Assembly (NCBI GenBank): GCA_965240325.2
Contig: OZ251225.1
Coordinates: 3,472,001-3,536,000, forward strand
Source of the DNA: Rebecca billardiae RCC1528
Taxonomy: Eukaryota > Protista > Haptophyta
Length of the DNA: 64,000 nucleotides
Direction of reading: 5' to 3'
A model generated the notes under the pieces. It searched no databases and was not told where the DNA came from. It worked only from the letters and a program-made list of their open reading frames with translations. The position numbers and the translations under genes are program-made. The stretch's first letter is position 1; every line of letters starts with the position of its first letter. Below are positions 1 through 64,000 of this stretch, piece after piece.

Positions 1-169
1 GCATGACGGCCGTGGGCGAGCGCCCGTGGCCCACGTGCTTATGACTTTGTTTCGCGTGGTGGGCTGCCGGAATTGATGCGCGAAAAAACACGCGCGGAAA
101 GAGCTGGCTCTCCAGCTCTCCGGATTTCGGTGCGCAGAGGTGCAGCAACAAACGACGCGGCCCAAAACA

Positions 170-797
170 ATGGTGGATGCGCGTCTGGACGCGACACCCG
201 GCCCCCGCATGCAAGTTGGGCGTGGGAGGGGTGGAGAGCGTGCGATTCGGTGTGTCGGCCCATTGCATGGCTACCGATGACCACTCCGGGCCCCGCTTGT
301 CCCCTGCGCGCCCGCAGGTGAACGCAGGGTTTGCCCGCTTGATTGCGAACATCATGGTCATGGGCGGTGGCATCTTCGGCCGAGCGTTCATGGATGCCTA
401 CAAGCATGCCCTGCAGAGTATGCGCAGCTCGCGCTCCGGCCATATTCATGCATTCGCATACTGCCCCGCACGGCACATGCGTGCGACGTGTTCAGATGCA
501 TGCTCACCACGCGCTCTGCGCGGCGCCTGTTGCGCTCGCGCAGATGGTGGCACCGCGGCGCGGTCTGCGTCGAGGCGAGGTGGCGGCATCGCGGCCTCCG
601 AGGCGAGGAGCATACTGAACGTGAAGCCAGATGCCTCGCCAACAGAGGTGAGCGAGGCGTACCAGCGGCTGTACGGAATGAACGACCCTGCGAAGGGCGG
701 CTCTGAGTACTTGCGCAGCAAGATCCAGAACGCGCATGATCACCTCGAGGACTTGCATACGCAGGCCAAGTCGGACGGCAAGTCAGAGACCAAGTGA
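170..797 (+). CDS. PAM16: Mitochondrial import motor subunit Pam16/Tim16 (J-like protein); predicted exons 170-172, 318-417, 544-797
   Basis: The spliced product reads FARLIANIMVMGGGIFGRAFMDAYKHALQ...EARSILNV...AYQRLYGMNDPAKGGSEYLRSKIQNAH, matching the Pam16 signature (ND..KGGS.YL.SK). GT-AG introns at 173-317 and 418-543. Confidence 0.88.
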
Positions 798-1224
798 GCG
801 CCGTGGCGTGCACGCGTCGTTCCGCTCCGGCCACTCGCGGGATTGCATGGTGTGGCTCCGCAGGACGCGTGATTCCGCCGAGGCCGCCGCTGCTCGGAGC
901 ACTAGCCGTCTCCGGACCAAACATGACCTCTCGCCACACGGTAGGCAGGCCCTCATTTGACTGTTAACTACTGTAGCCCTTTGGCGAGGGCCAGAGCCTG
1001 GTCCAGCCGCCGACCGAACACTGCACTGCCTGACAGTCTGCTGTGGCTCAGTCACAGTGAATCAGGACTCGGCCACTCAGGAGTCAGGTGAGGCTGCGAG
1101 TGCGAGCCAGCGAGGCATGCGGTGCACACTGTCCCGGGACAGTCTGCTGTGACGAAATGAGTCAATGACGCGTGCGGGCCCAGCAGTAGCCTTTTGTCAC
1201 ACCTTGCGAGATTCCATCTCCGTG

Positions 1225-2070
1225 ATGCGCGCTTGGGCCGTGCTCGTCATCAGCGTGGTCAGCGCGGCGACCCCGCCGAACCCGCCACGTGCGGTGCATC
1301 AAAAGACGCCGCGTATTGCGACGACCAACCCGGTTCCGCGTACGGCCGCCGTCCGCGCCATCCGTGGGCTATACGACGCGTTCAACGCGCGCGACGCCGA
1401 GCTGGCGGGCTCCTTCTTGACGGATGATTGCGTGTACGAGGACCTCCTCCTTGGGCCGGCCACGGTCTGCCGGGGCAAGGAAGCGTTTGTTGGCGCATTG
1501 TCGATGCACCCCGCCTTCATCTCAGACCGCATCGTGAATAGCCTCCCCGCAGGCATGCAACGCGGGCTGCCATCTCTCTCTCTGGAGCTCGTCGTCGACT
1601 CCGTGGCAGATGGCCGGGATGCGGTCGGCGTCGAGTGGCACGTCGAGCTGGCTGGGAGCGCGATTCCTCTCGGCCGTGGTCTGACGCACGCGATCATTTG
1701 CCCTCGCACTGGCAAGATCACGCGCGTCGTGGACATCGCGGAGGCGCCATGGCGGACAGTGGGCATCGCGGTCGCACCAGTCGTGAGCGCCATCAAGCGC
1801 GTGGCCCGGCTGGGCACGTCCATTCGCAGCGCTGATCGTGACAGCGCTGCCATCGCCTTCGCGACAGTGTGGTGTCTGATCAGTGCTGTCGCGGTGAGCT
1901 CGTGGCTCTTTGGTGCGGAAGCGTCGCCGCAAGCCGACGTGGACGCCATGGAGGCAGTGGTCGAGGCCATGCCGCCACCCACGCGCACACTGCCTCTGCC
2001 GCCAGAGCTGCTCAAGCAAGCAGACGTGCTCGGCTCAGCGTTTGGCTGGCGGCTTGGGCCGGGGCCATGA
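1225..2070 (+). CDS. SnoaL-like/NTF2-family domain protein with N-terminal signal peptide and a C-terminal hydrophobic segment
   Basis: AIRGLYDAFNARDAELAGSFLTDDCVYEDL...RGKEAF...VGVEWHVELAG..IPLGRG...GKITRVVD is an NTF2/SnoaL pattern. Leader MRAWAVLVISVVSAA. Confidence 0.75.
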   Translation: MRAWAVLVISVVSAATPPNPPRAVHQKTPRIATTNPVPRTAAVRAIRGLYDAFNARDAELAGSFLTDDCVYEDLLLGPATVCRGKEAFVGALSMHPAFISDRIVNSLPAGMQRGLPSLSLELVVDSVADGRDAVGVEWHVELAGSAIPLGRGLTHAIICPRTGKITRVVDIAEAPWRTVGIAVAPVVSAIKRVARLGTSIRSADRDSAAIAFATVWCLISAVAVSSWLFGAEASPQADVDAMEAVVEAMPPPTRTLPLPPELLKQADVLGSAFGWRLGPGP

Positions 2071-2282
2071 TGCCTACTTGCAGAGCGGACGACGACCGGC
2101 GCATGAGCGGCCGTCGGCGGGCACGCGCCAATATGCCGACGGTGACATGCAAACGACCCGAAGGCCTGACGGGCGCCGCACTGTGACTGCTGACAATTTG
2201 TGAGTACTCACAAGTCAGTAGTCACATGACGCCAACAGCATCATGGCCCTACATGATAACTACACATCGCGGACTCGTCGGA

Positions 2283-2705
2283 ATAACTGGTCCGCGGATA
2301 TGACAATGGCCGGATGATTATAGGCGGCGGCTACTAGTACTAGTAATAATTGTCATGGACATATATTGTCTAGCTGTAGTCATAGTGCAGGCACATTAGA
2401 CTCATGAGTACTGACTACTAGTGTGACCCGCAGCATAATTCCGCTGCCGGGCTGCCAGCCGTGGCCGTGATCAAAACCGATCAAAATGACTCAGTAGCTT
2501 ACTATCAAACATTAGTGACGCTGCGGCGGAGGACGAGACAGCAGGTTCAGTCATTCGTCTTATTGACCTTCGACGCTTTCTGAGTCTCAGTCTCCGATCC
2601 ATCATCCGTAATCGATCATGCGCGGCTGCAGGCGCATCAAGCCACCGTAGACCGCTCCTGCGAGCAGCCGTACCGGGCAACTGACAGACGAACTGACGCG
2701 AGCGA
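2283..2705 (-). pseudogene. Decayed tandem duplicate of the aquaporin 3' end and downstream sequence (partner copy 2714-3043)
   Basis: 2516-2705 aligns to 2902-3043 with 9 insertions and 2 substitutions. ATAACTGGTCCGCGGAT starts both units (2283 and 2714). Confidence 0.9.
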
Positions 2706-2929
2706 TAACACTCATAACTGGTCCGCGGATGACGATGCCAAGTGGCCCGTCGGATGAGTACTGTGATGAGTTACTGACTTACTGAGTACATGGCGCGGAT
2801 TAACAGATGATTACGCTGCCAGTGTGAGTGTCGACGGATCCGATGACGAGTATTGACGACATGAGTCGCATTCGGCCAGCATAGCTATATATAAATTATA
2901 ATGACGCTGCGGCGGAGGACGAGACAGGT

Positions 2930-3607
2930 TCAGTCATTCTTGCCCTTCGACGCTTTCTGAGCAGCCTCCATCATGCGCGGCTGCAGGCGCAAGCCACCGT
3001 AGACCGCTCCTGCGAGCAGCGTACCGGGCAATGACGCGAGCGAGCCGCACGTGTCCGCGTTGAGCATGGCCGTGACTGCGGTGTAGGCTGGGTTCATGGA
3101 GACGGGGATGCCGAACATGCCAGGGCACACGAAACCGGCGACGATGGAGCCAGTTATCTCAGGAATATACGGCATTCCCGCCTCGAAAATTGCCACCAGG
3201 AGCAATGTCACTGCGAATGCCTCTGTGGCGGCGGCATGGTGCATTGGCACGTGCGTGGCGAATGGAATGGTGCCCACCTGTGCGACGGTGGTGTCTGGTA
3301 GCGCCGACAGAGCCCAGACGAGAATGGCCGGCGCGACGACCATCTGACCAACGAAGCGCGCGAGCGCGTCGGCCTTTGGCACGACCCCAGCAGCCGCCAA
3401 CGTCAGTGTTACCATCGGGCTGAAGTGCGCGTCCATCTGTAGCCACCCGTTCGTGACACCAACGATGCGGAGGAATACAATGATGACCCCATTCGCCACC
3501 CACGCATTAGGGAAGGGCCAGCTTGGAAGCGAGAGGAAGAACCCCAGGACGAACGACGTGAAGACGGCTTCGATCGCGACCAGCGCGAGCAACTTCGTCG
3601 TCGGCAT
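2930..3607 (-). CDS. Aquaporin/MIP-family channel, divergent (SIP/unorthodox-like)
   Basis: 225 aa with about 6 hydrophobic segments. Loop B reads DAHFSPMVTL (SPM in place of NPA); loop E reads SMNPAYT; conserved E in TM1 and TM4 (AIEAVFT, ATEAFAV). Confidence 0.75.
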   Translation of the reverse strand: MPTTKLLALVAIEAVFTSFVLGFFLSLPSWPFPNAWVANGVIIVFLRIVGVTNGWLQMDAHFSPMVTLTLAAAGVVPKADALARFVGQMVVAPAILVWALSALPDTTVAQVGTIPFATHVPMHHAAATEAFAVTLLLVAIFEAGMPYIPEITGSIVAGFVCPGMFGIPVSMNPAYTAVTAMLNADTCGSLASLPGTLLAGAVYGGLRLQPRMMEAAQKASKGKND

Positions 3608-3962
3608 CGTGCGGGGGCCGTCGTGGCCGAGCTTTCCGCTTTGGATCGTGCTAAGGCGTGATTACCGTACGCGATATTATTCCATCACTTCTTTATTTAT
3701 TGCGGCCCATCTGCTGATGACTGATCGATCGTCAGATCGATCTGACTGAGACTGACATCTGTCAAGCCAACCTTTGAGTTAGTCACTCCACTAGTAGCTA
3801 GTAACTAGTAACGTAGTATCATAGTCTTAATAGTCGGCATCAGTAGCAGCAGTACTATGGCCGGGTATAGTATTGATATATATTCGACCCTCACGCCCGC
3901 GGCGGTCCCGCGGTCCGCCCGTGCCGCACTGACCGCGCCAACCTGCCACGGTTAGTCACAGT

Positions 3963-4000
3963 ATCCGATCCGATCCGATCCGATCCGATCCGATCCGATC

Positions 4001-4078
<78 letters not shown>
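3963..4078. repeat. Compound microsatellite: (ATCCG)8 followed by (TA)n
   Basis: Directly visible. Confidence 0.97.
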
Positions 4079-4083
<5 letters not shown>

Positions 4084-4340
4084 CTGACGCATCACTTAGA
4101 TTGAGACTGTATGTACTGCAGTAGCCTCCGCCTTTATACACGGTCCTTGCCGCTGGCTAAACGCCTGAGTCGCCTGACTACTAGTGTCTAGTTGAAACGT
4201 GACGGCACTACGTCTACCGCCATCTGTCCATCACCAGCGGGTGACCCGTCCGAGACCGAGTGCTGAGCTGCGACGTAGGGTCGGCGCTGAGCTGCCAGTG
4301 TGCAGCGCAAGTGTTGCGTGTCACGTCACCGTGTCATCGA

Positions 4341-6014
4341 TCAGTTCAGCCGCCTGCTACCACTCCTCGCAGCGCCGCCGCGGGCCGGCGACGCAGACGC
4401 TGGCGGCGCGAGGCCTGAGACCGCATCGAAGAACGGCCTCCGACGAGAGCTGCTGTCCTCGCCAAGCGGCTTTTGCACCGCCACCGCCGGGGTGGGCAGC
4501 AGCGATGGCTCCGTCACCGTCCAGGCAATGACGCCGCCCACAGCAAAGAAGATGATGAGCGATGCCATCCCGAGCCTCATGTCGTGCAGCCCCTCGTTGA
4601 GTGCGGTGAAGAGCATGGGCGGCAGCCATGTCAGGCAGACCTGAGCAAATGTCGAGAAGCCCCATAGCTCTGCCTCGCGACCAGGCGGCATCATGGCCGC
4701 CAGATAGCTCGTGAGCGACGGACCGATCCATCCGAAGCCGATACCTGCGCCCGCGCGTGACCGCCCGACGCGCGCCAAGGGCAGGCGCGCATGCCAGGGG
4801 ACGGTGTGAGGGGACGAACGGGCCAGCTCGCAGGACGGAGCACACTCGCGGGTTGGAACGGAGGCGCTCGCGCGCGCGCCGTCCGCTGCGGTCGCGCTGC
4901 GCGCACCTGTCGGCACTGCCATCAGGATGGCGAGCGGCTGGTCGTCCGGCGTGCGCAGCGCGCCGGCGAACGCGGCGATGATGAGGATCCACCACGCGAT
5001 CGCGAGCAGCAGGCAGTGGCGATGGCCCAGCCCGCGGGAGGTGGATCTGTACACGAGCGCGCCCGGCACGCCACTTGTCAGCACGATGCCCGCAAAGAGG
5101 GCCACGCGCGCGTTGGGCACGCCCAGCTGCTGCGTCAGGTACGTGACGGCGCACGGCGTGAAGCTGATGATCGGCGCGCTGCAGAAGAGGTTCACCAGCA
5201 GCAGCTTGCGCAGCCCCCGGTCCTGCTCGTCGTTCTCGGTGAGGTCGCGCATCGTGCGCAAGAGCTCGCGTCCGCCCGCGAGCCATAGTGACGTCCCCGA
5301 CGGAGGGTCGTGCTTGGGCGCCCTCGCGCCGAACCGCGTCCACGCACCGTATAGCAGCGGCGCGCCCACGAGCGAGGAGGTCACCTGCGCGACGCGCGCG
5401 CGGTTGAGGTCGTTCAGGCCGAGCTGCTCGGTGAGGCAGGCCACGCCTGTCAAATACGTGAGCTGCGCGACAATCTGCCAGAACTTGACGGAAGCGACCA
5501 CCCCGGACAGCTCGCTGTCTGACTCGACGAACTCGCGCACATACGCCCAGCGCGCGAGGCTGTGGCCGTAGTACGTCGCGCCAGCGAGCGTGATCGAGAC
5601 CACGGCGACCGGGAACCACGTCGATGGCGAGAGGAGCGTGAGGCTAAGCGTTGCAAGTGTCGCGATGCCCGCCATCGCGCGCCCGAAGGTGCGCCGGTGC
5701 GAGCTGTAGTCGATGATAGCGCCTGCGTATGGCATGAACGCCGCTGAGCACAGCCCGGCGATCGTCGATATCACCGCGACGACGGACGAGGGGCGCAATC
5801 CGTGCACGGTGTGGTCGCAGTCTGTGTACACGCCCGTCTCGCTCAGCTTGCAGCCGGCCTCCTCGTTGGCCAGTCGCAGGATGGCCACGTTGACGAAGAT
5901 TCCGCCTCCGATGAAGAGCAGCGCCGTGCCAGACTCCGCCATGTACGAGGCTACCGCCTCTGGCTTGTGCCGCGATGCGCACAAGTCGAGGCGCTTGCAC
6001 ACGGAGGCCGCCAT
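4341..6014 (-). CDS. MFS transporter, Atg22/UMF1-like; predicted in-frame intron 4745-4906
   Basis: About 12 TM segments. PYAGAIIDYSSHRR in loop 2-3 and SYLAAMMPPGREAELWGF in loop 10-11. GTGCGC...GCAG intron of 162 nt. Confidence 0.8.
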   Translation of the reverse strand: MAASVCKRLDLCASRHKPEAVASYMAESGTALLFIGGGIFVNVAILRLANEEAGCKLSETGVYTDCDHTVHGLRPSSVVAVISTIAGLCSAAFMPYAGAIIDYSSHRRTFGRAMAGIATLATLSLTLLSPSTWFPVAVVSITLAGATYYGHSLARWAYVREFVESDSELSGVVASVKFWQIVAQLTYLTGVACLTEQLGLNDLNRARVAQVTSSLVGAPLLYGAWTRFGARAPKHDPPSGTSLWLAGGRELLRTMRDLTENDEQDRGLRKLLLVNLFCSAPIISFTPCAVTYLTQQLGVPNARVALFAGIVLTSGVPGALVYRSTSRGLGHRHCLLLAIAWWILIIAAFAGALRTPDDQPLAILMAVPTGARSATAADGARASASVPTRECAPSCELARSSPHTVPWHARLPLARVGRSRAGAGIGFGWIGPSLTSYLAAMMPPGREAELWGFSTFAQVCLTWLPPMLFTALNEGLHDMRLGMASLIIFFAVGGVIAWTVTEPSLLPTPAVAVQKPLGEDSSSRRRPFFDAVSGLAPPASASPARGGAARSGSRRLN

Positions 6015-6595
6015 CAGGCTAACTAACGCGGAGCAGGGTACAATACATCAAGCAGTCCACGGAGGCACCACGGTTGGCCGATGACCGAATCGCGTCCGTC
6101 ACTGTTCATCATCGCTCTGGCGAATCTCCACCGCCGGGCATGTGGGCGAATCCACGGCCCTTGGCGAATCTCCATCGCCGGCCCAGAACCCTTCACTTCC
6201 AGTTCTTGCCCTCTGGCCCTGAGTGCCACCGTGCCCCAGTGAGTGCCACCCCCCACGAACGCTTTTGGACCCTCCCCCCGCTGCTGGGGCTCGGTCAGTC
6301 GACGCGGCGTCGCTCACAACGCAGGCAAGTGTTTGGCGCGGCTGCACTCTCGATGTGGCTGAGATACCGAAAATCCAGGTGCAGCACCCTCCCAGTGTGG
6401 TGTCAGAGCGCTCTCTCGAGCGCGTGCCTCCCGGAGCGCGTGGCGGTCCCAGTTCTTGCTGCCACATCAAATATCAATGGCGGAATGGCCGCCTCGATGC
6501 CGGTGAGGCAACGCCGATCGCGCCACTCACCTGCCTGCGCCGCTCTGTTTTGTGGCGGCTGTGTCTTTGTGCAGTGATGTACGACGTTGTCAGAT

Positions 6596-6623
6596 GATAT
6601 ATATATATATGTATGTATGTATG

Positions 6624-6692
<69 letters not shown>
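6596..6692. repeat. (TA)n microsatellite with a (TATG)n interruption
   Basis: Directly visible. Confidence 0.97.
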
Positions 6693-6695
<3 letters not shown>

Positions 6696-6842
6696 TATGG
6701 CATCAATCTAACGCCGCACCCGTTGGCCGTTATAACCGACTGAAGTGTACAGTGCGCGCACGGCATGCACGTTGAAATCTTAGTGACTACTGTAAACTGT
6801 ATACGCCATCTTTATTCGGGGCCTCAGTGTTACGACGAATCA

Positions 6843-9800
6843 TCATCGATCATCCGACGACAGATCCAAAGACATGACTGTCCAATGGTCGTCGTCAGAT
6901 TCAGCAGTGTGACCTGTGTCGTCGCCGTGTGGTGGTACTGTTCGGAGGTAACCTGCACCGTTGCATCTCTCTAGCAGCGGTCTCAAGACCCCTGAGCTGT
7001 GACGCGCTTCGGAGCCGCCAGCATCGTCGACCAGGGCCCTGCTTGCCGTCACCACAGGCGCGACCTGTGGCGGTTGCTGCCGTCCTGCACCTGCTCCAGC
7101 CGCCATTGATGATAATGGTAGTGCTGGCGCAACGGTGGTGTTGATGCCTGCTGGTAGTCCCTGGTCGTAGATGCCAGCCCAGCCAGGCGCAGCCCGGGTT
7201 GTGTCACCTGCATTGCCACACAGATGCTGCTCGTCCAGGGCCCAGGCACCACCATAACCATTGACCATCCAGTCGCCAACCGGATGGACCGTGCCATATG
7301 GAGAGACCAGTGGTATGCCGACTGCCACCAGTGGCGTGCCAACTGCCACCAGTGGCGTGCCAACTGCCACCAGTGGAGTGCCAACTGCCACCAGTGGCGG
7401 CGGTGGCGATAGCAGCGGCGCGACGTCCGAAACGGCGGTAATGTTGCTGCTGTGAGTGTGCCGTCGCGGCGCGGCGCACCTCGCCTGGTCACCGGTGCCA
7501 TGCTCCACTGCGACCAGTGGCGGCGGTGACGTGAGCGGCGGCACGACGTCCGAAACGGCGGCAATGTGGCTGCTGTGAGTGTGCCGTCGCGGCGCGGCGC
7601 ACCTAGCCTGGTCACCGGTGCCATGCTCCACTGCGACCAGTGGCGGCGGTGACGTGAGCAGCGGCGCGACGTCCGAAACGGCGGCAATGTGGCTGCTGTG
7701 AGTGTGCCGTCGCGGCGCGGCGCACCTAGCCTGGTCACCGGTGCCGTGCTCCACTGCAACCAGTGGCGGCGGTGACGTGAGCAGCGGCGCGACGTCCGAA
7801 ACGGCGGCAATATGGCTGCTGTGAGTGCACCGTCGCTTCGCGGAGCGCGTGCCCTGGTCACCGGTGCCGTGCTCCAGCCTGCGCTTGGGGACGCTCACCA
7901 CGTTCACCATGCCGGCCAGCTTGTGCGTGGCGCACCGGCTGGCGCGCTTCTCGCCCTGCATGCCGAACGAAGGATGCTTGGTGCAGCCGGCATGATCACA
8001 CATGCGGTTCATCACGTCGACCATGCCGGCCAGCTTGTGCGAGGCGCACCGGCTGGCGCGCTTCTCGCCCGGCATGCCGAACACAGGCTGCTTGGTGCAG
8101 CCCGCATGATCACACTTGCGGCTCCTCACGTTGATCATGCCGGTCAGCTTGTGCGTAGCGCACCGGCTGGCGCGAGCGTCGCCCGGCATGCCGAACGCAG
8201 GCCCCTTGGTGCAGCCCGCGTGATCACACATGCCGCTCCTCACGTTGATCATGCCGGTCAGCTTGTGCGTAGCACACCGGCTGGCGCGCGCGTCGCCCGC
8301 CATGCCGAACGCAGGCTGCTTGGTGCAGCCAGCGTGATCACACATGGGGCTCACCACGTTCACCATGCCGGCCAGCTTGTGCGTAGCGCACCGGCTGGCG
8401 CGCGCGTCGCCCGGCATGCCGTACGAAGGCCCCTTGGTGCAGCCATCGTGATGACACGCTAGGCTCTTCACGTTGACCATGCCGGCCAGCTTGTGCGTAG
8501 CGCACCGGCTGGCACGCGCGTCGCCCGGCATACCAAAGTAAGGCCGTGTGGTGCAGCCAGCGTGATCGCACGTGCGGTTCTTCATGTCGACCATGCCGGC
8601 CAGCTTGTGCGTAGCGCACCGGCTGGGGCGCGAGTTGCCCGGCATGCCGAACGAAGGCCGTGTGGTGCAGCCCGCGTGATCACACGTGGGGCTCTTCACG
8701 TTCACCATGCCGGCCAGCTTGTGCGTAACGCACCGGCTGGCGCGCTCGTCACCCGGCATACCAAAGTAAGGCCGTGTGGTGCAGCCAGCGTGATCGCACG
8801 TGCGGTTCTTCATGTCGACCATGCCGGCCAGCTTGTGCGTAGCGCACCGGCTGGGGCGCGAGTTGCCCGGCATGCCGAACGAAGGCTGCTTGATGCAGCC
8901 GCCGTGATCACACAGGAGGCTCACCACGTCTACCATGCCGGCCAGCTTGTGCGCAGCGCACCGGCTGGCGCGTGCGTCGCCCGGCATGCCGAACGAAGGC
9001 CCCTTGGCGCAGCCATCGTGATCGCACTGGGGGCTCACCACGTTGACCATGCCTGCCAGCTTGTGCGTAGCGCATCGGCTGGCGCGCGCGTCGCCCGGCT
9101 TGCCGTACGAAGGCCCCTTGGTGCAGCCATCGTGATGACACATCGTGCGCTTCGCCACGCAGACCATGCCGGCCAGCTTGTGCGCAGCGCACCGGCTGGG
9201 GCGCGCGCCCGGCATGCCGAATGAAGGCCCCGTGGTGCAGTCCGCGTGATCACACGTGGGGCTCCTCACGTCGACCATGCCGGCCAGCTTGTGCACAGCG
9301 CACCGGCTGGCGCGCGCGCCCGGCATGCCGAATGAAGGCCGTGTGGTGCAGTCCGCGTGATCACACTTGGGGCTCCTCACGTTGACCATGCCGGCCAGCT
9401 TGTGCGTAGCGCACCGGCTGGCGCGCTTCTCGCCCGGCATGCCGAACGCAGGCTGCTTGGTGCAGCCGGCGTGATCACACGTGGGGCTCACCACGTTCAC
9501 CATGCCGGCCAGCTTGTGCGTAGCGCACCGGCTGGCGCGCGAGTCGCCCGCCATGCCTAACGAAGCATGCTTGGTGCAGCCCTCGTGATCGCACTTGGCG
9601 TACCTCATGTCAGCCATGCCGGCCAGCTTGTGCGTAGCGCACCGGCTGGCGCGCTTCTCGCCCGGCATGCCGAACGCAGGCCCCTTGGCGCAGCCCTCGT
9701 GATCACACTTGCGGCTCACCACGTTCACCATGCCGGCCAGCTTGTGCGTAGCGCACCAGCTGGCGCGCTTCTCGCCCGGCATGCCGAATGAAGGCACCGT

Positions 9801-10109
9801 GGTGCAGCCCGCGTGATCACACCTGCGGTTCACCACGTTCACCATGCCGGCCAGCTTGTGCGTAGCGCACCGGCTGGCGCGCTTCTCGCCCGGCATGCCG
9901 AATGAAGGCGCCGTGGTGCAGCCCGCGTGATCACACATGCGGCTCTGCACATTGATCATGCCAGCCAGCTTGTGCGCAGCGCACTGGCTGGCGCGCGCGT
10001 CGCCCGGCGGAAGCCCGGGTGGGCGCGTGGAAAGGACGAGCTCGAGAGGCGTCGAGCCCCGCGCGCGCGGTTTCATTCGCTCAGGCGGCGAATCTCCACG
10101 CTCGCCCAT
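6843..10109 (-). CDS. EsV-1-7-type cysteine-rich repeat protein: 18 full repeats plus an N-terminal half repeat, then a KRR basic motif and a repetitive Pro/Thr/His tail
   Basis: Tandem ~38-aa units C-x4-C-x~16-C-x2-H-K-x2-G-M-V-N-V match the EsV-1-7 motif. The start is uncertain (ATG at 10109 or 10076). The ORF-track extension to 10331 overlaps the MATE gene antisense and is probably not real. Confidence 0.8.
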   Translation of the reverse strand: MGERGDSPPERMKPRARGSTPLELVLSTRPPGLPPGDARASQCAAHKLAGMINVQSRMCDHAGCTTAPSFGMPGEKRASRCATHKLAGMVNVVNRRCDHAGCTTVPSFGMPGEKRASWCATHKLAGMVNVVSRKCDHEGCAKGPAFGMPGEKRASRCATHKLAGMADMRYAKCDHEGCTKHASLGMAGDSRASRCATHKLAGMVNVVSPTCDHAGCTKQPAFGMPGEKRASRCATHKLAGMVNVRSPKCDHADCTTRPSFGMPGARASRCAVHKLAGMVDVRSPTCDHADCTTGPSFGMPGARPSRCAAHKLAGMVCVAKRTMCHHDGCTKGPSYGKPGDARASRCATHKLAGMVNVVSPQCDHDGCAKGPSFGMPGDARASRCAAHKLAGMVDVVSLLCDHGGCIKQPSFGMPGNSRPSRCATHKLAGMVDMKNRTCDHAGCTTRPYFGMPGDERASRCVTHKLAGMVNVKSPTCDHAGCTTRPSFGMPGNSRPSRCATHKLAGMVDMKNRTCDHAGCTTRPYFGMPGDARASRCATHKLAGMVNVKSLACHHDGCTKGPSYGMPGDARASRCATHKLAGMVNVVSPMCDHAGCTKQPAFGMAGDARASRCATHKLTGMINVRSGMCDHAGCTKGPAFGMPGDARASRCATHKLTGMINVRSRKCDHAGCTKQPVFGMPGEKRASRCASHKLAGMVDVMNRMCDHAGCTKHPSFGMQGEKRASRCATHKLAGMVNVVSVPKRRLEHGTGDQGTRSAKRRCTHSSHIAAVSDVAPLLTSPPPLVAVEHGTGDQARCAAPRRHTHSSHIAAVSDVAPLLTSPPPLVAVEHGTGDQARCAAPRRHTHSSHIAAVSDVVPPLTSPPPLVAVEHGTGDQARCAAPRRHTHSSNITAVSDVAPLLSPPPPLVAVGTPLVAVGTPLVAVGTPLVAVGIPLVSPYGTVHPVGDWMVNGYGGAWALDEQHLCGNAGDTTRAAPGWAGIYDQGLPAGINTTVAPALPLSSMAAGAGAGRQQPPQVAPVVTASRALVDDAGGSEARHSSGVLRPLLERCNGAGYLRTVPPHGDDTGHTAESDDDHWTVMSLDLSSDDR
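7320..7397 (-). repeat. 21-bp coding minisatellite (LVAVGTP) x~4
   Basis: ACTGCCACCAGTGGCGTGCCA repeated. Confidence 0.9.
7390..7878 (-). repeat. ~120-bp coding tandem repeat x~4 (EHGTGDQARCAAPRRHTHSSHIAAVSDVAPLLTSPPPLVAV)
   Basis: Near-identical units visible in both DNA and protein. Confidence 0.9.
7890..10008 (-). repeat. ~114-bp coding tandem array (EsV-1-7 units)
   Basis: GTGATCACAC and CATGCCGGCCAGCTTGTGCG recur with a period of about 114 bp. Confidence 0.95.
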
Positions 10110-10179
10110 CTTTTGCGTCCGGTGCTCCAGTGCTGCGCTGCTCACGACTGCAGTGGTCAGGAAAGCCGGGCGCGGAATC

Positions 10180-11847
10180 ATGCTCGGGGCCGACTTCGCG
10201 CGCACGCTCGCGTCCGCCGCGAACATCATCGTGCCCACTGCGATGGGCAACGCCGTCGAGTTCCTGCCCGTCTGCTTCGCCATTGCCTTCGTCGGCCACC
10301 AGCCGCACCTGCCGGAGCATGCGCTCGACACCGAGCTGGCGGCAATGGCGCTCGCGCGCAGCTACTTCAACACAGTCGCAATGGCGGTGGGCTTCGGGCT
10401 GATCACGCCACTGCGCACGCTGTGCCCGCAGGCCGTGGGCGCGGGCAAGCCGCAGCAGTGCGCGCTAGCGCTGCAGCGCGCGCTGCTCGCCGTCTGCATC
10501 GGCGCGCTGCCCGCGATCCCGCTGCTGTGCTCCGCTGACCGCGTGCTGCGCTGGCTCGGGCAGAGGGCGGAGGTGGCGGAGCTCGCGCGGCAGTACAGCG
10601 TACGGCTGATCCCGCAGTATTTTGGCTGCGTGGGCATGTCCGTTTTGCAACGAATCTTCCAGGCGCACGGCCACAACTGGGCGAACTTTGCAATCTGCGC
10701 GGCCGTGTGCGTGGCCGCGCCGGCCATACAGGCCCTGCTCGTGTGGCGACTGCGGCTGGGCTTTCTCGGGGCGGCGTGGGCGGCGTCGGCGTACAACATG
10801 CTGTACATCGTGCTGCAGGTGCCCACGCTCCACGCACTGGGGCACGCCGGCGTGCTCCGCCCGCAGCCGCTCCGCGCCGTCTTCGACTCGAGCGGCGTGC
10901 GCGCGTATGCTCGGCTCGCTGCTCCAGGCTTTGTGATGTGCACGCTGGAGTGGTGGGTGGTGGAGGTGGTCGTGGTGCTCTCGGGTGTGCTGCATCACCC
11001 GCTCGTCGCCACGTCGACGATGAGCGTCGCTGGCGCGGTCCAGTCTCTCGGGATGATGGCCTGGATCGGCTGCGCCGTCGGCTCTGCCAACCTGGTCGGC
11101 ACGGCGATCGGAGCTGGCGACCTGCCGCGCGCGCGGCGCGGAGCGTTGGCGGTGCTCACCATTGCTGTGGCGCTCGGCGGCACGTTGGGCGTTGGGCTCG
11201 CGCTGCTGCGTCAACCGCTCTCGCGCGTCTTCACGCAGTCTGCGGGTATCGACGCGCTCACCGCGCGCCTGCTCCCGGTAATGGGCGCGGTGCTCGCGGC
11301 CGACGCGATGAATAACACCATCGGCGGCATCTGCAGCGGTCTTGGCTTGCTCAAGGTGGGGGCCGCGTCCCAGCTGGTCGGCTACTACGTCGTGGGCATG
11401 CCAGTGGGGATCTGGCTGGCGTTCGCGCGCTTCCACGCCTCTGAGGACGGCGTGCTCGCGCTGTGGGGCGGCGTGTTCCTCGCCGTGGTCACGTCTGCCG
11501 TGCTGCAGACCGTCTGCCTCGCAAGGCACAACTGGCAGCGCGCGGTCGACGCGGGAGCCGAGCGTGTGCGCGACGATGAGGCTGCGAGCGCTGCGGCTGC
11601 CGCGCGCGCGCGCGTCGCGCATGCTGGCAGTGCCGCCTCGGAGTCCATGTCGCTGAACGCAGGCGATCTCTCTGCGCGTCTGCTCGAGAACGCCGTTGGA
11701 GCTGGCGGCGAGAACAGCCGCGAATATTGTCATGCCGAGCTCGATGGGAACGACGAGGATGACGAGGCTGTTGAGTCTGATGCGGTGCCAGGCTTCTTGC
11801 CGTACGTTGGGCCTGTTCCGCCCGCGCCAGCAGAGCAGGCAGTATGA
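10180..11847 (+). CDS. MATE (multidrug and toxic compound extrusion) transporter
   Basis: FVGH...ELAAMALA...FGLITPLRTLCPQAVGA, LGFLGAAWA, LAAPGFVMCTLEWW..E, VGTAIGAG and GYYVVGMPVG are eukaryotic MATE signatures. Confidence 0.93.
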   Translation: MLGADFARTLASAANIIVPTAMGNAVEFLPVCFAIAFVGHQPHLPEHALDTELAAMALARSYFNTVAMAVGFGLITPLRTLCPQAVGAGKPQQCALALQRALLAVCIGALPAIPLLCSADRVLRWLGQRAEVAELARQYSVRLIPQYFGCVGMSVLQRIFQAHGHNWANFAICAAVCVAAPAIQALLVWRLRLGFLGAAWAASAYNMLYIVLQVPTLHALGHAGVLRPQPLRAVFDSSGVRAYARLAAPGFVMCTLEWWVVEVVVVLSGVLHHPLVATSTMSVAGAVQSLGMMAWIGCAVGSANLVGTAIGAGDLPRARRGALAVLTIAVALGGTLGVGLALLRQPLSRVFTQSAGIDALTARLLPVMGAVLAADAMNNTIGGICSGLGLLKVGAASQLVGYYVVGMPVGIWLAFARFHASEDGVLALWGGVFLAVVTSAVLQTVCLARHNWQRAVDAGAERVRDDEAASAAAAARARVAHAGSAASESMSLNAGDLSARLLENAVGAGGENSREYCHAELDGNDEDDEAVESDAVPGFLPYVGPVPPAPAEQAV

Positions 11848-12165
11848 GTGCCAGACCCGAGACTGGCAGCCGCAGCTCGTCGGCTGCGGCGCGCAGCAGC
11901 TGCAGACGAATGAGGGGCTATTTAGTATTTGAATTCTGCCACCTCGGCCGCGGCGGGTCCGTCCGAGAGGCGCCAGCACTTGGTTGGCAGTGAGCCTGAT
12001 TGTCGCGGCCGTCGAGTCCACCGGGCACCGTGCCTGCCAGACTCGGTAACTCATGTGTGAGTGACAATGAGTGAGGCCCGGGCCGCATACACGTAACACG
12101 GCCGCGGAGGACGTTGCACGAGGCTGTGTGCGAGAATGCGATGGGTCGGCGAGGGCTGGTCAGCT

Positions 12166-12576
12166 TCACGCATGCGTGTTGCTGCCCATCGACGCCCCCT
12201 GATTGAAGGCAGCGTTTGTTTGCGGGCTCATCAGCGAGTGCGTGTAGCCGAAAATGCTGGAGATCGCGCGCAGTGCAATGTCCCCGTGTTGGATGCCGTG
12301 CGCATGGTGGACCAGGTCTGGCGACGCTCCGAGTGCGGTGTAGTCCCCGTAGGACGAGTCCGTGGCCTCGAGTGCCATCTCGGAGTTCAGAGCCTCGTCG
12401 GCCGCGCCGAGGAAGCCGCCCAGCAGCTTGACCGTGTTGTCAACTGAGCCGACAGTGTGGTGGGTCTGCAGCTCGCACTCGTGCCGGTAGTGGGACTTGC
12501 GCCAGTGCTCGATGCCGTGCTGGTGCTGCAGGATGCACGGGTCGTTCTCCGGGTCGGTGGCGGCGGGAGTGCTCAT
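12166..12576 (-). CDS. Hypothetical His-rich protein (136 aa)
   Basis: ORF with host-like GC3 codon bias and ordinary amino-acid composition. Divergent from the RRM gene. No family recognised. Confidence 0.55.
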   Translation of the reverse strand: MSTPAATDPENDPCILQHQHGIEHWRKSHYRHECELQTHHTVGSVDNTVKLLGGFLGAADEALNSEMALEATDSSYGDYTALGASPDLVHHAHGIQHGDIALRAISSIFGYTHSLMSPQTNAAFNQGASMGSNTHA

Positions 12577-12865
12577 CGCGATCTGGGATGTGGGAGAGGT
12601 TGCGGCAAGCACACGCGCAGGAGGCTGCTGGGCAGGCGCTTGGGGCGGCGGGATCCAACGCGTCGGCAGCGGTTGAGTTCACTAGTGCGGGATTCGAAAA
12701 GTTACGTGAAACTTCCCTACAACTCATACAAGCGAGTACTGTCATCATCAGAGCGACATCATGGGGTCGGTGGCAGAGCTTGCTTTCTAAAAATCCACAG
12801 CTCGTCTTTCCGCTCGCGAAGTCGCGAGCAGTTCTGGCATTCTGCATTTCCGGGAGCAAGCCAGC

Positions 12866-13347
12866 ATGGCGGCCAACGACAAGAAGACGCTCTATGTCGG
12901 TGCGCGCCCGCTCGCGCCCCGGTCCTCCGCTCGCTAGCTGGGAGCTCATCCAACGCCCTGCACGCGCGTGACGCGCTCGACCGTGGCGCAGGCGGGCTCG
13001 AGGACACCGTGACAGCCGAAAACATCCGCGCGGCGTTTGTGCCTTTTGGTGAGGTTGTGGACGTGGGGATGCCGATCGACCAGACGACACAGAAGCACCG
13101 CGGCTTTGCTTTCGTCCAGTTCGAGTCGCCCGATGACGCTGCTGACGCCGTCGACAACATGGACGGCGCGGAGCTCTACGGGCGCGTGCTCAAGGTGAAC
13201 GTGTCCAAGCCGTCTGCGATGAAGAGCAACCGGCCGATCTGGGAGACGGACGCGGACAACTACTACGAGCATGGCGAGAAGCAGGAGGTCGAGCCGGAGC
13301 AGGTCGAGCGGTGGCGAAATAGTGCACAGGATGCCGCGGCAGCCTAG
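12866..13347 (+). CDS. RRM protein similar to the cyclophilin E/Cyp33 N-terminal RRM, with no PPIase domain; exons 12866-12899 and 12992-13347
   Basis: KKTLYV|GGLEDTV..AAFVPFGEVVDVGMPIDQTTQKHRGFAFVQFE...AVDNMDGAELYGRVLKVN...RPIWETDAD. Intron at 12900-12991. Confidence 0.87.
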
Positions 13348-13612
13348 GTCTCGGCGTGCTCGGACCAGTGCTCACCATTTCTATGCATGCGTTGGCTAGC
13401 TAGGCGGTAGCGGGTAGGCCTCCTGTCGCGGCACGGACGCGGGTACTCCGCCCGGTACGGTCGCGGTCCCGCGAGTGTCCCGCCCGGGCGCCCGGCCCTG
13501 GGCCGGGATGGCGACGCGACGGTCGCTCCCTAAGTCTGAGCGGCTGACAGCCTTAGCCACTAGACCGATATGTTCTGTGACGATGTATGTCATTAATATA
13601 ATTCGTCCGAGG

Positions 13613-13734
<122 letters not shown>

Positions 13735-14553
13735 AGGTCCCGTGTGATGCACTTGAGAGTTAAGGCAGCCCGGATCCGCCACATATTTATTATATGCTGA
13801 CGACGATCATCTAAGTGTTAAAAACGAAGAAATTAGCATAATTATCATGTAGACTCAGGCTCTCACACTCTGAGACTGTCGCCTTCACGCCGGGCTAAGC
13901 GCCGCCTGAGCGCATCAGGCGGCACGGGCTCCCGTCACTGACACTTGAGGCGTCGACTCACAGGACTCAGGAGCCACTCTGCGGACCGAATCGTACGAAC
14001 TCGTTTCAACCCTCCGAGTCCGATGATCCATTGACCATTTACCATTATCCAAGTGGCAATGGTGCTCCGGAAGGCAGCGCTCGGCTGCGGCGGCCGCTCT
14101 GCCGTCGCCACTGCGTGCCCCAGGGCCCAGGGCCCAGGGCGGCCCCCAGGCCGTGGCGACGGTGCTCCGTCGACCAGGGCTGCGGGAGTGCCGGGTGGCC
14201 GCACCCGGCGTCTCCCTGACCTGGAATCGGAAGGCGCGGACACGTACAATACACGTGTCTGCTGCACTTCTTCAGCCGCCCTGACGCCTGCCCGTTGCAT
14301 GCCACGATGTTATGTCGTACATGTATGACGGCGCAGGTCTCCTGATTCGTCGCGGCAATCGTCGACAAGACACAAGTCGTCGCGTTCAGGCCGCCGTTCA
14401 GCGGCGTTGGTGTCTTGGTGCCGCAGAGTGCGCTGTGCCAAGGGCGGTGCTGTGCCAAGGGGAGTGCTTTTCGTGGCGTCATCAATAAATTCCGAGACGA
14501 CGAATGACGACCTCGCGCGGCAGGGCCGACCGATCGAAAGCTCGCTCAAGGGC

Positions 14554-17500
14554 ATGCGTCTCGCGCTCGCAGTGCTGCTGGGTGCCGCGGGAATCGGCGG
14601 CGCTCTCGGCGGATGGTCGCGCGATGAGAGCACCACACCGCTTGGCCGCGTGCTGCCGCTCAGCGTCGGAGGCCTGTCGAACGCGCTCGCCATGCGCGCG
14701 GCGGACGGTCGCGCCGTGCCTGTGCTGCGGCGACTGCCGCCATCCACCCACGCCGAGCAGGTGGGCGACCCGGCGGAGGGATGCGTCGTCATCTCGGCCG
14801 ACGTGGACGCGGACGGTACAAGCGATGCCGCCGGCGGCTGGCTCCAGCTCGGCGCGCTCACGTGCGCGCGGCTGGTCGCCCTGTCGCGCGTGAAGCGCTG
14901 GTGGATGGCCCCGTCCTTTGGCTGCTGCGCGGCCGACGTGCCGCGCGAGACGCAGATGCTGCTCGTCGAGCTGCGCGCGGGCGGGCCGTACGTGCTCTTT
15001 CTCCCCATCATCGACGGCGACGTGCGCGCGACGCTCACCGGCGCCCCTGCCGTCGGCACGCCCGCGCGGCTCGCGTCGAATCGACTGTGCCTGGAGCTGC
15101 ACGCCGGTGGGAGCGATGCGGAGGGTGCGCGGCCGAGGGCGCGCGCGCGGCACGCGGTGGTGTGCGCGGCGGGTACCGACCCGCACGAGCTGCTCTCGCG
15201 CGGCGTGCGCGCCGCCGCCGCGTGCATGCGCGGCTCGTTCGCGCCGCGGCCGGCCAAGCGCGCGCCCGACGCACTCGACCTCTTTGGCTGGTGCACCTGG
15301 GATGCGTTTTATGAGGCGGTGCGGCCGGAGGGCGTGGTGTCGGGCGTGCGCACGCTGCGCGCGGCGGGCGTGCCGGTGCGCTGGCTCATACTCGACGACG
15401 GCTGGCAGGACATCGAGCCGCCGCTGCCCGACTCGGCCCCCGCGTCGCCCGAGTCTCGCGGCGCGGCGGCAAGCGCGCCCGCCCAGCCGGCGCAGCTGCA
15501 GCCGCCGCCGCAGCAGCTGCCGGCGGAGGCGGGCGCGGGCGAGGCGCAGGGCGGCGCGGACGGCGCGCCCGGCGCGCCGCGGGAGGCCAGCGGCGCGAGC
15601 ACCGACTCGACGGGCGGGGGGCCGCTCGCCGCCGCCTTCGGCGCGTGCGCCTCCGCCATCGAGCGCTGGTACCAGGCGCGCGTCGCGCACGCGCCCGCGG
15701 ATGCGCGCGCGGTTCGGCTGTGGCGGAGGCTCGTGAGCTGGGGCCCCGCGCGCGCGGCGCTGCACGCGCAGCTCGAGGCGACGACGACGTTCACGCGGCG
15801 GCTGTCCTCCGCGCGCGCCAACTCGAAGTTCGAGCAGCCCGCGCCGAAGCACATGGCCCCGCCGCCCGACACGTCCGACGCGGGCGCGGGCGGCGGCGCC
15901 GCGCCGCCGTATGCCGGGGCTGCGGGCGCGCGCTCGCCGCCCGGCGGCACGGATCGCGCCGAGGCGCGCGCGAGCCTCGCGGGGCTCGTGCGCGCGCTGA
16001 AGGGCGAGCACGGCGTGCAGCGCGTGTACGCGTGGCACGCGCTCGGCGGGTACTGGTCGGGCGTGAGCGCCAACCAGTCCACCTCCGCGCTGGCGCGCGA
16101 GTGCGCGCCTGTGCGCGTGGTCATGCCTACGCCCGCGCCTGCGCTGCACGCTGTGGAGCCGCCGATCTCGTGGGATGGCCTCGCCGTGGGCGGGGTGGGG
16201 GTGGCGCAGCCGGGTGCGCCGCTGCGCGCCCTGTACGCCGCGATGCACGGGTACCTGCGCGCCGCGGGCATCGACGGCGTGAAGACGGACGTGCAGGCGG
16301 CCCTTGGCACACTCGAGCTGCAGCAGCCAGGCGGCGGCGCGGGCGGCGGCAGCGCGCGCGCGGGCGGCCAGGGGCGGCTGTCGGGCGTCGCGCTGGCGCG
16401 CGCGTACGTCGAGGCGTGCGAGGCGTCGGTCGCGTCGCACTTCCCCGCGCCGCCCGCCCTGGGCGACGACGAGGCGGGGGCGGGGGCCGGGGCGAGGGGC
16501 GGAGGCGACGACGGCGCGCCCGCGGCCGCGGCCGCGCGGCCGCGCGCGCTCGGCATTGTGCACTGCATGTGCCACGGCACGGAGACACTGTACCGGTACG
16601 CGCAGGGCTGCGTGATCCGCGCGGCGGACGACTTCTTCCCCGAGCAGCCCCTCTCCCAGACGGTGCACATCGCGCACGTGGCGTACAACTCGCTGCTGCT
16701 CGGCGAGCTGGGCGTGCCCGACTGGGACATGTTCCATTCCGCCGCGCCGAGCGGAGGGCTGCACTCGGCCGCGCGCGCGATCAGCGGCGGGCCGGTGTAC
16801 GTGTCGGACGCGCCGGGCGTGCACGACGGCGAGCTGCTGCGCCAGCTCGTCACGCCGCGCGGCAACGTGCTGCGCGCGAGCCGCCACGCCGCGCCCACGT
16901 CCGACTGCCTCTTCGCCGACGTGCGCGCGGACGGCGCGTCCGCGCTCAAGCTGTGGAACGTGAACGGCGCGGGCGGGTGCGTGCTGGGCGCGTTCAACCT
17001 GCAGGGCGTGACGTGGGACCACAGCCAGCACGCCAACGTCGTCACGGACTCGGCGGGCGTGTCCGTCCTCGTCGCCGTCTCGCCGCTCGACGCGCCGCCG
17101 CTGCTCGCGGCCGCCGCCGAGCGCGTGCGCGCGCGCCCGCACGCGCGGCGCCGCGCGCGCTGGGCCGCGGCCGCGAGGGCGGCGGCGCGCACCGCTGCCG
17201 GCGCCGACGCACCGCCGGCCGCGGAGGAGCCGCGGACGGCGGCTTTCGCCGTGCACGCGCACCGCAGCGGCGTCCTGCGGCTGATGGAGATCAACGCGGC
17301 GCACCTTGGCGCGCGCGAGGCGGCGGCGCGCGCGGGCGCGCACGAGCCGCCGAGGCGCGCGCCGCGCCGCCGGCCGTCGGTGCTCAAGCGCCCGGCGCGC
17401 GCCGACGCGGCCGAGGGCGCGGACGCGCCGCGGCTGCGCCCCGCAGCATCCGAGGCGGGCGATTCGATCGAGATCGTGCTCGAGCCGGGTGGCTGGGAGC

Positions 17501-18096
17501 TCTTCACGCTCGCGCCGGTGCACGACGTGGCGCTGCGCGCGCGCGTCGCGGGCGCGAGCGTGCGCGTGCGCGTGCGCTGGGCCTGCGTCGGGCTGAGGCG
17601 CATGCTCAACGGCGGCGCCGCAGTGCTGCGCTCGGCGCTGCACGAAGTGCGCGAGCCGGCGGCGGCCGCCGCGCTCGCGGCCGCCGCGCGCACCGCGCGC
17701 GACTCGCGCGCGCTGAGCGCGCTCGTCGAGGACACGCGCGCGCCGCGCTGGTGGGAGGTGCTGCTCGGCCTGCGCACCGCCGCCGCCGTCCGCGCCGTCG
17801 CGCTCGCGACGGTGCGTGGCTCGGGCGAGCTGCTGTGCTACTGCTCGCACCGGCCTCGCGCCGTCGTGCTGCGCTCGGCCGGGGCGGAGGCGGACGCGGC
17901 GGCGGACGGCGGCGCGGACCGCGGCGCAGCCGCTGCGGCGGCGGCGCGCGACGCGGGCGCGCGCGTCGTCCGCTGGTCGTACGAGCCGGGCTCCGGCGCG
18001 CTGCGCGTGCACATCCCGGAGCCAGCTGCGCCGGGCGGCGCCGGCTGTGTCGCGCACCGCACCGAGCCCATCTGGCAGCTGGTCGTCCTCGTCTGA
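14554..18096 (+). CDS. Raffinose synthase/seed imbibition protein Sip1 family (GH36 alkaline alpha-galactosidase-like) with signal peptide
   Basis: Motifs KRWWMAP, FGWCTWDAFY, ILDDGWQ, VYAWHALGGYW.G, GIDGVKTDVQ, RAADDFFP, PDWDMFHS and ARAISGGPVYVSD. Confidence 0.92.
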   Translation: MRLALAVLLGAAGIGGALGGWSRDESTTPLGRVLPLSVGGLSNALAMRAADGRAVPVLRRLPPSTHAEQVGDPAEGCVVISADVDADGTSDAAGGWLQLGALTCARLVALSRVKRWWMAPSFGCCAADVPRETQMLLVELRAGGPYVLFLPIIDGDVRATLTGAPAVGTPARLASNRLCLELHAGGSDAEGARPRARARHAVVCAAGTDPHELLSRGVRAAAACMRGSFAPRPAKRAPDALDLFGWCTWDAFYEAVRPEGVVSGVRTLRAAGVPVRWLILDDGWQDIEPPLPDSAPASPESRGAAASAPAQPAQLQPPPQQLPAEAGAGEAQGGADGAPGAPREASGASTDSTGGGPLAAAFGACASAIERWYQARVAHAPADARAVRLWRRLVSWGPARAALHAQLEATTTFTRRLSSARANSKFEQPAPKHMAPPPDTSDAGAGGGAAPPYAGAAGARSPPGGTDRAEARASLAGLVRALKGEHGVQRVYAWHALGGYWSGVSANQSTSALARECAPVRVVMPTPAPALHAVEPPISWDGLAVGGVGVAQPGAPLRALYAAMHGYLRAAGIDGVKTDVQAALGTLELQQPGGGAGGGSARAGGQGRLSGVALARAYVEACEASVASHFPAPPALGDDEAGAGAGARGGGDDGAPAAAAARPRALGIVHCMCHGTETLYRYAQGCVIRAADDFFPEQPLSQTVHIAHVAYNSLLLGELGVPDWDMFHSAAPSGGLHSAARAISGGPVYVSDAPGVHDGELLRQLVTPRGNVLRASRHAAPTSDCLFADVRADGASALKLWNVNGAGGCVLGAFNLQGVTWDHSQHANVVTDSAGVSVLVAVSPLDAPPLLAAAAERVRARPHARRRARWAAAARAAARTAAGADAPPAAEEPRTAAFAVHAHRSGVLRLMEINAAHLGAREAAARAGAHEPPRRAPRRRPSVLKRPARADAAEGADAPRLRPAASEAGDSIEIVLEPGGWELFTLAPVHDVALRARVAGASVRVRVRWACVGLRRMLNGGAAVLRSALHEVREPAAAAALAAAARTARDSRALSALVEDTRAPRWWEVLLGLRTAAAVRAVALATVRGSGELLCYCSHRPRAVVLRSAGAEADAAADGGADRGAAAAAAARDAGARVVRWSYEPGSGALRVHIPEPAAPGGAGCVAHRTEPIWQLVVLV

Positions 18097-18569
18097 CGCG
18101 GCAATGGCCGCGGATACCGCCCGCGATTCGGCGGCGCCAATAATTACTCTAACTACGACTTTGAACGAACGTTCTATAGACGAGTACAGAAACAGCCGAT
18201 TCTACTCTGTCTCTCTGCTACTCTCTCACTCTGACAGTCTACTAGCTGTTAATACGTGTTACTTACTCGTCATCGTCGTCACTCATCGTTTAATCATCTG
18301 AATAACTTATCAGCCGTACTGCTGCTAACTGCTAAATATTAATCAGCATGACCCGTCGCCTGCAATCAGACCGCGGTTCGGCATCAGTTGTGACTGTTCC
18401 GGGATCGGGCGCTTCGGATATCTGCTATCGTCATTTACTGCTATACTACTATCTAAATCTATGCCGCGGGCGCGTATGTCGGCGTAGTACTACTGACTCA
18501 TCAGTGGGCAGTGCTGTACACAGTGTACACTGAGTCACTAGACTGTCTGTAGACAGTCCGTGTACAACT

Positions 18570-18735
18570 ACACCTAGCCGAGTAGCAGTACTGTACTGGC
18601 GTGCTCTTGCGTCTGAGGTCATGGGTTCAAACCCCCAGTTTCCAGGTCTCTCTTCGGAGAGCGTGCGATGAAGGATGGCGCGGCAACCTGCCACCGTGAG
18701 CCTTATACGCACGTTATTCGTTAAAACAAATAAAC
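18570..18735 (+). mobile_element. Putative tRNA-derived SINE or structured Pol III RNA
   Basis: A-box-like TAGCCGAGTAG (18575). GAGGTCATGGGTTCAAACCCC resembles a variable loop plus T-arm/B-box (18615-18635). No acceptor stem. Downstream hairpins and an A-rich tail. Confidence 0.5.
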
Positions 18736-18821
18736 TGTAGTTCGGACACACTACACTAATATTATACTACACAGGCCCGCGACTACGGAGTTATTATTAT
18801 ATCTGATAGTCAATATGCTAA

Positions 18822-18898
18822 TAACATTGACATTGTCGTCATTGATGACCCGCGGCCACTTAAGATTGAGGTAGTCATCAATGACAATGTCAATGTTA
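18822..18898. repeat. Inverted repeat/foldback with ~25-bp arms
   Basis: TAACATTGACATTGTC(GTC)ATTGATGAC ... GTCATCAATGACAATGTCAATGTTA. Confidence 0.85.
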
Positions 18899-19305
18899 GT
18901 TATTATTGTTCAGTGAGACTTGAATCAACTTGATTCGGTCCGATTCGGTGAACCCGCGCCGCCTCCCGGGTCTGGTGGGTACCGGACCGCAGTGACCGTC
19001 GCGAGAGACAGTCATGTTGTGCAGACAGAACCGACACTACCGTCATGACTCATGACTCTGATTCCAACGCACGTTTCAATGTTCCGAAATCCGAGGCTCC
19101 GCCCCGCCGAGGTTCCGTTGCCATCCGCCCAGCGCTGTGACTGACAGCGTCTGTGCGAGTCCGGCGACGATCCAGGGACCAGGCCGCCGCCAGCCCGCTG
19201 CCCTGCGTGCTCAGAGCGCACGCATGGGCTGCAGCACGCCAACGACTTGGCCTGCACGGCGCACGGCCTCCCCAGGCTGTTCTGTTGGTGTGCGGACGGG
19301 ACGCC

Positions 19306-19686
19306 TCAATGGCCATGCCCGCCACCCGTTGAGATAAAGCGCAAGCCGCAGTACTTGCACGTGGCTGGCTCGTCGTGGTGGCGTGTGTGCAGCTGGATGT
19401 ACTCGATCGGGTGCCCGAGCGCGCCGCCGCCGCCGTCGCAGATCGCCATGTGCCCCTCCACCTCGATGACCGGGATGGAATGGATGGACTCCTGAGGGGA
19501 CGGCTGGCCCGGAGGGTAGAGCACGCCCATCTCGTGCAGCGGCTCGTCGCGCGCGACGTCGGGCGGGCCGCGATATTGGGCAAGATCGGTGGTCTTCGCA
19601 AGCCCTCGCGCGCGCGCCGGAGCGAACGCAGCCGCGCCCCACGCGCGGATTGCTGGGCGGCCAGACCGCGCAGTCGCTCGCAGCAT
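19306..19686 (-). CDS. NDUFS6: NADH:ubiquinone oxidoreductase 13-kDa zinc-binding subunit
   Basis: Arg/Ala-rich mitochondrial presequence, then IPVIEVEGHMAICDGGGGALGHPIEYIQL...ATCKYCGLRF. Confidence 0.92.
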   Translation of the reverse strand: MLRATARSGRPAIRAWGAAAFAPARARGLAKTTDLAQYRGPPDVARDEPLHEMGVLYPPGQPSPQESIHSIPVIEVEGHMAICDGGGGALGHPIEYIQLHTRHHDEPATCKYCGLRFISTGGGHGH

Positions 19687-19878
19687 GCCTGCCGAGTTCG
19701 CCGAGCGACACAGGGGGCCGAGGCTCCCGGACACTCGCTGGAACTCGAGCCCGGACATTCCGGATCGTCGAGCAGTAGTTCCAAGTTTGACGCCCGGCAC
19801 GCGGCACCAGACTTGCAACGGCAGCAGTTTGCTTGAAGGGGACGTCTCACGCCCGCGTCCTCTTAACCGCCGCGCGCG

Positions 19879-22725
19879 ATGGGCAGCTCCCGCCCGGCCT
19901 CTGCGCGCACGCCGCGTGGCGAGCGGCCTCCATCGAGCGAGCTCGCCGCCGCGCTTGAGGAGTTCGGCCTGCAGCAGTACGCTCGGCCTCTCGCCGAGCT
20001 CGGCTACTCGACGGTCTCGTCGATGCTCCGCGCGCCCGCCACCAAGTGGGACGGCATCATCGCCTCGCTCCGCCCGCTCCCCGGGCACACAGTGCGCCTC
20101 GTCAACGCGGTCGAGGAGCTGCGCGCTAAGCGCATCGCTCTCTCAGCCCACCACGGCGGTCGGGCGCAGCCCGTCTCGGCCGCGCCGCCGCACGCCGCCC
20201 ACTCGTTGAGCAAGTCGCCTTCGCCCACGAGCAGCGGCGCGCACGCGGGCGTCAAGGCCAAGGCCGGCACGGGTCGCGCCTCGCAGATCGCGCGCGCGTA
20301 CGCCAAGCCGCCCAACAAGCCGCGCACGCGCCGCTCCGGCCCCTCGACCAAGCCTCCCCGCCCGCGGGAGCACCCGAGTGGCCTTCCGCGCGTGCCGTTT
20401 GCGCACGCGGCAGCGGCCGTGATGGGCTCAGCGAGGGAGGCGCACGCACACGCGCAGCCCTCGCTCGGCGCGCATCATCCGCACGGCCTCGTGGACGGCG
20501 AGGCCGCCGTCCTCGCCCACCTCGCCGCACGGCACGCCCTCGAGGCGCAGCTGCGCGTGCTCGCGCCGCAGCCTTACCACCGCGTGCAGCTGCCGCCCGG
20601 CGCCGGGCTGCCTCCGCCCTCGGCCGAGGAGGACAGCGCCGAGCTGGACGGGCTTGGCTCTCTCACCAGGCTTGGCATGCTCACGCCGCTGAGCGAGGAG
20701 CCGGGCGAGGAGGATGGGAGCGCTGCGGACTCGGGCGCGGAGGAGGAGCGCGATGCTCGCCCCAAGCAGTCACCCCAGCCCCGGACCCTGCCCGAGCCGG
20801 CTCGCACCAACGAGCGCGCGCACAGCACCGCCGAGCGCGGACCCGATGACACCGCCGCCGCGACGGAGACGGCGGTTGGTGGGGACGCCACCGCTGCGCC
20901 CGCGCCTTCTGCTGCCGTCGAGGCTGCGCCGGCCGCGTCGGATGCCCCGGCTCTCGCGCGGCAGCCGGGTGCGCACGCGCGCGACGCATCCGATGCATCA
21001 GAGCCAGACTCCCCGGCGAGCTCGTCCAGCCCACGGCCCGAGGCGTCTGCCAGCCCAGACCTGAGCGTGCGCGCGCCCTCGCGCTCGCGCTCCGCGCGCT
21101 CCGCGATGGCGGCGGGCTTCCTGGCCAACTCGTTCGACGGCGGGCGTCTGCTCGAGGCTGAGGCGAAGGGGAGCATCGCGCGGCCGAACGCGGCCGAGAC
21201 CTTCCGCTGCGTCTCCCTCGTGTTGCACAAGCACATCTGCGACGGCGCAGACGCGATGCTTCTGCTCTCAGCCGGGGGCTCGCACACGCCCTCGGCCGGG
21301 CCCTCCAGCATGGGCTCCACGGCCGCGCACACGCCGAATGGCTCGGCGCCGCAGTCGGGCGCGGGGTCCGCGACGGTCTCAGACTCGAGCGACGACGAGG
21401 GCTCAGACTACGGCTCGTTCTACTCAGACGGCTTCGAGAGCGAGGAGCTGCCGGACTCGGAGGAGGAGGAGGGGGAGGACGAGGTCGGCGCTGCCCGTGA
21501 GGCGCACGGTGCCGGCCGAGCGCGCGCGGAGCGCGCACGCGCTGGCAGTCCGGCAGTCCGGCAGCACGCGGACGAGCTGTCGCGCGCGACGGAGCAGGGC
21601 GCGCAGCCGACGGACGACGCATGCGAGCTGAGCAACAGCAGCAGTAGCACCGACGCGACTGACGACGCGAGCACCTCGAGCACCGAGCCCAGCGCGTTGC
21701 ACCCCACCTCCTCGTCTTCGGAGGCGGGGGAGATGGCGCGCGTGGCGCTCGCAGCCGCGTGCGCGCAGGAGGACGCTCTCGAGGAGCTGCGCGCGCGGCA
21801 GCCGGTGCCGCTGCAGATGAGCGCGCAGTCGCCCGCGCTCGCCGCGGGCACGCGCATCGCGCTCGAGGCGTCGGTGGCCGCGTCGAGCGGGCAGCCCGTC
21901 ACCTTCGACCCACTGCTCACACCGGTGCAGGAGGCCTCGGGCGGCGGCCCCGCCGCAGACTCGACCGACGCCGCGGTGCTCGGCGCGTCCGCCCTGTGGA
22001 AGGGCGCGCACGCCTGGCGCGCGCCCGAGGGTGCTGAGACGATCTTCGACGAGGCGCAGCACCCGCTCGGCGCGGGGAAGCGCACGAGCTTCGGGCTCCC
22101 AACCGTCGCCGAGGTGAGCACGTTTGTGCGCAACGTGTGCGTGGGCACGCGCATGGGCGCGGAGGCCAACATCGTCGGCCTGGCGTACATTGAGCGGCTG
22201 CTCTCCACGGGCAAGGTGCAGCTTGGCGCGCGCACGTGGCGGCGGGTCGTGCTCGCCGCGTGGCTGCTCGCGGGCAAGGTGCGCGCGCAGCGCTGCGCGC
22301 GCGCCAGCGCGACACCATCGGCGCGTCTCCTCCTACCTCGCGCCTCGCACCGCAGGCCCCGCGCTCACGCGCCGTGTGCGCCCTCCCTCGATCGCGCGCG
22401 CGCGCGCGGCACGCAGATGTGGGACGACGACAGCTTCGACAACCGCGAGTTCGCGCAGCAGTTCTTGCTGTTCGAGAAGGACATCACCGATCTGGAGGCG
22501 GCGTTCCTTCGCGCAGTGGGCTACGACCTCTCGCTCTCGCCGTCGGCGTATGCCCGCTACTACTTCATGCTGCGCGCGCTCTCGCAGCGCGAGGCGCACG
22601 AATTCCCGCTCCGCCCGCTGGACGAGCGCATCGCGTGGAGGTGCGCGGTGTCGAGCAAGCAGCAGCGCCTGCTCTTTGGTGACGTGATGAACAGCATCAA
22701 CCTGTCCGCGTCGCACGTGCTGTGA
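19879..22725 (+). CDS. SAM domain + long low-complexity linker + cyclin Y-like cyclin box; in-frame intron 22279-22416
   Basis: SAM: LEEFGLQQYARPLAELGY...PGHTVRLVNAV. Cyclin Y-like: IVGLAYIERLL...TWRRVVLAAWLLAGK|MWDD...LEAAFL.AVGYDL..SPSAYARYYF.LR. Confidence 0.8.
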   Translation: MGSSRPASARTPRGERPPSSELAAALEEFGLQQYARPLAELGYSTVSSMLRAPATKWDGIIASLRPLPGHTVRLVNAVEELRAKRIALSAHHGGRAQPVSAAPPHAAHSLSKSPSPTSSGAHAGVKAKAGTGRASQIARAYAKPPNKPRTRRSGPSTKPPRPREHPSGLPRVPFAHAAAAVMGSAREAHAHAQPSLGAHHPHGLVDGEAAVLAHLAARHALEAQLRVLAPQPYHRVQLPPGAGLPPPSAEEDSAELDGLGSLTRLGMLTPLSEEPGEEDGSAADSGAEEERDARPKQSPQPRTLPEPARTNERAHSTAERGPDDTAAATETAVGGDATAAPAPSAAVEAAPAASDAPALARQPGAHARDASDASEPDSPASSSSPRPEASASPDLSVRAPSRSRSARSAMAAGFLANSFDGGRLLEAEAKGSIARPNAAETFRCVSLVLHKHICDGADAMLLLSAGGSHTPSAGPSSMGSTAAHTPNGSAPQSGAGSATVSDSSDDEGSDYGSFYSDGFESEELPDSEEEEGEDEVGAAREAHGAGRARAERARAGSPAVRQHADELSRATEQGAQPTDDACELSNSSSSTDATDDASTSSTEPSALHPTSSSSEAGEMARVALAAACAQEDALEELRARQPVPLQMSAQSPALAAGTRIALEASVAASSGQPVTFDPLLTPVQEASGGGPAADSTDAAVLGASALWKGAHAWRAPEGAETIFDEAQHPLGAGKRTSFGLPTVAEVSTFVRNVCVGTRMGAEANIVGLAYIERLLSTGKVQLGARTWRRVVLAAWLLAGKVRAQRCARASATPSARLLLPRASHRRPRAHAPCAPSLDRARARGTQMWDDDSFDNREFAQQFLLFEKDITDLEAAFLRAVGYDLSLSPSAYARYYFMLRALSQREAHEFPLRPLDERIAWRCAVSSKQQRLLFGDVMNSINLSASHVL

Positions 22726-23463
22726 AGCCCGTGCGCGCTCTGACAACGTGTGACCAGGCCGACGACTGGTAGCCCGAATGATGCCAGGCTACTAAGCAGC
22801 CTGTGGGTGATCCTGGATCACCGTCTGACCCTACAAGCCGTGGGTCCGACGAGCAAGGTTGGCTGCGCCGCAGCAGTGTGGCCGTCAGAACGGTGATCCT
22901 GGCCGCTACTTGCCCAGCCTTCCCATGCGCAGCCGCGGCACCGGGCACCTGGCGCGCCGCCGCCGGCGGTCGAGTACGCCGTACCGGGCCACGGGGGCGT
23001 GGACGTGGACGTGAGAGTGGTCGAAAAGTCGGAAGGGAAGCTGTCACTCACACACACGCGCTCGTTCGGCGACGCCGACCGGCGTGTGGCACGCCCCCCG
23101 GTCCCAGACGTGCCACGCGCGCCTAGGATCGCGTGGGACGGGCATGCGCCCGCCCGCCATGGCTTCCCTTTCGAGAATCGAGGTGGGAAAACTTCTCTGG
23201 GACCCCCCTTGTATCGAGACAGTTCGCTTGTTGTTGGAGACGACGCACCAGATAGGACGAGACAATCGGCACAGCCGTCTCACTTTTTCGCGATGAACAA
23301 GATGTGACCTGCGGACAATTAGGCGTCTCGCATCCGTACAGTAATAAAGGGTAATCAGACTGTAAAGGACGATGGGTAATCAGTAATAGGCGCACCCAGG
23401 TGCCGACCGTTGCGGAATGCGGCTGTGCGCGCAAGCCCGCGAATCCGCGTCTTTCTCGACGAG

Positions 23464-24330
23464 ATGCCGACGTCCTTGGACCTCCGCCTCGTTCTCGCTC
23501 TCGCTGGCTCTGCGTTCGCCTCGGCCGAGTTCAAATGCGGCGCTTACTGGGACCCTTCTGTCGCCGGCGGCGTTTGTGACTCGGGCTCGTCGCAGTCCCC
23601 GATCGACATCTCGACGGCATCGATCACAGATGCGGACACGTGCGCGCGCGAAGCGCACCGTCCGCGTGCTACCAGCGCCCCGCGCGCAGTGTGCTCACCG
23701 CACGCGCGCACGACGCACGCGCAACCCACGCGCATCGCGTACAGGACGGAGCTCAAACTTGAGATGCACTACCCGAATGGCGTGCCTGTCACGTGGGATG
23801 GCCACAAGTGGGTGATCTACGACAAGCAGGCGTACGTGATGGCCAATGGCAACAAGTTTGAGCTCATCCAGTTCCACATGCACGCGCCGTCTGAGCACAC
23901 GATCAATGGCGTGCACACCGCGGCCGAGGTGCACTTTGTCCACCAGAACCCGATCACCGGCCAGCTTCTCGTCGTCGGCGTCATGTTCTCCGGTGGAGAG
24001 GATGTTGCCGAGTCGTCATTCCTGGACCAGCTCGCCTACTCTGCGCATGAGACACACGGCCACACGCGGTACTACGTGGAGCTCGCTGCGAACCCGATCA
24101 AGACGGCTATCGAGTCGAAGGGCTACTATACGTATTCTGGGTCTCTCACCACCGCGCCGTGCAGCGAGAATCTCATCTGGGTCGTGAGCAAGCACGTGGA
24201 GAGCGCCTCCAGTGCCCAGGTCTGCGACTTCCAAGCGACCAAGCACCTCTTCGAGCATACTCGGCCGCCGCAGCCGCTCAATGGCCGTGTGGTCAAGTCG
24301 AGCGAGTGGTACAAGCAGGACCAGCCGTGA
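23464..24330 (+). CDS. Alpha-type carbonic anhydrase with signal peptide; in-frame intron 23640-23744
   Basis: QSPIDI, QFHMHAPSEH, AEVHFVH (three Zn-binding His), YSGSLTTAPCSE and RPPQPLNGR. Confidence 0.93.
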   Translation: MPTSLDLRLVLALAGSAFASAEFKCGAYWDPSVAGGVCDSGSSQSPIDISTASITDADTCAREAHRPRATSAPRAVCSPHARTTHAQPTRIAYRTELKLEMHYPNGVPVTWDGHKWVIYDKQAYVMANGNKFELIQFHMHAPSEHTINGVHTAAEVHFVHQNPITGQLLVVGVMFSGGEDVAESSFLDQLAYSAHETHGHTRYYVELAANPIKTAIESKGYYTYSGSLTTAPCSENLIWVVSKHVESASSAQVCDFQATKHLFEHTRPPQPLNGRVVKSSEWYKQDQP

Positions 24331-24649
24331 ACAACGATGCTGAAACGACTAGAGTGTATATCTGAGTAGTTAAGTAGCAGTAGTAAATACTAAATATAGT
24401 GGCGGCGCGCACAACAGGATTGGGCTGATGACTGAGTCACTGACGATTTTTAATCGTCGTCGCAGAATATATAATTAATAGTGCTGCCAACGCCAATAAC
24501 TACGACAAACGGTTCGTTGTTCAACTACGCCAGTATAGCGCGGCACTGTACATCCGTATAGCCGCAAGTTTTGAACGGAGGCCCTGCAGGCTGCACACTA
24601 CATTAGCCACAGGTCCTCATCTGGCTCGGCGGCAGTGCGATCTGATGAA

Positions 24650-24667
24650 GTCTCTCTCTCTCTCTCA

Positions 24668-24736
<69 letters not shown>

Positions 24737-24751
24737 TCTCTCTCTCTCTCT
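24650..24751. repeat. (TC)n microsatellite
   Basis: Directly visible. Confidence 0.95.
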
Positions 24752-24753
24752 AG

Positions 24754-26163
24754 CTAGGGGTGACGCCAGGCCGCACCGGTCACACCCCATGGCCCATCGT
24801 AGTCGTCAGACTCATTGGCGTCATCATTATTGACAGTCCCAGCAGTCGTAGTGTCGCAACGCATGGGCCCACCACTCGATTGATGGCCAGCTGCGAGACC
24901 TTCTGCCACGACTGCCGCAGAAGGCAGCAGGCTACCATAAGCACCCCAACTTGTGCAACGGCACTCCCGGAGGCCGAGGCTGCTCATGACATTGCGGTGT
25001 GGCAATGCCGCAGAGGTGCTCCTGTTCTCCGTTGTGCAGGAGACGTTGGTCCTCGAAAATCCAGGCAAGCCTACTGCTGCGTGCGGCAGTCCAGACCATA
25101 CAACCCCACGCGGTGGGCATGCATCTCGGAGGGGCTCTTGCCCAAGCACACACGGATCAGAGGCCAACAGCAGCACGTCTCGCGTTGCGCGCAGGTGCTG
25201 CCGCCCCAACTGCAGCGAGTCCAGGCCTTCTAGACGCAGGTTGAGCGCCACTGTGCCGTCAACGGCTGGAACATAGAACACGTACTGGGCGAGCTCGCCG
25301 GCAGTACGTGCAAGCGGGGGCTCGAGCGGCCCGCCCCACCTCTCGACCTGCTCGATCGCACCCAGGTCGATGGCGCGCTGCACGCACCAGCGGTGGCGCT
25401 CCCAATACGCGCCAGGGCCCGTGAGCGCCTCCTCCGGTGGTGTCCCGGAGGCCGCCATGGCGGTGCGGTCGATGAGGACCACGTCGCCGCGGCGCGTGGG
25501 TGCGAGCAGCACGCATAGCCCGGCTTTCGTCCACGTGGAATTGCGCGTCAGCTCGTCATGTCGCAGCGGGCGCCCGGTGCTGAGCTCGCGGGCAGTATGG
25601 AAGCGCGAGATCGCGTCACGCTCGCGCATGCGAATGGTGCGGCCGACGTCCAGCCACGCACCCGTGCCACGCGCGACGTTGAACCAGCAGCCATAACCTC
25701 GACCTTCCGGGAAGATGCTCTCAGCTGCTTCGCGGGTCACCTCCACGAGCGCGTGCGACGAGGCGGCTGCGGTGGCGACTTTCCGGCGCTGGATGAAAAT
25801 GCCAGGGCACACCAGCGTGGTGCGTGTCTTTCGTCGCTGCACGTGCACGCCAGGGCAGAACAGGCCGTTTTCGATGGTAAGGCCATTGAAGACGTTGAAA
25901 GCACTCACATTCACGCGGCCCACTGCCTTTCGGCCGTAAAGCGCAGCGACGTAGGCCTCCCACGGCGCCCACTTCACCGCTGGCGAGGTTGCGTCCGGGA
26001 GGCTGTGCTCAAACGCTTCCCACACGCTGCAGTTGGGCAGGCTGTACACCGCACGCTCGCACCAGGCGTCCAGAGGCTGCTCCGGACGCCATTCGAGAGC
26101 GCTATGCGAGAGCACGCTGAGGCCGGGCGTCAGGCCGACTGCTACGAAGAGCAGTGGACCCAT
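24754..26163 (-). CDS. Secreted Cys/Trp-rich protein of unknown family (paralog A)
   Basis: Signal-like N-terminus. Shares LPNCSV..AF..SLP, WAPW..YV.ALY and VEV.R...PEG.GYGCWF..ARG.G.W with the neighbouring gene. Confidence 0.72.
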   Translation of the reverse strand: MGPLLFVAVGLTPGLSVLSHSALEWRPEQPLDAWCERAVYSLPNCSVWEAFEHSLPDATSPAVKWAPWEAYVAALYGRKAVGRVNVSAFNVFNGLTIENGLFCPGVHVQRRKTRTTLVCPGIFIQRRKVATAAASSHALVEVTREAAESIFPEGRGYGCWFNVARGTGAWLDVGRTIRMRERDAISRFHTARELSTGRPLRHDELTRNSTWTKAGLCVLLAPTRRGDVVLIDRTAMAASGTPPEEALTGPGAYWERHRWCVQRAIDLGAIEQVERWGGPLEPPLARTAGELAQYVFYVPAVDGTVALNLRLEGLDSLQLGRQHLRATRDVLLLASDPCVLGQEPLRDACPPRGVVWSGLPHAAVGLPGFSRTNVSCTTENRSTSAALPHRNVMSSLGLRECRCTSWGAYGSLLPSAAVVAEGLAAGHQSSGGPMRCDTTTAGTVNNDDANESDDYDGPWGVTGAAWRHP

Positions 26164-26324
26164 TCTCTCAAGCCAGGGGCAGCTCAGGCCGCCGCCATCG
26201 TTCTGTAGTGTACTGAATCTCGCCTGCCTGAGCTGTGTGCGTCTCTTATTCTTAGTAAACTGTACAATCGTCGTTCTCCACGGACGGCTCCATCAGTCCA
26301 TCACTCGCCAGCGATGGCGGGCCG

Positions 26325-27701
26325 ATGGCCGCCGTGTGGACAGCCACCTTGTTAGCTCTGGGCACGCTGTGGGGGCCGAGCGTGCGCGTGCTACCGTGTG
26401 CGGGCCACGTTGTCGTGCTTCCGAACTGCTCCGTCGCCGCCGCATTCCTGAACTCGCTTCCCGGCCCGGAGAGCTCGCCGGCAGCCTGGGCCCCGTGGGC
26501 CCAATACGTCACAGCGCTTTACTCCACCGAGCGAGCCGTGGGGCGCGTGGACATGCGGGCGTTCGAGCTGATCCGCGGTGTCTCGCTCTACGCCAGGCGG
26601 CGCGACTACACCAAGTCGCTCGAGTGCAGCGCGTTTCAGCTGCACATGGCGGGGCACTACTCCAATGCAAAATCCAAGCACCCAGCCATCATTGTGCGAC
26701 ACGACAAAGCCCGGGTTGCACCAGCAGTGCGCGACCTGGGCGGATGGGTCGAGGTGTACCGTGGGGCGGCAATCAATCGGCCAGAGGGCATGGGGTACGG
26801 GTGCTGGTTCTACGCAGCTCGTGGCGCTGGCATGTGGGTCCCTTCCGGCCGGATGGCACGGGCAACGCGGCCGGAAGCGCGCGCTCTGTTTGGGCGTGCT
26901 CGTGGTCTCGGCACGGACACCGTGGCGAGTGTGAGCGAGCTCGCGGCCGGAAGCTTCCGGCAATTTTCGTGCTTCTGGACGCGCGAGGGTTGCAGCACGA
27001 GCCCGGGGCTCCCGGGCGCCACCGAGTGGGCCACGCTGGTTGGGCTGGTGAACTACACCCTGGGCGACGCCTTGCGCGCTCGCGGCGTCCAGTCTGCCAG
27101 TGCAGCGTGCGCGCCGCTCATGCAAGCGGCTGCTGCAGCTGGACACGGTGTGCACGACGGCTGTACGTGGCTGCTACCTTATCGGGACGGTGCCTGGGCC
27201 ATGGGGTTGGTGCGTGAGCAGTATGACAGCCTGCTGGTCAGCAGCACCACACAGCGGAATGCGTCGCTCCGAGGTAGCGCTCAGCTCGTTGAGCTCCTGG
27301 TGGCCACGAAGGCGTGCATGCGATCGCCTCGGCAGCTTCTCGACTGCCCCCCGCCAGGCCTCGTCGTCTCGGGGCTGCCCGCTGATGAGCGCGTCGGGGC
27401 GCGACCATGCTCGTGCACGGACGGCAATAAGACAGCTGGGAGTCCGGATGAGGGCGACGAACTGGATGAGGATCGTGGCATCAGTGCCAAGCTGGACGGC
27501 TACGCTGGTGGCAAACCTGGCGTTGGCAGCGTTGGTCCAGGGGATGGCAAATTGGGCCGTGGGCTGCGCCGACGAGCACCCAAACAGCCAGCTGCCGAGC
27601 AGCTGAGCAGCACACAATCGCACCAGCCGCATTCATTTGCGTCCGACTTTTGGATCTGCGCTGATTGCGAGCGCTTTCTGCCCGCCGCCGCCGCACTGTG
27701 A
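26325..27701 (+). CDS. Secreted Cys/Trp-rich protein of unknown family (paralog B)
   Basis: Signal-like N-terminus. Same conserved blocks as 24754-26163. Confidence 0.72.
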   Translation: MAAVWTATLLALGTLWGPSVRVLPCAGHVVVLPNCSVAAAFLNSLPGPESSPAAWAPWAQYVTALYSTERAVGRVDMRAFELIRGVSLYARRRDYTKSLECSAFQLHMAGHYSNAKSKHPAIIVRHDKARVAPAVRDLGGWVEVYRGAAINRPEGMGYGCWFYAARGAGMWVPSGRMARATRPEARALFGRARGLGTDTVASVSELAAGSFRQFSCFWTREGCSTSPGLPGATEWATLVGLVNYTLGDALRARGVQSASAACAPLMQAAAAAGHGVHDGCTWLLPYRDGAWAMGLVREQYDSLLVSSTTQRNASLRGSAQLVELLVATKACMRSPRQLLDCPPPGLVVSGLPADERVGARPCSCTDGNKTAGSPDEGDELDEDRGISAKLDGYAGGKPGVGSVGPGDGKLGRGLRRRAPKQPAAEQLSSTQSHQPHSFASDFWICADCERFLPAAAAL

Positions 27702-28184
27702 TGCCCCGTGCGCGAAGCCGTGAATCTGAGTCGTTCGGACCAGACAGCAGTGACTAGTAGTAATGACTTACTATTTAGTGAGCGGCCGGGCCGCCCGGGC
27801 CCGCGGCCGGGCCGGGGCCAGCCGGCCGGCCGGCCGGGGCGGCGGGCGGGGGTGGCCGACATATGCAGCAAGCTCAATAGTAACATGCGTCACACGGCCG
27901 TGTCTGTCGTCTGAGGGCGAGTGTCCGACTTCAGTTGTCAGCGCCGGCCGCCGCCGAGCGCGCGCCGTGAGTCGCGGCGGCGACTCGGGCGCCCAGCGAC
28001 TAGCAGATGGCTATACAGTTAGCAGCCGTATAAGCTAGATATTAAGGCTGATGACTGCAAACTAGTTACTACTGCTCACTCATGCCAGCCGGCAGCGGCG
28101 TCCGATGGGCCGCCGGGGTCACGTATCACTTGCGCGACTGATTCGTCATCAGCTTCACTACGGGTGGCGCATTTATGACTCAGT

Positions 28185-28305
28185 CTATGATGATGTAAAG
28201 ACACAGGCACGAGGGCGCAGCTCTCCTGATTCGTCTGTCGTGGTACTGGTCGAAGCTTGAGGTAGTGGTGGTGTGAGCACGTTGACGGTTGATCGCCAGG
28301 GATGA
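28185..28305. repeat. Dispersed repeat, copy 1 (copy 2 at 60951-61089; short copy at 14330-14351)
   Basis: 45 identical nt at 28196-28240 and 60959-61003, with patchy similarity beyond. Confidence 0.85.
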
Positions 28306-29247
28306 TGTCGTTGTTGTTGTCGTCGACGTCGTCAGGCCCGGCAGGCAGTAGGTACCAAGTCAAAGACGGGTGGGCATGGTGGTGCCGTCGAGGGTGTCGC
28401 CTACTTGGTCAGCAGCAGATGGATGATGATGCGATAGATATTAGTGGTTGGCCTCGCCGTTGATGTGGACTGGGTTCCCTGTTCCGAGTAAGTGGTGGAT
28501 GATGCAGCAGTACAGTAGTTGGCCTTGCTGTTGAGGATTGACTCGGACTGGTTCAGGTACTTGTGGGAGATGGTCGTGTCTCTGCTGGGCCTGGTAGTTC
28601 TGGTTGAGCTCGTCCTTCCCCCTCCCCCCCCCCCCTCCCCCAGCGTGGGTGTGGGGCAGTTCCCAGCCCCGTCCCCAGCTGGGCCTGGCCAGCCTGGCCC
28701 TGGGCCTGGGGCCCGCCTACTGGCTAGGCTGCGTTCTGCCTGCTGGGGGCTGCTGCAGAAGTCAGGGGGCCTGGCCTGGTTGCGCCCTGGCCGATGGGAC
28801 TGTGGTCTTGGTCTTGAGACTCTTAGTGTAATGGCCTTGCTGCCAGTGGTCTCCGAGATGACCCTGCCAGCTGCCCCTGCCCCTGCGGTCCGACCAGGTG
28901 CCCCTGCGGGCCTGTGGCTGCTGCCAGCCAGCTGGCCACCCGGGCCCAGGGTCCCCGGTAGTTAGCACAGACAGCCACAGGCACAGTGTCAGTGGGTGGC
29001 GTGCCCACTGACCGCTCCTCGCTGCAGTTATTCAGGCATTAATTGACGATGGCTATTTTTTTCAAAATAAACAGCAGTCGTCAGAGTACTCAGAGCAGTG
29101 GACACTGACACTGACAGACGACCGACGGACGCGGGACGGTCAGTGAGGTCACGGACGGTCCTGACTCTGACTGTCCGACGGACGGAGTCGCGACCGGAGT
29201 GTGACGGATCGACGCCGGCAATCGCGGGCAATAAGGAGCTGTCACGT

Positions 29248-29705
29248 TAAGAAACTGGGGCTTGCTATCTGCGGATCTGGCCTAGAAACTGAGACTAGCA
29301 ATTGGCTGGTTCGCTATACGCATAGTCACACTAAGAAACTGGGACTACGACTACGTCGTCGCGGCTGACGAGTGGTCCGCCGAGGCGCAGTGCGCGGCCC
29401 GTGGGACGCGTCGCGCGGCCGGACTACGAGTATACAGGCCTGGAAGAAGTCCCGACTTCTCCTGACAACTGACTCCTGGCCAGTGCACCGCAGCATCCGC
29501 GTGCATCAGCATGCCATATTTGCTCCAAAATAGCCCAAAATGTTTCTTCGGCCTCGCCGGCCGGGCCTAAAGACTCAGCGGGGGGCTCTGCCCCCCTGCG
29601 CCCCCCGCGCGGGCGGACCTAGCTAAGATTGCTAAGAAGCTGAGACACCGTACGTTCCGTAGGCGCTCGGGCTACCGAACCGGGCTAAGAGTAAGAAACC
29701 GAGAC
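29248..29705 (+). repeat. Cluster of ~5 TAAGAAACTGAGAC-like motifs around a GGGGGGCTCTGCCCCCC hairpin; probable DNA-transposon remnant
   Basis: Motifs at about 29248, 29283, 29332, 29633 and 29692. Hairpin at about 29580-29596. Confidence 0.45.
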
Positions 29706-30209
29706 GTAGCCGTGAGATCTCTGACTTCTGATTGCCCGCGCCTTGCAGCCTGTATCATAATAAGAGTGACGAGTGCACCGCAGACGGGCAGCGGCAGCAG
29801 CGCCAATCCGTGACTACATACAATCCGTCATCACACGACCCGATCATCTGCTGATTACTACTAAGTACTATATCATCTGATATCAGATCACGCGACGCGG
29901 ATTCACCGCCTCGGGCTAAGCCGTCACATCACTGAGTGACTGACTAGACGTCGAGTACAGTTACGCCGCCACTGCTAGTCCGAGCGAGTCATCACTCGAT
30001 CATTACAGAGTCAGTAAATAAGTAAGTGGAAAGTGGAAACGTACTCAGCCTCAGGCCGACTGACGGCGATCGACCCGGGGTGCCAATCGGTCTGTGCAAC
30101 GCCGGCACGCCCGGCAGTGGTAGCTCACCGCCGGCGCGGTCGTAACGATTGGGTCGATCGATTGATGGAGATTGGCGGCGATTCCACCGCTTCACCACTT
30201 AGCTTACAG

Positions 30210-31754
30210 CTACAGCCGATCGAAGAGCTTTGCGCGGAAGGATGCAATCGAGACAACACCCTCATCCTCGTCGCTCACCTGCTGGTACACCGCTTCCAAC
30301 TCGTCGTCACCAAACGGCGTGTTGATGGCGCGAAAGATTGATTTGAGCTGCGCGCGCGTGGGGCCGCGCGCAGGATGGCACGAGGCGCGGCGGCGCGTCC
30401 CGATCAGCCTGAATGCTGAGCCAGCTGCTGCTGTGCGCCGCTGGAGAGGCATCCGGCGGCAGGCCGGTTGTGGCGCGAGCGATCGCGCGTGCGCGCACAT
30501 TGTCGAAGGACTGCGGCTTCAGGAAGTCTCCTTCATCCAGGTTGAGCTGTGAGAAGTGCGAGGGCGCGATTACTTCGCCACCGCTCGGCTCGTTGCCGTA
30601 GTTCTGCGCGCGCGGCGGGCGGCGGCGCGGGCGCGGGGCAGATGAGCGCGTGCGCCGGCGCGGGGGCGTCCTCACGAGCAGCAGCGCGTGCGTGTGTGCA
30701 CCTGGTAGTCTGCGACCGACTTGACCGTCGGCGCCGCGATATCGGAGCGGACGTTCGGCACACCGAACGAGCGGTCGTCCGGCGGGGGCACGTTGCGCCA
30801 GCCGGGGCGCACGGTCTGGCCGAGGTCAATGTCCGGCCGCTGGTCCTCGAGGCTGTACTCGCCCTCGAGGCACTGGCGCGCGTTCCAGTCTCCGTCGCCC
30901 TTGCGCTTCGAGGGCATGCCGAAGCCCTCCTCGGGGATCGGTACGTTGTGATCGCCGTGGCCGACCGGCCGCGGCTTGCCCAGGCTCTCCACCGTCATCT
31001 CCTTGAAGTCCTCGAGCGACTTTGCGATGATCTTGGCCGGCTGCGGCACGTACGGATCCTCAGTCGGGTGCAGCGCGTAGTAGATCGCGTTGTGCTCGGT
31101 CGCGTCGCCTGGCTTGCCGAAGCGGATGGCGGCGGGGTCCAGGTCGCCGCCCGATGAGTTCCACTGGTACCCGCGTCGTCGCTGCTCCCCGGGCGCGTAC
31201 GAGGCGTGCGACCTTTTGTACTGCTCGCGCACTTCCTCTGCGATGTTCTCCGGCGGCTCGACCGGCGCGAGCAGCGTCTTGGTCGAGAGCCCGGCATAGT
31301 TGTGCGGCGTGCCCTTGCCGAACGCATCCTGACCGCTCGCGAGCCCTGGCGGCAGCTCGTGCCCGCGCTTCATCGCCACGCCCAGAGGTTCGAGCTGGGA
31401 GGACTTGTAGATGGCCTCCTTCTTGGCGATCGCGCGCTCGATCAGGTACGACGGGGGCGCCGTGGTGAGGAGCTCCTGCACGGTCGTGCCCGAGTCGCCC
31501 TTCTTGCCGTACACCGGCACACGGAGGTGGTCGGTGTCGTCCGCATACCCGGGGTGCTTCGAGATCGTGCCAGGTGCGAGGATGGACGACTTGCGCCACT
31601 TGTGGATCTCGTCGGGCGTCGCCGGGGGCGCGTTTGGCCGGAGCGAGTGGGCCGCTGACTCGTTGGGCAGGTTGGACGTGACGCCAGCGTACGGGAGCTG
31701 CGGCATGCGGTCCACTGCCTTCGCCATCGTCGGGAACTCGCTCATCCCACCCAT
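30210..31754 (-). CDS. EFHB: EF-hand domain family member B / CFAP21 (flagellar microtubule inner protein); introns 30604-30701 and 30348-30498
   Basis: YKSSQLEPLG..RGHELP, YKRSHASYAPGEQRRRGYQW, D.DLG, FGVPNVRSDIAAPTVKSVADYQ|NYGNE and DFLKP are typical of EFHB/FAP21. Confidence 0.85.
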
Positions 31755-32040
31755 CACGCGGTGCCGGCCCTGTCCCGTACGCTCAAACTGCACACCCAGG
31801 CCCTGCTTGGTGGCCGCTGGGGGGAACGACGAGTAACCGCGCAATCGCCAAATCACAATGGCTGCCCGCGCCCCGGCCGCCTCATCGATCTCATCGATCG
31901 ACGAACTACGATTACGTCAGTCTTGTGCGCCATCTGAACGCATCAAGGTCCCGGGGCTGGGCCGGCGGACGCGGCGAAGTCATCAGTCAGCTCGGCGACT
32001 TGTCGCGGCGCCTGCAGGGAACGGCAGGTGGTGTGGCGAC

Positions 32041-33762
32041 ATGCTCGCGCGGGTGGTCTCGCTCGTCTTACTAGCCATCGGCGCTTCGCATGCCCACCGG
32101 CGAGCACCGCTGCTCATGGCGCGAGCGACGCGCGCGTGCAGCAGTTCGCTCGCCCAGTCGCGTGTGCGCGCAGCACCGACCATGGGCTCCAAAGCCAATG
32201 TCGTGCGTGAGATGACGGTGCCAGTGCCCGCGAGCGAGCTGTATGGACTGCTCGCCGATTACAGCCGCTACAAGGACATCTGGCCGGGCGAATACAAATC
32301 GATCAAGGTGCTGAGCTCGAAGAGGAAGAGTGGCGGCCGCACCGAGCTCTCGACTGTTGAGTTTGAGCACGCGGCGGTGATGGGGTACTCCATGGCGTAC
32401 ACGCTGAACGTGGAGGGGACGAGTGGCAAGTCCGTACTCTGGACGCTCAACTCGTCCAAGCTCATCCTCGCCAACAAGGGCGGCTGGAAGCTGACCGACC
32501 TCGGCAACGGCACGACCAAGATCACATACGGCTGCGACGTCGAGCTCAAGGCGAACGTGCCGGGCTTCGTCACCAACTTTGTCCTGGGCCAAGCGTTCCC
32601 TAAGATGCTCAAGACGTTCGCTCGGTGCGCGCCCCGCCTCCAGTGCTACGCGCCTGCACCGCGCGAGCAAGCATCGGCGCGCGCGCACGCGCGCGCACGC
32701 GCGCTGACCGGCGCCGCCCCCCGGCGTGCACCCGCCCCGCCTCCCGCAGCTCGGCCGAGAAGGAGTGGGCGGTAATACAGGAGGAGCGGCGGAAGCGCTT
32801 CGAGCGGCCGCTCCAGGCCGCCGCCGCCTCGCTCAACTCGACCATCCGCTCGCTCGAAGCCGCCGCGGAGTCGGCCGCGCTCTCAGCCAAGACGCTCGCC
32901 AACGCGACGGTGTCCGACTTCTCAGCGCGCGTCGAGGAGAGCATCCGCACCGTCAAGTCGGCGCTGCTCTCGGCGAACCAGGCGAAGCAGGAGGTGGAGA
33001 GCCCGCAGCTCGAGTCGCTGATCGCCGACAGTGTCACGTGCGCGCCCGCGCGTGTGGCCTGTGCCCCACGACGCCCATCGCCACGCGGCCGTCGCGCGGG
33101 CGAGCGGCGAGCGCGCATGCTCAGCAGTCGCCCACGCGCGCGCGCGTCGCCACATCCGCGTGGGGTGCAGGCAACTGGACGCCGCAGCCGCGTCGCTCGT
33201 GACTCTCGCCAACTCCACCGTCGCCGATCTCTCCGCCACTATCGACGAGTCGCTTGGCGCGCTCGAGGCAGCGGCGGAGTCGGCCGCCGAGACGGCGGAC
33301 GAGCTCGCCCGAACAGCGGCCGTCCAGCTCGCCGACATGCAGGCGGGGCGCGAGCCGCAGCCGCTGGGGGCCGCGGGCAGCGCGGGGAACGCGGCGGCCG
33401 GCAGCGGCGGGAAGCAGCCGGCGGCGGGGAGCGCGGGGAAGAAGGCGGCGGGGGACGCGGCGGAGGGCGCGGGCGCGAGCGCACCTGCAGCCAGCGCCGA
33501 GGCGTCGGCGCCGTCGCGCCCGCTGGCAGTGCAGCGCGCGCTGTCCGCCGGTTGGACCGCCCTCGCCGAGGGCACGCTCACGGTGCTCGAGACGGTCGTG
33601 CCGTACACACGCCCGGCGGAGTCGCCCAAGTCGAAGCGGAAGCGCCTCGGCAAGCTGCTCGGCTTCGAGTGGACGCTGCCGGCCGAGAAGGAGAGCGACG
33701 ACGACGACTCGCCGACAAAGGATGCGAGCGCCAAGCACTCCGACGGAAGCGCAGACAAGTGA
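32041..33762 (+). CDS. START/SRPBCC (polyketide cyclase/Coq10-like) domain protein with bipartite-like leader and Ala-rich helical tail; introns 32625-32749 and 33038-33170
   Basis: VPVPASELYGLLADYSRYKDIWP...SVLWTL..SKLILANKGGWKL..LGNGTTKITY...VPGFV. Splicing restores a single frame. Confidence 0.78.
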
Positions 33763-35332
33763 GGCGGCGGCAGCAGCTGACCGGCTCGGTCCGCTGACGG
33801 CGACGCTCTGCGGCTGCTGCAGCTGCTGCAGGCATGTCCTCGGCTCCCGACCGTTGGCGAGTCGGGTCGGGGCCGGCCGGGCCTGTCCGTCAGTAGCGCA
33901 GCGACGCACGGCCCGCGCCCTGTAGGAGGCTACCGGATGGCATGCACGCCATGCGGCCCCGCCCCGGCTCGGCCGAGCTTGCTCATCAAGTTCATGGAGT
34001 TCCATATCTGTCCTGATCTGTCCGTCCCGCGCCGCGCCAACCCAAGCTGCCTCCGGCTTACCGTGTCCGTCACTCGTCAGTATCCGAGACCGCGCCGCGG
34101 TCAGAAATAATCGTCCCGACTCTCGTCGCGTTATTATAATCGCGGGCCCGCCGCGCTTATATATTGGCCAGCTTATTGGTTTTAATTCCGCAAGTGCGCC
34201 ATGGCCCATGCGGGCTGCGGCATGCCGCATGCGGCATGGGCCATTGGGCGCCGGCGTTGGCCGCCCGCGGTGCCGGCCGGCCGCTGGCGAGAGTCTGAGC
34301 GATCGAGGTCCATCAAGCACCGAGCCGCCGCCAGTGCAACTGTCACTGATGCAACTTGGACGCGTGGCAACTGGCGGTGATGATGCCTCCGAAGTGGTGA
34401 TGCATCATATCTCGGACCGCCATCATGTTAAATCGTGATCAGCCCCACCGGCCGTCTGAGTGCTGAGTCAGCTGAGTGACTCCGGGCCGGGAGCCCGGTC
34501 CGGACGTCCGGTGGCTTGCGAACCAAGCCCCCCATTGTTAAAACCCCTCGCGCGGCGAAAAGCACCGTCCCTCAGGAGTCGATGCCTTCCGGGAGCTCTT
34601 GAATACGCGTTGGCGTTGCGCGTGCGCGGGCACTCCCGGACAGCCGCCGCCAAGAAGGCCAGCCTGCGCGCGCGCTCCTCGGTCGTCCCCCGCGGCGCGT
34701 GCGCGTCGAGGCGCATGACGGGCTTTGCCGTGCACGTCGTGCCCGTGCTCGCGACTCATGCACGCCTCACGACCGAGATGCATGTCTTGCGCGCCCTCCT
34801 TTGGCTCGCACTGCGGTCTCCTCGCCGACAGCCTTGTGATCACGCGCGCCGCCATTTCAACCGGTTGCTGGCCTGCCAGCTGTCGAGCGTGTGTGTGCGG
34901 TCTGATCGATGTCGACATGGCTGCCGGCGAAGCAGTGATGTTGAGTACACCCATACCCATCTCGCAGAAGCGAAAAAGCCGACCTTTGAATGCCCCAGGG
35001 GCGCACGCGTGCCCATCACGCTCGTCGGACAGGCCTTCTCCAGAACTGCGCTTGCCATCCGGGAGGTCTCTGCGCGCGGAGAGGGCGGCGAGGGCGTCGA
35101 CGAGGCGGCGCGATTGCTGCCTACGGGCCTTCTAGCCCCCACAAAGTGCCCGCGCACGGCTGTCGCGCCCGCATGCGGCCTTGGGAGCGCTGCGCAGGGC
35201 CCTCGCGTCGCCCAGTGAACGCCATCCCGTTTCGGGGGGCTTGGTTTGCAAGCCGGTGGGCGAGTTTCCGGATTCTGCTTCTCACCGGACAAGTTCCAGA
35301 CAAGCCGCCGCGGGCAGACGTTATCCTGCACG

Positions 35333-36223
35333 ATGGTGTGTGCTGCTCGCTGTGGGCGGCCCACGGCAGGGCCGTGCCCCTTGGCGCGCGTGCGCGCCGC
35401 CATCGCACTAAAGGCTGACCGCTCGGTGCGCGTATCCCGTGCGCTGTGCAGACGACCTGCAAGGACGCGCTGAAGAAGCTGCAAGAGACGCTCGAGGAGG
35501 GGCAGAAGGTGGAGGAGCTCGAGGATGTGCGGCTGTGCATGGTCCCGTGGCAGATGCCGCTCATCACAAAGATGGACGGCTCTCTGGGCACGCTGAAGAA
35601 GTGCAAGCACCTACGCCTGTCGAGTAACCAGATCGACCGCATTGGCAGCGTGGCGGGCTTGGGTGCGTGCTGTAACGCCACGCGCGCCCGCGCCTCTCGC
35701 TGGCGCTCACAGCAAACGTCTGCGCGCGCCGCGTGCGGTGTCACAGAGAGCCTCGAGATCCTCTCGCTCGCGCGGAACCAGCTGAAGAAGATCGAGAACC
35801 TGGACCCGGTGACCTCGACGCTCAAGCAGCTGTGGATCTCGTACAACAACATCGTCGGCCTGAGCGGCATCGAGAAGCTGCAGAACCTCGAGGTGCTGTA
35901 CATGTCCAACAACAAGGTGCACGACATCAAGGAGGTCGAGCGGCTGCAGGCGCTGCCCAAGCTCACAGAGTTCCTCTTCCACGGGAACACGTGGCACACG
36001 CGCTTCCTGTCCGAGGGCAACGACGACAGGGAGTACAGGCTGGAGATCCTCAAGCGGTGCGCGCCATGCGGCCCGAGCTTGCCCGGCGCCAAAGCCGGCG
36101 CACTGACCGGCGCGTGCGCTCGCGCGGTGCCATCGTGTCCCACGCAGGCTGCCAAATCTGAAGATCTTGGACGGCGTTCACGTGGAGGACGAGGAGCGCG
36201 CCGAAGCACAAGGCAGATCATGA
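35333..36223 (+). CDS. DNAL1: Axonemal dynein light chain 1 (LC1, LRR); introns 35336-35451, 35663-35746 and 36057-36147
   Basis: TTCKDALKK, ITKMDGSLGTLKKCKHLRLSSNQIDRI, LEILSLARNQLKKIENL, LWISYN, LEVLYMSNN and LPNLKILDG. Confidence 0.93.
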
Positions 36224-36753
36224 GCCGTGCCTGGGGAAGCAGCCCGTCCGCATGGCCTCATCGTCGCACGTGTGGTGCTCGCAGCCTCGAGTGTGGCCCC
36301 TGCTCGCACGTGCCCAAGCAATGCCGCTCCGACCGACGGCGGGGCACAGCCACTCGCCTGCTGCACCATTCGGGGCTGCGCATGTTGGTGGATGCCTTGT
36401 GCAGTGTGCACCGTGATAGCGATGCTACCCTCGCCATGGCGTCGGCAAGCCTCTACAGATGGTCGTGATAGTCAGACTATCATCTTTAGGACCGGTCCCA
36501 CGCCCCTCTGGCCTCTGTCACGGAGCAGCATGGTAACAAGCTCCGTGAGCCAGCCGCAGCTGTTTCACTCAAGCCGCCGCGAGCCGGAACAACGGCCCGC
36601 AATCACCGGGCCAATATTCGCGTCACACGGGAGCGAATAGAAAAGTTTCCGGCAAGTTCGGCTTCGGTGGTCGGCGGCGGCAGCTGCCAGCGCCAACTGC
36701 ACCGCGTGGCGGACGCCCGGCTTGTGCCGAGCAGAGTCAAAGCTTTCGCAAGC

Positions 36754-37775
36754 ATGGGGGCCGTGCCATTCTGGTGGGGCGGTATGGCGGCTTTCGCGAG
36801 CGCCTTCTTCTTCATCCTCGGCTTCTTCCTGCAGCTTCTCTGGGCGAGCGGGGCGGCGACAACGGAGCCGTCGCCGTGGCCAATGCAGAACCCGGGTGGG
36901 GACACGCACGCCGCCTACACGCGGTTCGTCGGGATGGACGTTGAGTTCATCAAGCAGATGTGGCGGTACCGTGCGTCCCTTGCAAACCTCGAGATCGCAG
37001 CCGATCTCGTCCTCGCCATCGCATTCTTCCTGCAGGTCGGCGCGGTCGCCGCGCTCGGCGACCTGTTTGAAAAGCAGCTGGGCGGCCACAAGGGTGGCAA
37101 GGCAATGCTCTTGCCCTCCTTCGTCTTCTGCGCCGTTCTCGTCGTGCTGGAGCTGACCTTCAGCGCAGGGACTGCGACCACGACCGCGTGGCTCGCCCGG
37201 GAGTGGATCGAGCGCGAGCACGAGATGACTGTCACGGATGACATGGTGCGTGTGCGAGCGGGGCGCGCCGTGCCGACGGGGGTGAGCGCCGCCCGGCTCG
37301 AACGCGGCCTGACCCTGCGCCCATGGCGTCCCGCGTCACCCGCCTGCAGTGGCGCTCGCTGGAGATCAGCAACTTGCTCTCCGAGTCGCGTGGCATCTGG
37401 ACGTTCGCGATGGAGTGGTTCTTCCTCGCGACCGGCATGTGCTCTGCCGCGTACCTCAACAAGAAGGCGGGCACGTTTGGCACGCTCTTCACCGTGCTCT
37501 CGCTCGTGATCGTGTTCATGTGCATCTTCGGCTTCACTGCGGAGGTGGCACGGCTGAGGTTCTGGATGGTCGCCACCCAGATCAACATCGCCGTGGCCGT
37601 GCTGGTGGGCCTGCTGATGCTCCCCGTGTGGCTCGTGTGGCTTGGGTTCAAGCTGAAGGCGATGCCCGCGCAGGAGGCGTCTGATCGCTTCCAGGCGGCC
37701 TTTGACGGGCAGCACAGCGCCAACGAGGTGCACCACTCGCCTGCCGGCCAGGGGAATGAACTCTCCCACCTATGA
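36754..37775 (+). CDS. Multi-pass membrane protein of unknown function (about 6-7 TM); intron 37246-37349
   Basis: Two hydrophobic ORF segments joined in frame by a GTGCG...GCAG intron. Strong coding bias. Confidence 0.72.
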
Positions 37776-38595
37776 GGCGTCCTTCTCGCGCGAGGGCCTC
37801 CAACAAGCTTGGAAGTGGCCACCGGCCTCCCTCCTGCCCTCCAGGGCCGTGCAGTGATGTGCCGGCCTCGTCGTCTCACGTCCATTCGTCATCCGCCGCG
37901 CCGCACGTGGTCACGGGTCAGCGGTGCTGCCAACTTGTGGCTGCTTGTGCCTTGCTGCGGCGGCGCACGGAACTTTCATCGTCAGTCCCCGAGTCGTGGC
38001 GGTGAGCGACTGAGCGCAGCCTGGCCCCAACCTTTGTCAGACTTTGGCTGCGGCTCATCTCGCGGCTTAATCACGCAAGCGGTGAGTCACCGCTCATGCC
38101 GCCGATGCGGCGCGTGACGCCGGCCACGCGGCATGCCGGACTCCCGCGGACTCCGGAGTCGCCGGAGTCCGCGACGAATGACTCGTCGGGCGCAGTGACC
38201 GTACCGGCCGAACATCCGAACATATATGTATTGACGAATGACGAATTTAGCAGCGACACTCCGACACTAGTGTGACTGAGTGAGACTGTCGAGTTAGTGT
38301 CGGTCCGATTTCCGTGACCGTGACGCCATATATTTTCCGTGCAATTGATGATGATGATTAAATATAATGTATCTGAAAATCTGTAACACAGTGACGACGA
38401 ACTATCAATATATATGTGTGTGTGATGTATATGTCTGGGCTGATGATGATCATCATCAGCTAGACTGTGAATGCTCCGATATATATATATTGTGATATAT
38501 CCCCGGGAGGCGGGACCGGGTCCGGGAGCGTGTCTGTGCATGAGTGAGACGACCGAGACTCACGGCGAGAGTTCAATTCAGACCGCGAGCGCCAG

Positions 38596-38775
38596 TACGG
38601 ACTACGGACATAACTACGGTCTACGGACTACGGAGTAGTGACAGCCGATAGCCGCCCGATATATTATAGGCGATATGAATTCAGATCGATAATTTCATCA
38701 CAGATCACTTTCCTCGGAGTGACAGTGACGAGTACGAGTACTAATTTCATCACTTTCCTCGGAGTGACAGTGAAG
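38596..38775. repeat. Short repeats: (ACTACGG)-like units and a 24-bp direct repeat TCACTTTCCTCGGAGTGACAGTGA x2
   Basis: Direct-repeat copies at about 38705 and 38750. Confidence 0.75.
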
Positions 38776-39498
38776 ATCAAACTCGGAGTGAAGTTACAGT
38801 ATCATACTAGATACGGTTAGCTTACGGTTAGTTAGGCGCCAGTAGCGGTAACAATATACTTTATTTATTTAATAATATATATAATAATAAATACAGTAGC
38901 TTTTAAAGTAATTAACATACGCGCACACTTATACTGTCTATCTAGTTACTACTAGTACTAGTATACCCGGACTACCCGGTTACGGTCGGTTTCGGAACGA
39001 CAACTGAGTTCGCGGGACGGCGTCAGGCCGCACTGACACTGTCATTGTATGAGGCAGTAAGCTAGTAGCTATTAAATTAACGACACTCATGACCAACCGA
39101 GCTCCGAGGGAAGCTGTGGAGTGTGGACGCGCCGTCGCCAGAGTGATCCGGTTTGTTTGGAGGCCGAGGGCATGTGCGACGGGGGGTAAGCTACGGGCGC
39201 GGAGGCGTACGGTAGCCACGTCCGCATTCTGACGAGGGCGAGTGGGCGAGTCGAAGAGCGGGGCGCAGAGAGCGAGATGAGGACGGAGGAGGGCGGGAGC
39301 CGCGCGCAGGCGGCCGCGCCGGCGGTGGGGAGCTGATGCGAGCTGCTGGCAGCTCGATGGTCGGAGCCGGTGGGGCAGTCGGGCGGCCCGCGGGCGGCGT
39401 GCGCGCGCGCGTGCATGCGCGCGGGCCGGCGGCGCGCGAGGCGTGCGTGCGGTCGACGCCTCGAGCGCGGCGCCGGCCCGCCCGCGCCGCGGCAGCGC

Positions 39499-41779
39499 TC
39501 AGCACGCCACACGTTGGCGCTTGCCCAGCTGCGAGGTGATCTGCTCAATCTTCTGCGCAGCGCGCAGCTTGATGGCGCGCAGCAGGTGCTTGGGCAGCTC
39601 CGAGAACTGTGGCGAGTGCTGCACGGCCTTGAGGTGGTGCACAATGTACTGGATGCACTGCGCGCTCAGCTCGGGCGCCTGGCACTGGTCCGCCGCGAGC
39701 AGGATGCTCGCCGCGTTGTCCCTGTTGAGGTGGAAGAGGAGGTTCTGCACGCACAGCTCCTTGAGCGCCGAGAGCCCGAACCGGTGCGCCGCGCCGAGCA
39801 CGAGGAGCGCGTTCTCGTACGTGACGGTCATCTCGGTGTGCCCGTTGTAGCAGTGCCGCAGCACCGTCTGCATCGTGCCCGGCTCGATCGCGTCGACGCT
39901 CAGCTCGGGCGGGCTGCTCGCGCCGTGCGAGCCCAGCGCGGCAATCATCTGCTTGAAGACGGGCGAGGCGGCGGCGAGGATCACGCGGTGCGCGTAGATC
40001 TTGTGCTCCTGCGGAGCGCGAGACCGAGAGGGCGCGGGGCGGCGGGGTGGGTGAGCGCGCGCGCGCGCGCGCGGGCCGCGCGCGCGCGGTGGCGGTGGCG
40101 GTGGCGCGGCCGCTCGGCGGCGCGCCGCACCCCGACGCGGATGACGATGTCGCAGAACTCCTCCGAGCCCGCGTACGAGTCGAGGGAGGGCAGCGCCAGC
40201 CCGCGCAGCCCGAGCTCGGCCGCGGGCGACTGCCAGCGCTCTTTCGAGACGATGACGAGGAGGGGCGCGTCCTGCGTGAGACGCAGCGCGGCAGGCATCA
40301 CGTGCGTGCGCGGCGCAAGGTTGAGGTGCGCCGGCGTGAGCTGGTACTCGGGCACGCCGACCACGTTGGTGCACGAGACCGAGAGCCAGCCCGCCGCCGT
40401 CTGGCCCCACGCCCACACGTCGCCGCCCTCGGTGAGCGCGAGCGAGAAGTAGGCCGAGGCGGCGATGCCAATCACCTTCCTGCCGTCGAAGCCGACGATG
40501 CGCTGCGGCGTGGGCATGCACTCCTCGCCGTCGTCGCACTTCTCGAACTCGCACCCCTCGCTCAGCCCCAGCCTCCCGCGCCGCGCCGAGCCGAACGCGT
40601 ACACGGCGCCGTCGTCCGAGAGGCAGAGCGAGTGCCACTCGCCGCACGCCACCTGCACGGCGTGCGCAGTCAGGCTGTCGAGCTTGATCGGGCGCGGCTG
40701 GTACGGGTCACCGTCGTCGTCGGTCGGCATCGCGTGGAGCTGCTTCGACGAGACGCCGAGCCGGCCGTACTTGGCGCCGCCCCACGCCCACACCGAGCCG
40801 TCGTCGCACACGGCCACGTTGTGCGCGGAGCCGCACGCCGCCTGCACCACCTTCACGCCGTCGAGCGCGGTGAGCAGCGTCGGCCGCGGCTGGTACGGCG
40901 CGCCGCTGCCCTCGTCGACCGGCAGGTTGGAGAGCTGCTCGTTGCCGTCCACGTCCGCGATGCCGAGCAGGCCGTAGTGCGCGCCGCCCCACGCGTACAC
41001 CGCGCCCGTGTGCGTGACCGCCAGGTTGTGGATGTTGCCACACGCTATGTAAGACACCTGAGCACATCAAGCGCGCGGCGCGCGCGCGTGGCGCGGGCGG
41101 AGGGGGAGCCAAGCGCAGGGCGGCGGTGGGCGGCGGAGGCGGCGGTGAGCGTTTGCGCGTGCGCCCGCCCCACGCCCGCCGGGATGCGCCCGCCGCGCGT
41201 GGGCGATCTCGTGCGGACGAGGTCGGCCGGGAGCGCGAGAGCGCGCTGCTCGGTGGCAGCGGCGGCGCTTCGGCAGGGAAGGGGGCGCGGCCGGGTGCGC
41301 ACCGTCGTGCCGTCAAAGCCGTCGACATGCATTGGCGTAGGCTGGTACGGGTCGCCGTCCTCGTCGAGGGGCATGGACGAGACATCCGCAGGCCCAAGCC
41401 GCCCGAATATTGCGCCGCCCCATGCCCACACCCGCCCCGCTTCCGTGAGCGCGAGCGAGTGGTTGGAGCCACACGAGACCTGCACGAGCCGGCAGCCGCC
41501 AAAGCCGGAGATGCGCACGGGGAGCGGCTGGTACGGCAGGTTGTCGTCGTCGGTCGGCATGTCCGCCGACGCCGGGGCCGCGAGCTTGCCGTAGTTCGCA
41601 TCGCCCCACGCATACACCTCGCCCGTGTCTGTGAGCGCGAGCGAGTAGTCCTCCCCACACGCGACCTGCGAGAGCGTCACGTGTTGCAGGCCTTCAATGT
41701 CGAAGACGCGCGGCAGCGAGCGCGTGTTTCCGACGGTGTACACCTCATCGACCGTCCCCGCGTGCTGCAGGGCGATCAT
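39499..41779 (-). CDS. RCC1-repeat + BTB/POZ(-BACK) protein (RCBTB-like); introns 41058-41302 and 40009-40130
   Basis: Repeated QVACG..HSLALT..G.VYAWG...YG.LG units, then FCDIVIRVG|EHKIYAHRVILAAASPVF. The start is uncertain. Confidence 0.87.
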
Positions 41780-42391
41780 CTCCACACAACCGCCGCACCC
41801 AGCTGTGGTCCAGCCGCCACGACGCCAAGCGGCGTGCCGAGGCCGCCAAGAGCCACCCAGGCACACACAAGCGACGAACGCCTGCAAAAGTCAGCACAAT
41901 CTCGTCAGTTGATGGGCACGCCGCGCGCGAAGGGCTATCGAGCGAGCGCTCGGGGGGTCGGGACCGCGTGCCCCAGCCGTCCCCGGACAGTCTGAAGCAT
42001 CAAACGCAAAGATTCTTTAAAAGGCCCGACTCACAATGTGCAACGTGCATACCCGCATTACCCATGAATGGTTAAGGTTGACGAAGTTGAGATGGGCGAT
42101 AATTGTAGTCCGGGCGTTGTAAGTTAATTTGGCTTCGGGCCGGTACCCCGTCAATGGTGAAAATATACGTTACGTAACGGGGACGATTTTTTTACTTGTA
42201 CCGTCATGAACCGAACCGGTGCCTCCTTGTCTCGTGATGAAGCAACCAATCTCCCACTTCTCCAGTCTGCTGCTGCCGAACCGTTACGAGCGAAGCGACA
42301 CACCAACCAGTGCAAGTTCAGTAACAGTCCGTGGGCGTGACACTGGCAGTGGCGAGGGCACACTGACCGTGTAGCAGGCAGCGGACAGTAG

Positions 42392-44711
42392 TCACCACGC
42401 GGCGCCACGCGCAGAGGCCACCGGCATTTTCCCAGCGGCCGTCGCGGCGCTGCGACGGCGCCGCAGGCCACCGAGCGACGCGAGCGTGGGCAGCCACGAC
42501 TGGCGCTGAGGCACGGGCATCGACGCCGTCGCCCGTGGCGGCGGCGGCGGCGGCGGCGAGGACGAGCCGGCTGGCGCGGCGGCAGCGGCAGCGGGTGCCG
42601 CGCACGCAGAGCCGCTCCGACTGCTGCCGCTGTCCGCGTTGGAGTTGGACGCGAGGCTGCCGCCGCTCCCGGCAGCAGCCAGGCCGCGCAGCAGCACGCG
42701 CTGCATCCGCAGCTTGGTCGGGCTCGCTGGCTCCGCGCTGCCGAAGAATTTGCTCGCGCGCCGCGCCACCGCGACCGAGACACGCCGCGTGGTGTCACCC
42801 AGCACGCTCGGGATGCGCTTGAGCGAGGCGCGCGGCTTGATCGTGCTCAGCCGCGCCGCCGCGTCGCGCACGTGGTCGGTGAGACGGCCCATCATGTGCC
42901 GCTGCTTGTGCACCAGCTCGCGCCGGTGCGAGCGGATGCGCCGCCAGTTGGTGCGCACGCGCTGCTTGAGGGCAACGCGCTCCTGCGCGACGCGGTACGC
43001 GCGCGCGCAGCGCTTCGCCATCGTCTTCATCTTGAGCACCAGCTTGATGTTCTTGATCACGAGCTGAGGAACGCCGGCCGACCGGGAGCGCGCGGCACGC
43101 GGCGCGCGGGGCGTCAAGGGGCGCGGCCGTGCGTGCGTCGCCCACTACCGCGGCGCGCACGCGCGCGGTGTGTGCGGGGCGCACCTTGAGGAGCTTGAGC
43201 GCGCGCACGATCTTGGCGAGGTTGTGCGCGAGGCCCGTGCGCACGAGGAAGCGCCACGCCGCCTGCGGGTCCGCCTTCACCCGCGAGAGCAGCGTCTCGC
43301 GCACGCGCACGCCGATCGCGTGCTTCGGGCTGTACACCCCCGCCAGGTGCACGACCAGCGTGTACGTGGGGCACGCGAGGAAGAGCTGCAGCGGCAGGTA
43401 CGGCCGAGTGAGCCGGTGCCGCACGATCCGCCACGGGCTGAACTCGTACGTGTGCTCGGTGGGCTCGGCCGCGGCGGGGGCCGCGGCGGGCGCCGCGACG
43501 TGCGCTAGCTCCGCCGCGGCACTCGCCGCCGGCGCCGCCGCCGCCGCCGCCGCGGCGGCCAGCGTCCTGCGCCGGCGCGGGAAGAGAGACCCCCGCCGGC
43601 CCGCCCTGCGGCGGCGCGGCACGCGGTACGCAGTCACGAAGATGAGCAGGAAGTTGACGAGGTTGTACAGGTCGTTGGCGATGCGCAGGAAGTCGACGAG
43701 CCGGCACATGCGCGCGCACTGCGGCGGCGGGTGCAGCGGGCGGCACCGCCCGCGGTGCTTGTGCGACAGCAGCTGCGAGAGCAGCCGAGGCTGCGAGCGC
43801 TTGCGAGGGCCGCGCTCGCCGCGGTGCGCGTGCGCGTGCGCGTGCGCGCGCGGCGGCTCGGCCGAGGCGTGCGAGGCGGTGGCGTTGGCGGCGCGCCGCC
43901 GCGGCAGGCACTCGCGCAGCTTCGCGCCGCGCGGCGGCGCGCTCGGGTGCAGCGGCCGGCACACCTTCAGCCGCTCGCGGTAGATGAAGCGGTGGGATGC
44001 CTTGCCGGCAAACTTGAGCCACACAGGCAGCCGGCGCCGCACCGTCGGCTCCTGCGGCGCGCCCGACACGATGCCCTGGAAGACGTCCATCGCGGCGACG
44101 GGGCAGCGGCCGCGGCACTCGAGGCCGCGCAGCGTGTGCGCGTACGCGCGCCACGGCCACCACAGCTGCCACCACCGCCGCTCGGGGCGCGGCGTGATCG
44201 GCGGCGCGAGAATGTCGAGCACGGACGGCGCCTTGCCGCCCGCGGCCGCGGCCGTCAGCGCCGCGGACGTCTTGTTGAGCTCCTCCTCGGCGTCGAGGGC
44301 GCCGAGCGTGATGATGTCCATCGCGGTCGCCTGCAGGATGCGCACCGACGTCGGCGCCAGCAGCCGCACGCGCTCGAGCTGCCTGATGCTCTCTGGATCG
44401 CCCAGCCCGCCCGCGACGCACCGCCGGTGGTTGTGCAGCTGCGCGTTGAACTCGCCGTACCAGAGGACGGTCCCCAGCGCGTGCAGCAGGAGGAGCAGCA
44501 CGCCGAGGAGCTCCCACGCGAGGAAGCGCCGGCCGTACGGCCGGATCACCCACCAGTACTTGTACGACTCCGCGATCGACGACTCGTCGGGCAGCTCGCG
44601 GTGCAGCCGGAGGACGGGCGCAATCTGCTGCTCCCACTTGATCCGCTGGGCGTGCTCGATCGCTGAGGACCAGTCGGGGGCGCGCTTGCTCTCCGGTGGG
44701 CTGGCGGCCAT
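42392..44711 (-). CDS. Protein with S1-S4 segments resembling CNBD-family (CNG/KCNH/HCN) channels but no evident pore or CNBD; intron 43064-43184
   Basis: S1 VIRPYGRRFLAWELLGVLLLLL; S2 DLYNLVNFLLIFVTAY; S2-S3 SPWRIVRHRLTRPYLPLQLFLACP; S4 LAKIVRALKLLK|LVIK. Confidence 0.6.
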
Positions 44712-44911
44712 GGCGACCACACCCGTGCGCGAGGGCCGGATGTCGTATGCGGGCACGGTCAGTATTGGACCGCAGCACCGGTGCACCAGTCCTGCACCCA
44801 CTTGACCGTCGTGCTGGTGAGGCGCGGCCGCGCGCGCGTGCGCGCATCCATCGGGGACCAGGTCTGGTCTGGCCGCGGATCCTGGACGAACGGTGAGTCG
44901 GTGAGGACAGC

Positions 44912-45410
44912 ATGGCGAGGCTGCCGGGCGACGCGCGCGCCAGCCAGTGTGATCACACCGGCTGCACCACGAGGCCTAATTTCGGTATGCCGAGCTACGC
45001 GCGCGCCAGCCGGTGCGCTAGACACAAGCTGGCAGGCATGGTCGATGTGAGGACGTCCAAGTGTGATCACGCGGGCTGCACCACGCGGCCTTCCTTCGGC
45101 ATGCCGGGCGACGCGCGCGCCAGCCGGTGCGCTACGCACAAGCTGGCCGACATGGTCAACGTGAGGCACCCCAAGTGTGATCACACCGGCTGCACCAAGC
45201 AGCCTTCGTTCGGCATGCCGGGTGACGCGCTCCCCGCAGCCGGTGCGCTATGCACAAGCTGGGCAGCATGGTATGCAGTCGGCTCGCCGTCCCCAAGCGC
45301 AGGCTGGAGCATGGCACCGGGGACCAGGGCACGCGCGCCGCGTTGTGCCGGCACAAACACGCCAGCCACCTTGTATCACTGAGTCTGATGTATCGGACGC
45401 CGCGCCGCAG
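44912..45410 (+). pseudogene. Short, frameshifted EsV-1-7 repeat gene copy (3 units plus the start of the tail)
   Basis: PGDARASQCDHTGCTTRPNFG... The third unit is frameshifted. PKRRLEHGTGDQGTR (from ~45292) and VSDAAP appear in shifted frames and match the tail of 6843-10109. Confidence 0.82.
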
Positions 45411-45779
45411 CTTAATTTTAAAATAATTCGGCTTTCCGGCCACGCCTCCGCTGGTCGGGAGACTCGAAGTCGAGAGAGGTGCCCAGCGGGGCGGATTGCC
45501 AAGTGCCGCCACACGGTGACAAAGACACTACTGATGACTCTGATGAGTAGTCTGACCATTGGACGGTGATGGCATCCGATCTGCGCTGTCGTCCGATCAG
45601 ACTCCGGGACAGACCTCCGCGATGACGATGATACTTTATAATTAGCGCTCGTCATCGTCATTCTATTATATATATATTTCCGATGATCGGAATAATATAA
45701 TATGCCCGTCTAATAATAATTAACCAATGATGACGAATAATGGTCCGCAATTGCTGCTGCTGCTGACTACACTATAACT

Positions 45780-45847
45780 AGAGAGCGAGAGCCGAGCCCG
45801 AGACTCGAGAGAGAGTCGGAGCCGAGCCGAAAGAGAGACCGGAGACG

Positions 45848-45874
<27 letters not shown>
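45780..45874. repeat. GA-rich degenerate repeat ending in (GA)n
   Basis: Directly visible. Confidence 0.85.
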
Positions 45875-45879
<5 letters not shown>

Positions 45880-46125
45880 TCTGGTTCACTAGCTGGCAGC
45901 GTCTTATGAATTGAAGTTCATTGTCAAGTTGTCAGAGGGACTGTGAGACTGTCACGCTGACGCGTCCGTTATTTACTCATTCAGTCATCAGTGTGTGTGG
46001 AGCCTACTACTACTCCGTACTCGGCCTCGGGTGGCGCTCTGGCTGCTGCCGCCACCACGCAGCAGCTAGCAGGGCCCGTTCGAGCTACTCGGAGGGGCCG
46101 CGCACGGATCCATGATGCTGACGCG

Positions 46126-49100
46126 TCAGCGCGGTCGCGAGGGCGGCATCGGCGACGGGCCCGCCGCCGTGCGCGCTCCGGCCGCGAGCCCGCGCTTGCC
46201 CGCCGCGGAGATGTAGCCCACGCCCGCAGCCGCGGCGGCGGCGCTGTTGCTGCCGTGCCGCGCACTCCTGCGCGCGCCGCGGCCGCTCGGCTCCGGCTGC
46301 GGCGGCGCGGCGGACGGGACGCGCTCCATCGGGTACGCGACAAGTGCCTGCACGCCCCGGCCGGCCGCAAGGTCGCCAAAGACGGCCGCCGCGTCCTCCA
46401 TGCCCATCACGGGCGAGCGGCGGCGCGAGCTCGCCCACATCGCGCCAAACGCGCTCGAAAAGGCCTGCGCGTTCTGCTGGGAGACGGAGCGCCAGAGCGC
46501 CATCGCTGGCTCGGCGGTCGGCTCGTCGAGCAGCGCGCGCCACGCGGCGTCGCTCACGCCCTCCGGCTGGGGCATGCGCGCGAGCGTGGGCTCAAAGTCG
46601 AGGGAGCTCGGCAGCGCGGCGCCGCCTGCGTCGAGCGCGCTCGGCCGCAGGCGCGCGCTGCCCGGCGGCGCGTCGGCTGCGCCGCTCGACCCCTCGGCCA
46701 GCCTGATGCCGAGGTGCGCGCACCACAGGTACGTGCGCAGCGAGCGCGCGAACGAGTCGCCCTCGATGCGGACGCCCACCTCGGCGTCGCGGTCGCCGAG
46801 GAGGTCCCTGCGAGCGCGGCGGGGGAGGGGCGCGGCGCAGCCGTGAGCGCGCGCGGCGCGCAACGGGCGCGCGCCGCGCGCGGCGCGAGTGCTGGCGCGG
46901 CGCGCGGTGCACGGCCGCACCTGTCCGTGATCGTCGCCGTGCCCGCGACCACGACGCGGTCGTCCGCGATGGCGATGCGCGAGAGCACGCGCACGGGCGT
47001 CGCGTACGGCACGCCCTCCAGCGCCACGCACGCGTGCAGCGAGGAGAGCGTCAGATAGGCCTCGGGGTGGTGCACGCCGCGCGCGCGCAGCTGCGCATAC
47101 ACGGCCTCGAGAACCTCTAGCGCGCCGTCGAGCGGCTGCGCGGCGCTCGGCTCGGCGGGCAGCGGCAGCAGCAGGATGGCGTGGAACGGCGCGCGCAGCG
47201 CGTGCGCGAGGCAGATCCGGTCGATCAGCGCCTGCGCGACGCGGTGCCGCAGCGTGCCGGTCGAGCTGGCCGTGGCCGCGCCGCCCGGCAGCCCCCGGCC
47301 AGCGGATGAGGCGCGCGCGACCGACGGCCGGCCGAGCGTCGAGCGCCGGCCGAGCGTCGACTTGCGCCCGCCGAAGAGCGAGGCGTTCCGGCTGTTCGGC
47401 GCGCTCCCCGCGCCCAGCTTGGGCGGGTGCTCCTGCGCGTCCTCCACCAGCGCGCTCTCGACGTACACGAAGCGCTGCGCCGCTGCGATCAGCGAGACCA
47501 GCGCGTCGTGCACCGAGGCCTCGTGCGAGCAGCCCGCCGACCACGTCGCCGCCGAGCGCATCGCCTGGCACACGAGCTCGCCCTGCAGCTGGTACGGCGT
47601 GTACCCAGGCGGGTAGTCCGGCGCGGGCAGGATGGCGGGCACGGGCGCGTGCTTGGGCAGGCTCGGCCGCCGCAGCAGCGTCACCTCCGCAGCGGCGCGC
47701 GCGGCGCTCGGCCTCCGCTGCGCGTTGAGCCGCGTGGGCTCAACGCGCCTCACGTGGTTCCAGACCTCGGCAAAGTGACGCGCCACGTCGCGCGCGGGCG
47801 CGGCGAAGAGCTCCACGGCGAGCTCGTGGTCGAGGGAGAAGTGCGCGGACGCGAGCGCGGCGCTCCCGCCCGCCGCGCCGCCCACGCCCGCGCCCGCGCC
47901 CGCGCTCGAGCGCTCGGGCGCGCCGTCGGCCGCGCCCGCGCCGCTGCCCACCGAGCTGGCCCCTGACGGCCGGTGGGACGGGTAGGGCTGCGCCACCGCC
48001 GCGCTGCCGGCAGCCGCGGCGGCGGCCGCCACCGCCGCCTCCAGACTCTGCCTGGGCGGCCGGCTGGCGAGCTCGTCGCGCCCAGCGGGCAGAGGCGAGC
48101 CCTCAATCCCGCCGACCAGTGGCGAGCCGTCGCCCCTGCGCTCCAGCGGAGAGCCGGCGTCCGCGCCGCCCAGGGGCACGCCCGAATCTCTGTCGGCCAG
48201 CGGCGAGCCGCTCTTCCTCATCGCGGGCTTCAGCGCGGGGCCGCTTCGTGCCGCCGGCGGCGACGAGGCGCGCATGCCGCTGCTGGCCGCCGGCGGCGGC
48301 GTGGCGCGCGAGCGCAGGGCGCCGCTGCGCGGCGGCGTCGGCGAGCCTTTGTCGACAGGCGGCCGCGCAGCCGCCGCCGCCGCCTCCGCACCGCGTGCCT
48401 CCCCCTCGCCCGCCGCTGCCGCAGCCTCCTCCTCGCCCTGCGGCGCGGGCTGCTCGACGGCAGCGAGCATCTCCGCCAGAGAGCCCACCGTGCGCGTGAA
48501 GTCGGAGATCGTCTCGGTCATCGGGTCCACGTCGGTCGAGCGCCGGCGGTGGCTCGAGCCGGGCGACGAGGGCGCGCGCACGTCCGAAGCGAACGAGACT
48601 TGCGACGGGCGCTGCGTGCGTGTGCTGGTTGGCCCGGGCTCGGTGCGGCGCGCGGGCCTCGGCGCGGTGCCCGCGGACGGGCGGCCGCTCGGAGCCGCGT
48701 GGCTGAAGGGCGCCGAGGTGGTGCCGCCCGCCGAGCCGCCCGGGCGATCGAGCGGCGGCAGGCGCGGCGGCGGCGGCGCGCCGAGCTCGGCGGCCACCGC
48801 GCCAGTGGCGGCGCCGCGCTCGTCGTCGCGTGCGCGCGCGGCCGAGGCCTCCGCCGCGGCCGCGGCGCCGCGGGCGCGCGGCGGGCTGCGATCGGAGGGC
48901 ATGACTGGCGTGGGTAGCGGGTGCGGCGGGCGCACGAGCGGCGCCGGGACCACCGGCGATGCCGGCTGCGGCGGCGAGGGCGGCGGCTGCACGCCCGCCT
49001 CCTCAGGGCCCTCAGGCACCACACTCACGCCGCTCATGCGGTCAACCGGCGTGTCCGCTGCCGACGCGCCCGGCCTCGCCGACGCGCCGGCGCCGGGCGG

Positions 49101-52100
49101 CGGCTGCGGCGTGATCAGCGAGACGGCGGAGGAGGCGCCCGGCTGCCGCCGCGCGGCTGCGCCGAGCGGCTCATCCAGCTCGGCGGCCGAGATGATCGCG
49201 ATCTCCTGATCGACCGCAACCATCCGGCCCCCGTGCACCGCGCCGGGGCTGAAGTCGACGTCGAGCGAGGACGCGCTCACGCCCGCGCCGAGCGCGAAGA
49301 GGCCGCCCGCGGCGTACGCCGACTGCGCCTCGAGGGTGGAGGAGGGCTTGCGCGGCGCAGGCGGCGCGAGCAGCACGGCGATGCCGGGGTGCAGCCGCTG
49401 CAGCGCCTCCAGCTGATCCTGCGGCGTGCCTCCGGCCTCGAGCGAGCCGAGAGAGCGCTCGGCGGGGAGCAGCAGCGGCAGCGGCGCGGCGGGCGAGCCG
49501 CCCTGCACGATGCGCGAGCGCTGCGCCGGCGAGTAGTGCAGGTGTCGGCGCGAGGCGCGGCGCACGGCGCCGATCGGCGAGGCGCTGGCGCTGCTGCTGC
49601 CGCTGCGCGCGCTCCCCGAGTGCGCGGCGTCCACGTCCGCCTCGGTCGGGCACAGCAGGATGCGCACCGCCACGCCCTCCGCCGCCTTGGCCGCGAGCAG
49701 AGCGCCGAGCGTGGGCTCGGCGCGCTCGCCCCGCGCGTCGGCGCGCGCGCTGGCGCCGTCGAGCGAGTGCACGCGGCCGAGCAGCCGCAGCTGCGGGCTC
49801 ACCACGCGCGCGGAGATGAAGATCTCAGACTTTGCGCCGTCGAGGGCGTGCGTGACGGCGCCGAGCCACGCGCGCCGCCCGGCGTGCCACGCGGCCGCGC
49901 ACCGCCGGCGCGCGGGCGCGTACGAGCCGTGCGCGTGCGGCTTGGTCCAGTCCGACTGCGCGTGCGTCGCGCGCACCGCCGCGAGCCACTGCCCGAGCTC
50001 GCGCTCCGAAGGCGCCTGCAGCTGCAGGCTGCGGCCGGGCGCGAGCAGCGTCGCGATGTGCGGCGTGCGCGTCGGCTGCCGGCGCGAGAAGAGAGGTCGG
50101 CCGCCCGCGCCCGCGCCGAGCGCGAACATCTCGGGCGCGCCCACGCGCATCTCGAAGGAGCGGTCGAAGAGCCACACCTCCTCCACGGCCTCGGAGTCCG
50201 GGTGCAGCGAGTAGCACAGCAGGTTCGACTTGAGCACGAACCACGGGCCGGCGCCGCCGCCGGCGCTGAGGTGCGCGCTCGCGGGCGAGGCCGGGGAGAG
50301 CGGCGCGACGCGCGCCGCCTTGCGCGCCGGCGTGGGCGCCGCCGCGCTGCCCGCCGTGTGCGAGAGGCGGCGCGAGAGCTTCTCGTTCTCGGCCGCGCTC
50401 GCGTCGCCGCCGAGCCGGACGGAGGGCGCGCACGAGCCGATCAGCCGCGAGAGCCAGCCGCCCGCCGGCGCGCGCGGAGCGGCCGCGGGCAGCGCGATCG
50501 CGCGGCCGTGCGGCGTGCGCACGAGCATCGTGCCCTCGCGCCCCTTGTCCCACCCGTCGCGGCGGAAGGAGAGCGCGGAGACCTCGAGGAACGCGCGCAG
50601 CGGCGGCGACTCCCACGCGGCGCTCTGCCCGACCAGCGCGCGCAGAAAGATCGCGAGCTGCATCTCGAGCTCCGCGGCGGAGACGCCCGTGAGGTGCAGA
50701 GGGGGCACGCGCATCTTGACCGTCGCCGCGCCGCGCGCGTCCGAGCCGTCCACGCCGCCGCGCCGGTGCGCGGACGCGCGCGCGCGCGCGCGGTACTCCG
50801 CCAGCGCCGCGTGCAGCTGCGCGAACTGGCGCGCCGTGCGCAGGATCTCCCAGCGGAAGCCGCGCGTGTGCTCGCGCGGGCGGTAGAAGAGGCGCACGCG
50901 GTAGCTCAGCAGACGCAGCTCGGGGATCGACAGGAGGCCGCGGCCCACGCGCTCGTCGTGCTCGGCGCTCAGCCGCTGCGTGCCCTCGGACCAGCGCGAC
51001 GAGCGCACCGAGAACAGCGAGCGCCGCCCGTGCATGCCCAGCGCGTCCGAGCGCCGGCCGGCCACCGACGCCCGCGACTCGGCCGAGACGCGCCGGCCGT
51101 GCGGCGCGCCGCTCGCCCACGGCGGGCGCAGCGACGCTGCGCGCGAGCGGGGCTGCTCCGGGCTGGCTGGCTCGCTCTCATACACGCTCCCGCCGCCGCC
51201 GCCGCCGCCGCCGCCGGAGCGCAAGAAGCGCGTCATCAGGTTCCCGGCGCTTGGGCTCCGCATCCGGCTGCGCAGCGGCGGCGAGGGCTCGGTGGACGCA
51301 TATGGCGTGACGGCCGCGCCGCGCGACGGCCGCATCGACGGTCGACCCGAGGGCGCGCGCGAGGCCCCGGCGCTGGTCGCGCCGCGCGCGGGCATGAGCG
51401 CGAGCGATCCGTCGAGCGGCACCTGGTCCACGGTGAGCTCGACCGCGGGGCCGTCGAACTGGTAGTCCGTCTTGCCCGCCGGCGCCTCCGCGCGCGTCGC
51501 GCGCAGCGCCGCGGCTATCGAGAACTGGCCGTGCGGCCGGCGGCGCGATAGTCGGCTGCTCGGCTCGGGCGAGACGGCCATGATGTGCCGCAGCATATCG
51601 GCGGGGGTGAGCCGCCACTGCGAGTTGAGGGACGGGTCGCGCGAGACGGCGAGAGCCTCGGGCCCCGCGCGCTCCTCCGCCCCGGGCACGCTCAGCATCG
51701 CTCCGCGCTCGTCTGCCGAGCGCGAGCCGACGCCGTCGCCGGTCGGCCCGCGCGCGCGCAGCGGGCTCGTCAGCCGCTCCTCCCCGGGCTCGGGCGCGGA
51801 GCTGCCCGTCGACTCGAGGCTGGGGGTGACGATGACTGGCAGCACGCGCGCCGCGCCGCCTCGCACGCCGCCCGTGGATTTGGAGGACACCCTGCCGGGC
51901 GCTGCGCCGCTCGACGGCTCTGCGCTCGCGCCCTCCGCGCGCTCGGCCGGCTGCGAGGCGCGCGCGGGCTCGGCGGCGCCGGCCGCACTGCCGGCGCCCG
52001 TGGCGGGCGGCAGCGCAAGCGGCTCGAGCGCGGAGGCGGACGCCGAGGCCGCGGCGCCATCGGACGCGCCCGCGGCGCCCCCGCCGACGCTCGACGCGGG

Positions 52101-53685
52101 CTGCGCGGGCGAGGCCAACGGGCTCGCCTGGATGGCCGGCAGCGGCTCCACCTCCATCCGCGCCGCGCCCGCCCAGCCTCGCGAGGGCACCTTGCGCGCG
52201 GGCGCCGGCTGCCGCTCGGCGCTGGGGCCGTGCCCGACGCGCGGCGGCGATGAGGTCGAGCGCCTCGACTTGGACGGGCTCCCCGCGCCGCCGCCGCCGC
52301 CGTCCTCGCCCTCGTCGGTGATGGGCGGGAGGCGTTGCAGCGCCGGCGCCGAGAGGCGGCGCCGCTCGATGATTGCGCTCGGTGGCACAAAGTCGTCGGC
52401 GGCCATCTCGTCCTTCGCGTCGAGCGCGGCGAGGGCGAGCTCCTCGGCGCGCTGCACGCCGGAGTACTGCCGCCACGCCGCCTGGATCTGCCGCGCCGCG
52501 CGGTACACGACGTGCGACTCGTCGTGCGACAGCCCGGCGCGGTCGTATGCCGAGAGCTGGCGGTCGACCCGGCCGCGCAGCTGAAGCAGCGCGTCGTGCT
52601 GCGCCTGCGAGCGCTGCTCGAGCTTGAGCAGCGAGCGGCTGATCGCGTCGACGCGGCGCGTGAGCGCGGGCATGGCGAGCAGCTCCGACGCGGTGGGCCG
52701 CTCCTCCGGGTCCTTGATCAGCATCGCCTGCACCAGCTGCGCCAGCTCGGCCTTGGCGTCGTCCGGCGGGCGCGGCACGCTCACGTCACGCCTCACAATC
52801 TCCATCACGAGATGGCCGAGGTTCTTGCCGGCGAACGGCCGCCGGAGGAAGACGAGCTCGTACAGGATGCAGCCGAGCGACCAGATGTCCGCCGGCGTCG
52901 AGTAGGGCTTGCCCATCACCTGCGGGTGCGCGCGCGCGCGCGCGCGAGCGGGGGTGTCGCGCCGTCGAGCGCGGCCCAGCGGACGCGCGCGCGCGAGCGA
53001 GAAGGGAGCGCGCGGATGGATGGGGGCGCACCATCTCGGGCGAGAGGTAGTATGGCGTGCCGCAGATGGTCTCGGCGAGGTGCGCGGCGTTCGAGAGGTG
53101 CCGCGAGATCCCAAAGTCGCCGATGCGCACCAGCATCCCGCCCTGCGTGAGGAAGACGTTGCCCGGCTTCAGGTCGCGGTGGATGATGCTCTGCTCGTGC
53201 AGGTGCTCGAGCCCCCACAGCATCTGCGCGAGCCACGAGTACAGAAGGTCGGTGGCGAAGGGCTCGCCCCTGGCGGTCTGCTCGGTGATCCTGTCCGCCA
53301 TCGTGCCGCCGTCCGCGTACTCCATCACGATATCCAACAAGCCCGCCTTGTGGTTGATCACGCTTCCGTAGTACTTGATGATCACCGGGTGGTGCACCGA
53401 CGCGAGGATGCGCACCTCCGTCGAGGCGGCCGTGCGGTCCTTGGGTCCCATGTCGCCGATGGAGAGCCGCTTCGACACCACGTACAGCGACGGCTGCTGC
53501 GCGTGCTGCAGCAGGTACGCCTCGCCGCTCGCGCCGCGGCCGAGCATACGCAGCTCGCGAAAGTCGCTCAGCGGCACGAGGCCGTCCTCGCCGGAGTCAA
53601 GCTTGAGCTGCGCCGCATCGATCGTGTTGCGCACGAGGGGGCTTGGCGGCGGCATGCCGCCAGACGCCCTCGCTGGGCTGCGCAT
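46126..53685 (-). CDS. NEK-family kinase + IQ + PX + PH + phospholipase D (PLD1/2-type) fusion with degenerate HKD motifs; introns 52920-53031 and 46808-46920
   Basis: Kinase: GRGASG, HRDLKPGN, DFGISR, ICGTPYYLSPE, DIWSLGC. IQ: AARQIQAAWRQY. PLD1/2 blocks: AFLEVSALSF, AKSEIFI, ARDVARHF..WN, CQAMRS..WSAG, LGDRDAE. The reading frame is continuous between the introns. Start is at 53685 or 53655. Confidence 0.82.
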
Positions 53686-54111
53686 GCTCCTAGCTCAGGC
53701 CCGCCCTCACAGCCGACTGGCAACAACCATACCTGGCAAGGGGACCAGGGCCATCGGTCGGGGCGGGCTGCCTTCGAGTAGCAGCTCAGGATCGAATATA
53801 CAAAGTAACCAACGCGCCGATGAAAATGAGGATACAATAATCAAGGCGCAGATAGCCGTTTACGGCTATCTCCCTTGATACGATACCGGCGATGTCGTCG
53901 CCTAATCAGCGAGCGGGTACGTAACGTCCGGACGCCGCACTGTCACAACCCGCCGCCATAACTTCAACTACGGCTCTGCTGGCTCAGACTGCATCAGTTG
54001 GTCCGTTCTGGCGTTGAGAAGGCTCACGTCTTCCCGCCTGTCGACGTCTGTCCACTCCGTAGCTAGTAGCATGATCACGGAGGATGATGGGCGCACTCTC
54101 AGCCGAGGCGC

Positions 54112-55521
54112 TCAGCGCACGTATGCGCGGCCCTCGAGCAGCCGCGTGCGCGGGCATTTTGCGATCTGCTCGCTGAGCGCCTCGATCCATCGAGCGCGCG
54201 CGGCCTCATCCGCCGCCCGCAGGAAGTGCCGCACGTGGTCGCGCGTACGCAGCTCGAACACGCACGCACCTGCCGCCCCACCCGCGTCGGGCTCGCAGCT
54301 GAGCGCGGCGCCCATGTCCTCAACCGCCACCACGACGCACGCGCGCTCATCCGCGCTCGCCGCGCCGTCGTACAGCGCGAGGCACTTGGCGCGCAGCACG
54401 GCGCGCTGCGGGGCGCGTGGCCAGAGCCCCGTCAGCGCCGAGCGCCGCCACAGCTCGCCCTGCAGCACGGGCTCGCTCTGGAACCACTCGTCGTGGCTGA
54501 AGGTGTGGTCGGCTGACTCGATGGCGAGCTCGACCGCGAGCGCGTCCGGCGAGCTCACGAGCAGCGTCGCCTGCAGCGCGGCGGTGGCCACGTCGTCCAC
54601 GGCGTCGAGGCCGCGGCGCACGGACTGGCCGTGCTGCGCGCCGAGCCTGTGCGTGGCGACGCCGACAGCGGCGTCCTTCGCGTCGTCCGCGACGATGCGC
54701 GTCGCGCGCTTCGCCGCGTGGTACACGCCCATCGTGGCGGTGACGACGGCGCTGCCCACCTCAGCGGCCGCCTTGGCGCGCGCGTCCGAGGGCTCGCTGC
54801 CGCCGAAGCGCTGCTGGTAGAAGGCGGTGCCACGGATCTGGTCCGCGGTCACGCGGCCGACGCTCTTGATCACGTACGTCGTCGTGCTGAGCACCGCCGT
54901 CGACGCGCGCAGCGTCGCGCTCCCAACCGCCTGCGCGCTGTCGAGCGCTCGGCTCGTCCGCTCGGAGACGGGCGCGTCTGCCGCCGCCGCGCTCGTCGAG
55001 CTCTGCACGGCGCGGCCGAGCGCGCCCAGACCGGCGCCGAGGACGCTCGCGCCGCTCAGTAGCGCAGTGGCCGCGAGCCGCCCCGTCGCCTCGATCGCGG
55101 CTGCGACCGTGTTCTGCCCCGGTCCGTGCTCGCCGGCGTCGCTGCTCTCGACGGCGACCGCAAGCTCGCAGGCCAGCCACTCGCGCAGGTGGCTCGTGTC
55201 GGCGCCGGGCGCAAAGACCAGGGCGAGGCATTCGCCCTCGGAGGCGGACGATTGGATGGTCCACTGCTCGCGCGGCGAAGCACTGCCGCCGCTCGCGGGA
55301 GAGCGTGACACTGAGATGGTCGCGCCGCGCTTCAGCTGGATGCCCGCCGCCTCGCTGACACGCACGAGGGCGACGTCGGTGCCGGCCGCGGCGGCGGACG
55401 CCGAGACAGGGCCTTCCGCAACGAGTGTGAGCTGCTCGAACGAGCCGCCCTCGCCGCCGAAGCTCACCTTGAACAGCTGCGCATCACCAGCAGGGAGGGC
55501 GGCAGGTGCTCCGACCGCCAT
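54112..55521 (-). CDS. Senescence/spartin-associated domain protein with a C-terminal PH domain
   Basis: Amphipathic block from VAAAIEATGRLAATALLSGA to VATHRLGAQHG (HRYG-like motif). PH: LQGELWRRS...CLALYD...FLRAADEAARARWIEAL. Confidence 0.7.
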   Translation of the reverse strand: MAVGAPAALPAGDAQLFKVSFGGEGGSFEQLTLVAEGPVSASAAAAGTDVALVRVSEAAGIQLKRGATISVSRSPASGGSASPREQWTIQSSASEGECLALVFAPGADTSHLREWLACELAVAVESSDAGEHGPGQNTVAAAIEATGRLAATALLSGASVLGAGLGALGRAVQSSTSAAAADAPVSERTSRALDSAQAVGSATLRASTAVLSTTTYVIKSVGRVTADQIRGTAFYQQRFGGSEPSDARAKAAAEVGSAVVTATMGVYHAAKRATRIVADDAKDAAVGVATHRLGAQHGQSVRRGLDAVDDVATAALQATLLVSSPDALAVELAIESADHTFSHDEWFQSEPVLQGELWRRSALTGLWPRAPQRAVLRAKCLALYDGAASADERACVVVAVEDMGAALSCEPDAGGAAGACVFELRTRDHVRHFLRAADEAARARWIEALSEQIAKCPRTRLLEGRAYVR

Positions 55522-55946
55522 TGTCGTCCTTGGCTCAAGAACTGCATCACGACTGTTGAACTGAGTTGCCCATTGACGATATGTACATGATGCATGTATC
55601 ATACAGTAAGCTAAGAGCAGTGTAGTACTACTAGTAGTCACAGAACGACTGCCTGTCACTAGTGTCAGTAGTTAGTGACTTAGTGTCACCCGATGCCAAC
55701 GGCCCAACGATCCGGAACTCGTCCATCTGGCGGAGGAATTGTGTGCATCACTGCAATCTGCACCGCCGTGCCGCTGACAGGCCTCCTGGTGAGCAACTTT
55801 GGTGCCGAGTCCCCGGCGTGGGTACTGGGTTCCCGCGGCGTGACTTGAGTGATCGCGCCCAATGGCACTGCGAGCCAGCACCAGGTTGGCATCGGTGGGC
55901 GCACATGCTTGCTGGCGCGTGTACAGGCCAGCTCGAGCCGCCAGGC

Positions 55947-58095
55947 CTAGCGCTGCGCCGCCTGCTGGGCGACCTGCGCCTGCCGCTGCCGCGCGCGCTC
56001 CATCGCCGGGATGTAAATGTCCGGCGCCGCCTCGCACAGCGCGAGGTGCGCTGCTGCGGCCTCGCGCATGGAGAAGGCCTCGCCGAGCTCCTGCGAGCGC
56101 GCGCGCGGCGGCGCGGTGTGTGCGCGCGCGGGTGTTCAGCTCCGTGCACGTCGCTCCGCGCCGCGCGCGGCCGAGCGCCAGAACGCTGCGCGGTGCGCCC
56201 CCGTGCGCGCCCGCCGCTCAGTCGGTGCGGCCGCGCGCGTCCGGCTCGGCGTTGCGCGCACCTCCTTGGTGCGCAGCAGCGCGATGGCGCGGTCGTAGCA
56301 CTCGATGGCGCCCTTGAGGTCGGAGCGCTGCCACTTGAGCTGCGCGCTGTGGATCAGCGCGGCCTCGGAGAGCGGGTCCGCCTCGAGCGCGTGCGCGAGC
56401 AGCGTCATCGCCTGCTCGCCGCGCACGCGCGCGCGCGCGCGTCGCAGCGCGGCCGGGCGCCTGAGGGTCGGGCGGCACTGAGGGCCGAGCGGCGCGGTCA
56501 CGGCGCCGCCCCTCGCGCCGCGCCGGCCGCGCCTCGGCGCGCACCTCGTCGATGGCCTGGCCCTGCGACTGGACGAGCAGCGCGTTGGCTTTGTTGACGT
56601 ACGCCGCGGCGAGGTAGTGCCCGCCCACCCGGATCGCCTCCTCGAACTTGCCCAGCGCGCCCTCCATGTCGCCGGACTCGAGCAGGATCTCCCCGTGGAA
56701 GTTGAACACCTCCGCACTCTCGGGGAAGGCGCCCTCCGCCTCGCGGAAGGTCTCCGCCGCGTCTGTGCGCAGGCCGAGGCGGTAGAGGCTCATCGCGAGC
56801 TGCACGTACGTGAGCATCACCGACTTGTCCACCGCGAGCGCGCCGCGCAGCTCCTCCACCGCGCGCTGCAGCTCGCCGCGCAGCATGAACACCTGGCCGC
56901 GGTGGCAGCCGCAGTCCGCGCGCTCCTCGCCGCGCGCGGCCGCGCGCGCGCCGTCCATGTCCGCCAGGCAGCGCTCGAACTGCTCGCGCTCGAAGTAGAG
57001 CGAGCCGCGCTTGAGCAGCACGTTGACGCTCTTCTTTTCGAGCGCGAGCGCCTTGCCGTACTGCTCGAGCGCCTCGTCCAGCGAGCCGCGCACGTGGTAG
57101 AGCGTGCCGAGCATGTTGTGAGTCCGCCGCCCGTCCGCGCGAGCGCCCGCGCCCGCGCCGCCGCCGCCGCCGCCGCCGCCGCCCGCTTTGCCCCACGCGG
57201 CGAGCGCGGCCTCCCAGGCCGCGAGCGCGTCCGTGTACCGCTGCGCGTGCATCAGCGCGATCGCCTCCTCCTCGAGCAGCGTCGCGTGCTGCGCGGGGCT
57301 CGCCGCCGGGTCGCACGCGCGGCGCGCCGCCTCGGCCTTGGCCACATCCGGCTTGGCTCCGTTCGCCGGGCTGAGCAGCGCGCGGTGCCCAACGAACGAG
57401 TCGAAGAAGGTGCGGATGAAGACGGGGGAGGGCAGGGTGCGCGGTGCGCCGCTCGCCACGCGCTCCTCCGCGCGCTTCCGCCCGAGCATCTTGAGCACGC
57501 GGTCGGCCGCCTCGACCGTCGGCTGCTGCTCGAAGCACTTGAGCAGGCAGCTCGCGGTGTAGTCCAGCAGCGCGCCCGCGCAGTCACCCGCCTTCTCGCG
57601 CGCGGTGCCGCGGCGGTTGAGCGCCTTGACGTACGTGGGGTTGATGTCGAGCGCCGCGTCGCAGTCACGCACGCACGCCGCGTAGTCCTCGAGCATCGAG
57701 TGGCAGGCCGCGCGGTTGCAGTAGAACACCGACACCTGCTCGTCCCGAGGCTCGGGCGCGAGCTCGATCGCGCGCGTGTAGTCCTTGATGGCCTGGTCGT
57801 ACTGGCGGCCGGAGAAGCGCTTGTTCCCGCGCTCCTTCGCACGCTTCGCCTCGTCCCACGCCTGCGCCGGCGGCTGCGAGCCCGCCTGGGCAGGCTTGGC
57901 GCCAGCCTGCGAGGCGCCTGACGGCTGCTCGGACCGTTGCTTGCTCGCGGCTGACGTCGCATCGGCCACCTCGTAGCCAGCGTCCACCGAATGGTCGTCT
58001 GCCTGCGCGCGAGCCCGGCGTCGCCGGTACAGCACCGCGAGCGCCACCGCCGCGGCGGCCGCGGACGCCGCAACCACGATGGCTCGCCCACCCAT
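55947..58095 (-). CDS. TOM70: Mitochondrial outer-membrane import receptor Tom70; introns 56412-56544 and 56091-56261
   Basis: N-terminal TM anchor followed by RRRR. Clamp TPRs (KERGNKRF...YCNRAAC...YVKALNRR). LPSPVFIRTFFDSF linker, then multiple C-terminal TPRs. Confidence 0.85.
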
Positions 58096-58404
58096 CGCTG
58101 CACGTCGCGCGCGCGACCGCGGGCCGAGACACGTTCGTGATTTTGAGCCCGACTTATTCGCGCGCGTCACGTTTATTCCGCCGCGTTTATTGGACGCGTC
58201 TCGACTCCCGATTTTCTGCCGCGCGCTCGATGATGCGAGCTGTCACACAGATAGATCGCTGACGCCTGTCGCCTGACGGCTGAGGCGTGAGTCCTGGTAA
58301 CGACTTGAGTCGGCGTCCCAGGCGGAGGCGGGTTGCCAACAGCAGCTGCACTGCTCAGCTCGAAGTGTTTCAGACTGTTGTCCCAGTGTGACACGTAGTT
58401 GCAG

Positions 58405-59328
58405 TCAGCACGCATCCTGCAGCTGCTGAAGCCCGTCGTCGGGGATCGCGATCCATTCGGGCTTGTCACGCACGCAAATGTGCACCACCCGCCTCAGTGC
58501 GCGAGCCATGGTGACGCACGCAGCCGATCGGGAGCCGGGCTCCGGCGCGCTCGCTGGTGACGGCACGCTGCAATCCAGGGCACACGCTGAGAGCCACAGG
58601 ACGCCCCGCTGGCTGTCGTACGCGATGCTGAGATTCGTGCCACACTGCACGCAGAAGTGACGCCGCGCGAAGCGCGAGGTGCGCCGTAGCTCGAGCGTGC
58701 TCGCGGCGTCCCAGAGGACGTGCCGCTCAGCAATGGGCATCCAACTCATGAACGCGCCGCCACTGGCGCGGCGGCACATGGAGCAGTAGCAGTGCTGCAG
58801 CTCCAGTGGGGGCTCGCGCAGGGCGAAGTGGACCGTGCCACAGCCGCACGATCCCGTCTGGGCACCGGCCGTCAGGGCGTTGCGCGCGAGGGGCTGCTGC
58901 AACTGACGTCGCGAAGGCCATGGGTACCACCCCACTGCGATCGCCTTCGGGTTGACAGGTGCGACTGCCAGCCCCGGCCGGCCGGCCGCATCGGTGGCCT
59001 GCGTGGCTGGCGGAGCGAGTAGGCCTGCGGCTAGGTGCACCTTTTGTTCCCCTGGGACCCCGTGCGCGAGTCCGATCGCCGCGAAGCACCTCGGACAGCG
59101 AAGGAGTGCTTCGCCCAGCGCGCCTTGCACACCAAAGGCCAGCGGCTGCTCGCTGCCCGACAGCTTCACGACGGACAGCGGCATCGCGCCTTCCACGAAG
59201 AGAGGCATCGCGGAACCACTCGCGCGTGTGAGGGCGGGCTCATAGCGCAGCTCAATAGGCGATCGCGCTCTGAGCTCTCCACCGACCTCGCCACACAGGC
59301 ACCGCAGCGGCAGCCGCGCGGCCGCCAT
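58405..59328 (-). CDS. GFA/CENP-V family zinc-binding protein (intact C-terminal domain, degenerate N-terminal domain)
   Basis: GSCGCGTVHF...HCYCSMCRRASG...RRHFCVQCGT...HI....KPEW. The N-terminus has CLCG and CPRC. Confidence 0.85.
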   Translation of the reverse strand: MAAARLPLRCLCGEVGGELRARSPIELRYEPALTRASGSAMPLFVEGAMPLSVVKLSGSEQPLAFGVQGALGEALLRCPRCFAAIGLAHGVPGEQKVHLAAGLLAPPATQATDAAGRPGLAVAPVNPKAIAVGWYPWPSRRQLQQPLARNALTAGAQTGSCGCGTVHFALREPPLELQHCYCSMCRRASGGAFMSWMPIAERHVLWDAASTLELRRTSRFARRHFCVQCGTNLSIAYDSQRGVLWLSACALDCSVPSPASAPEPGSRSAACVTMARALRRVVHICVRDKPEWIAIPDDGLQQLQDAC

Positions 59329-59559
59329 CGGTCAAACCACTGACCAAGCTGCCAAGCAAGGTTCAGAGGTTCTGGTGAGGGTGGTGGTTGGTTGGGGGCT
59401 GGCCAGGGTAGGGCTGGAGGCTTCGGCCGCCAGTCTGATCACCCGGAGCCCGTTATAAAGGGGAATTTAAAAAGGTCATCGAGACCAGAACCTCTGAACC
59501 TACACACAGCCGACTGAAACGATGTCGTTACTTCGACTGTATGTAGCTACGTATCGTAT

Positions 59560-60135
59560 CAGTTCGGCTCGGCAGCATGCTGGCGGCAGTGCTGCTTCTC
59601 TGCTTGAGGTGCTCGCGCTGCGCCATGCGCTCGACGACGGGCCGCTGGTCGCTCAGCCGGCGCGCCTCGTGCCGGCAGAGCGAGAGCACGCGCCACTGCA
59701 AGCGGGCACTGCTGCCCCGGCCTGCGCTGCGCAGCCGCGCACCGATCGCCAGAGGCGAGACCGAGCGGAGCTCGGAGCGGAACGAGGCGAGCGGCGCGTC
59801 GCGCCTGCCGCCGCGCGTGCGCGCCTGCTCCACCGCGCCGCGCCGTGCTCGCCCGCCGCCTCCTCGTCCGCCACGTCGGCCTCGAAGCCACGGCGGCGGC
59901 CAGCCAGCGCGGCAGGCCGTGACAATCGGCAGCCAGTGGCCGTGCGTGCTCGCCGAGTTGCTGCTGCTGCACCTCCGGCGCGGTCGACGACCGAGTTGAG
60001 GAGGAGCTCGCGCTCGGCGTCGAGGAGCGAGCTCGCGAGCTCGAGCTCGCCCTTCAGCCGCGCTAGCTCCGGGCGCATCCGGCTCATCTCCGCTGCGGCG
60101 TGCCGTCGCGGCGCGCTCCCGTCCTCATTCCTCAA
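59560..60135 (-). pseudogene. Possible frameshifted remnant of a coiled-coil protein gene
   Basis: Coding-like segments (LARLKGELELASSLLDAERELLLNSV; FEADVADEE; VVERMAQREHLK) fall in different frames. Confidence 0.3.
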
Positions 60136-60316
60136 GCGACGAGCTCACGTAGTGCTCCGGACTCGGCTCGCCCTTGCGCGCTCCTCCTCGAGCGACGAAC
60201 GCGCCCGCGGGTAGGTTGTTGGGCGCGCGCCGACTTGGCGTGACTCGGCCACGCGGCCCGGCAAGACGACAGACCGGTGGGCGCGCTCGGTGAGAGCGGA
60301 GCGCGAGGGCTGGGCG

Positions 60317-60740
60317 AGACGGAGTACGGACGCGGGGCCGCCCTGCGAGGCGACAGGCGCGCTCGGGGAGAGCAGAGTGCGAGGGCGAGAGGCAGCGGCC
60401 GGCCGGCCCCCGCCACCACCTCGCGCACCGCGGCGTACTGCGGCGGCACGCGCACGCACGGTCCCCGGTCCGAGTCAAGGGCTCCATCCACGCGTCGCGC
60501 GGCTCGCGCCGGCGCGTACCGGCGCGAGTTGTGAGACGGAGTAGACGCGGGGCCTGTGAGGCGACAGGCGCGCTCGGGGAGAGCAGAGTGCGAGGGCGAG
60601 AGGCAGCGGCCGGCCGGCCCCCGCCACCACCTCGCGCACCGCGGCGTACTGCGGCGGCACGCGCACGCACGGTCCCCGGTCCGAGTCAAGGGCTCCACCA
60701 CGCGTCGCGACTCGCGCCGGCGCGTACCGGCGCGAGTCGT
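60317..60740. repeat. Tandem duplication, ~210-bp unit x2
   Basis: 60317-60534 and 60535-60740 are near-identical. Confidence 0.92.
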
Positions 60741-60950
60741 CAAGGGCCTTGCCCCATAGTGCAATTTCGTCTGCGTGCTGTATATTCGTCACGAATACCC
60801 TACGGAGTGATCATCTTTTGTCTGCAGTGCGCCCTCTAGTGGCTTCCGCGGGAACCATGTGGCATGTCCATTTACGACCATGCACGTTCAACCGTATCGC
60901 GTCGGAAGATTGAACGGGAACCCCCTTGGTAGAATACCCTGCTACTAATT

Positions 60951-61089
60951 CTATGATTTAAAGACACAGGCACGAGGGCGCAGCTCTCCTGATTCGTCTG
61001 TCGAAGTACTGATTGGAGACAGAGGGTGTGAGCGCGTTCGGGCCGCGGGTGAGGACCTAGTCGTCGTCGATGCCGGATGCCCAGGGATG
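60951..61089. repeat. Dispersed repeat, copy 2 (see 28185-28305)
   Basis: 45-nt identity with 28196-28240. Confidence 0.85.
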
Positions 61090-61369
61090 CCGCTGAAGTG
61101 TAGGACCCCCGTGCACATGCACTTTTTAAAAACACGTCCGGCCCTGGGTCCGGTTGGTCCCGGACTGGCGACCAAGTTTTGTTCCGTATGAATATTTACA
61201 ACAAATCGCAGCTAGATATTCGTTCACTACCCAGATATACTGCTGACAAAGGCACGTCCACAGGCTCACGTCCGTCCATCGACATATGCGGAATGGCGCG
61301 GGCGCGCTTATTTCGTCAATCGCGTAGTCTTGCTAATGGACTAATGGAGAGCAATGGGCCAATGTACCC

Positions 61370-63260
61370 CTCGAAAAAGCGAAAACTCACCCTCCAACAG
61401 CCCTCAAAATCGTCCCCCGTCCCCTTTTCTTTGATCAAAAGATCGTCTTTTAGTTTTTGACAACGTAGTGAGGGCCCCCGGCGGGGCTCCACGCTACGCG
61501 CTCCGCCCTACACCGCGGGCCATAATATTTTAGTTCATCAGTTACTCGCAGAGTAGTGGCTCAGAAGAGTCGCGTGAGTGACTGGCTGATGGCGATGCTG
61601 CTCGGCTGCCTGCATGTGAGATCGAATTATATGGCGGGCGCAATAATATATATTAGCCCGTAGTCCATAGCTTATGGCCCGCGGTGCAGGGCGGAGCGCG
61701 CAGCGTGGAGCCCGCACCAGCGGGCCCGAACCACGTTTCAAAAAGATCTTTGATCAAAGAAAAAAGGGACGGGGCGGTGTTTTCCAGAGTGGGGAGACCG
61801 AGTTTCGATTTTTTGAGACCTCCTTACACATGGATTAAGCGTCGAAAAAGGTCGCGCCCGCCGTCTTGAATAGTGAACAGAGGAATCAACGAAACCCACG
61901 CCCAAGTGTGCCAGGCTGGGTAAATTTTGTGGGTAGACTCTCGTTCATGTGTGATAGTTTGCCTCTGCCTTGATGAATATGTCATATGAACTTGGCTTCG
62001 CGGCGGTTGGTATCTAGAGTCTAAAACCCGCAAGCCTTATTGAAAATACCCGCGCAGCTATTCGTTGCCAGCCCATTCCATAGTCACTGACTTACCGAGC
62101 TGGCGAGCTCAAAACCTGCCGCCGTCGCAAGCACGTGCGCAGGTTTCTTCGGGGGTGGCGAGCGAGCCGCGACGACTCTTGGTCCAAGGGGGCGCTCGAT
62201 GGGCAGGTGCGCGTGGCGAGTGCCGAGTGGCGCCTGGAGCGCGCGTCTGCGGCGGGTCCCGACGGCCGTCGACATCGCGTTCGTGCCCGCTCACTAGTCA
62301 CTCCGCACGCCCCTGCCGCGCCCTGTCGATGCCTGCGCGGCCGGCCGCGCGGCCGCGCCGCCGCCGCCGCAGCCGCCGCCCTGTGTTCGGGCTCTCGCAA
62401 GCTCGGGGGCAGCGGCGCAAGTGATGCCGGACTGATCGATCTCTGAGTCTCCGACTTCACCACACGCCCCCCTTGCCATGCCTCTCCGCCAGGGTCTCCC
62501 AGAACTCTTCTTCAGAGCAGGCGCAAGTCGAACTGGCCGCGGCCCCGGCGCCGTCGGCTCGATCCCCGTGGCTGTCAGCTCCGCGTGGCCTTCAGGGCGC
62601 CTGGCGTGCCACTGCCCAGAGCTGGCCGTGCCTCTGCGACGCGTGCCGAGCCTGACCGAGGTGTGTCACCCCGTGCACGCGCGGCGCGCGCAAGCACCGG
62701 TGCTGCATGGCTGCTCGCACCGTGCTCCCTGGCTCGGTCAGTCAGCTCAGGCCGCGTGGGCCTGGTGTGCACGTAGAGTCGCGCTCATGCGTCGCTCACG
62801 CCTCGCGCCCGCCTGTCGGCCGTCGCGCAGGCGCGCAGGTCGAACCCTACTGACCTGCAGATCATGGCCCGCGGTGCAGGGCGGAGCGCGCAGCGTGGAG
62901 CCCGCACCAGCGGGCCCGAACCACGTTTCAAAAAGATCTTTGATCAAAGAAAAAAGGGACGGGGGACGATTTTCAGGGCTGGAGGAGACCGAGTTTCGAA
63001 TTTCGAGACTCCCTTACAGGTGCATCCTCGTCGAAAAAGGGCGCGTCCGCCGTCTTGAATAGTGAACAGAGGAATCAACGAAACCCGCGCCCAAGTGTGC
63101 GAGGCAGGGTAATTGTGGGTAGACTCTCCTTAATGTAGTGTGACCATAGTAAAATAATATGGCCTCGCCGCTGCAAGATGCCAAGAACGACCGTTGACAT
63201 AATCGTCCAACCAACTCCAATAGTGCGAGAGATTGAAAATACCCGCCGCAGCTATCCGTA
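61370..63260. mobile_element. Cluster of non-coding repeat or transposon-terminus-like copies: inverted copy ~61370-61524, direct copies ~61673-62066 and ~62863-63260
   Basis: ATGGCCCGCGGTGCAGGGCGGAGCGCGCAGCGTGGAGCCC...TCTTTGATCAAAGA...GGGACGGGG is identical over more than 100 nt in the two direct copies, which lie ~1190 bp apart. The inverted copy is more diverged. Confidence 0.6.
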
Positions 63261-64000
63261 TAGTCGGAGCAAGGGCGGTAAGGGCTGTCAACTCCTGACC
63301 AGTGGCGCCGAGTGGCGGAGGTTCCGTGCCCCTCAACTCGTGCGGCCTCGCGGCGCAGCGGCGAAGTCTCCTGGGGCGCCGCCCTGGAGGGCGCGTGGGG
63401 TGCGCACGCCGCGGGCTCCTGCGCCCGCGGCAGCGGCCGCGGACACGGCGCGCGTGGTTGGTCGCCTGCTAGACAGCACGTAGTACCCTCCCACGCCGCG
63501 CGCCGCGCTTGCCGGTGCCCTCGCCGTGCCTCAGGCCAGCCGCGCACGCGCGCCGCGCCAATGGCCAGCCGTGGCCACGAGCCAGCCGCCGGCGCGCGCG
63601 CGGTGCGCGGTGCGGTCGGCGCGGGTCGGGCGCGCGCCCGGGGCGAGGCTCGCGTATGATGGGCGCGCGTCATGCCGCCTCGCGCCGCCACCCACGAGCT
63701 TGATCACGTTGCACGCGGCTGCTGAAGAGTGCTCGTCGAGCATTCCTCGGCCATCAGAAATGAGCTTGGATAAGTGGTTGTGAGCGCATCAGTGCGACGA
63801 ACGCGGGCACTCGGGGACTTGCTTGCCATGACATGAGGCTGGCCGTGCACATATTAGTGGTCTGCGCTTGTCTATCACGCGTCGCTGCCGTCCCATGATC
63901 GTCTCAACGTGAGCATTTTCAAACATGGCAATGCACACTCGACAGCATGTAAACGCGTGCGCGCCGACCCATGCGGGCGTCAGCGCGGCGGCGCGAGGCG

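Follow-up and report, generated by a model that had tools for sequence, protein, structure and literature searches.

Clean excision footprints of DNA transposons as the probable leading form of intergenic mutation in the haptophyte Rebecca billardiae

The small insertions that enlarge a dead gene copy and the intergenic DNA of the haptophyte Rebecca billardiae RCC1528 are probably excision footprints of cut-and-paste DNA transposons, whose repeated insertion and excision would be the dominant form of intergenic mutation in this alga. Our analysis covers a window of 64,000 nucleotides (contig OZ251225.1 of assembly GCA_965240325.2, positions 3,472,001 to 3,536,000 of the forward strand), in whose intergenic DNA footprints outnumber substitutions by about 3-5 fold per site. 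The types of scar are known from other systems. What appears to be new is the regime, in which clean, net-gain footprints with a 7-bp geometry are the leading intergenic mutation, are still segregating and are also seen in a second haptophyte.

An intact aquaporin-like gene is followed by a dead tandem copy of its 3' part (Table 1). The protein is very divergent, with SPM at the first NPA position, and has no match in Pfam or the PDB; ESM Atlas features link it to MIP clusters (0.92). Its sole homolog among 5.8 billion proteins, within length limits, is a Chrysoculter rhomboideus protein with 65% identity. Close homologs of the adjoining SnoaL gene exist in Diacronema lutheri and Pavlovales sp. 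CCMP2436. The DNA is GC-rich, and these homologs place it probably within the Pavlovales. The gene that follows SnoaL in L007 was rejected as the aquaporin ortholog, which leaves the locus without a syntenic outgroup.

Alignment confirmed the proposal of a preliminary description of this DNA that 2516-2705 (190 nt) is a dead copy of 2902-3043 (142 nt), and its count of nine insertions (48 nt in total), two substitutions (positions 2566 and 2591) and no deletions was recovered in full on realignment. The default aligner fuses adjoining gaps and reports six instead of nine, and nested events probably raise the number of insertions to about 12. The duplicated unit exceeds the compared stretch, its two copies starting at 2283 and 2714, and the two flank copies are barely alignable: their score of 31.8, against 12 +/- 7 in shuffles, was matched by 3 of 500 dinucleotide shuffles but by 34 of 500 trinucleotide shuffles. 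Because the intact frame is gap-free against the Chrysoculter protein at six of the nine sites, these six are polarised as insertions in the dead copy; the CAG, GTC and ATT insertions, located at the extreme C-terminus or past the stop codon, are polarised by parsimony alone. That all nine indels are insertions has p = 0.002 under a 50:50 expectation, and at least nine indels in 11 events has p ~ 1e-7 if indels make up 11% of events, at a locus that was picked as striking.

The preliminary description had called for the insertions to be checked against read data, and the dead copy is recovered without any difference in short-read contigs. One of these, a Logan contig from run X1, spans 2457-2834 with 0 mismatched letters and 0 gaps, and contig L001 (ERR14847148) is identical to positions 1-2667; these are separate short-read assemblies, though either may derive from the source strain. 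Additionally, identical proteins are encoded on Logan contigs of runs ERR14847148-51. Nothing was found in favour of an assembly or consensus artefact as the origin of the insertions, and the exact match refutes it, so that its probability is practically negligible.

The individual insertions fit the junction rules of hairpin-type excision (Table 1), which supports the earlier comparison with excision footprints and P-nucleotides. Of the five insertions of 3 nt, four consist of a 2-bp duplication plus a complementary base, a rule obeyed by 6.9% of random 3-mers, and the rule that describes the 5-nt insertion holds for 1.7% of random 5-mers. The blunt rule was first derived from the dead copy itself, and its independent tests are the window-wide and polymorphism tests alone. 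The excision reading has its weak points: TCT is unparsed, as are parts of the two longest inserts (13 and 14 nt), automated nested parsing having left these two and the junction inserts without a complete solution, and the required rate is very high.

Table 1. Positions of the features discussed, numbered within the window
Position	Strand	Feature	Reading or basis
2930-3607	-	Aquaporin-like (divergent MIP) gene, intact; ancestral state for the dead copy	ORF, homolog, ESM Atlas features
2714-3043		Source unit that was duplicated in tandem	3' flank, stop codon and last 38 codons
2283-2705		Dead tandem copy of the 2714-3043 unit	Enlarged by insertions
2542-2564		CAG, GTC and ATT insertions, 3 nt each (2542-2544, 2557-2559, 2562-2564)	2-bp duplication plus complement of the adjacent base (blunt-hairpin P-nucleotide rule)
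2585-2587		TCT insertion	Fits neither hairpin rule
2596-2600		5-nt insertion	3-bp duplication with one P-nucleotide on each side (or a 2-nt P arm)
2606-2619		14-nt insertion	7-bp double-transversion footprint with a nested 5-bp one, 2 nt left over; post hoc parse
2637-2639		TCA insertion	2-bp duplication plus complementary base
2669		1-nt duplication	Uninformative
2681-2693		13-nt insertion	Tentative: +1, then 9-bp double transversion, then +3 unexplained
4101-4113		Two segregating footprints	Short alleles in the window, long in L019
13421-13427		Segregating 7-bp double-complement (double-transversion) footprint, exact	Short allele in the window, long in L010
61445-61447		2-bp duplication plus complementary base	In one of three repeat-end copies
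800-62150		Intergenic blocks with intact footprint signatures	Listed double-transversion sites: 21 of 7 bp, 6 of 9 bp

The same signature is present throughout the intergenic DNA of the window (~15-16 kb). In the double-complement pattern, X U a b U Y, the repeat U flanks a base a that is the complement of Y and a base b that is the complement of X. Repeats of 7 bp with both junction bases complemented, as in Ac/Ds scars, number 22 where 1.4 are expected, whereas control 7-bp repeats with neither junction base complemented are not enriched (7 vs 4.7). Double-complement counts are also raised at 9 bp (6 vs 0.1), 6 bp (14 vs 5.8) and 8 bp (3 vs 0.5), with little or no excess at 3-5 bp and none at 3-4 bp, and coding DNA has 5 such repeats against 6.6 expected. 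Given a 7-bp repeat, both junctions are complementary in 24 of 62 cases against an expected 1/9 (p = 1.7e-8), and one-sided junction variants likewise prefer the complement (19-20 vs 4-7). In the shorter class, a 2-bp duplication plus complementary base is found at 1.96-fold of expectation and other fillers at 0.78-fold; with trinucleotide shuffles the figures are 1.63-fold and 1.10-fold. The complement signatures persist when blocks are defined objectively from gene to gene, and also in 1.3 kb beyond the window. TA-CWG-TA is the footprint consensus of Tc1/mariner elements, and such mariner-type scars are enriched as well (9 vs 1.5-2.3, intergenic) as a minority class that has no member in the dead copy.

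These counts bear on ordinary replication slippage with template switching in simple DNA. Slippage could produce the perfect short duplications that are enriched at periods 3-7, and it would account for CAG (the only perfect tandem duplication among CAG, GTC and ATT) and the 1-nt event, which are the two perfect tandem copies among the nine dead-copy insertions. The other seven are imperfect as duplications. Under slippage no complement rule would be expected, and fillers that are not complementary show no enrichment; counts should also fall steadily with length, but the 7-bp class exceeds those of 5, 6 and 8 bp. Slippage is therefore quite unlikely as the explanation and is refuted as the main cause by the junction tests and the segregating alleles, though it may make a minority contribution.

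The 7- and 9-bp peaks with complemented junction bases point to transposases rather than the undescribed repair system that the preliminary description had favoured. An alternative is host break repair, in which cuts by trapped topoisomerase II/VI or Spo11 would be filled in during end-joining by Pol X or Pol theta, enzymes also named in the preliminary description. Perfect period-4 repeats are indeed mildly enriched (106 vs 56-69, 1.5-1.9-fold), convergent 3' flanks are the richest in sites, and the unparsed inserts could be templated fill. Topoisomerase II duplications measure 2-5 bp with a peak at 4 bp (bioRxiv 10.1101/2020.05.03.075358), and they share with the present scars the formation of short duplications without a prior repeat, via end-joining; however, they show no complemented junctions, and here the strongest excess is at 7 bp, complemented, and double-transversion sites are not in excess at 3-4 bp. 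Since introns are also spared and the length varies between haptophytes, we consider host break repair improbable. A CACTA-like 3-bp target with offset hairpins was also tried as the source of the main 3-nt class and was rejected, the offset filler at period 3 occurring 136 times against 167; the missing excess at 3-4 bp disfavours it further, though one segregating 3-nt event fits.

The distribution of the scars is uneven. Introns have the 2-bp duplication plus complementary base at 1.09-fold of expectation, in a test powered for the 3-nt class only (2.2 kb of introns), and coding DNA shows no filler preference. Double-transversion sites number 36 in 10.9 kb near 3' ends against 9 in 5.2 kb near 5' ends. 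Convergent spacers reach 2.5 kb and divergent spacers measure 155-281 nt, as expected if footprints lengthen 3' flanks. Some dead DNA decays otherwise than by insertion alone: the dead fragment (44920-45290) of an EsV-1-7 repeat gene (6843-10100) is interrupted by stops, has lost 47 nt in a microhomology deletion and carries a 2-nt insertion, and 22 substitutions and 6 small gaps separate the members of the repeat pair 61674/62864. The idea of a host mutator that acts on all unconstrained DNA, also put forward earlier, is not supported, as introns are without the 3-nt class and the relic and the repeat pair diverge by substitutions and a deletion.

Direct evidence of ongoing change comes from a second sample, ERR14847151, of which contigs L010, L018 and L019 (10.0 kb) were compared with the window. 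They differ by 3 SNPs, all genic, 1 microsatellite length change and 3 intergenic indels, with no SNP across ~2.3 kb of intergenic DNA. ERR14847151 carries the longer allele at all three indels, two of which are 7-bp footprints; the event at ~4101-4107 combines a 7-bp target and a double transversion with one P-nucleotide (palindromic base), 8 nt in all, and that at ~4111 is a one-sided 3-nt event. The direction of change at the three sites was taken from the junction rules, and the long allele could be ancestral. The resulting ~1.3 footprints/kb vs 0.4 SNPs/kb, in small numbers, is near the 9:2 of the dead copy. No filled allele, with an element at a footprint site, was seen in the 10 kb of the second sample, and contigs L011-L014 and L020 are identical to the window. 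The earlier view that insertion dominates over substitution and deletion at this locus is hence borne out by the contigs and by the segregating indels as real and ongoing.

The same data speak to a defence that recognises duplicated DNA and fills duplicates with insertions, for which the preliminary description had suggested an insertion-based counterpart of repeat-induced point mutation (RIP). In fungi, RIP is a homology-triggered C-to-T change. The likeness lies in the fast decay of a duplicate, and the dead copy is dense with insertions of which the coding copy has none; unlike RIP, the process here is neither homology-dependent nor based on substitution. Selection accounts for the clean coding copy, both the signature and the segregating events are found in single-copy intergenic DNA, the repeat pair 61674/62864 diverges mostly by substitutions, and arrays of 114 bp and 123 bp remain in register. 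We therefore regard a RIP-like defence as very improbable.

Under the excision reading, an element would insert and duplicate 7 bp of the target (less often 9, 6, 8 or 2-3 bp), and would later be excised via a hairpin on the flanking DNA. The host would open the hairpins near the tip and join the ends with little trimming. A hairpin tipped by the element-adjacent base would leave both junction bases complemented, as for Ac/Ds, and a flush hairpin would leave one complementary P-nucleotide, as for RAG. Each visit would add 3-9 nt, visits would be very frequent and elements would reside only briefly, so that a dead gene copy would serve as fresh neutral sequence in which the visits are recorded. 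Introns may be spared because the full-size inserted intermediate would be purged there, even were the final scar harmless. The junction rules, the length peaks, the segregating alleles and the lack of the 3-nt class in introns are observations; that transposases are the makers, together with their families and the short residence of the elements, is inferred, since the window contained neither a filled allele nor a transposase, nor an intact TIR element flanked by a target duplication. TIR and target-duplication scans of the window gave no convincing intact element, a Pfam scan of its intergenic ORFs gave no transposase and pattern scans of metagenomes gave no matches.

Hairpins formed by hAT enzymes are offset by one base and those formed by RAG are flush, RAG-fold enzymes being expected to cut flush, and the two footprint classes (offset 7-bp and flush 2-3-bp) match these geometries. 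Flank hairpins are formed by hAT, Transib, RAG and MULE enzymes (PMC5499845). Hairpin opening and end-joining give rise to Ac/Ds footprints, which are palindromic insertions with the complement of the element-adjacent base at their centre (PMC5873905). The intergenic scars work like those of Ac/Ds in their remnant target duplication, in junction bases replaced by complements (with two segregating cases) and in short odd palindromes (PMC5873905). They are not to be filed as canonical hAT scars, since 7 and 9 bp dominate here instead of 8 bp; hAT families with 7-bp target duplications are included in Repbase (PMC4455052). Also unlike Ac/Ds, there is almost no flank loss, the density outnumbers substitutions and no element is seen at the sites. 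P-nucleotides are a mark of the RAG reaction (PMC4840297), and RAG/Transib coding ends, where a flush hairpin leaves 1-2 complementary bases, fit the 3-nt and 5-nt classes (PMC4840297, PMC5499845). Canonical Transib elements differ in duplicating 5 bp where 2-3 bp is found here, and V(D)J-like deletion is not seen in these scars; Transib relatives with 2-3-bp duplications do exist (bioRxiv 10.64898/2026.08.26.747230).

In grass genomes, the excision of DNA transposons is an acknowledged cause of mutation close to genes, and two rice species have ~4,000 polymorphic elements, with excisions that usually delete flanks and mostly leave deletions and filler (Roffler and Wicker 2015, PMC4423477). 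The scars described here are instead clean net gains, with a density of about one in 15 nt of neutral DNA, and rice excisions are far rarer. A literature search, with subscription papers mostly outside its scope, found no paper that joins haptophyte, DNA transposons, excision and footprint.

The pattern extends to Prymnesium parvum (L017, GCA_041296205.1), whose intergenic DNA has the double-complement pattern at 8 bp, the canonical hAT length (10 vs 0.2 expected), and is probably a second haptophyte field of hAT footprints. It also holds numerous related palindromic motifs, and eleven 8-bp double-complement repeats were noted at sites apart from one another. In small samples (0.7-6.9 kb) of D. 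lutheri, CCMP2436 and two other relatives, the signature is slight or absent. The intergenic DNA of D. lutheri contig L002 has small patches of similar palindrome-rich DNA at 742-860 and 1904-2030 and, elsewhere in this small sample, one 9-bp-type site.

These comparisons help to weigh a cargo-free nuclease, that is, a domesticated or orphaned transposase of hAT/RAG fold that makes staggered cuts and flank hairpins in intergenic DNA and leaves no lasting element. Such an enzyme would suit the great excess of footprints over standing elements in the window, the strong bias to 3' flanks and the very clean repair. Duplication followed by hairpins at the outer edge, however, requires two steps, fill-in and cleavage, which an element supplies naturally, and the several lengths (7, 9, 2-3 and TA), with another in P. 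parvum, suggest changing selfish families. Because the length varies with lineage and takes the canonical hAT value in P. parvum, selfish element families fit better than a fixed host enzyme, and we judge a cargo-free nuclease unlikely. A broader possibility, that scars without lasting insertions reflect a host-kept hAT-/RAG-fold nuclease or hit-and-run transposition at 3' flanks, as an intergenic insertion mutator shared by several haptophyte lineages, each with its own cut geometry, we hold to be doubtful.

The idea that excision footprints generate diversity is an old one, but such footprints are usually rare and messy; here the proposal becomes directly testable, and the footprints are clean enough for the cut geometry of the enzyme to be derived from the genome alone. 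The approach amounts to a simple k-mer test for past or present transposase activity in any genome, and it was this test that revealed the 8-bp signature in P. parvum. Substitution-based methods for neutral rates, alignment and dating will misread the non-coding DNA of such algae.

Other repeats in the window were noted. A non-coding repeat is present as three copies or ends (61383-61526, 61674-62085 and 62864-63235) without target duplication; two copies share an identical first 100 nt and are ~85% alike in the remainder. A hAT identity for these repeat ends was considered and dropped, as there is no target duplication and the ends look Helitron-like. At 60316-60740 lies a tandem duplication of ~210 nt whose copies differ by 3 substitutions and 4 small indels, at all of which the first copy is longer; it is unpolarised, neither copy having been shown to be coding. 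The intergenic stretch at 18600-18650 is tRNA-like and is possibly a decayed tRNA or SINE. Finally, 28190-28248, 60953-61011 and ~14326 share a repeat end of 59 nt, with which a longer element begins.

Follow-up and report, generated by a model that had tools for sequence, protein, structure and literature searches.

In other eukaryotes, NEK kinases function at cilia and also take part in the cell cycle. The steering of kinases by pseudoenzymes is an active topic, and the FAM83-CK1 system serves as its model case. Phospholipases of the PX-PH-PLD type (mammalian PLD1 and PLD2, fungal Spo14, and the plant PLD-zeta type) are built from a PX domain, a PH domain, a catalytic domain whose two lobes are separated by a loop, and C-terminal blocks. 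In HKD enzymes, the motif His carries the covalent phospho-intermediate, and its mutation abolishes activity; the FAM83 proteins are pseudo-PLDs that anchor CK1 kinases (PMC6008594). Among NEK kinases, members with C-terminal PH domains have been described in trypanosomatids (PMC1266030).

The locus analyzed here combines elements of these systems. Our preferred reading, which we consider probable, is that one three-exon gene specifies a predicted protein of ~2,444 residues in which an active NEK is joined to a PX-PH-pseudo-PLD of PLD1/2 descent. The predicted order is a NEK Ser/Thr kinase, a helical and IQ-like stretch, a long disordered linker, and the PX-PH-PLD part, which would have kept its fold and most scaffold residues and lost catalysis.

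Gene structure and the kinase domain

The window, i.e. the whole stretch of 64,000 nt that was analyzed, comes from Rebecca billardiae RCC1528, a very GC-rich flagellate alga. The first-pass annotation had placed a gene with two introns in this part of the window, and our model agrees with it: three exons on the minus strand amount to ~2,444 codons (Table 1). An in-frame TGA lies four codons 5' of the proposed ATG. Excision of intron 1 leaves no gap between the residues homologous to NEK1 residues 196 and 199, and a message that keeps this intron terminates as a truncated kinase. Excision of intron 2 gives ...ITDR/DLLGDRDAEV (the slash marks the junction), in agreement with the PLD family consensus ...INxRSMxGxRDSE. 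Homology is thus unbroken across both splice junctions; all homology searches were run with single-exon references.

Table 1. Features of the predicted gene, listed in the direction of transcription.
Feature	Position	Strand	Details
Exon 1	53032..53685	-	218 codons; start codon at 53685; 42-residue N-terminal lead, then kinase N-lobe with catalytic and activation loops to ...YYLSPEM
NEK-type protein kinase domain	52668..53559	-	across intron 1; Pfam and solved-structure matches
Intron 1	52920..53031	-	GT..AG, 112 nt, GC 0.83, (CG)n-rich
Exon 2	46921..52919	-	1,999 codons + 2 nt in a single frame, from kinase C-lobe to HKD2 relic
IQ-like core (AARQIQAAWRQYS)	52461..52499	-	after helical stretch; read from translation; weak
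Ala/Ser/Pro/Arg/Gly-rich linker, kinase to PX	50970..52322	-	~450 codons, predicted disordered
PX domain	50577..50936	-	BLASTP 2e-14 to Pfam-annotated PX of relative P0003; fold match
PH domain	49941..50552	-	split by ~90-residue disordered insert; BLASTP 1e-11 to PH of P0003; fold match
PLD catalytic domain, first half	49140..49940	-	phmmer to PLD1 6u8z and PLD2 6ohm; core-block pLDDT 85-96; Foldseek
HKD1 relic	49176..49235	-	HGGRMVAVD...SAAEL, relatives HHEK....D...GG.DL; MAFFT with 40 relatives
Low-complexity loop between PLD halves (PLD1 'loop' position)	47835..49139	-	~435 codons, pLDDT ~30, GC3 0.88-0.93, 0 in-frame stops
PLD catalytic domain, second half, to HKD2 relic	46921..47834	-	phmmer, alignment, AlphaFold2, Foldseek
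HKD2 relic	46926..46985	-	LSRIAIADD...GTATITD, relatives HSK....DD...GSANIND; same MAFFT alignment
Intron 2	46808..46920	-	GT..AG, 113 nt, GC 0.88, essentially GCGCGGC-type simple repeat
Exon 3	46126..46807	-	C-terminal PLD blocks and tail; stop 46128-46126

The coding frame of exon 2 is free of stops over its whole length, and the other five frames contain 6-28; GC3 is at least 0.80 in each 30-codon window. A scan of exon 2 by composition and frame revealed no intergenic-like DNA between the kinase and PLD parts; the intergenic DNA that flanks the gene on both sides has a GC content of 0.52-0.58. An 876-codon open reading frame on the plus strand (48921-51551) was rejected as a gene: it mirrors the GC3-rich coding frame and is without homology.

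The kinase domain is recognized by the Pfam Pkinase model in exon 1 (9.4e-38) and in residues 3-84 of exon 2 (1e-12). The best solved relative of exon 1 is NEK1 (4apc; E 4.8e-35), aligned over NEK1 residues 24-196, and exon 2 covers residues 199-287. NEK7 (2.6e-28) and NEK2 (6.5e-28) follow; the next kinase families with an aligned stretch, RSK and CHK2, appear at ~1e-22, the E-value of RSK1 being ~12 orders weaker than that of NEK1 and ~5 orders weaker than those of NEK7 and NEK2. For the C-lobe in exon 2, the top solved matches are NEK7 and NEK1. The assignment to the NEK kinases is hence a best-hit ranking. According to the translation and the NEK1 alignment, the catalytic set is complete: GRGASG, the beta-3 Lys, the alpha-C Glu, HRDLKPGN, DFG, and GTPYYLSPE with the activation-loop Thr. 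The earlier description of a NEK-like kinase with intact motifs therefore stands, with NEK1 as the closest relative, and from its residues the kinase looks catalytically competent. Word-based protein searches with the C-lobe, in length classes of 1,100-3,498 aa and 357-1,137 aa, returned only generic NEK-like kinases, none of them with a PLD part; a close NEK orthologue was not found in these searches, and the best matches are ~40% identical over the C-lobe.

What fared less well is the IQ motif that had been reported after the kinase. The sequence was compared with the consensus [ILV]QxxxRGxxx[RK] and with the Pfam IQ family: the core reads IQAAWR and thus corresponds to IQxxxR only, with Gln in place of the consensus Gly and no basic residue at +10, and Pfam IQ gave no match at E up to 10. 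Because the motif amounts to one weak IQ-like core that escapes Pfam, the Ca2+/calmodulin regulation of the kinase that had been derived from it is not supported.

The PX-PH-PLD module and its HKD motifs

Similarity to PLD1 (phmmer 5e-12) and PLD2 (3e-11) extends over three collinear blocks. Exon 3 aligns to the PLD family profile in hhalign (probability 94.8%, E 5.5e-8) at columns 773-865, which follow immediately on HKD2, and to the relative P0002 by BLASTP (0.001). The core blocks are modelled by AlphaFold2 with pLDDT values of 85-97, and the top Foldseek matches of the model are the human PLD1/2 catalytic domains (E 2e-11, TM 0.53-0.55); the model does not include exon 3, and as it was guided by alignments of active PLDs, a good PLD fold is partly expected. 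The block order of the PLD1/2 type including the C-terminal blocks, the two-lobed fold, and the N-terminal PX and PH domains are all found. The first-pass claim of a complete PX-PH-PLD1/2 module is hence borne out in fold and block order by phmmer, profile and Foldseek alike.

Pfam remains below threshold for both PX and PH (PH: 0.0051, under the cut-off). In the AlphaFold2 model, residues 15-134 resemble the PX domain of SNX19 (Z 10.5, rmsd 2.2 A) and CISK-PX (Z 10.4), and the PH domain resembles that of TAPP1 (Z 12.6). Judging from the matches to P0003 and from these predicted folds, the PX and PH domains are real.

The active site is a different matter. HHEK....D is present at HKD1 in 40 of 40 aligned relatives, and the locus has HGGR....D. 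The motif His is replaced by Gly in HKD1 and by Leu in HKD2, both Lys are replaced by Arg and both motif Asn by Thr; Gly residues of the motifs are lost as well, and each relic keeps the Asp and one basic residue. The IENQFF and DWW blocks are also lost. Pfam PLDc has no match in any exon at E up to 0.1, and the two HxKxxxxD motifs by which an HKD phospholipase D is recognized are absent. In sequence, both HKD motifs look catalytically dead, as had been proposed, with HGGR and LSR in place of HHEK and HSK. The replacement of both His and both Lys makes phosphodiesterase activity very unlikely; with the His, Lys and Asn/Gly of the motifs lost, the PLD module would be a pseudoenzyme.

Alternative readings and a possible function

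One alternative is that the locus gives two separate products, a kinase and a PX-PH-PLD-like protein, through an internal promoter, alternative polyadenylation or unrecognised splicing; the open frame between them would then be incidental. The linker is of low complexity, matches no Pfam family and holds ten in-frame Met codons, as such a separation would allow; furthermore, the whole gene has a GC content of 79%, and in GC-rich DNA long open frames persist more easily by chance. However, the linker has no in-frame stop, compared with 1-9 in its other frames, its GC3 of 0.90-0.99 has the same phase as in both flanking domains, and its overall GC of ~0.8 is unlike that of the true intergenic DNA. 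We therefore regard separate products as improbable, and infer from the uninterrupted periodicity of the coding frame and from the absence of intergenic-like DNA that both parts are probably carried by one mRNA.

The PLD part could also be the decaying relic of a once-active PLD, fused to the kinase or read through from it, which evolves neutrally and has no function. The disappearance of both HKD motifs and of the IENQFF and DWW blocks would suit such a relic, as would the outcome of the protein and metagenome searches, in which no orthologue was found. Within its family, moreover, the PLD part diverges furthest (26% identity as against a mean of 43% over 577 core columns), which is compatible with relaxed constraint and equally with a new function. 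What speaks against decay is that ~1,800 codons 3' of the kinase are free of stops and frameshifts and keep a strong codon-position periodicity, and that the core is predicted with confidence. Of the near-invariant columns of the family, 72 out of 128 (56%) are retained, and the losses are enriched where catalysis resides: 10 of 13 columns are changed in the HKD motifs, but 46 of 115 elsewhere (Fisher p 0.012). Both motifs retain the Asp together with one basic residue, a pattern that resembles remodelling and not random decay. Decay is unlikely on this evidence, and the PLD part may be under purifying selection, for which the signs are indirect. Conversely, the domain might still be an enzyme that works through other residues or on another substrate, e.g. 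nucleic acid or another phosphodiester; the fold persists, as do the Asp of both motifs and a basic residue at each Lys position, but with Gly and Leu in place of the catalytic His and Thr in place of both motif Asn, this is very improbable.

If a NEK fused to a PX-PH-pseudo-PLD is the correct reading, the PX, PH and pseudo-PLD domains would most likely act jointly as a scaffolding module that binds membranes or lipid headgroups, and this module may position, perhaps gate, the kinase on a specific membrane. With the two Lys-to-Arg changes and the two retained Asp, a phosphate-binding pocket could still exist. A more specific version is speculative and, in our estimation, unlikely in this precise form: the pseudo-PLD pocket might still bind the headgroup of a phospholipid (phosphatidic acid or PC/PIP2) and form, together with PX and PH, a coincidence detector that switches the NEK on allosterically at one membrane, e.g. 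at the base of the flagellum or haptonema. If true, the NEK would be lipid-gated, and the protein would be the first covalent signalling unit of a kinase and a pseudo-PLD.

Relatives and comparison with known systems

An exhaustive search of 1.84 billion protein representatives yielded 307 relatives of the PLD part, the best with an E-value of 3e-22; none of the 307 falls below 1e-30, i.e. no close PLD orthologue is found among these representatives. All Pfam-scanned relatives are PLDc proteins, and several also contain PX and/or PH. The few relatives with fewer than two HKD motifs are nonetheless Pfam PLDc-positive, or are fragments. Among the best 150 of the 307, the kinase motif HRDxKxxN does not occur. 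Two metagenome scans and a search of the ESM Atlas by features gave no match; a word-based protein search from the PX-PH-PLD part came back blank, its candidates swamped by low-complexity words, and a self-search detected no paralogue within the window. Nowhere else in the databases that were searched did a NEK thus occur together with a pseudo-PLD, and the earlier statement that no NEK-PLD fusion is known agrees with the exhaustive protein search, the word searches, the metagenome scans and the literature searched. The fusion would connect NEK kinases with membrane lipids in a way that can be tested. Its weight is limited, as the architecture is known to date from a single, little-studied alga and its putative function is deduced from sequence.

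Like the enzymes of the PX-PH-PLD type, the predicted protein possesses, in the same order, PX, PH, a catalytic domain in two lobes that a loop keeps apart, and the C-terminal blocks; it shows homology to PLD1/2 in every conserved block, and its predicted fold matches their crystal structures. Unlike PLD1/2, both of its HxKxxxxD motifs are destroyed, it is negative for Pfam PLDc, its loop measures ~435 residues, and a NEK kinase with a 450-residue linker precedes the PX domain. The kinase, closest to NEK1, NEK7 and NEK2, has HRDLKPGNVFL, the activation-loop Thr and GTPYYLSPE, and a helical stretch follows it as in NEK1 and NEK2. The trypanosomatid NEKs have a C-terminal lipid-binding domain in common with it, but there it is a lone PH and here a whole PX-PH-pseudo-PLD.

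The FAM83 proteins, and likewise PLD5, resemble the locus in having a PLD-like domain without the catalytic His, which in FAM83 is used non-catalytically and in partnership with a Ser/Thr kinase (PMC6008594). No exon matches DUF1669, the single pseudo-HKD domain of the vertebrate-specific FAM83 proteins, and the resemblance would be functional only: FAM83 proteins bind CK1 non-covalently, whereas here a two-lobed domain of the PLD1/2 type would share one covalent chain with a NEK. Such a natural fusion of NEK and pseudo-PLD would be an independent example beside FAM83-CK1, and suggests that PLD folds may have been reused repeatedly as non-catalytic modules for kinase targeting.

Gene model and kinase

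Three minus-strand open frames overlap the locus, where GC content is about 79%, and join into one gene model of about 2,444 codons when two introns, placed by reading the junctions, are removed. Both splices are supported because homology crosses each without a gap: exon 1 corresponds to NEK1 residues 24-196 and the first residues of exon 2 to NEK1 199-287, while the PLD family profile passes from HKD2, the second HxKxxxxD catalytic motif, at the end of exon 2 into exon 3 (probability 94.8%, E 5.5e-8). Single-exon reference sequences served as the query in every search. The introns are nearly equal in length and consist mostly of GC-rich simple repeats, which may have a bearing on intron origin in the Rebecca billardiae genome. 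No functional link between the gene and the flanking TPR and BTB/BACK genes is obvious.

Features of the gene and its surroundings (window positions)
Feature	Positions	Strand	Remarks
Exon 1	53685-53032	minus	
Intron 1	53031-52920	minus	GT..AG, 112 nt, GC 0.83, holds (CG)n run
Exon 2	52919-46921	minus	
Intron 2	46920-46808	minus	GT..AG, 113 nt, GC 0.88
Repeat arrays	46830-46915		within intron 2; periods 7 and 9 (Tandem Repeats Finder)
Exon 3	46807-46126	minus	
GC drop 3' of the stop codon	45783-45874		GC falls to ~0.5; (GA)13 microsatellite and 24-nt GA-rich repeat; probably 3' UTR or intergenic
Antisense open frame	48921-51551	plus	876 codons
Upstream neighbour	54115-55659	minus	Senescence (spartin-like) domain, Pfam 3.3e-13; then PH-like domain, 1.7e-4, below cut-off
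TPR-repeat protein	56221-58170	minus	TPR_1 2e-23
BTB/BACK protein	39502-40647	minus	BTB 2.9e-17

The Pfam Pkinase model matches exon 1 (9.4e-38) and residues 3-84 of exon 2 (1.4e-12). Among solved structures, the best relative of the kinase is NEK1 (4.8e-35), followed by NEK7 and NEK2 (about 3-7e-28); RSK, CHK2 and PLK are clearly behind (1e-22 or weaker). The N-lobe retains the Gly-rich loop GRGASG, the beta-3 Lys and the alpha-C Glu, and the loop motifs HRDLKPGNVFL, DFG, the activation-loop Thr and GTPYYLSPE are all present. Based on this match ranking and the full set of catalytic motifs, the kinase looks NEK-like and competent. The first-pass annotation is thus upheld in its two introns and in its NEK kinase with intact motifs, but not in the calmodulin control that it proposed. 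A lone IQAAWR core, C-terminal to a helical stretch after the kinase, has neither the Gly of the IQ consensus nor its second basic residue, finds no Pfam IQ match even at E up to 10, and could occur by chance in a protein of this length.

The PX-PH-PLD module and its active site

At default thresholds, Pfam yields no match C-terminal of the kinase. A PLDc match is missing because this Pfam model consists of the HKD motif itself. A phmmer search against solved structures recovers, in three collinear blocks, human PLD1 (4.8e-12) and PLD2 (2.8e-11). When 1.84 billion representatives were searched exhaustively with HMMER, 307 relatives of the PLD part were returned (best E 3e-22); the Pfam-scanned relatives all carry PLDc, and several also PX and/or PH. 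In the relative P0003, the Pfam-annotated PX and PH domains match the corresponding stretches of the gene product at 2e-14 and 1e-11. The AlphaFold2 models, whose fold agreement is to be read with caution as they were guided by alignments of active PLDs, point the same way. For exon-2 residues 648-1000 (pLDDT 73, pTM 0.70), the PX part resembles SNX19 (Z 10.5, rmsd 2.2 A) and CISK-PX (Z 10.4), and the PH part, which contains a disordered insert, TAPP1 (Z 12.6). The model of residues 800-1999 combines core blocks of pLDDT 85-97 with long disordered loops; its top structural matches are the catalytic domains of human PLD1 and PLD2 (E 2e-11, TM 0.53-0.55), followed by bacterial and plant PLDs.

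In a MAFFT alignment with 40 relatives, HKD1 reads HGGR....D......SAAEL in place of HHEK....D......GG.DL, and HKD2 reads LSR....DD.....GTATITD in place of HSK....DD.....GSANIND. Hence, the catalytic His is lost in both motifs (to Gly and Leu, respectively), Lys is twice replaced by Arg, and Asp is twice retained. Among alignable columns at least 85% invariant in the relatives, 72 out of 128 are identical in the gene product, and changes are enriched in the HKD motifs (10/13 columns vs 46/115 elsewhere; Fisher p 0.012); the DWW and IENQFF blocks are likewise altered. In PLD enzymes, the motif His acts as the nucleophile and becomes part of the covalent intermediate (PMC6008594); with both replaced, phosphodiesterase activity of the PLD part is predicted to be very unlikely. 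Both earlier descriptions of this module are therefore justified: "complete" by the sequence matches together with the PX, PH and PLD folds, and "catalytically dead", as a prediction, by the substitutions.

Two HxKxxxxD motifs occur in 126 of the best 150 of the 307 relatives; the few that carry less than this pair either are fragments or retain a Pfam PLDc match, and none of these 150 is as thoroughly degenerate as the Rebecca billardiae protein. Partial decay of HKD1 is not unique to this species, since four PX-PH-PLD relatives from other organisms (P0019, P0020, P0028, P0049) have a degenerate first motif (HNEK, NIKK, IPRK). The second motif is kept in P0020, P0028 and P0049; none is recognised in P0019.

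A probable single product and its maintenance

An internal promoter within the coding sequence could in principle give rise to a separate PX-PH-PLD product. What argues for a single product is the reading frame. Exon 2 is free of stops over 1,999 codons, compared with 6-28 stops in each of the five other frames, and so is the 450-codon linker between kinase and PX (1-9 in other frames). In 80-codon windows, third-position GC lies between 0.88 and 1.00, and no 30-codon window falls below 0.80; the phase of this signal is unchanged from the kinase C-lobe through linker, PX and PH to the two halves of the PLD domain and the 435-codon loop between them. Real intergenic DNA on both sides of the gene has a GC of 0.52-0.58. 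Together, these features leave no space for a terminator followed by an intergenic stretch and another 5' UTR. This evidence for one product is indirect, yet fairly strong. The antisense open frame mirrors the GC3-rich coding frame and lacks homology; we rejected it as a gene, and it is best explained by base composition, which means that length alone says little about an open frame here.

Maintenance of the PLD part is favored by the intact frame with its codon-position periodicity, by the 56% of near-invariant scaffold columns that are retained, and by the confident core of the predicted model, itself guided by active-PLD alignments. On the other hand, the PLD part is the most divergent member of its family (26% identity vs a mean of 43% among relatives, 577 core columns), a divergence that would point to relaxed constraint or, at the least, be compatible with it.

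Novelty and precedents

For neither part did the exhaustive HMMER search detect a close orthologue, with nothing below 1e-30. Kinase-side word searches in two length classes and metagenome scans revealed neither the fusion nor a close orthologue, the ESM Atlas gave no usable match, and the kinase motif is absent from the best 150 of the 307 PLD relatives. Nor is a NEK-PLD fusion described in the literature searched; its proposed novelty thus stands across protein, metagenome and literature searches.

At the level of predicted anatomy, the presence of a NEK kinase and a complete pseudo-PLD module in one gene model is a confirmed observation. As to mechanism, a step beyond the anatomy, the product is best read as a putative membrane-targeted NEK, with a PX-PH-pseudo-PLD module that would bind lipids or scaffold partners. 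The logic of this arrangement has two precedents: CK1 kinases are anchored by the FAM83 pseudo-PLDs (PMC6008594), and trypanosomatid NEKs carry PH domains at the C-terminus (PMC1266030).
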